Positions 1 to 20,000 of a DNA stretch of 20,000 bases are shown one piece after another (position 1 is the stretch's first letter; every line of letters starts with the position of its first letter). The stretch lies in IMG/VR virus record IMGVR_UViG_3300003322_000453. One strand, written 5' to 3'. Made by a program: the position numbers and the translations under genes. The stretch comes from an uncultured virus (IMG/VR IMGVR_UViG_3300003322_000453) (Duplodnaviria > Heunggongvirae > Uroviricota > Caudoviricetes). A model generated the notes under the pieces. The model did not search any database. It was not told the origin of the DNA and was given only the letters and a program-made list of their open reading frames with translations.

Positions 1-516
1 GCCTCTAACAACTATGTCCTAGCTGGTTATAACTCAACTCCTGTTACAGTAAACGCTAATACCACCAGCGAACAAAACCTAATGAGCGTTGTTCTGCCAG
101 ATAATATTCTAAATCAAGTCGGTAAGGTTTTTAGAATAACTTCTAAAGGAGTGTATGTTGTAAACGCCGCTGGTACTGATTTCACAGTTAGAACTTATAT
201 CAACTCCACTGCTATCTCCGATCATGTTCTAACCTTAAACCCTACAGGCACCTTAGTAGAACTTGGTTGGCGTAGTGTTGTTGAGTTTATAGTAACGACC
301 AATGGGGCGTTAGGGAATATAGAAACCTCATGGTGGGGTATAGCGCAGGTGTCAACATCTACAAATCCTGGTGAATCTACTGTTGACTCTAGAGTTAGTA
401 CACTTAATCTTGATACGACTGGAACTCCTACTATACAGATTAAGTGTCTATTCAGCGTTGCATCCATTAATAACGCTTGTTCGCAGAGAATTCTACTTGT
501 AGAGAAACTTAACTAA
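1..516 (+). CDS. Virion structural/fibre-like beta-rich protein, 5'-truncated by the window edge
   Basis: Frame is open from position 1 (ASNNYVLAGYNSTPVTVNANTTSEQNL-MSVV...), so the real start lies upstream of the window. Thr/Ser/Asn/Val-rich composition and structural-module context. Confidence 0.55.
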   Translation, partial: ASNNYVLAGYNSTPVTVNANTTSEQNLMSVVLPDNILNQVGKVFRITSKGVYVVNAAGTDFTVRTYINSTAISDHVLTLNPTGTLVELGWRSVVEFIVTTNGALGNIETSWWGIAQVSTSTNPGESTVDSRVSTLNLDTTGTPTIQIKCLFSVASINNACSQRILLVEKLN

Positions 517-520
517 ACCC

Positions 521-549
521 TTTACTTTCCATTATTAATATGATAGCTT
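521..549 (+). promoter_or_regulatory. Possible sigma70-like promoter
   Basis: TTTACT(521-526)-N17-TAGCTT(544-549), with TGn immediately before the -10 box, in a 70-bp intergenic gap. GGAGG RBS follows at about 571. Confidence 0.3.
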
Positions 550-586
550 TGATCCGACTTCATACCCAATAGGAGGGCTAACCCCA

Positions 587-907
587 ATGTCTGTGGCAGT
601 TATGAACACTTCCATTACCTTAACAACAACTGCACAATCTCTATATTCTCTATTAGCCGCTATAAACCCCAATGCCATGCGGAACTGTGCCGTTGTAGAA
701 ATACAAGGCGACGATGCTAACGTCGCCAATTATATAATTGGCGACTCCCGTTTGGCTACTAATAACTATTCCTACTCCGGTCAAAACGCTGGGGACTTTT
801 ATAAGGATGAAAGTAGCAATGATATAAACAACGTTAGCCTTACGGTGTTATATATAAGAGCGGTTAGTGGAACTCCTACAATCCACGTTAAGATAAGGAC
901 GGTTTAA
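587..907 (+). CDS. Small beta-rich hypothetical protein, probably virion-associated
   Basis: 106-aa ORF with upstream AGGAGG; closely coupled to the next gene. Confidence 0.55.
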   Translation: MSVAVMNTSITLTTTAQSLYSLLAAINPNAMRNCAVVEIQGDDANVANYIIGDSRLATNNYSYSGQNAGDFYKDESSNDINNVSLTVLYIRAVSGTPTIHVKIRTV

Positions 908-909
908 CT

Positions 910-1959
910 ATGATAAAGAAAACTCTATTCATTATTTTCTTTTTATTCGTTATATGTTCTACTATCAACGCTCAATCAAGCAGTGATAACACCCGGCGTA
1001 TATGGAGTGGCACGGCTGACCCAGCAATTTGTCAACCATCTGGAACTAACATTTTCTATCGTAGTGACACTGGAACTCTAAAGATTTGTACTTCTACTAA
1101 CACATGGACTCCCCTCGCTTCTGGCTCTAGTGCTATAACTGGTTCAGGAACTACTAACATTATTCCATTATTTACGGGTGCTAATAGCATAGGTAACAGT
1201 CCGTTCTCTTATTCTGGTTCTTCTTCAACTTTACAAACCACTGGTCTAGCAGATTTTAATATTCTGTCTGGAAGTGGAGAGTATCAAATAGGAGCTAGTG
1301 CAGATAATTTTATTAAAATATCTAAAGTTGGTTTAAATCAATGGCACGTAAATCCCAATGATTTAATGTTAGATACTACAACTGGTAGAGTACAAATAGG
1401 TGATGCACAAGGAGGGGGGAATAACACTCAACTTGATCTAAGTGATTTAGATGGGCATATAAAACTTAGATCAATAACAGGTACTATAAGTATAGGAGAT
1501 ACAGAAGGAGAAGCAAATAATGTTAGAGTAACTGTAAGTGATACATCTCAAACTATAAACATAACCTCTCTAGGTAATATAAGATTAGGAGACACAGATG
1601 GGTTAGGTTCTAATTCTCTAGTTAGTATAAACGATACCACTCAAGTAGCATCTATAGTATCAAACACTATAACACTAAATGGGAATCTAACCCTTAATAA
1701 AACTATAACTCCCAGTGGAACAGTTGGCGCTAGAACTATTAACAAAACAACTGGTACTGTGAACTTTGCTGCTGCTGCTACAAGTCTAGTAGTAACCAAC
1801 TCTTTAGTAAGTACATCGTCTATTATAATCTGTACAGTAGGAACTAACGACACCACCTTCAAATCAGCGCAATGTGTGGCAGGGAGTGGAAGTTTTACTA
1901 TCTTTGCCAACGCTGCTGCGACTGCGGAGACTAGGGTGAACTTTGTAGTGACGAATTAA
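910..1959 (+). CDS. Tail-fibre/decoration-like protein with N-terminal signal peptide and internal repeats
   Basis: Signal-peptide pattern MIKKTLFIIFFLFVICSTINA|QSS; Cys pair (CQPSG...LKIC); three 31-32 aa IGD repeats; Thr/Ser/Gly-rich; C-terminal beta domain ending ETRVNFVVTN. Confidence 0.6.
   Translation: MIKKTLFIIFFLFVICSTINAQSSSDNTRRIWSGTADPAICQPSGTNIFYRSDTGTLKICTSTNTWTPLASGSSAITGSGTTNIIPLFTGANSIGNSPFSYSGSSSTLQTTGLADFNILSGSGEYQIGASADNFIKISKVGLNQWHVNPNDLMLDTTTGRVQIGDAQGGGNNTQLDLSDLDGHIKLRSITGTISIGDTEGEANNVRVTVSDTSQTINITSLGNIRLGDTDGLGSNSLVSINDTTQVASIVSNTITLNGNLTLNKTITPSGTVGARTINKTTGTVNFAAAATSLVVTNSLVSTSSIIICTVGTNDTTFKSAQCVAGSGSFTIFANAAATAETRVNFVVTN
1384..1665 (+). repeat. Three tandem 31-32 aa protein repeats (GxIxIGDxxGxxNNxxVxxSD)
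   Basis: GRVQIGDAQGGGNNTQLDLSD, GTISIGDTEGEANNVRVTVSD and GNIRLGDTDGLGSNSLVSIND; the (I/L)GD codons start at 1396, 1492 and 1585. Confidence 0.8.
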
Positions 1960-1972
1960 CCAAGGAGAAATC

Positions 1973-2494
1973 ATGAACAATAAGATCAAAGCACTTTTAT
2001 TGTTAGGGATTTATATAGTTGGGGTTGCAGTTTGGGCTAATACCACATATCCCACATCTCTCTATCAAGCATCTGATACTTGTTCAACAGGTCAATACCT
2101 AGTAATGGATGCTAGTGGGAAGAGGTATAAATGCCAAACAGGAACCTTAATCTATAAAGCCACTGGGGTTAATTTAAACAGTGCAAACACCGACGTAGCT
2201 AGCATAGCCGGGTTACCTTCTTCTTATATAGTGAGAAGAGTAACAGTAACCAATGCATCTACTACCCCTACATTAGCAACTTATAGTCTAAGAACCGCGA
2301 CAGGCGGTGGGGGTGTTGCGATTGTTAGTGCCCAGCTTTTAACTGCTTTAAGTGCAACAACCAAGTTTGTAGACTCCACCTTGGCTATAACCGCTGATAT
2401 ACAAACAGCTTCTACTCTCACTGTTAGATGTATAGCCGCTAATGGATCAGCACTAACTGCGGATTTTGTTATAGAGATAACCCCGCTTTTATAA
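1973..2494 (+). CDS. Signal-peptide-bearing beta-rich protein (fibre/decoration-like)
   Basis: Signal-peptide pattern MNNKIKALLLLGIYIVGVAVWA|NTT; Cys pair CSTGQYLVMDASGKRYKC; AAGGAG RBS. Confidence 0.6.
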   Translation: MNNKIKALLLLGIYIVGVAVWANTTYPTSLYQASDTCSTGQYLVMDASGKRYKCQTGTLIYKATGVNLNSANTDVASIAGLPSSYIVRRVTVTNASTTPTLATYSLRTATGGGGVAIVSAQLLTALSATTKFVDSTLAITADIQTASTLTVRCIAANGSALTADFVIEITPLL

Positions 2495-2501
2495 GATTAA
2501 T

Positions 2502-2873
2502 ATGATACAAGAAGAACAAAAGGTGGTTCTTAGGTTTTTAGAACCTAATGAGTTTTATAAGCTAGAAGGAGTCTATAAAGAACACGACGACGCTCTACCT
2601 AGCCCAGAACTCTCATCAATCCTAGTAGCAGAACTGGAAGATGAAACCATCATTGGTTTCTGTGCAGTTCAACTTAACCCCTTCATAACCATGTGGATTC
2701 AAGATGAATATAGACATAATGGGATATGGAAGGAACTGGTAGAGGGTGTACAACAACTACCAATTGTGATGAAAGCTAAGACTTATATTGTAGCGAGTAG
2801 GATAGAAACAGTGGCTATGTGTCAGATGCTAGGGCTTAGGTTGATTGATAAACCAGTTTTTGTGAAAGATTAA
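2502..2873 (+). CDS. GNAT-fold acetyltransferase-like protein (T7 gp13-like position before the ejection genes)
   Basis: ILVAE...IIGF beta strands, a motif-A-like WIQDEYRHNGIWKELV segment and a C-terminal LGLR. Located directly before the pilot/ejection genes. Confidence 0.6.
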   Translation: MIQEEQKVVLRFLEPNEFYKLEGVYKEHDDALPSPELSSILVAELEDETIIGFCAVQLNPFITMWIQDEYRHNGIWKELVEGVQQLPIVMKAKTYIVASRIETVAMCQMLGLRLIDKPVFVKD

Positions 2874-2883
2874 GGAGAATGCT

Positions 2884-3534
2884 ATGGGCTTTGGCGGGCA
2901 AAACTCACAACAGAAAGCCAATGATGCACAGATCAAAGGCTTAACCTCTAATATCACAAACGCCGCTAACACCGCTGGTACTAGGGCGGATAAGAGTTTT
3001 AAATTCTTTAAACAATCCACCAAACCAGCCTTAGATTTCTGGAATACTATCCTTAGTGGAGACACCAATGCTATTACCAAACTCCTAAGTCCAGAGGTTT
3101 CTAACATCTCTAATACCTATAACAACGCTAAACAAAACCTATGGAATAGTCCGCGTGGTGGTGGAAAGGTTAGTGCAGTACAAGAATTAGAAGCTGGACA
3201 AGCGAGGGATATTAATAACCTGTTCAATGCTGTTAGACCACAAGCGGCTTCGCAATTAACAAATCTAGGAGGATTGTTTAACAGTGCAGCACAGGGTTAT
3301 ACTGGACAGCAACTAGGTGGGTTTGAAGGAGCTTCTAATAATCTGTTTGGATTGAATAAAGAACAAGAAGAGATGCAAAGGAGAAACGCAGCGGCATGGG
3401 GAGCTTTAGGGCAAGGCTTAGGTGGAATAGTAGGAAGTTTCTTCGCACCGGGTAGTTCTCTGTTCGGTGGTGGTTCTAGTGGTGGTGGTGGAGTATCTTC
3501 ACTTCTTAAACAAGGTAAGAATCCACTTTGGTAA
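2884..3534 (+). CDS. Putative DNA pilot/ejection protein (P22 gp7-like)
   Basis: Rich in Gly, Ala, Gln and Asn, with a C-terminal Gly-rich hydrophobic stretch (WGALGQGLGGIVGSFF). AAGGAG RBS; first of three genes of increasing size. Confidence 0.6.
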   Translation: MGFGGQNSQQKANDAQIKGLTSNITNAANTAGTRADKSFKFFKQSTKPALDFWNTILSGDTNAITKLLSPEVSNISNTYNNAKQNLWNSPRGGGKVSAVQELEAGQARDINNLFNAVRPQAASQLTNLGGLFNSAAQGYTGQQLGGFEGASNNLFGLNKEQEEMQRRNAAAWGALGQGLGGIVGSFFAPGSSLFGGGSSGGGGVSSLLKQGKNPLW

Positions 3535-3545
3535 GGAGATAAGAA

Positions 3546-4922
3546 ATGAGTTTGTTAGACTTCTTCGGTGGTTTATCTCAAGGTGTTGGCAGCGCATGGA
3601 TGCGTGGCGAAGATTTTGTCCGTAGACAACAAGAAGAACAACGCCAACAACAACTAGGGGTTTTAAAATCAGCGTTTGATAAGGCCGCAGAAGAAGGTAA
3701 TAACGCTGGTGCTTCTACAGCCCTTAGAATGGCAGCACCCTTAATGGGAGCTAAACCCGGCAAACCTCATCCTATTAACATGTTTGCCGATATGATAGAC
3801 CATTTCACCCCTGTTACTAAAGATGTTGTTAAACCAGAAGCTATAGAAGCGCAAGCCCAGATAGATAAAACCCCTGCTACTATAACAACTCAACCCAGCG
3901 TAGAAGGTGTTCCGCCAACACCGGGCTATGATAGGCAAAGTATGAACCAACCAGCCGGGGGGGTTATTAAGAAAATAGAACCTACTACTATTGATAACCC
4001 GGCCTTACTAAACTTAGAAAGACCTAGAACGGCTATAGATAAACAAACCACCCAGCAAGGTTATTTTAAAACCCCTATAGAACGTGGACAAGAACAAATA
4101 GAACTAAGAAAGAAGCAACAAGAGGAACTTCTACCATTAGAGCTTAAAGAATATGGAGCCAAGGAAGGATTAAGAGCAAAGGTTTGGCAGAGTCAAGAAG
4201 ATATACGACAAGCTGGTAGAGAACGATTAGCAAAACTACGTGATGAGGGATATGCTTCTAGGGATTTAAACAAAACCGCAGCGGCTTATAAAGGTTCTAT
4301 AAACTCAGCAACAGGTTTACAGTACACCGATGATGAAGCTATGGAAGCAGCTAGACAGTATCACAGAGACAAGAACCAAGCGGTTTTGAGTGAGTATAAA
4401 TCTAAGGGTGAGGCTAGATTAGCGCAACAGCAGTTTAGAGAAAGAGAACTTGATGCTAGAATCAATCGTTGGAACGCTTTAGATGAACAAGCATGGGCAA
4501 AGATAGGACAAGCTGAACGGAAGATGAACATGCAACAAGGCTCCGTCAAAGCTTCTGTTGAGAGATTAAGGAGTTATAGAGCAGAGTTAAAGGATATTGC
4601 GATTCAACAAGATTTAGCTTTCAGAACAATGACTGATCAAATGAAAGGGGAGGATAAAAGACAAGAAGCTAAACAACTATTCGATCAACTTAATGTAGAA
4701 TATGATAAGAGATTAGATGCTATAGAGAAAGAAAACACCAAGATAGAACAAGCAGGACAAGCTTTTCAATCTCAACAACCGGCGTTGACTAGGAAGGGAG
4801 AAGCAACTAAGAGCATCAATGTTCAACACAAGATAGGGGACATAGTACCAGTTAAGGGGCAGAATATCAAAATCACTAAAATCAATCCAGATGGAACCTA
4901 CAGTGGAGTACCAGTTCCTTAA
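3546..4922 (+). CDS. Putative internal virion/ejection protein (coiled coil)
   Basis: N-terminal amphipathic FFGGLSQGVG segment followed by long Q/E/K/R-rich helical stretches; AAGGAG RBS; middle position in the ejection trio. Confidence 0.55.
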   Translation: MSLLDFFGGLSQGVGSAWMRGEDFVRRQQEEQRQQQLGVLKSAFDKAAEEGNNAGASTALRMAAPLMGAKPGKPHPINMFADMIDHFTPVTKDVVKPEAIEAQAQIDKTPATITTQPSVEGVPPTPGYDRQSMNQPAGGVIKKIEPTTIDNPALLNLERPRTAIDKQTTQQGYFKTPIERGQEQIELRKKQQEELLPLELKEYGAKEGLRAKVWQSQEDIRQAGRERLAKLRDEGYASRDLNKTAAAYKGSINSATGLQYTDDEAMEAARQYHRDKNQAVLSEYKSKGEARLAQQQFRERELDARINRWNALDEQAWAKIGQAERKMNMQQGSVKASVERLRSYRAELKDIAIQQDLAFRTMTDQMKGEDKRQEAKQLFDQLNVEYDKRLDAIEKENTKIEQAGQAFQSQQPALTRKGEATKSINVQHKIGDIVPVKGQNIKITKINPDGTYSGVPVP

Positions 4923-4928
4923 TGAGAG

Positions 4929-7900
4929 ATGCAAGAACTAACCTTCAGCGATAAAGACATAACCTACAAAGACCTTGGAGATGATCCACTTTCTACAATC
5001 TCCAAAGAGGCACACCGCTTTAATCTTAGTCTAGGTTCTAACAAAAGAACTCCACAAGAACAACAAGCACTTATTAAACAAGGTAAAACTAAAGCAACAA
5101 ATAGTTATCATCTATATGGAGATGCGGTAGATATAACAGGTGATAGAGTTAATATGCAAAAGTTCTATCAGCATATGAAATCTACCTATGGTTCTAATCT
5201 AGCTGAACTTATCCATAACGACACCGATCATGCTGACCACGTTCATGTTGCTTGGAATTCTAGAACTTCTAAACCACAACAACAAGAGGGTGAGATAACA
5301 TTTAGTAATGATGATATATCAACTCCTAGTTCTGTTCCTAATGTTGATATAAACAAAGCTAATCAACATCTTATCTCTGGCATATTGGCTTTAAACCCTC
5401 TAACCGCAGGAATAAACCCTGATGTTATAAAAGGAATGAGTGATACGAACTCTAAACCTAGAGGTTCTACTTTAATCAAAAAGCAACCACCTAGAGAACC
5501 ATTCAAGCCTAGTGAATATGAAAACCAACTAGCACAGCAGTTTGAACAATATAAACAACAAGGGAATATAGAAGCCGCTAATAACATAGGTTTAGAACTT
5601 CAACAAAAAGGTTGGGAGTTTGGTTCTACTAGAGATGATAATAATAAAGAATGGCCCTATATAAAAGCACCTATCTATAAACCCTCTCGCGTCTTAGGAA
5701 AATATGAAAGTAGTCAACCCTATAAGGGAACTGACTATAATATTGCACAACAAGAAACAGAAAGAGAACAGCAGTTAAGACAAGAAGAGTTTAATAGGAA
5801 TGATAATAGAGGAGTTATAAGGAAATTCACTGAAGGCTTAGGTGCTGGAATAAGTGAGACTGTTGACACTATGGGTGCTGGGGCTTTGAGGTTAGGTAGT
5901 GATATAGCTTCTATTCCAGGTAAGATAGATAATGCTTTTTGGAATGCTACAACCTCTCAAGAATATAGAGACAAACTTGCTAGGAATGAAAAGCCTACCA
6001 TAAAACCATTGGATCAAAATATCCTAGAAAGAGGAACTACTTATTTACAAAAAAGAGCAGCTAATGCACAAGAGGAGCAACAGCTAAAAGGTAGCACTTT
6101 AGTATCAAAAGCCGGACATACTATAGGTGGTTTAGCGCCTTTATTTATCCCCGGTGGTGGACAAGTTGCATTTGGTGTTGAAAGTGGACTTGTTAGTTAT
6201 GGTGCTGGGGAACCTTTAGACAAAGCTATTCTAACCGGGTTAATGAGTGTAAAAGGCGCAGAAGCAGCGGGGCTTTTATCAAAGACCTTGGAGAGAGAAG
6301 TAGTTCCAGTTGTTGCTAGAGAATTAGCAAGTTTAGCTAAACAACCCTCCTTAGCTGGAAAAATGGGCGCTGCTACTAGAAATGTTATTGAAAGCGTTAA
6401 GAATGTTCCTACTAAGCTAGAACCCTATGCTGCTAGAACAATGGGACAGGTTATAGGACTCCCTTTGATGCAAGCTGGGACCGGACAAGGAGTGCCAATT
6501 ACTAAAGAAGACATAGCACATACTATCTTAATGGCTATGGGATTTGGAATTAGTGGACATAATAAACCATCCGATGTTAGTGAGAATGGTGAGAATGGGA
6601 GGGTTAGGTTAAATAAGAAAGGTTCTAGTGATGTAAAGATAGAACCTAAATCAACAGAAGACCAAACCAAAGCAATAGAGTTTATAACAAAGTTCGCTGA
6701 TCCTAGTGAGGGTAATGATCCTGAAGTTGTACAGGAAATGATTAGGACGTTGAAAACCAGCGGGGCATTACCGGAAGGGTTTAAGTTAGAACAACCGATT
6801 GTAGAACAACCAACTATTATAGAACCAACCGTTAAATCTAAGAAAGAAGAAATAACCTTTAAACCAGAAGATATTACTAAAGAACCTACAAGCCTAGAAC
6901 AAATTCCGGCTCCTATAGAACATCAACCGTCCAAAGAAGCTTGGGAGAACTTAGGGAAAGAACAATCAGTTGATATAGAATCATCCAATATAGAACATGA
7001 AAATCCTATAGCCCTCGCCCAGCCAGCCGAACCTTTAGGCACCACAGAAAAACCTCAAGTCTCAACCAAACAAGAATTCGCTAAGAGCTTAGTAGAGAAA
7101 TGGAAATATCAACCCCTATGGGCTACTGTTAGTAGCGAACTAGCAGAAGCTAGAGCAAACACTTGGGCCAACGACACTGGAAAACCCAAAGAAGAATGGT
7201 ATCATACTAGACTATCAACCGTTGGAGACTATCAAGATTTCGTTAAGTTAATGGGCGATCCTATGGAGATTGCTAAAGCACAGGGTTATAGTGGAGATAT
7301 TATACCCAGAGCGGTTAGCACAGTACAAGACGGGAAAGGGTTGATATTTGCACTTCAACAACCCAATAAAACCAGCGCAGTTCATGAACTTGCACATATA
7401 TTTAGAAGGATGGATTTAGAGGGGGAACATTTAAAAACCGCAGAAGATTGGCTAGGTGTTAAGGATGGTAACTGGACTGTTGAACATGAGGAAGGATTCG
7501 CTAGGGGGTTTGAAGCATATTTGGCAAGTGGAGAAGCACCTACACCACAGTTAAAAAAAGTATTTGATTATTTTAAGAACTGGATTGTTAATATTTATAA
7601 AGCAGTTACTAAGGTTCCCAAAGGCGGGAACCCGTTGGAGATTAAGATAAGCCCAGAAGTTAAAGGGATGTTTGATTCTCTGTTGGGGAAAGAATCCACC
7701 AAAGAAAATGCTAAGGAGACTACTAAAGAATTTCCTTCAACCAGTGATGGTATTCTAACAATCGAACCCTCCCCTAGTGGAGATGGATATAGGGTTAAGA
7801 ATAATGAGAATGGACTGTTTACTGTTAAGTATAAGTCTCTAGAACAAGCACAGGAGAGATTAAAGGTTGAGCAGGGAGGAGGTGAAGGAGCCACGTTGGA

Positions 7901-10106
7901 ATATGGGCAGAATGGCCCTGTGAGCTTCCAGACTTCCGAGGGATCAGAAGGTATGGCAGAGGGGGAGAAACCCCCCACAGCGGGCGATTCTGAGCCACCA
8001 GAGCCTATCACAGACACAGTTTCTAAACCCCCAGAAGGAATGAAAGAACGCTCCTTACCGAAGACCCTTGCCACACACGGATTACCTGAAGGTGAGAATC
8101 TATATTACAAAGAAGCACCTAACAATGAGACAGTTGAGAAAGCCAATAACATAATTACAGAGAAAGGCATTGATGGTGCAACAGAATGGCTCTCCTCTAG
8201 CGACATCCTAAACGCTGAACACACAGCAACAGGTCTTATCTTAATAGATCAACTACAACAAAAAGGCCAAACCGCCAAGGCTATTGATCTAGCATCTACA
8301 CTAAGCGAAAAACTAACCCGCTATGGTCAAGCAGTACAGGCAGTTAGGGTGTTGGATAAATTCAGTCCTGCTAGGCAACTTGTTATTACTTCTAAGATAT
8401 ATGATAAATACCATCCCGGCGAGACGATGCCAGTTGAAACAGCCAATACTATAACCACCGAAGCTACTAATATTAGAAAAAATATAGACACTATCCATAA
8501 AGTATCAATCGTTCTAGATAAAGTTGAAGACCCTTTTATTAAGGATAATCTCATAGAAGGGCTACAGAAGATCATCAAAGACACTGCTAAGAGCAAAGTT
8601 AAGCTTGCTAAGACCATAGAAAACATGAGTCCTTGGAAGAGACTTCAACGCAAGTTGTCTAAGCTTAATATATTAAGAGCTATTGAAGCCTCAGTTGATC
8701 TTAGCGCCCCCGGTAGACAAGGGATGATCTTTTCCGTAACCCACCCTCTACTATCAGGTAAGGCATTTTATAAACAACTCCAAGCACTTTCTAAAAACCC
8801 TGAAGCCTATAAGGAGTTTGAATCCACCAATCTCTATAACGACCCAATGTATGACTTCTCTCGACAAGCCGGTGTAGACTACACCACTGCTAGTGCATCT
8901 GGTATGCATGATTTATCAAAAGCGGAAGAAGAATTCATGACAGGGCTTTTTGAAGATTGGGCCGCTTCGGATTCGTCTATCAAACGTACCTTAGCCGCGC
9001 CTGTTATTCGCAGTGAACAAGCCTATGTTACGTTCTTAAATCACCAGCGTTTATCAGTGTTCAAACTCTATAACAAAGCTCTTTTAAAAGCTGGAATTCC
9101 TATGTATAGTCGGGTGGAGTTCCAAGCTATTGATAGAGCAACAGGGGAGATTGTAGAGAAAACCAAAACTCGGGGTGATCTGGCTAAGTATGAGGACAAC
9201 CCTGCTTATCAGATCAAAGATGCCTCTGTAATATCTAAAGACTACCAATATATGGCAGATTTTATCAACAAAGCAACAGGCAGAGGGAACTTAGGTAAAG
9301 GTCGCATTGCTGGGGCGGTTCCTTTCCTTAATAGTATTCTATTCAGCCCCAAGTACGTTGCTTCTAGATTCCAACTAATAGCCGAACCTATTAAACTTCT
9401 AACCCCAAAAACTCACTTAAAGATAGGTGGTAAAGAAATCCCACATCCTACTCTTAAAATCAGTGGTAAGCTTAGATACTTAGTAGCAAAAGACCTTACC
9501 ATTTTCGCTGGCGCTGTTGCTGGTTCACTCTACTTAGTAAACAATCTTAAAAAGATGGGCGTGGATGCTGAAGTTTCTACAAACCCTGAAGACCCAGACT
9601 TTCTAAAAGCCCGTATAGGCTCCGCGCATTATGATCTAACTGGTGGATTTCAAGGCAATCTACGTATGCTATTTCAACTCTTCAACTACTTTGAAGATAA
9701 ACCAAACCTTGTTAAACAGGGTGCTTATTTAAGGGAGAAAGGAACCGGAGAGTATAGAAAAACAGGTAGAGACATTGCTTATGAATTCCTAGAACGTAAG
9801 CTCGCTCCTATACCGGGCTTTATAACCGGTGCTATAAGTGGGAAGTCTAAAGATTATGATAAACTAGGAAAAAGACTTGACTTTGAAAGGACTCCTGAAT
9901 TACCTTTGGTTGGTAAGATTGAGACGTTTAAAGGTACACCTTTAGAACGTCCATCGAATTATTGGAATGAGTTCTCTAAGCTATTTGCACCTATTACTAT
10001 AAGGGATTTCTATCAAGCTTATGAAGATGAAGGAGTAGGAGGGATTATTAAATCCTCGCCGGGTATACTTGGTGTAGGAACACAGATTTATAAGAAAAAG
10101 AAATAA
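4929..10106 (+). CDS. Large polyvalent internal virion (ejection) protein with N-terminal M15-type peptidoglycan peptidase and central zincin metallopeptidase
   Basis: 1725 aa. RTPQEQ...SYHLYGDAVDI...HVHV (about 5045-5250) matches M15/LAS motifs. HELAH (7383-7397) is followed by EEGFARGFEAY. The C-terminal region is helical. Confidence 0.75.
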   Translation: MQELTFSDKDITYKDLGDDPLSTISKEAHRFNLSLGSNKRTPQEQQALIKQGKTKATNSYHLYGDAVDITGDRVNMQKFYQHMKSTYGSNLAELIHNDTDHADHVHVAWNSRTSKPQQQEGEITFSNDDISTPSSVPNVDINKANQHLISGILALNPLTAGINPDVIKGMSDTNSKPRGSTLIKKQPPREPFKPSEYENQLAQQFEQYKQQGNIEAANNIGLELQQKGWEFGSTRDDNNKEWPYIKAPIYKPSRVLGKYESSQPYKGTDYNIAQQETEREQQLRQEEFNRNDNRGVIRKFTEGLGAGISETVDTMGAGALRLGSDIASIPGKIDNAFWNATTSQEYRDKLARNEKPTIKPLDQNILERGTTYLQKRAANAQEEQQLKGSTLVSKAGHTIGGLAPLFIPGGGQVAFGVESGLVSYGAGEPLDKAILTGLMSVKGAEAAGLLSKTLEREVVPVVARELASLAKQPSLAGKMGAATRNVIESVKNVPTKLEPYAARTMGQVIGLPLMQAGTGQGVPITKEDIAHTILMAMGFGISGHNKPSDVSENGENGRVRLNKKGSSDVKIEPKSTEDQTKAIEFITKFADPSEGNDPEVVQEMIRTLKTSGALPEGFKLEQPIVEQPTIIEPTVKSKKEEITFKPEDITKEPTSLEQIPAPIEHQPSKEAWENLGKEQSVDIESSNIEHENPIALAQPAEPLGTTEKPQVSTKQEFAKSLVEKWKYQPLWATVSSELAEARANTWANDTGKPKEEWYHTRLSTVGDYQDFVKLMGDPMEIAKAQGYSGDIIPRAVSTVQDGKGLIFALQQPNKTSAVHELAHIFRRMDLEGEHLKTAEDWLGVKDGNWTVEHEEGFARGFEAYLASGEAPTPQLKKVFDYFKNWIVNIYKAVTKVPKGGNPLEIKISPEVKGMFDSLLGKESTKENAKETTKEFPSTSDGILTIEPSPSGDGYRVKNNENGLFTVKYKSLEQAQERLKVEQGGGEGATLEYGQNGPVSFQTSEGSEGMAEGEKPPTAGDSEPPEPITDTVSKPPEGMKERSLPKTLATHGLPEGENLYYKEAPNNETVEKANNIITEKGIDGATEWLSSSDILNAEHTATGLILIDQLQQKGQTAKAIDLASTLSEKLTRYGQAVQAVRVLDKFSPARQLVITSKIYDKYHPGETMPVETANTITTEATNIRKNIDTIHKVSIVLDKVEDPFIKDNLIEGLQKIIKDTAKSKVKLAKTIENMSPWKRLQRKLSKLNILRAIEASVDLSAPGRQGMIFSVTHPLLSGKAFYKQLQALSKNPEAYKEFESTNLYNDPMYDFSRQAGVDYTTASASGMHDLSKAEEEFMTGLFEDWAASDSSIKRTLAAPVIRSEQAYVTFLNHQRLSVFKLYNKALLKAGIPMYSRVEFQAIDRATGEIVEKTKTRGDLAKYEDNPAYQIKDASVISKDYQYMADFINKATGRGNLGKGRIAGAVPFLNSILFSPKYVASRFQLIAEPIKLLTPKTHLKIGGKEIPHPTLKISGKLRYLVAKDLTIFAGAVAGSLYLVNNLKKMGVDAEVSTNPEDPDFLKARIGSAHYDLTGGFQGNLRMLFQLFNYFEDKPNLVKQGAYLREKGTGEYRKTGRDIAYEFLERKLAPIPGFITGAISGKSKDYDKLGKRLDFERTPELPLVGKIETFKGTPLERPSNYWNEFSKLFAPITIRDFYQAYEDEGVGGIIKSSPGILGVGTQIYKKKK

Positions 10107-10130
10107 CCCACAAGTAGGTTATTGTTTTAG
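10102..10130 (+). terminator. Possible weak intrinsic terminator
   Basis: AATAACC-8nt-GGTTATT hairpin overlapping the stop codon, followed by GTTTT. The stem is AT-rich. Confidence 0.25.
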
Positions 10131-10197
10131 GTGTTTTAGGTAAAAGCTGCTAAGGGACTGGGTATGATTTAGAGCTTGTATAATAACAGGAGATAAA

Positions 10198-10695
10198 ATG
10201 TCTAAACAGCCAGTCAACGGTAAGTATATTTCCCCTGATACCGATATAGATCATGATACCGATATAGATAGGGAAGAAGAAATGACAAGTACAGAACGCA
10301 TAGACAAACTCACAGAAAGCGTTACTATACTAGCACAAGAGCTAACCAAACTAGCGGCGAAGAATGAACTAGAACAACAACAGTCGCGGGAGATAATGCA
10401 CAGGATTGCTAATAGTTTAGATAAACCTCCTAAGAATGGCGTAGGAGATTGGATTAAATATGGCATCAGCTTGGCTATAGTAATAGTCGGTTGGGCCTTT
10501 AGTGGATTTGTTGTTATAAAAAACACTGAGACAGAACTTAGAGTATCTAATGCTGTAAGAGAAGAAAGAGATAAAGGCTTTGTAAATACAATAGAAGATT
10601 TTAAGAAAAATGTCTATAGAGACTTAGCACTTGCTGATGAACGATATAGACAATTATCAATAGACATGGAAACTTTGAAAAAGAAAGGAAGGTAA
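10198..10695 (+). CDS. Single-TM membrane protein with flanking coiled coils (lysis-module candidate)
   Basis: TM segment YGISLAIVIVGWAFSGFVVI; heptad-like segments on both sides; AGGAG RBS. Confidence 0.6.
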   Translation: MSKQPVNGKYISPDTDIDHDTDIDREEEMTSTERIDKLTESVTILAQELTKLAAKNELEQQQSREIMHRIANSLDKPPKNGVGDWIKYGISLAIVIVGWAFSGFVVIKNTETELRVSNAVREERDKGFVNTIEDFKKNVYRDLALADERYRQLSIDMETLKKKGR

Positions 10696-10699
10696 CAAG

Positions 10700-10978
10700 A
10701 TGCCAGGATTCCCAGACAAAATCATAATCAATAGTTGGCGAGATAGTGGTATGAATTCTCTTATAGATTGTGATGTAGAGAGTTTAAAATACCTCGCTGA
10801 AGAGTTGGAAGAGATGGATAAGACAGGACAACTTTCGTTGAAAAACACTCTTGACCTCAGAGATAGGATGTTAGCTGCTTGTGATAAGTATAACAAGGCT
10901 CAAATGACTTATCATGAGGAGTTACAGAAGTTAATCGAGGAAACTAGAGTTAGAATAGACAAAGCTTTAGGACTTTAG
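10700..10978 (+). CDS. Hypothetical acidic helical protein
   Basis: 92-aa ORF 4 nt after the previous stop, with GGAAGG RBS. Confidence 0.55.
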   Translation: MPGFPDKIIINSWRDSGMNSLIDCDVESLKYLAEELEEMDKTGQLSLKNTLDLRDRMLAACDKYNKAQMTYHEELQKLIEETRVRIDKALGL

Positions 10979-11001
10979 CAAAGGTCTACAACAAAGAAAA
11001 A

Positions 11002-11292
11002 ATGACCACCGCTAACGACTACAAACGACTAGAACTAAAACTAGCCGAGCTAAGTTCCATCACCGAACGGGTGGTTGAGAAAGTCGCTACTATGGATAGC
11101 AAAGTAGATAAGGTTTCCACTAAGCTAGATAATCTCCAAGACACTAAGGTAAATAATACAATAACCGACATAGCCGTGCTAAAGGAAAAGGTTTATAGAC
11201 TTCAATCCATAGTTTATGGGTCTATGTCGGTTATTGGTGTACAAGGGCTAGTTATTATAGGAGGGATTATATTATGGCTGGTGAAGAGATAG
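11002..11292 (+). CDS. XhlA-like coiled-coil protein with C-terminal TM (holin-like)
   Basis: About 65 aa of coiled coil followed by the hydrophobic tail IVYGSMSVIGVQGLVIIGGIILWLVKR, the usual XhlA-type architecture in phage lysis modules. Confidence 0.55.
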   Translation: MTTANDYKRLELKLAELSSITERVVEKVATMDSKVDKVSTKLDNLQDTKVNNTITDIAVLKEKVYRLQSIVYGSMSVIGVQGLVIIGGIILWLVKR

Positions 11293-11708
11293 ATTTAGAG
11301 GAGTTAAAAGCTAGGCTCCATAACCTTAGATTATCTATAGATAAAACCAGATGGACAGAGATGTTGGCGTCTAGTGTACCAGCTTTGTTAGTGGAAGAAA
11401 CTGGGTATATAATAGACGAAACTCCCTTGGCTGATGAGATGTTTGGATATATACAAGGGGAATTAAGAGGAAAGAATATTAAGGTTTTAATCCCAGATAG
11501 ATTTCATGAAATGCATGATGTTCACCTAGCTAGGTTCTGGGATGATCCTACAACTAGGAGTATGGGGAGTAGGTTTACTGAAGAAAGACCTATAAATATA
11601 GTAGGTAGAAAAAGAAAAGGAGAGGAAATAAGACTTGCTATAGGGTTATTTCCTCAGATGGTAGATGATGCTAGGTGCGTGTTGGTTACTTTCGCGGAGA
11701 GAATATAA
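11274..11708 (+). CDS. Stand-alone PAS-domain protein, FixL-like (possible heme sensor)
   Basis: ALLVEETGYI...ADEMFGY...ELRGKNIKVLIP...HDVHLARF...RSMG...IVGRKRKGEEIRLAIGL matches the PAS S-box/PAC pattern. It has its own AGGAGG RBS at 11259-11264. Confidence 0.85.
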   Translation: MAGEEIDLEELKARLHNLRLSIDKTRWTEMLASSVPALLVEETGYIIDETPLADEMFGYIQGELRGKNIKVLIPDRFHEMHDVHLARFWDDPTTRSMGSRFTEERPINIVGRKRKGEEIRLAIGLFPQMVDDARCVLVTFAERI

Positions 11709-11722
11709 GCTTGGGGCTTGAG

Positions 11723-11893
11723 TTAAAATGGTTTCTGTAAATTATTCTCCGCTATAAACCTCTTCATAATCCCTAAACATTCCTCTGTTATAACCTGAAT
11801 CTCTTTTTCTATTAAAAACCTTTGGTTCTTTCTAATAGCGTTGCTTATAGATTCTCTAAGTTTATCTTCATCAAAATCGGTTGACGTTGCCAT
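11723..11893 (-). CDS. Small hypothetical protein
   Basis: Probable start is the ATG at 11893 (MATSTDF...), 1 nt after the upstream stop; the ORF track uses 11905. Confidence 0.5.
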   Translation of the reverse strand: MATSTDFDEDKLRESISNAIRKNQRFLIEKEIQVITEECLGIMKRFIAENNLQKPF

Positions 11894-11894
11894 T

Positions 11895-12143
11895 TTACAA
11901 TTCAACCTCTATTCCTTCTGGTGTCATCCAGCCATTACCCTCATTAACTCCACACTCCATATATCCTTTATCATTCCATTTCTCTAATAAAAACTGTACT
12001 CTCTTAGGATTCATACCTAAGCTTTCACCAACTTCTCTAGGAGTTTCATATTCTAAAGGTCTATCTTTAATATAAGGTTCATATGGTGAACCTGTACGTT
12101 TTTTGATTTCTCTATACAATATCTTTTCATCTTCTTTAATCAT
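11895..12143 (-). CDS. Small winged-helix-like protein
   Basis: TPREVGESLGMNPKRVQFLLEKWNDKGYMECG resembles an HTH plus wing; GGAGG RBS. Confidence 0.55.
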   Translation of the reverse strand: MIKEDEKILYREIKKRTGSPYEPYIKDRPLEYETPREVGESLGMNPKRVQFLLEKWNDKGYMECGVNEGNGWMTPEGIEVEL

Positions 12144-12291
12144 TTAAAAACTCCTCCATTGATATTTCCATATCACTTTCTAAGGCTATATCTATATAGA
12201 ACAGATAACCCATTTGACATAGACACATAGCGTTATGGTTGTAACCTTCGTTTAGAAAGAACCATGAGCCACACCAATAACAATAGAGCAT
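12136..12291 (-). CDS. 51-aa Cys-rich, putative Zn-binding protein (not in ORF track)
   Basis: MLYCYWCGSWFFLNEGYNHNAMCLCQMGYLFYIDIALESDMEISMEEFLND. Perfect AGGAGG RBS; the stop overlaps the next start; it fills the apparent gap. Confidence 0.65.
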   Translation of the reverse strand: MLYCYWCGSWFFLNEGYNHNAMCLCQMGYLFYIDIALESDMEISMEEFLND

Positions 12292-12313
12292 TTTAGCCTC
12301 CTATTAATTATTA

Positions 12314-12610
12314 CTAGCCCCAAATAACCATGTCTGAAAAGTAGGGCTTCATTTGATTATATAACTGTTTAGCTGTCATATTAGACTTCTTAGCAAAGAT
12401 TAAGGTAAATGACAATGGATGCAATGCAACATACCAGTCATCATCTTCTCCATCCATATAGTATTTTCTTTCTATAGTATCAAACAAATCTTTATACACT
12501 ATCATGTTCCTAGAATAGTATAAGAATATCCAATAATCCTTAGATTTAAATAAGTCTAAGAAAATACTTCTAATAGCATTAGCATCTTCTAATCTTATTG
12601 GTAAAGTCAT
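12314..12610 (-). CDS. Hypothetical protein
   Basis: 98-aa ORF starting 2 nt after the polymerase stop, with GGAG upstream. Confidence 0.55.
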   Translation of the reverse strand: MTLPIRLEDANAIRSIFLDLFKSKDYWIFLYYSRNMIVYKDLFDTIERKYYMDGEDDDWYVALHPLSFTLIFAKKSNMTAKQLYNQMKPYFSDMVIWG

Positions 12611-12612
12611 AA

Positions 12613-15600
12613 CTAATCCATCTCCGCCATATTCTTACCTATCTTGCTATCAGCCGCACAGAAAAATCCATCCGGCATAGTTTCATTCTTTAACACTTCA
12701 CTTTTTCTCTCCATCACCTTCTTAACTTCCGATATACATTCATCTGCATCTTTAACTAATGGCTCATATACTAGACTATCATGTATAGTGTTAATAAGTC
12801 TAAACTTCTCATTCAATCCCATCTCTTCTAACAACAACATTGTCTCTCTCATGTGGTAATGCGCGTTATTAGAAACCGGAAACGCCAACGCCTGTTCTGC
12901 TTGCTCGCCTTTCTTAGTAGTAACAGTATTCCCAAACTTATCATACTTAACCTGACTTGCGCCAAAGAACCATCGCCTAGCACCATATGCACTTTGGATA
13001 AACCCCTTAGTATCTGCTTCTATAATAGTCCTAGCTTGCCACTGAAAGAGTTTAGGAAACAATCCCCTTACAACATCATAAACCGCCTTAACCTTTTTCT
13101 TCCCTGCCGCTTCTATTAACTTAACTATCTGCTCCTCAGTTGGATGTTTTCTAAAGCTTTTGGAGGCTAATATCTCCTCCCTAGTAGGTGAGAAATCTTC
13201 CATATACCGTTTAAAACATCCTTCTTCACTAAGGCCAAAGTTTATTCCATGTACAACATGCTTGATTTGATCATCTCTAAGCTTCTTATACTGCTTCTTG
13301 ATCTTTCCTAGGAACTCTACCAATTTCTCATCAGTCATTTCTAACGCCAGTTCTATACCCGGAAATCCTACAACATGGCCTGTAACAAAACTATGTGTGT
13401 CAAAACTAGCTATTCTAAGATAGGAAGAATCCATAGCAAGAAACCCCATCATTTTGTTATGGAATCCTCTGTAGTCTAATGAGACTAAAACCCTACCTTC
13501 TGTGGCTTCAATACATTCTTTAAACTTCTTAGCTAGTGTTGAGTGAACCGGGTAGTTTTGGACGTTAGGGTTACGGCTAGAAAGTTGACCGCTAGCAGGG
13601 CGGAAGGTATAGGTGGTGTGGATTCTATATTCATTCCTACTACATATACCACATTTAATAGTATATATCCCTTGTGAATCTCCCCCGTTTATATAATAAC
13701 CATTACATTGAGGATTACCACATCTTTCCTTGATTGCTTTATATCCATCAATATAAGTCCCCTTAATTTTAGAAAGCTCCTTAAACTCTACAATCAATCT
13801 ATATGCCTTGTTATTAGTTTTCTCCGCAAGCTTCTTTAACAATATCTTACTTGTAGAAACATTATCTTTCTTAGGACTCGCGTTCTTAAACCCCTCTATT
13901 TCTAACCTTGAGAATTCTGAGCCTAGTTCATTATCATAATCTCTTTTCAAACTAACCGTAAGCTTCCTCGCCAATTCCTCATGACCGTTATATTTTATAA
14001 GGTCTGAAACCTGATCCACACTATTAGGATTAAACTCCAACAGCTTAACCCATCTTCTTTCCACCCTAGCATCACTCTTATTAAACACCACTCCTAGCTT
14101 CATCAACTCTAACTCTTCTTTACTCAACTCGTTGCTTAAAACAAAATCCCTCTGCACAAACCCTGTTTCATTAAATATCCATTCCTCACTAGGCATCGCG
14201 TTAGATGTTCCCTCTTGAATCATATACCTCAACTTAGCTTGCTCCACTTCCTTTGGCACTCTCTTATACCCTTCAACCTTGTTAAGCTTCTCAAAACTAT
14301 CAGGGATATATTGTTTCAACTCTTCTCTTATCTCAAAACTCCTACCTCCTATAACCTTTCCTCTCTCATCCAATAGCTCTATCTCATCTCTAAACTTTTG
14401 TTGTTTCTCTACGTTGATAGGAAGCCCTCTAACCTGTATTTTCTCTAACACTGGCTTCAACTGTCTAACATAACGATCATAAGAATCCCACATCCCTCGC
14501 GCTTTCATTTTATCTGGTAATGAAGCCATGATATATTGTACGCTGGTGACATCAGCTATACCATAAAAGGGGAGGTTAGAACCAGAAAGATGTTTCCACG
14601 CAAAGGGGAAGCAATTTGATACTAATCCTCCTTCTGTGTAAAATCTATGCGTTGGATGATCTACAGTTATACAATATCTAGTATTATACTCTCTCAATAC
14701 TCCTGATTCCCTATAATCTTTTACAACAGCTGATACAAAATCTATCATTGGAACTTGTTTATCTAACCAGCCGTTATATCTACCTCTATACTTTTCTGGT
14801 AATTTTCTATACATAGAAGGAGGAACATATTGAGCTATTCTAGAGAAAAACTCATCTCTAGAATAAGTTCCTATATATGCTTGTTTTCCACTTTTATAAT
14901 TTCCTAATCTTACATTATTACCAAACTCATTTACTAGCCATTGCATGACTTCATCTACATTATATTGTTTCTTTATTGCAAGAGCTATAGTACCATCCCC
15001 CGACTTTCTATTATTAAACTTCTTCCAACTCCCATCATCACAATACCAGATAGCTAAGGCTGCATCAGATGGAGGAGGAACAAATCTTTTCACTCCATTA
15101 GGATAAAATTTGTTCCTCCAATAACTAGGAATTCTTACATAAAATGTGCAAGAAGTTCCATTTCCATTTGGTTGTATTGTAATATTATCTTCACTTAATC
15201 CAAAGTTTTTGGCTTTGGCTATAGCATAATCTAATTGAGTTGTAGAATGTAAGGTAGCTAGTTGATTATTTTCTCCTATATAGCTATCTCCTAGTATCAT
15301 CCCATGTATCAAATCTGTGTTACCAGAATTAGATAAGTATAATTTATCTCCTACTATCACATTCTCCGCTAGTTTCCAACCATCATTAACAAATATTTTA
15401 TGATCTGGTGTGCAATATATAGGCTGTTTGTGGCTATTAGTCCTTATAACTATCCATTTCTGTCCTTTGTTTTCTGTTTTGTGCCAGTCTGTTATATGCA
15501 CAGGAATTATGTTTCCATTTTCATCCATCCCTCTTATAGTTAATCTTAATTTCTTGTCCACTATTTCTTTAATAGTTAGAGACTCTCCTATATACTGAGG

Positions 15601-16650
15601 AATTTTTGTTGTAGCTGCTAAACAATAGAAACTCGCGGTGTATTGTAAGCCTATAGGAATATCCGCTTGAAAATGATGCTGCATCCACATAGTATCGTCT
15701 ACTCGTCCGTTGATTTTAAAGCCATTAGCACGTAGGATAGGATTATCAAAATCCCATACATTATGACCAGACTTAGGATTACTGCTAGCCAATATATCTT
15801 TAGCAATATCAATAAAGCTACCAGTATAGGGCAAAGCCATACCACTATATAAGCCGGTACTAAACTGGATTTGAGTAATTGTTTGTCCGTATTCTTCAAG
15901 TTCATCTTCTTCCTCTCCTGCACTTTTTTCTGTTTCAATATCGTAGCTTACTAACAAATCAGGAGAATTCTTAACCATCTTTAAGAAAACCTCTGCTTGT
16001 TCTATAGTTGGTTCTATATCATAGTTCTCTTTTAAATCTAAATCATTCAAGGGATCAAGAATATAATCCTTACCCTCACTAAGTTTTCCCTGTGCTAGAA
16101 AAACCGCCTTTAACAAATCCGTCATCAACACACCCATTAGGTGTAGGTTCCCTCGCATTACAAAACTTGGGTGATAAGAAGGCACTACTAATATATCAGG
16201 ATACCTAGAGCTTCTAAAAACATACCCCCTTATATTGGATATGTTCATCCTAAATCCTTCCAATCCTGTTAGATGTTTAAAAGGTAACGCCCCTAGTGCT
16301 AGAATAACCTTTGGTTTAAACTTATCTACAACATGATCGAAATATTGACGACAGTGATTGATTGCACTATATTCATACCAATCATCTAGCCGGTTCGATG
16401 GGGGCTGACACGCCGTCAGGTTCCACATCGCTAGAGAGTTTCTATTAATCCTAGCTCTTTGTAAAATGCGATGCAACATCCCCCCAGCTTGTGCTTGAGG
16501 TCTAAAAGGCAATCCGTCGTTTACTTCGTTATAACCTAAGCTTTCACCAACTACTAATAATGGTAAGGAGCCTGTGCCTTCTGGGATAGAGAAACCTTTT
16601 CCGATTTCTGCTAAAGGACATCCAGTACAAGAAGTGGGCTTAGTGAGCAT
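12613..16650 (-). CDS. polA: Family A DNA polymerase with N-terminal family-4 UDG-like domain, 3'-5' exonuclease and an intein (1345-aa precursor, about 1008 aa spliced)
   Basis: UDG: CxxC, GESLG, further Cys residues, YHPS. Exonuclease: YDIETE, GHNVWDFD, YGIAD. Polymerase: SGQLSSRNPNVQN, motif A LDYRGFH, motif B KHVVHGINFG, motif C IHDSLV. Confidence 0.93.
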   Translation of the reverse strand: MLTKPTSCTGCPLAEIGKGFSIPEGTGSLPLLVVGESLGYNEVNDGLPFRPQAQAGGMLHRILQRARINRNSLAMWNLTACQPPSNRLDDWYEYSAINHCRQYFDHVVDKFKPKVILALGALPFKHLTGLEGFRMNISNIRGYVFRSSRYPDILVVPSYHPSFVMRGNLHLMGVLMTDLLKAVFLAQGKLSEGKDYILDPLNDLDLKENYDIEPTIEQAEVFLKMVKNSPDLLVSYDIETEKSAGEEEDELEEYGQTITQIQFSTGLYSGMALPYTGSFIDIAKDILASSNPKSGHNVWDFDNPILRANGFKINGRVDDTMWMQHHFQADIPIGLQYTASFYCLAATTKIPQYIGESLTIKEIVDKKLRLTIRGMDENGNIIPVHITDWHKTENKGQKWIVIRTNSHKQPIYCTPDHKIFVNDGWKLAENVIVGDKLYLSNSGNTDLIHGMILGDSYIGENNQLATLHSTTQLDYAIAKAKNFGLSEDNITIQPNGNGTSCTFYVRIPSYWRNKFYPNGVKRFVPPPSDAALAIWYCDDGSWKKFNNRKSGDGTIALAIKKQYNVDEVMQWLVNEFGNNVRLGNYKSGKQAYIGTYSRDEFFSRIAQYVPPSMYRKLPEKYRGRYNGWLDKQVPMIDFVSAVVKDYRESGVLREYNTRYCITVDHPTHRFYTEGGLVSNCFPFAWKHLSGSNLPFYGIADVTSVQYIMASLPDKMKARGMWDSYDRYVRQLKPVLEKIQVRGLPINVEKQQKFRDEIELLDERGKVIGGRSFEIREELKQYIPDSFEKLNKVEGYKRVPKEVEQAKLRYMIQEGTSNAMPSEEWIFNETGFVQRDFVLSNELSKEELELMKLGVVFNKSDARVERRWVKLLEFNPNSVDQVSDLIKYNGHEELARKLTVSLKRDYDNELGSEFSRLEIEGFKNASPKKDNVSTSKILLKKLAEKTNNKAYRLIVEFKELSKIKGTYIDGYKAIKERCGNPQCNGYYINGGDSQGIYTIKCGICSRNEYRIHTTYTFRPASGQLSSRNPNVQNYPVHSTLAKKFKECIEATEGRVLVSLDYRGFHNKMMGFLAMDSSYLRIASFDTHSFVTGHVVGFPGIELALEMTDEKLVEFLGKIKKQYKKLRDDQIKHVVHGINFGLSEEGCFKRYMEDFSPTREEILASKSFRKHPTEEQIVKLIEAAGKKKVKAVYDVVRGLFPKLFQWQARTIIEADTKGFIQSAYGARRWFFGASQVKYDKFGNTVTTKKGEQAEQALAFPVSNNAHYHMRETMLLLEEMGLNEKFRLINTIHDSLVYEPLVKDADECISEVKKVMERKSEVLKNETMPDGFFCAADSKIGKNMAEMD
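14614..15624 (-). mobile_element. Intein (337 aa) with LAGLIDADG homing endonuclease, inside the polA exonuclease domain
   Basis: Starts CLAATTK (Cys343). Block B CTPDHKIF; LAGLIDADG-like helices LIHGMILGDSY and LAIWYCDDGS. Ends HRFYTEGGLVSN followed by extein Cys+1. Confidence 0.92.
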
Positions 16651-16665
16651 ACTATAATCCTCTCT

Positions 16666-17214
16666 TTATAATTTTGTACACGGAAAAGAGCAATATTCTT
16701 TTTGATTATATTTATCTGTTTCAAAAGTGTTCTTACATCCTCTACAAATTCTAGTAATTATCCTCCTCTTTTTGTTATATTCTTTCATATACTGTTTCCT
16801 ATCTTCTCTTAAATGTCTAGCTATAGGATTCTTTGGATGATGGTGTTTTGCATGATCTGACGCCGTTTTAATCTCTAGGTTATTAATATCATTATTAATG
16901 TAATTACCATCTATATGATGCACATGTTCATAAGATTCCAATTTTCTACCAACAAAATCTTCCATCAATTTTCTTGCTCTAGCTCTGTAAGCTCTCCAAC
17001 TATCGCTTTGTTCTAATTTACTACTGGCAAGTATAGCTGCATCTCTCCTGTTCCTAATTACATCAGCACATAGTATATGTATATAGCTATGGGAATATCC
17101 CAATTTTTCCGCTATCTCTCTTGTACTTAATCCATCCTCGTATAGAGATTCTATTAAATCCTTTGGAGCTATAGATTCTGAATGCCAGCGGTTGCCATGT
17201 TTGTGTTTTGTCAT
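16666..17214 (-). CDS. Free-standing HNH homing endonuclease with N-terminal HTH and C-terminal Zn ribbon
   Basis: HTH GLSTREIAEKLGYSHSYI; HNH HVHHIDGNYINNDINNL...DHAKHH; CRGC...YCSFPC. ATG at 17214 preferred over TTG at 17220. Confidence 0.85.
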   Translation of the reverse strand: MTKHKHGNRWHSESIAPKDLIESLYEDGLSTREIAEKLGYSHSYIHILCADVIRNRRDAAILASSKLEQSDSWRAYRARARKLMEDFVGRKLESYEHVHHIDGNYINNDINNLEIKTASDHAKHHHPKNPIARHLREDRKQYMKEYNKKRRIITRICRGCKNTFETDKYNQKEYCSFPCTKL

Positions 17215-17220
17215 AAACAA

Positions 17221-17249
17221 ACAATACCAGATTTAGAATACACTGTCAA
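17221..17249 (-). promoter_or_regulatory. Near-consensus sigma70 promoter for HNH-polA, probably giving a leaderless mRNA
   Basis: On the - strand: TTGACA(17249-17244)-N17-TATTGT(17226-17221), with TGG just before the -10 box. The ATG begins 7 nt downstream and there is no SD. Confidence 0.7.
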
Positions 17250-17264
17250 CTGTATTTTGGTTTG

Positions 17265-17588
17265 TTAAGCATTTTTGGTTCTCCTTTCCTCCAACCTAGT
17301 CCAGTAATCTAAAACTCTCTTTCTCTTATTACTCATGTGCATTCCATATTCATCCTTCTCTATTATCATATCCTCATCTACCATTAAATCAATTAACACT
17401 AAAAAATCCATTATCTCTTTCATCAGACATTCATAAGCACCTTCTTTATACGTTCCCTCTTCTGGTGGTATAATAGCTTCTGTAAGATCATCATTCCAGA
17501 ATCTAAGAAGCTTGTTAGTCATTTGTGCTACTTCAGAAGCTTCTTCTCCTAGAGTTGCGATTAGGTATTGTCTATATGTTAATGGCAT
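17265..17588 (-). CDS. MazG-like all-alpha NTP pyrophosphohydrolase
   Basis: LGEEASEVAQ...K.LRF...LMKEIMDF gives the EExxE...ExxD pattern; AGGAG RBS. Confidence 0.7.
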   Translation of the reverse strand: MPLTYRQYLIATLGEEASEVAQMTNKLLRFWNDDLTEAIIPPEEGTYKEGAYECLMKEIMDFLVLIDLMVDEDMIIEKDEYGMHMSNKRKRVLDYWTRLEERRTKNA

Positions 17589-17601
17589 TTTACTTCTCCT
17601 A

Positions 17602-17727
17602 TTAATATAAAATATAATTCCACCACATAATTGCTACCTTGAGTAGTAATGGAAGTATAAATGGAGTGAATAAAACCGTTATTATAGCTGAGATTAGTAT
17701 ATTTTGAACGTGGGACAGCTTTTTCAT
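17602..17727 (-). CDS. 41-aa small membrane protein (not in ORF track)
   Basis: MKKLSHVQNILISAIITVLFTPFILPLLLKVAIMWWNYILY. ATGA overlap with the J-domain gene stop; GGAG upstream. Confidence 0.65.
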   Translation of the reverse strand: MKKLSHVQNILISAIITVLFTPFILPLLLKVAIMWWNYILY

Positions 17728-18380
17728 TTTCCATCTCCTATGAATATTTTATGTCCAGCTAATATAGTACCTTTTATATTGTCCTTAGAATCAGAAAAAT
17801 CCTCTACCCCTTTATACTCCCTCAACTTCACCAAACACTCATCCAATAATTCCTCCGCCTCTCTCATCTGTTCTAGTCTCTCTTGCATCAACCTTAGCTT
17901 CTGTTCTCTTATCATATCAAAAAGATTTTCTCCATCTACACTTGTAGAGAAAACCTTACCTTCAAAACTCTTAGCCTTGTTAACCTCACCGTTCACCAAC
18001 CTTCTATCTCTATCTATATCTCCTTTCTTTTGTAGAATCAAACTCCTAACCTTGCTTATAACATCACGTCCGTTTGGTTTAAATCCCATAAAACTATCAT
18101 AAGCAGTAGCCATGAAGTTTAACAGGCTATCTCTAACTATTAACTCTTTAGGAGTCTTAGTAGCAAATCCTGTCTTATTAAAACTTTCTTTCTTTATAGG
18201 ATCACCTAGTATGGAGTAAGCCCTATTCAACTCTATCTGCATCTCCATAGCTTTTATCTTCTCATTCTCATCTTGAAACTTATCAGGATGCCATTGTTTT
18301 GAAAGTTTATAAAAAGCTTGTTTAATTTGCTTCTGTGTTGCAGTTGTTGGGAGTCCTAGAACTTCATAAGGGTTTTTCAT
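17724..18380 (-). CDS. J-domain (class C DnaJ-like) co-chaperone
   Basis: NPYEVLGL...IKQAFYKLSKQWHPDK...LNRAYSILGDP is a complete J domain with HPD. The C-terminus is helical, without G/F-rich or Zn-finger regions. Confidence 0.9.
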   Translation of the reverse strand: MKNPYEVLGLPTTATQKQIKQAFYKLSKQWHPDKFQDENEKIKAMEMQIELNRAYSILGDPIKKESFNKTGFATKTPKELIVRDSLLNFMATAYDSFMGFKPNGRDVISKVRSLILQKKGDIDRDRRLVNGEVNKAKSFEGKVFSTSVDGENLFDMIREQKLRLMQERLEQMREAEELLDECLVKLREYKGVEDFSDSKDNIKGTILAGHKIFIGDGK

Positions 18381-18652
18381 TTCTTATTCTCCTTCTTTCT
18401 TAGTCTAAACTGTTCAATATCTCTCTTAGTTATCTTCTCATGATATTTATTTAAATAAACTCCTCCCGCATCGCTAAGATGTACTTCATAAACATCATCT
18501 TCAACGTCGTTAGGTATAAGGAAAACCCAACTATCATTAGCCTCTGAATGATCTGCCGCGAGTTCTAAACCAAATGTTTCAAAATCACAATCCTCGCAAT
18601 ACCACTTACCTCTAGGGAGCTTACCTTGATAGTTCCTTACTGCGGTAGTCAT
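18377..18652 (-). CDS. Small protein with CxxC/zinc-finger-like motif
   Basis: WYCEDCDF...ADH motif; probable ATG start at 18652 behind GAGAGG; 4-nt overlap with the J-domain gene. Confidence 0.55.
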   Translation of the reverse strand: MTTAVRNYQGKLPRGKWYCEDCDFETFGLELAADHSEANDSWVFLIPNDVEDDVYEVHLSDAGGVYLNKYHEKITKRDIEQFRLRKKENKK

Positions 18653-18714
18653 ATGTTTTCCTCTCAAAAATCTAAAGTTTACAAATAATTCTCATCTCTA
18701 ATGGTTTTCTCTGA

Positions 18715-18743
18715 TTGACTTTTATCACAATTTAGTATAGAGT
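18715..18743 (+). promoter_or_regulatory. sigma70-like promoter for the inverted secreted-protein gene
   Basis: TTGACT(18715-18720)-N17-TAGAGT(18738-18743), followed by AAGGA at 18783-18787. Confidence 0.55.
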
Positions 18744-18798
18744 ATCAACTTGGCTTTCAACCCAGCTAAAAACTCAACAGAAAAGGAACCCTGACTAA

Positions 18799-19539
18799 AT
18801 GAAAATCTCCATTGTTAAGTATATCCTCCTAACCCTAGTTTTACTTCTACTAACCTCACCACAAACCAAAGCAGCTATACAGTTTCAAGACAAAGCCACA
18901 TCCTTTGTTAATGGTTCAACTACCTTTACCGCAACGATTCCATATAATGTTACAAGCGAAGTTCTTATAGCTGTTATCAACCTAGATAATGTATCTCCAA
19001 ACTCAGCGGATCATTATAGAAACCCCACTATTACTAATAGCCCTACAGGGTGGGTTAAAATCATAGACAACAGTTTCTATGGTATAGATATTCATAGATC
19101 AGCTTGGTATAAATTAACCCCTGAGACAAATTCTACGGTTAGTTGGACTTTCGATCTTTCTGTTAAAGGAGAGATCACTATCCTTAGATACAGTGGTGTT
19201 GACCTTACAACCCCTATAACTAATTCTAGCTTCAGAAACGACTGGCAAAAGCTTAGTTCTCACCTTACAAATCCTATTAATGTAGACTTTGCAAACTCCT
19301 TAGTAGTCGGCTGTTGGTTTGCTTCTGATTTCTCATCCTCCTTCACCCTTACCTTTAACAGCAACCCCTTAGCTAACAGTAGGGAAAACATAACCGGCGA
19401 TTTGTTCCAACCCGATAGAGGGTTACTTATAGGAGATGAGATAGTAACCTCTACCGGGAGTTTTGGAGCTAAGACAGCTTATACTAATCATAATACCTTT
19501 GGACAGAGCGTTGTGCTGGTGTTGAAAGAGGCTACTTAG
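18799..19539 (+). CDS. Secreted beta-sandwich protein, moron-like and opposite in orientation to its neighbours
   Basis: Signal peptide MKISIVKYILLTLVLLLLTSPQTKA|A; segments VLIAVI...TNSPTGW...AWYK...YSGVD resemble surface/adhesin-type beta domains. 8-bp convergent overlap with thyX. Confidence 0.65.
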   Translation: MKISIVKYILLTLVLLLLTSPQTKAAIQFQDKATSFVNGSTTFTATIPYNVTSEVLIAVINLDNVSPNSADHYRNPTITNSPTGWVKIIDNSFYGIDIHRSAWYKLTPETNSTVSWTFDLSVKGEITILRYSGVDLTTPITNSSFRNDWQKLSSHLTNPINVDFANSLVVGCWFASDFSSSFTLTFNSNPLANSRENITGDLFQPDRGLLIGDEIVTSTGSFGAKTAYTNHNTFGQSVVLVLKEAT

Positions 19540-20000
19540 CCTCTTTATCAGTTGATCTAGGGCCATCAAATAACTTATAGGTCTTAGGGAATTGTTGTTT
19601 GATAATCTCCGCAACTGCGTTTGCATATTGTCTAATCTCCCATTGGGCGTTAGGAGCCATTCTAAGGGTTAGGAAGGCAAGCCAGTTGCGGAGATTTGCA
19701 CTAGCTCGCATACGGGAGTAGCGACCTACGGGGAGGATTATACGGGCTAATTCTTCCGGAATTCCATTGTCTAGCCCTACTTGATATAATGTTTGCAGTT
19801 GTTCATATACCTCTCTAACCTCTTGCTGCCAAGCTGTAATCTTAGCTAAGTCTAAGACTGTCATACCCTCTGCTTGCTTATTTCCCTTTTGTATATCAGC
19901 TATTCTAGTAGCTGTTGGGATATAGTTCAAATCTGGCAACGGCGCATATCTAGCACTCATCTCGTTATAAGATTGTGTCCGGTGACGGTGCCACTCTCTA
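19532..20000 (-). CDS. thyX: Flavin-dependent thymidylate synthase, 5'-truncated by the window edge
   Basis: Frame is open to the window end and reads REWHRHRTQSYNEMSARY (RHRx7S motif), then ELARIILP, NLRNWLAFLTLR and AQWEIR. Confidence 0.95.
   Translation of the reverse strand, partial: REWHRHRTQSYNEMSARYAPLPDLNYIPTATRIADIQKGNKQAEGMTVLDLAKITAWQQEVREVYEQLQTLYQVGLDNGIPEELARIILPVGRYSRMRASANLRNWLAFLTLRMAPNAQWEIRQYANAVAEIIKQQFPKTYKLFDGPRSTDKEAK

Follow-up and report, generated by a model that had tools for sequence, protein, structure and literature searches.

Can a family A DNA polymerase (PolA) replicate a phage genome when both the glutamate of its steric gate and the arginine of its TGR motif have been replaced, and what kind of DNA would such an enzyme copy? 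This question is raised by an open reading frame (ORF) of 1345 amino acids on the minus strand (positions 12613..16650) of the window analysed here, a stretch of 20,000 nucleotides from an uncultured tailed phage (IMGVR_UViG_3300003322_000453). Within family A, the gate Glu and the TGR Arg count as near-invariant, and both serve as engineering targets for the acceptance of RNA or XNA. Whole genomes copied with His and Gln in their place would provide a natural test of PolA sugar and base-pair selection without the carboxylate network. The window represents 20 kb out of a 71-kb contig, and genome-wide gene counts were obtained from the genomes of relatives.

Domains and pocket of the fusion polymerase

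Pfam identified DNA_pol_A (PF00476, above cut-off, 3.7e-24), UDG (1.6e-14), LAGLIDADG_2 and Intein_splicing in the ORF, and NCBIfam matched UDG_fam4 (2.6e-22). Together with the Klenow fold, these matches delineate a fusion of a uracil-DNA glycosylase belonging to family 4 (UDG4), an exonuclease and a PolA, interrupted by an intein, which is likely the replicase. The UDG4 domain (amino acids 6-180; 16111..16635, minus strand) contains the Fe-S cysteines and the His-Pro motif and is probably active, judging from these motifs. Among the 174 proteins that share the pocket described here, hereafter the clade, the cysteines are present in 149, 149 and 165, the His in 160 and the Pro in 165, with misses mostly corresponding to gaps. 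The proofreading exonuclease comprises ExoI D237/E239 and ExoII D302 (15745..15942, minus strand) as well as ExoIII D700 (14551-14553, minus strand) downstream of the intein, and its residues D, E, D, Y and D are found in 171, 170, 169, 170 and 170 clade proteins, respectively. The LAGLIDADG intein (C343-N679; 14614..15624, minus strand) is inserted before a conserved Cys within the exonuclease domain; a +1 Cys is present at this site in 85% of the clade, and homologues without an intein have 860-1070 amino acids.

The part that follows the intein, modelled with AlphaFold2 (pLDDT 90, read at the level of the fold), adopts the palm, fingers and thumb of family A, and the protein has the catalytic Asp of motifs A and C and the Arg and Lys of motif B. 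The best structural match of the model was Klenow (Z 27.8, rmsd 4.0, 433 aligned residues), other top matches were Pol nu and apPol, and a viral structure library contained nothing above 17% identity.

A reading of the sequence alone had noted replacements at six pocket positions next to an intact catalytic set, and both observations were confirmed. In HMMER alignments to Klenow fragment chains, the TGR motif, motif A, motif 6 and motif C are gap-free at the key residues. Motif B lies outside the pairwise alignment, and its register was taken from a multiple alignment that included 38-40 sequences of bacterial Pol I and canonical PolAs of phages. A shifted register, considered as a trivial explanation, is ruled out by these alignments. 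All codons are on the minus strand. Q1022 (13585-13587) replaces Klenow R668 of the TGR motif and H1064 (13459-13461) replaces the steric-gate residue E710; Gln and His are present at these positions in 174/174 clade proteins and define the variant, whereas R668 is found in 120/120 canonical-gate relatives and 38/38 bacterial Pol I. Motif B (13237..13263) retains the Lys corresponding to K758 (K1130, 13261-13263), with H1134 (13249-13251) at position 762 and F1138 (13237-13239) at 766. Across the clade, position 762 is Leu in 138, His in 29 and Phe in 4 proteins, and position 766 is Phe (112), Leu (32), Asn (24) or Tyr (5). Motif 6 (12868..12885) has A1256 (12883-12885) at N845, S1260 (12871-12873) at Q849 and N1261 at G850; the corresponding clade states are Ala 149 and Ser 21 at 845, Ala 95, Gln 37 and Ser 35 at 849, and Asn 122 and Ser 29 at 850. 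Motif C reads H-D-S (residues 1290-1292, 12775-12783), as it does in DpoZ and T7 RNAP. Residues of catalysis and triphosphate binding are maintained throughout the clade, namely D705 (D1059, 13474-13476) in all 174 proteins, D882 in 173, K758 in 170, R754 in 172, H734 in 173 and H881 in 172.

Because Q668 and H710 recur in all 174 proteins, most of which share less than 50% mutual identity, the substitutions reflect neither chance nor sequencing error. One intein-free member, P0004, carries the same residues and reaches 71% identity in the polymerase domain. The motif codons are also all covered without differences by contigs of one public run, which is possibly the source of the window and is thus not independent.

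Origin of the clade and comparison with known polymerases

In the phylogenetic tree, the Q668/H710 proteins form a single clade (52/52 sampled rows, SH-aLRT 100) on a long stem of 1.08 changes per column, where both residues arose once. Given a single event on a long stem, the perfect association of Q668 with H710 is no proof of co-evolution. Over 421 aligned rows, the pairs at positions 668/710 were QH in 197, RE in 153, RQ in 23, RD in 1 and gapped in 47; no QE or RH pair was seen among them, in a search whose profile and DNA patterns derive from Q/H sequences and are thus biased against intermediates. The clade is a large group of uncultured phages of 55-100 kb spanning at least 150 sequence clusters, and no cultured phage exceeds about 29% identity to the window polymerase. 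Our literature search found no description of a PolA clade with a His gate. As the sequence-only reading had proposed, this is a distinct PolA clade rather than a decaying lineage; it is under selection, with Q668 and H710 fixed and catalytic and proofreading residues kept. Its pocket looks like a natural alternative design of a family A polymerase, and its members provide a new scaffold for engineering.

The nearest group in the tree consists of canonical-gate UDG-PolAs of uncultured phages (the P0033 family, close to vir526 and to Microcystis phage Mel-JY34; SH-aLRT 94). These share with the clade His or Leu at 762, S845, HDS, a genome size of 55-70 kb and the absence of a detected primase, but have R668 and E710 (120/120). 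Among these 120 relatives, H762 occurs in 82, S845 in 117 and S883 in 107, and Y766 and Q849 are retained in 114 and 119, respectively. Judging from this alignment, H762, A845 and HDS are older traits of a wider UDG-PolA group, and what is new on the clade stem is the change of the gate Glu to His plus that of its three hydrogen-bond partners at 668, 766 and 849. The idea that all six positions changed in concert consequently has to be narrowed: the gate and its partners do change together, but the six positions are not one set, and 762 is itself mostly Leu inside the clade. His hereby joins the Phe, Tyr and Leu states of position 762, a marker in viral metagenomics, and this position is decoupled from the gate.

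Named phage polymerases keep both R and E in 6/7 cases, and Mel-JY34 has R and D. The suspicion that the variants are merely common among characterised UDG-PolAs therefore holds for 762, 845 and 883, but not for 668 and 710. The gate Glu is not strictly universal in family A, given Asp in Mel-JY34 and Gln at position 710 in 23/38 bacterial Pol I matches.

Compared with Klenow (PolA cluster 1, PMC10201439), the window enzyme shares D705, D882, K758, R754, H734, H881 and the 3'-5' exonuclease motifs, but differs by R668Q, E710H, Y766F, N845A, Q849S, F762H and E883S, and has an N-terminal UDG4 instead of the 5' nuclease, at 19-21% identity. SPO1-like UDG-PolAs, whose UDG is active (PMC10201439, PMC13697223), have the same domain order, in which a family 4 UDG bearing catalytic motifs stands at the N terminus and is followed by exonuclease and polymerase, and the catalytic UDG motifs of SPO1- and SP15-like enzymes are present in the window sequence; by contrast, the cultured phages of UDG-PolA type that were compared, YungSlug, HSE3, RHph_TM39 and KarBoss, retain R668/E710/F762/Y766. 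YungSlug and HSE3 are placed outside the clade in a tree built without sequences of SPO1, SP-15 and YerA41, and SPO1 itself was outside the alignment. N4-like enzymes (cluster 17, PMC10201439) are likewise UDG-exonuclease-PolA fusions of phages of about 70 kb, but their UDG is described as degenerate, whereas that of the window keeps its motifs, and they have Phe at B3/762, where the clade has His or Leu; N4-like KPP21 (R668/E710/F762/Y766) falls outside the clade. The SP15-like enzymes of YerA41 and phiLo (PMC13697223) carry an active UDG fused to PolA, as is predicted for the window, but are weaker structural matches (Z 14.8 and 12.2), contain large inserts and a Phe at 762, and work on T-hypermodified genomes together with a Pol X and a ligase, neither of which was found among the 575 ORFs scanned in 15 genomes of relatives. 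DpoZ of vibriophage phiVC8 resembles the window enzyme in its PolA fold (Z 20.9), HDS in motif C and a non-Tyr residue at 766, but retains Arg in TGR and Glu in motif A, has no UDG and is accompanied by purZ.

Sugar gate and type of DNA

Based on these sequence comparisons, the enzyme is probably an active, proofreading, replicative PolA for ordinary A/C/G/T DNA with a rebuilt hydrogen-bond network, in which His would act as the sugar gate. According to PMC6158600, the gate carboxylate is bonded to the motif B Tyr, the motif 6 Gln and the TGR Arg, and PMC10520511 is a second source for these partners. In a canonical PolA, the 2'-OH is blocked by Glu710, which Arg668, the Tyr766 hydroxyl and Gln849 hold in place. 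On the clade stem, neutral His and Gln took the place of the charged Glu-Arg pair; the space below C2' is probably still occupied by His, and Gln668, perhaps with Asn850, would assume the reading of the minor groove. The Tyr hydroxyl and Gln849 would have lost their acceptor, permitting drift at 766 (F/L/N) and 849 (A/S/Q). Fixation of 668 and 710 next to variation at 766 and 849 is the pattern expected of a swapped hub with released partners. We infer a gate role for His, a mutual contact between Gln and His, and near-normal selectivity. There is a modelled precedent in the unrelated fold of E. coli Pol III, where the gate is His H760 (PMC8485763). Gates known to admit rNTPs are small, such as the E-to-G variants of Pol theta and Taq (PMC6158600), and T7 RNAP has Gly at this position. 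Nevertheless, selectivity in the clade may differ in fact, because single changes at R668, E710 or N845 reduce the fidelity of Klenow (PMC10520511) and Taq E615 tolerates mainly conservative changes (PMC6158600).

Such a difference is the core of an unlikely alternative, according to which the clade copies ordinary bases with relaxed selectivity, tolerating rNTPs or lower fidelity in hosts low in dNTPs and leaving the clean-up to the exonuclease and UDG. In model enzymes, the checking of sugar or base becomes weaker with the loss of any one of the carboxylate, the Tyr766 hydroxyl and the aromatic ring of residue 762, and ribonucleotide reductase was not found among the 575 ORFs scanned in 15 relatives. 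However, His is bulky, which sets it apart from the rNTP-permissive substitutions that are known, the same ORFs include no RNase H gene, the proofreading residues are invariant, and His or Leu at 762 coexists with a canonical gate. It is highly improbable that the polymerase is inactive or decaying and retained for its UDG or exonuclease domain. Although several near-invariant residues are gone simultaneously, those that bind metal and triphosphate are retained in 170-174/174 very divergent proteins, and 39 of the 174 exceed 1150 amino acids, many of them interrupted at conserved motifs by intein-like inserts. Moreover, the enzyme is the sole DNA polymerase seen in 15 relative genomes, with no second one among the 575 scanned ORFs, and its gene adjoins helicase and SSB-like genes.

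Adaptation to a non-canonical nucleotide whose base or sugar carries a modification on the minor-groove side, and whose supply involves MazG, thyX and UDG, is very unlikely. The changed residues do line the minor-groove and sugar face, other UDG-PolAs come from T-modified phages (PMC13697223, PMC10201439), and most phage genes have no family, so that an unknown pathway could escape detection. Against this stands the gene content of the relatives. Searches for purZ (14/14 controls detected), for the thyA family, including any dUMP hydroxymethylase-type gene, and for thyX were each positive in 0/28 genomes; dUTPase and dNMP kinase were each found in 1/15 scanned genomes, and the genes common to most relatives are those of replication, recombination and the virion. 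The window itself encodes a MazG-like NTP pyrophosphohydrolase (17265..17588, minus strand; phrog_4856, E 9.6e-7) and the 3' part of thyX (19532..19999, minus strand, running past the window end; Pfam Thy1 1.1e-30), both of which appear accessory: the MazG-like ORF joins none of the clusters that span several of the 40 relative loci compared, and the ThyX is, by its family, predicted to make ordinary dTMP. An active UDG together with thyX speaks against dU-DNA. Mixed 6-mer palindromes, made up of all four bases and as recognised in restriction, are avoided in the window to the same degree as in T7 (observed/expected 0.53 and 0.56; 0.24-0.77 in 15 relatives), compared with ratios of 0.88, 0.94 and 0.96 in the modified-DNA phages phiVC8, T4 and YerA41. 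With this avoidance and no thymidylate synthase family gene in 28 relatives, the modified-thymine pathway of SPO1- and SP15-like phages appears absent. In addition, two relatives encode DNA methyltransferases, and DpoZ and the cultured UDG-PolAs retain Arg and Glu. The non-canonical DNA system suggested by the sequence-only reading is thus unlikely, and the phage DNA looks ordinary. Against this reading, glycosyl- or methyltransferase genes are present in 7/15 relatives; the virion-gene strand carries 6 of the 7, and the closest relative, G001, yielded none.

Initiation of DNA synthesis

No primase was detected in 45/46 genomes of the wider group, by searches of incomplete sensitivity (6/10 controls). 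This is an apparent exception to the reported rule that 98% of viruses encoding a polymerase also have a primase (PMC4889955) and raises the question of how these phages start DNA synthesis. A further possibility, which we regard as doubtful, is that the clade replicase initiates DNA de novo, either unaided or together with the SSB or helicase of the phage, and that its neutral pocket would seat the initiating nucleotide. Consistent with this, four primase families matched in only 1/28 clade genomes (an AEP in G020), with no other primase among the 575 scanned ORFs. Three of the four families detected 6/10 named PolA phages as controls, and two of the missed ones, vir526 and Mel-JY34, group with the clade. 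Helicases that are usually fused to a primase occur as separate proteins in these phages: for D5-like and AAA_25 proteins, the match to primase-helicase PHROGs is confined to the helicase portion, and by structure an ATPase of G001 corresponds to the larger portion of proteins with a TOPRIM or Prim-Pol fusion. On the other hand, KPP21 and YerA41 also went undetected and only 1/5 unrelated IMG/VR phages was positive, which indicates that divergent primases are missed. One clade genome does carry an AEP, and other primer sources are at hand, including a Rep_1-like nicking protein that G021 and G018 encode in the same slot, a Sak4-like, Cas4-like and Pif1-like recombination set (13-14/15 relatives) and the host primase.

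That primase loss is connected with the Q/H pocket was ruled out by a control, in that 0/18 canonical-gate R668/E710 UDG-PolA genomes had a primase match, and these genomes likewise have stand-alone helicases. Self-priming is therefore possible, yet not tied to the Q/H residues. In a broader form, which we consider tentative and rather unlikely, a full-length proofreading UDG-PolA would self-start chains in a primase-free replisome across the wider H/L762 group, with SSB or a stand-alone helicase as its partner, and His710 and Gln668 would be a later tuning of the handling of the initiating nucleotide and sugar. If true, those uncultured phages would share a family A replicase that primes itself, proofreads and uses a sugar gate other than a carboxylate. 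Precedents for priming by PolA exist in CcPol-MP, the PolA-SSB primases and the TV-Pols (PMC7581432, PMC10061031), with which the window phage and its relatives share an A-family polymerase, an SSB-like gene and a helicase without a DnaG or AEP match (27/28 relatives, at the above detection rate). These known enzymes are truncated polymerases on genomic islands, whereas that of the window is a full UDG-exonuclease-polymerase in tailed phages.

A fixed Gln-His pair in a UDG-PolA clade

The polymerase ORF of the window (12613-16650, minus strand, 1345 aa) encodes, in this order, a family 4 UDG, a 3'-5' exonuclease, and a family A polymerase. This is the domain order of SPO1-like UDG-PolAs, and we liken the enzyme's mode of working to that of a Pol I-type replicase. 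A LAGLIDADG intein (C343-N679, 14614-15624, minus strand) interrupts the exonuclease. Intein-like inserts are present at several conserved sites (exonuclease, TGR region, O-helix) in the homologues P0013, P0026, and P0029-P0031, and 39 of the 174 window-type proteins among the matches listed (the clade; Gln668 and His710 in Klenow numbering) exceed 1150 aa.

All residues that a sequence-only reading had named in the active site were found as described. The substitutions are confirmed, and their register against Klenow is correct according to HMMER, a multiple alignment, and a model match. In HMMER, the TGR motif, motif A, motif 6, and motif C align without gaps at the changed positions; the register of motif B was set by the multiple alignment, not by the HMMER pairwise alignment. 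When a predicted structure of the 666 post-intein residues (pLDDT 90, 84-row alignment) was compared with 48,161 representative chains, Klenow ranked first (Z 27.8).

A polymerase-domain search gave 69 proteins, 29 of them, including the window's own, at ≥127 bits; these 29 are UDG-PolA fusions almost throughout and of metagenomic origin. A profile built on 24 of them and run against 1.84 billion representatives (50% identity) gave at least 150 matches, and since the weakest listed match still scored 741 bits, the clade boundary was not reached. Q668 and H710 are invariant in the 174 distinct clade proteins among the matches listed, which also keep the catalytic residues (D705 in 174, D882 and H734 in 173 each, R754 and H881 in 172 each, K758 in 170), the acidic exonuclease residues (169-171), and the UDG cysteines and His-Pro motif (149-165, misses being mostly gaps). 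In a quick IQ-TREE analysis of 97 rows (SH-aLRT only, 52 of the 174 clade proteins, motif columns retained), a branch with SH-aLRT 100 separates the clade, whose stem is 1.08, from the other rows. Given the fixed Q668/H710, the retained catalytic and proofreading residues, and this single supported clade, the earlier proposal of a distinct PolA clade, not decay, is upheld. The closest cultured phage has no more than about 29% identity. The gene was found at 40 IMG/VR loci, and we examined 28 genomes of relatives (55-100 kb, 26 of them ≥90% complete), including one, G001, that is syntenic with the window.

Old and clade-specific changes in the pocket

In the tree, a second uncultured UDG-PolA family lies nearest to the clade (support 94), alongside vir526 and the Microcystis phage Mel-JY34. 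The canonical-gate family has R668 and E710 in 120/120 proteins, Y766 in 114/120, and Q849 in 119/120, together with His (82) or Leu (38) at 762, Ser845 in 117/120, and Ser883 in 107/120. Because H/L762, Ser845, and Ser883 occur alongside R668/E710, F762H, a small residue at 845, and HDS lie outside the rewiring. Among the 174 clade proteins in the matches listed, Leu (138) outnumbers His (29) at position 762, 766 is F in 112, L in 32, N in 24, and Y in 5, 849 is A in 95, Q in 37, and S in 35, and Asn850 is frequent (122); the window's H/F/A/S set occurs in only 12. The clade-specific core comprises the fixed E710H and R668Q, loss of the hydroxyl at 766, and a relaxed 849. The sequence-only interpretation is partly supported overall: 710, 668, 766, and 849 do change together, but the six positions do not form one coordinated set, as the changes at 762 and 845, like that at 883, are shared with canonical-gate relatives.

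Over 421 aligned rows, the 668/710 pair is Q/H in 197, R/E in 153, R/Q in 23, and R/D in 1, with 47 gapped; Q/E and R/H intermediates are absent from these rows, which come from searches biased toward Q/H sequences. One evolutionary event and searches favoring Q/H mean that this association is not independent proof of co-evolution.

Compensation is the most likely account of the pocket change. According to the accessible text of PMC6158600, the hydrogen-bond partners of the gate carboxylate are precisely the Arg of TGR, the Tyr of motif B, and the Gln of motif 6. The charged Glu-Arg pair (710/668) would have become a neutral His-Gln pair, the other two carboxylate partners (766, 849) may have been released once Glu was replaced, and His710 is probably bulky enough to go on blocking the 2'-OH. 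The ribonucleotide-admitting gate substitutions in that text are to Gly, and T7 RNA polymerase has Gly at the position equivalent to 710. E. coli Pol III, which has a different fold, is modelled with His760 as its gate (PMC8485763, available part). Altered selectivity of the window polymerase would fit with the lower fidelity of Klenow after single changes at these sites (PMC10520511, in part), and we keep it as a live rival, though an unlikely one beside compensation.

Gates differ elsewhere as well. A bacterial-type metagenomic Pol I group of ~923 aa (P0035, P0040-P0047, and others; 23/38 bacterial matches) has Gln at the gate, retains R668, and has Ser directly after F762. The UDG-PolA of the cultured cyanophage Mel-JY34 (L174:1474-3906), which groups near the clade, has Asp710 and His762. 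No His at the gate is found among the PolA clusters in the accessible text of PMC10201439, whose sequence lists and logos could hold unclustered members; B3 (762) is given as F, Y, or L there and in the available part of bioRxiv 10.64898/2026.05.20.726624. A targeted literature search, mostly outside subscription papers, found no published description of a His-gate PolA clade. The division into old (762, 845, 883) and clade-specific changes is new, and so are the test based on palindromes and the primase survey with its control.

Base chemistry of the phages

The window enzyme appears not to belong with the N4-like UDG-PolA, the T-modified SPO1/SP15-like systems, or the DpoZ system. Profile searches of the 28 relative genomes found no purZ, no thymidylate-synthase family member, and no thyX (controls positive in 14/14, 10/14, and 5/14, respectively). 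A Pfam scan covered 575 ORFs of 90-1000 aa from 15 of the relatives, leaving out core clusters in 13 genomes (some representatives were scanned separately), longer ORFs, and one short ORF. Matches related to nucleotides amounted to a dUTPase, a dNMP kinase, and two DNA methyltransferases, with no reductase, deaminase, or second polymerase in these ORFs. Seven of the 15 genomes carry glycosyl- or methyltransferases, which lie on the virion-gene strand in six of the seven; G001 yielded none. A Cas4-like nuclease, a Sak4-like ATPase, a Pif1-like helicase, virion genes, and a presumed SSB-like protein, so labelled from gene position with no family match, recur in 12-14 of the 15. As neither thyX nor a MazG-like gene is among the shared genes, the window's copies are accessories.

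Palindrome avoidance, read here as a sign of exposure to restriction enzymes, gives an independent test, for which T4 and T7 serve as references through their base chemistry. Six-base palindromes with both A/T and G/C reach 0.53 of their Markov expectation in the window and 0.24-0.77 (mean 0.56) in 15 relatives, values that resemble T7 (0.56), unlike phiVC8 (0.88), T4 (0.94, 40 kb), and YerA41 (0.96, 40 kb), four references being few. Non-canonical DNA is unlikely in these phages, and the system proposed from MazG and thyX finds no support in the gene searches or the T7-like palindromes.

Primases, initiators, and other genes

Hardly any primase was detected in the clade genomes: the Pfam scans found one AEP, in G020 alone, and six-frame searches with four primase families confirmed 1/28. 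Of the window's own contig, the analysis covered 20 kb. For the stand-alone helicases of relatives, the similarity to primase-helicase families is confined to the helicase part. Considering that a primase is present in 98% of polymerase-encoding viruses (PMC4889955, accessible text) and that PolA-SSB primases are already known (PMC7581432 and PMC10061031, in the parts available), these observations suggest self-priming by the UDG-PolA. We regard this as quite improbable; host primase, Rep nicking, and recombination are candidate alternatives for chain initiation. The same six-frame searches found a primase in 0/18 canonical-gate genomes (G029-G046), which likewise have stand-alone helicases, and this speaks against a tie between primase absence and the Q/H residues. 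Together with 1/28 in the clade, primase loss looks like a trait of the wider UDG-PolA group. Detection is imperfect: as controls, 6/10 named PolA phages gave a match when searched with three primase families (KPP21, YerA41, vir526, and Mel-JY34 were missed, the last two grouping with the clade), as was 1/5 unrelated IMG/VR phages, three of them incomplete, with two families.

A candidate initiator gene was assignable in 14/15 genomes, and in most cases it sits upstream of the gene for the Cas4-like nuclease. It is an MCM-like ATPase in four genomes, AAA_25 in another four, D5-like in one, Rep_1-like in two, and an unassigned Rep-like candidate in three. The Rep_1-like candidates, L082:10485-11384 (G021) and L092:1195-2271 (G018), have a rolling-circle initiator fold, and that of G021 matches Rep_1 in features and structure. 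Further candidates are present in G003, G006, and G010. These genes occupy the slot held elsewhere by MCM-like, AAA_25, or D5-like helicases, an interchangeable initiator cassette. In most loci of the large uncultured canonical-gate family (L099-L132), the gene after the polymerase encodes a stand-alone ATPase of 250-405 aa. Mel-JY34 carries a stand-alone DUF3987 gene after its UDG-PolA, with no primase match, and offers a culturable system for studying priming.

In the early-gene region of the window, an ORF of 246 aa (18799-19539, plus strand) runs opposite to its neighbours DnaJ and thyX; its start resembles a signal peptide, and it has no match in Pfam or NCBIfam. The DnaJ-domain gene (17724-18380, minus strand) has a counterpart in G001, and an HTH-HNH homing endonuclease (16666-17220, minus strand) lies immediately upstream of the polymerase. 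A stand-alone PAS-domain protein, unusual in a phage, is encoded at the late-operon end (11274-11708, plus strand; TIGR00229, 25.8 bits against a cut-off of 22.9) and also has a counterpart in G001. Acb2/Tad1-type anti-defence hairpin genes are present in G001 (L042:1655-1927), G009, G014, and G024.
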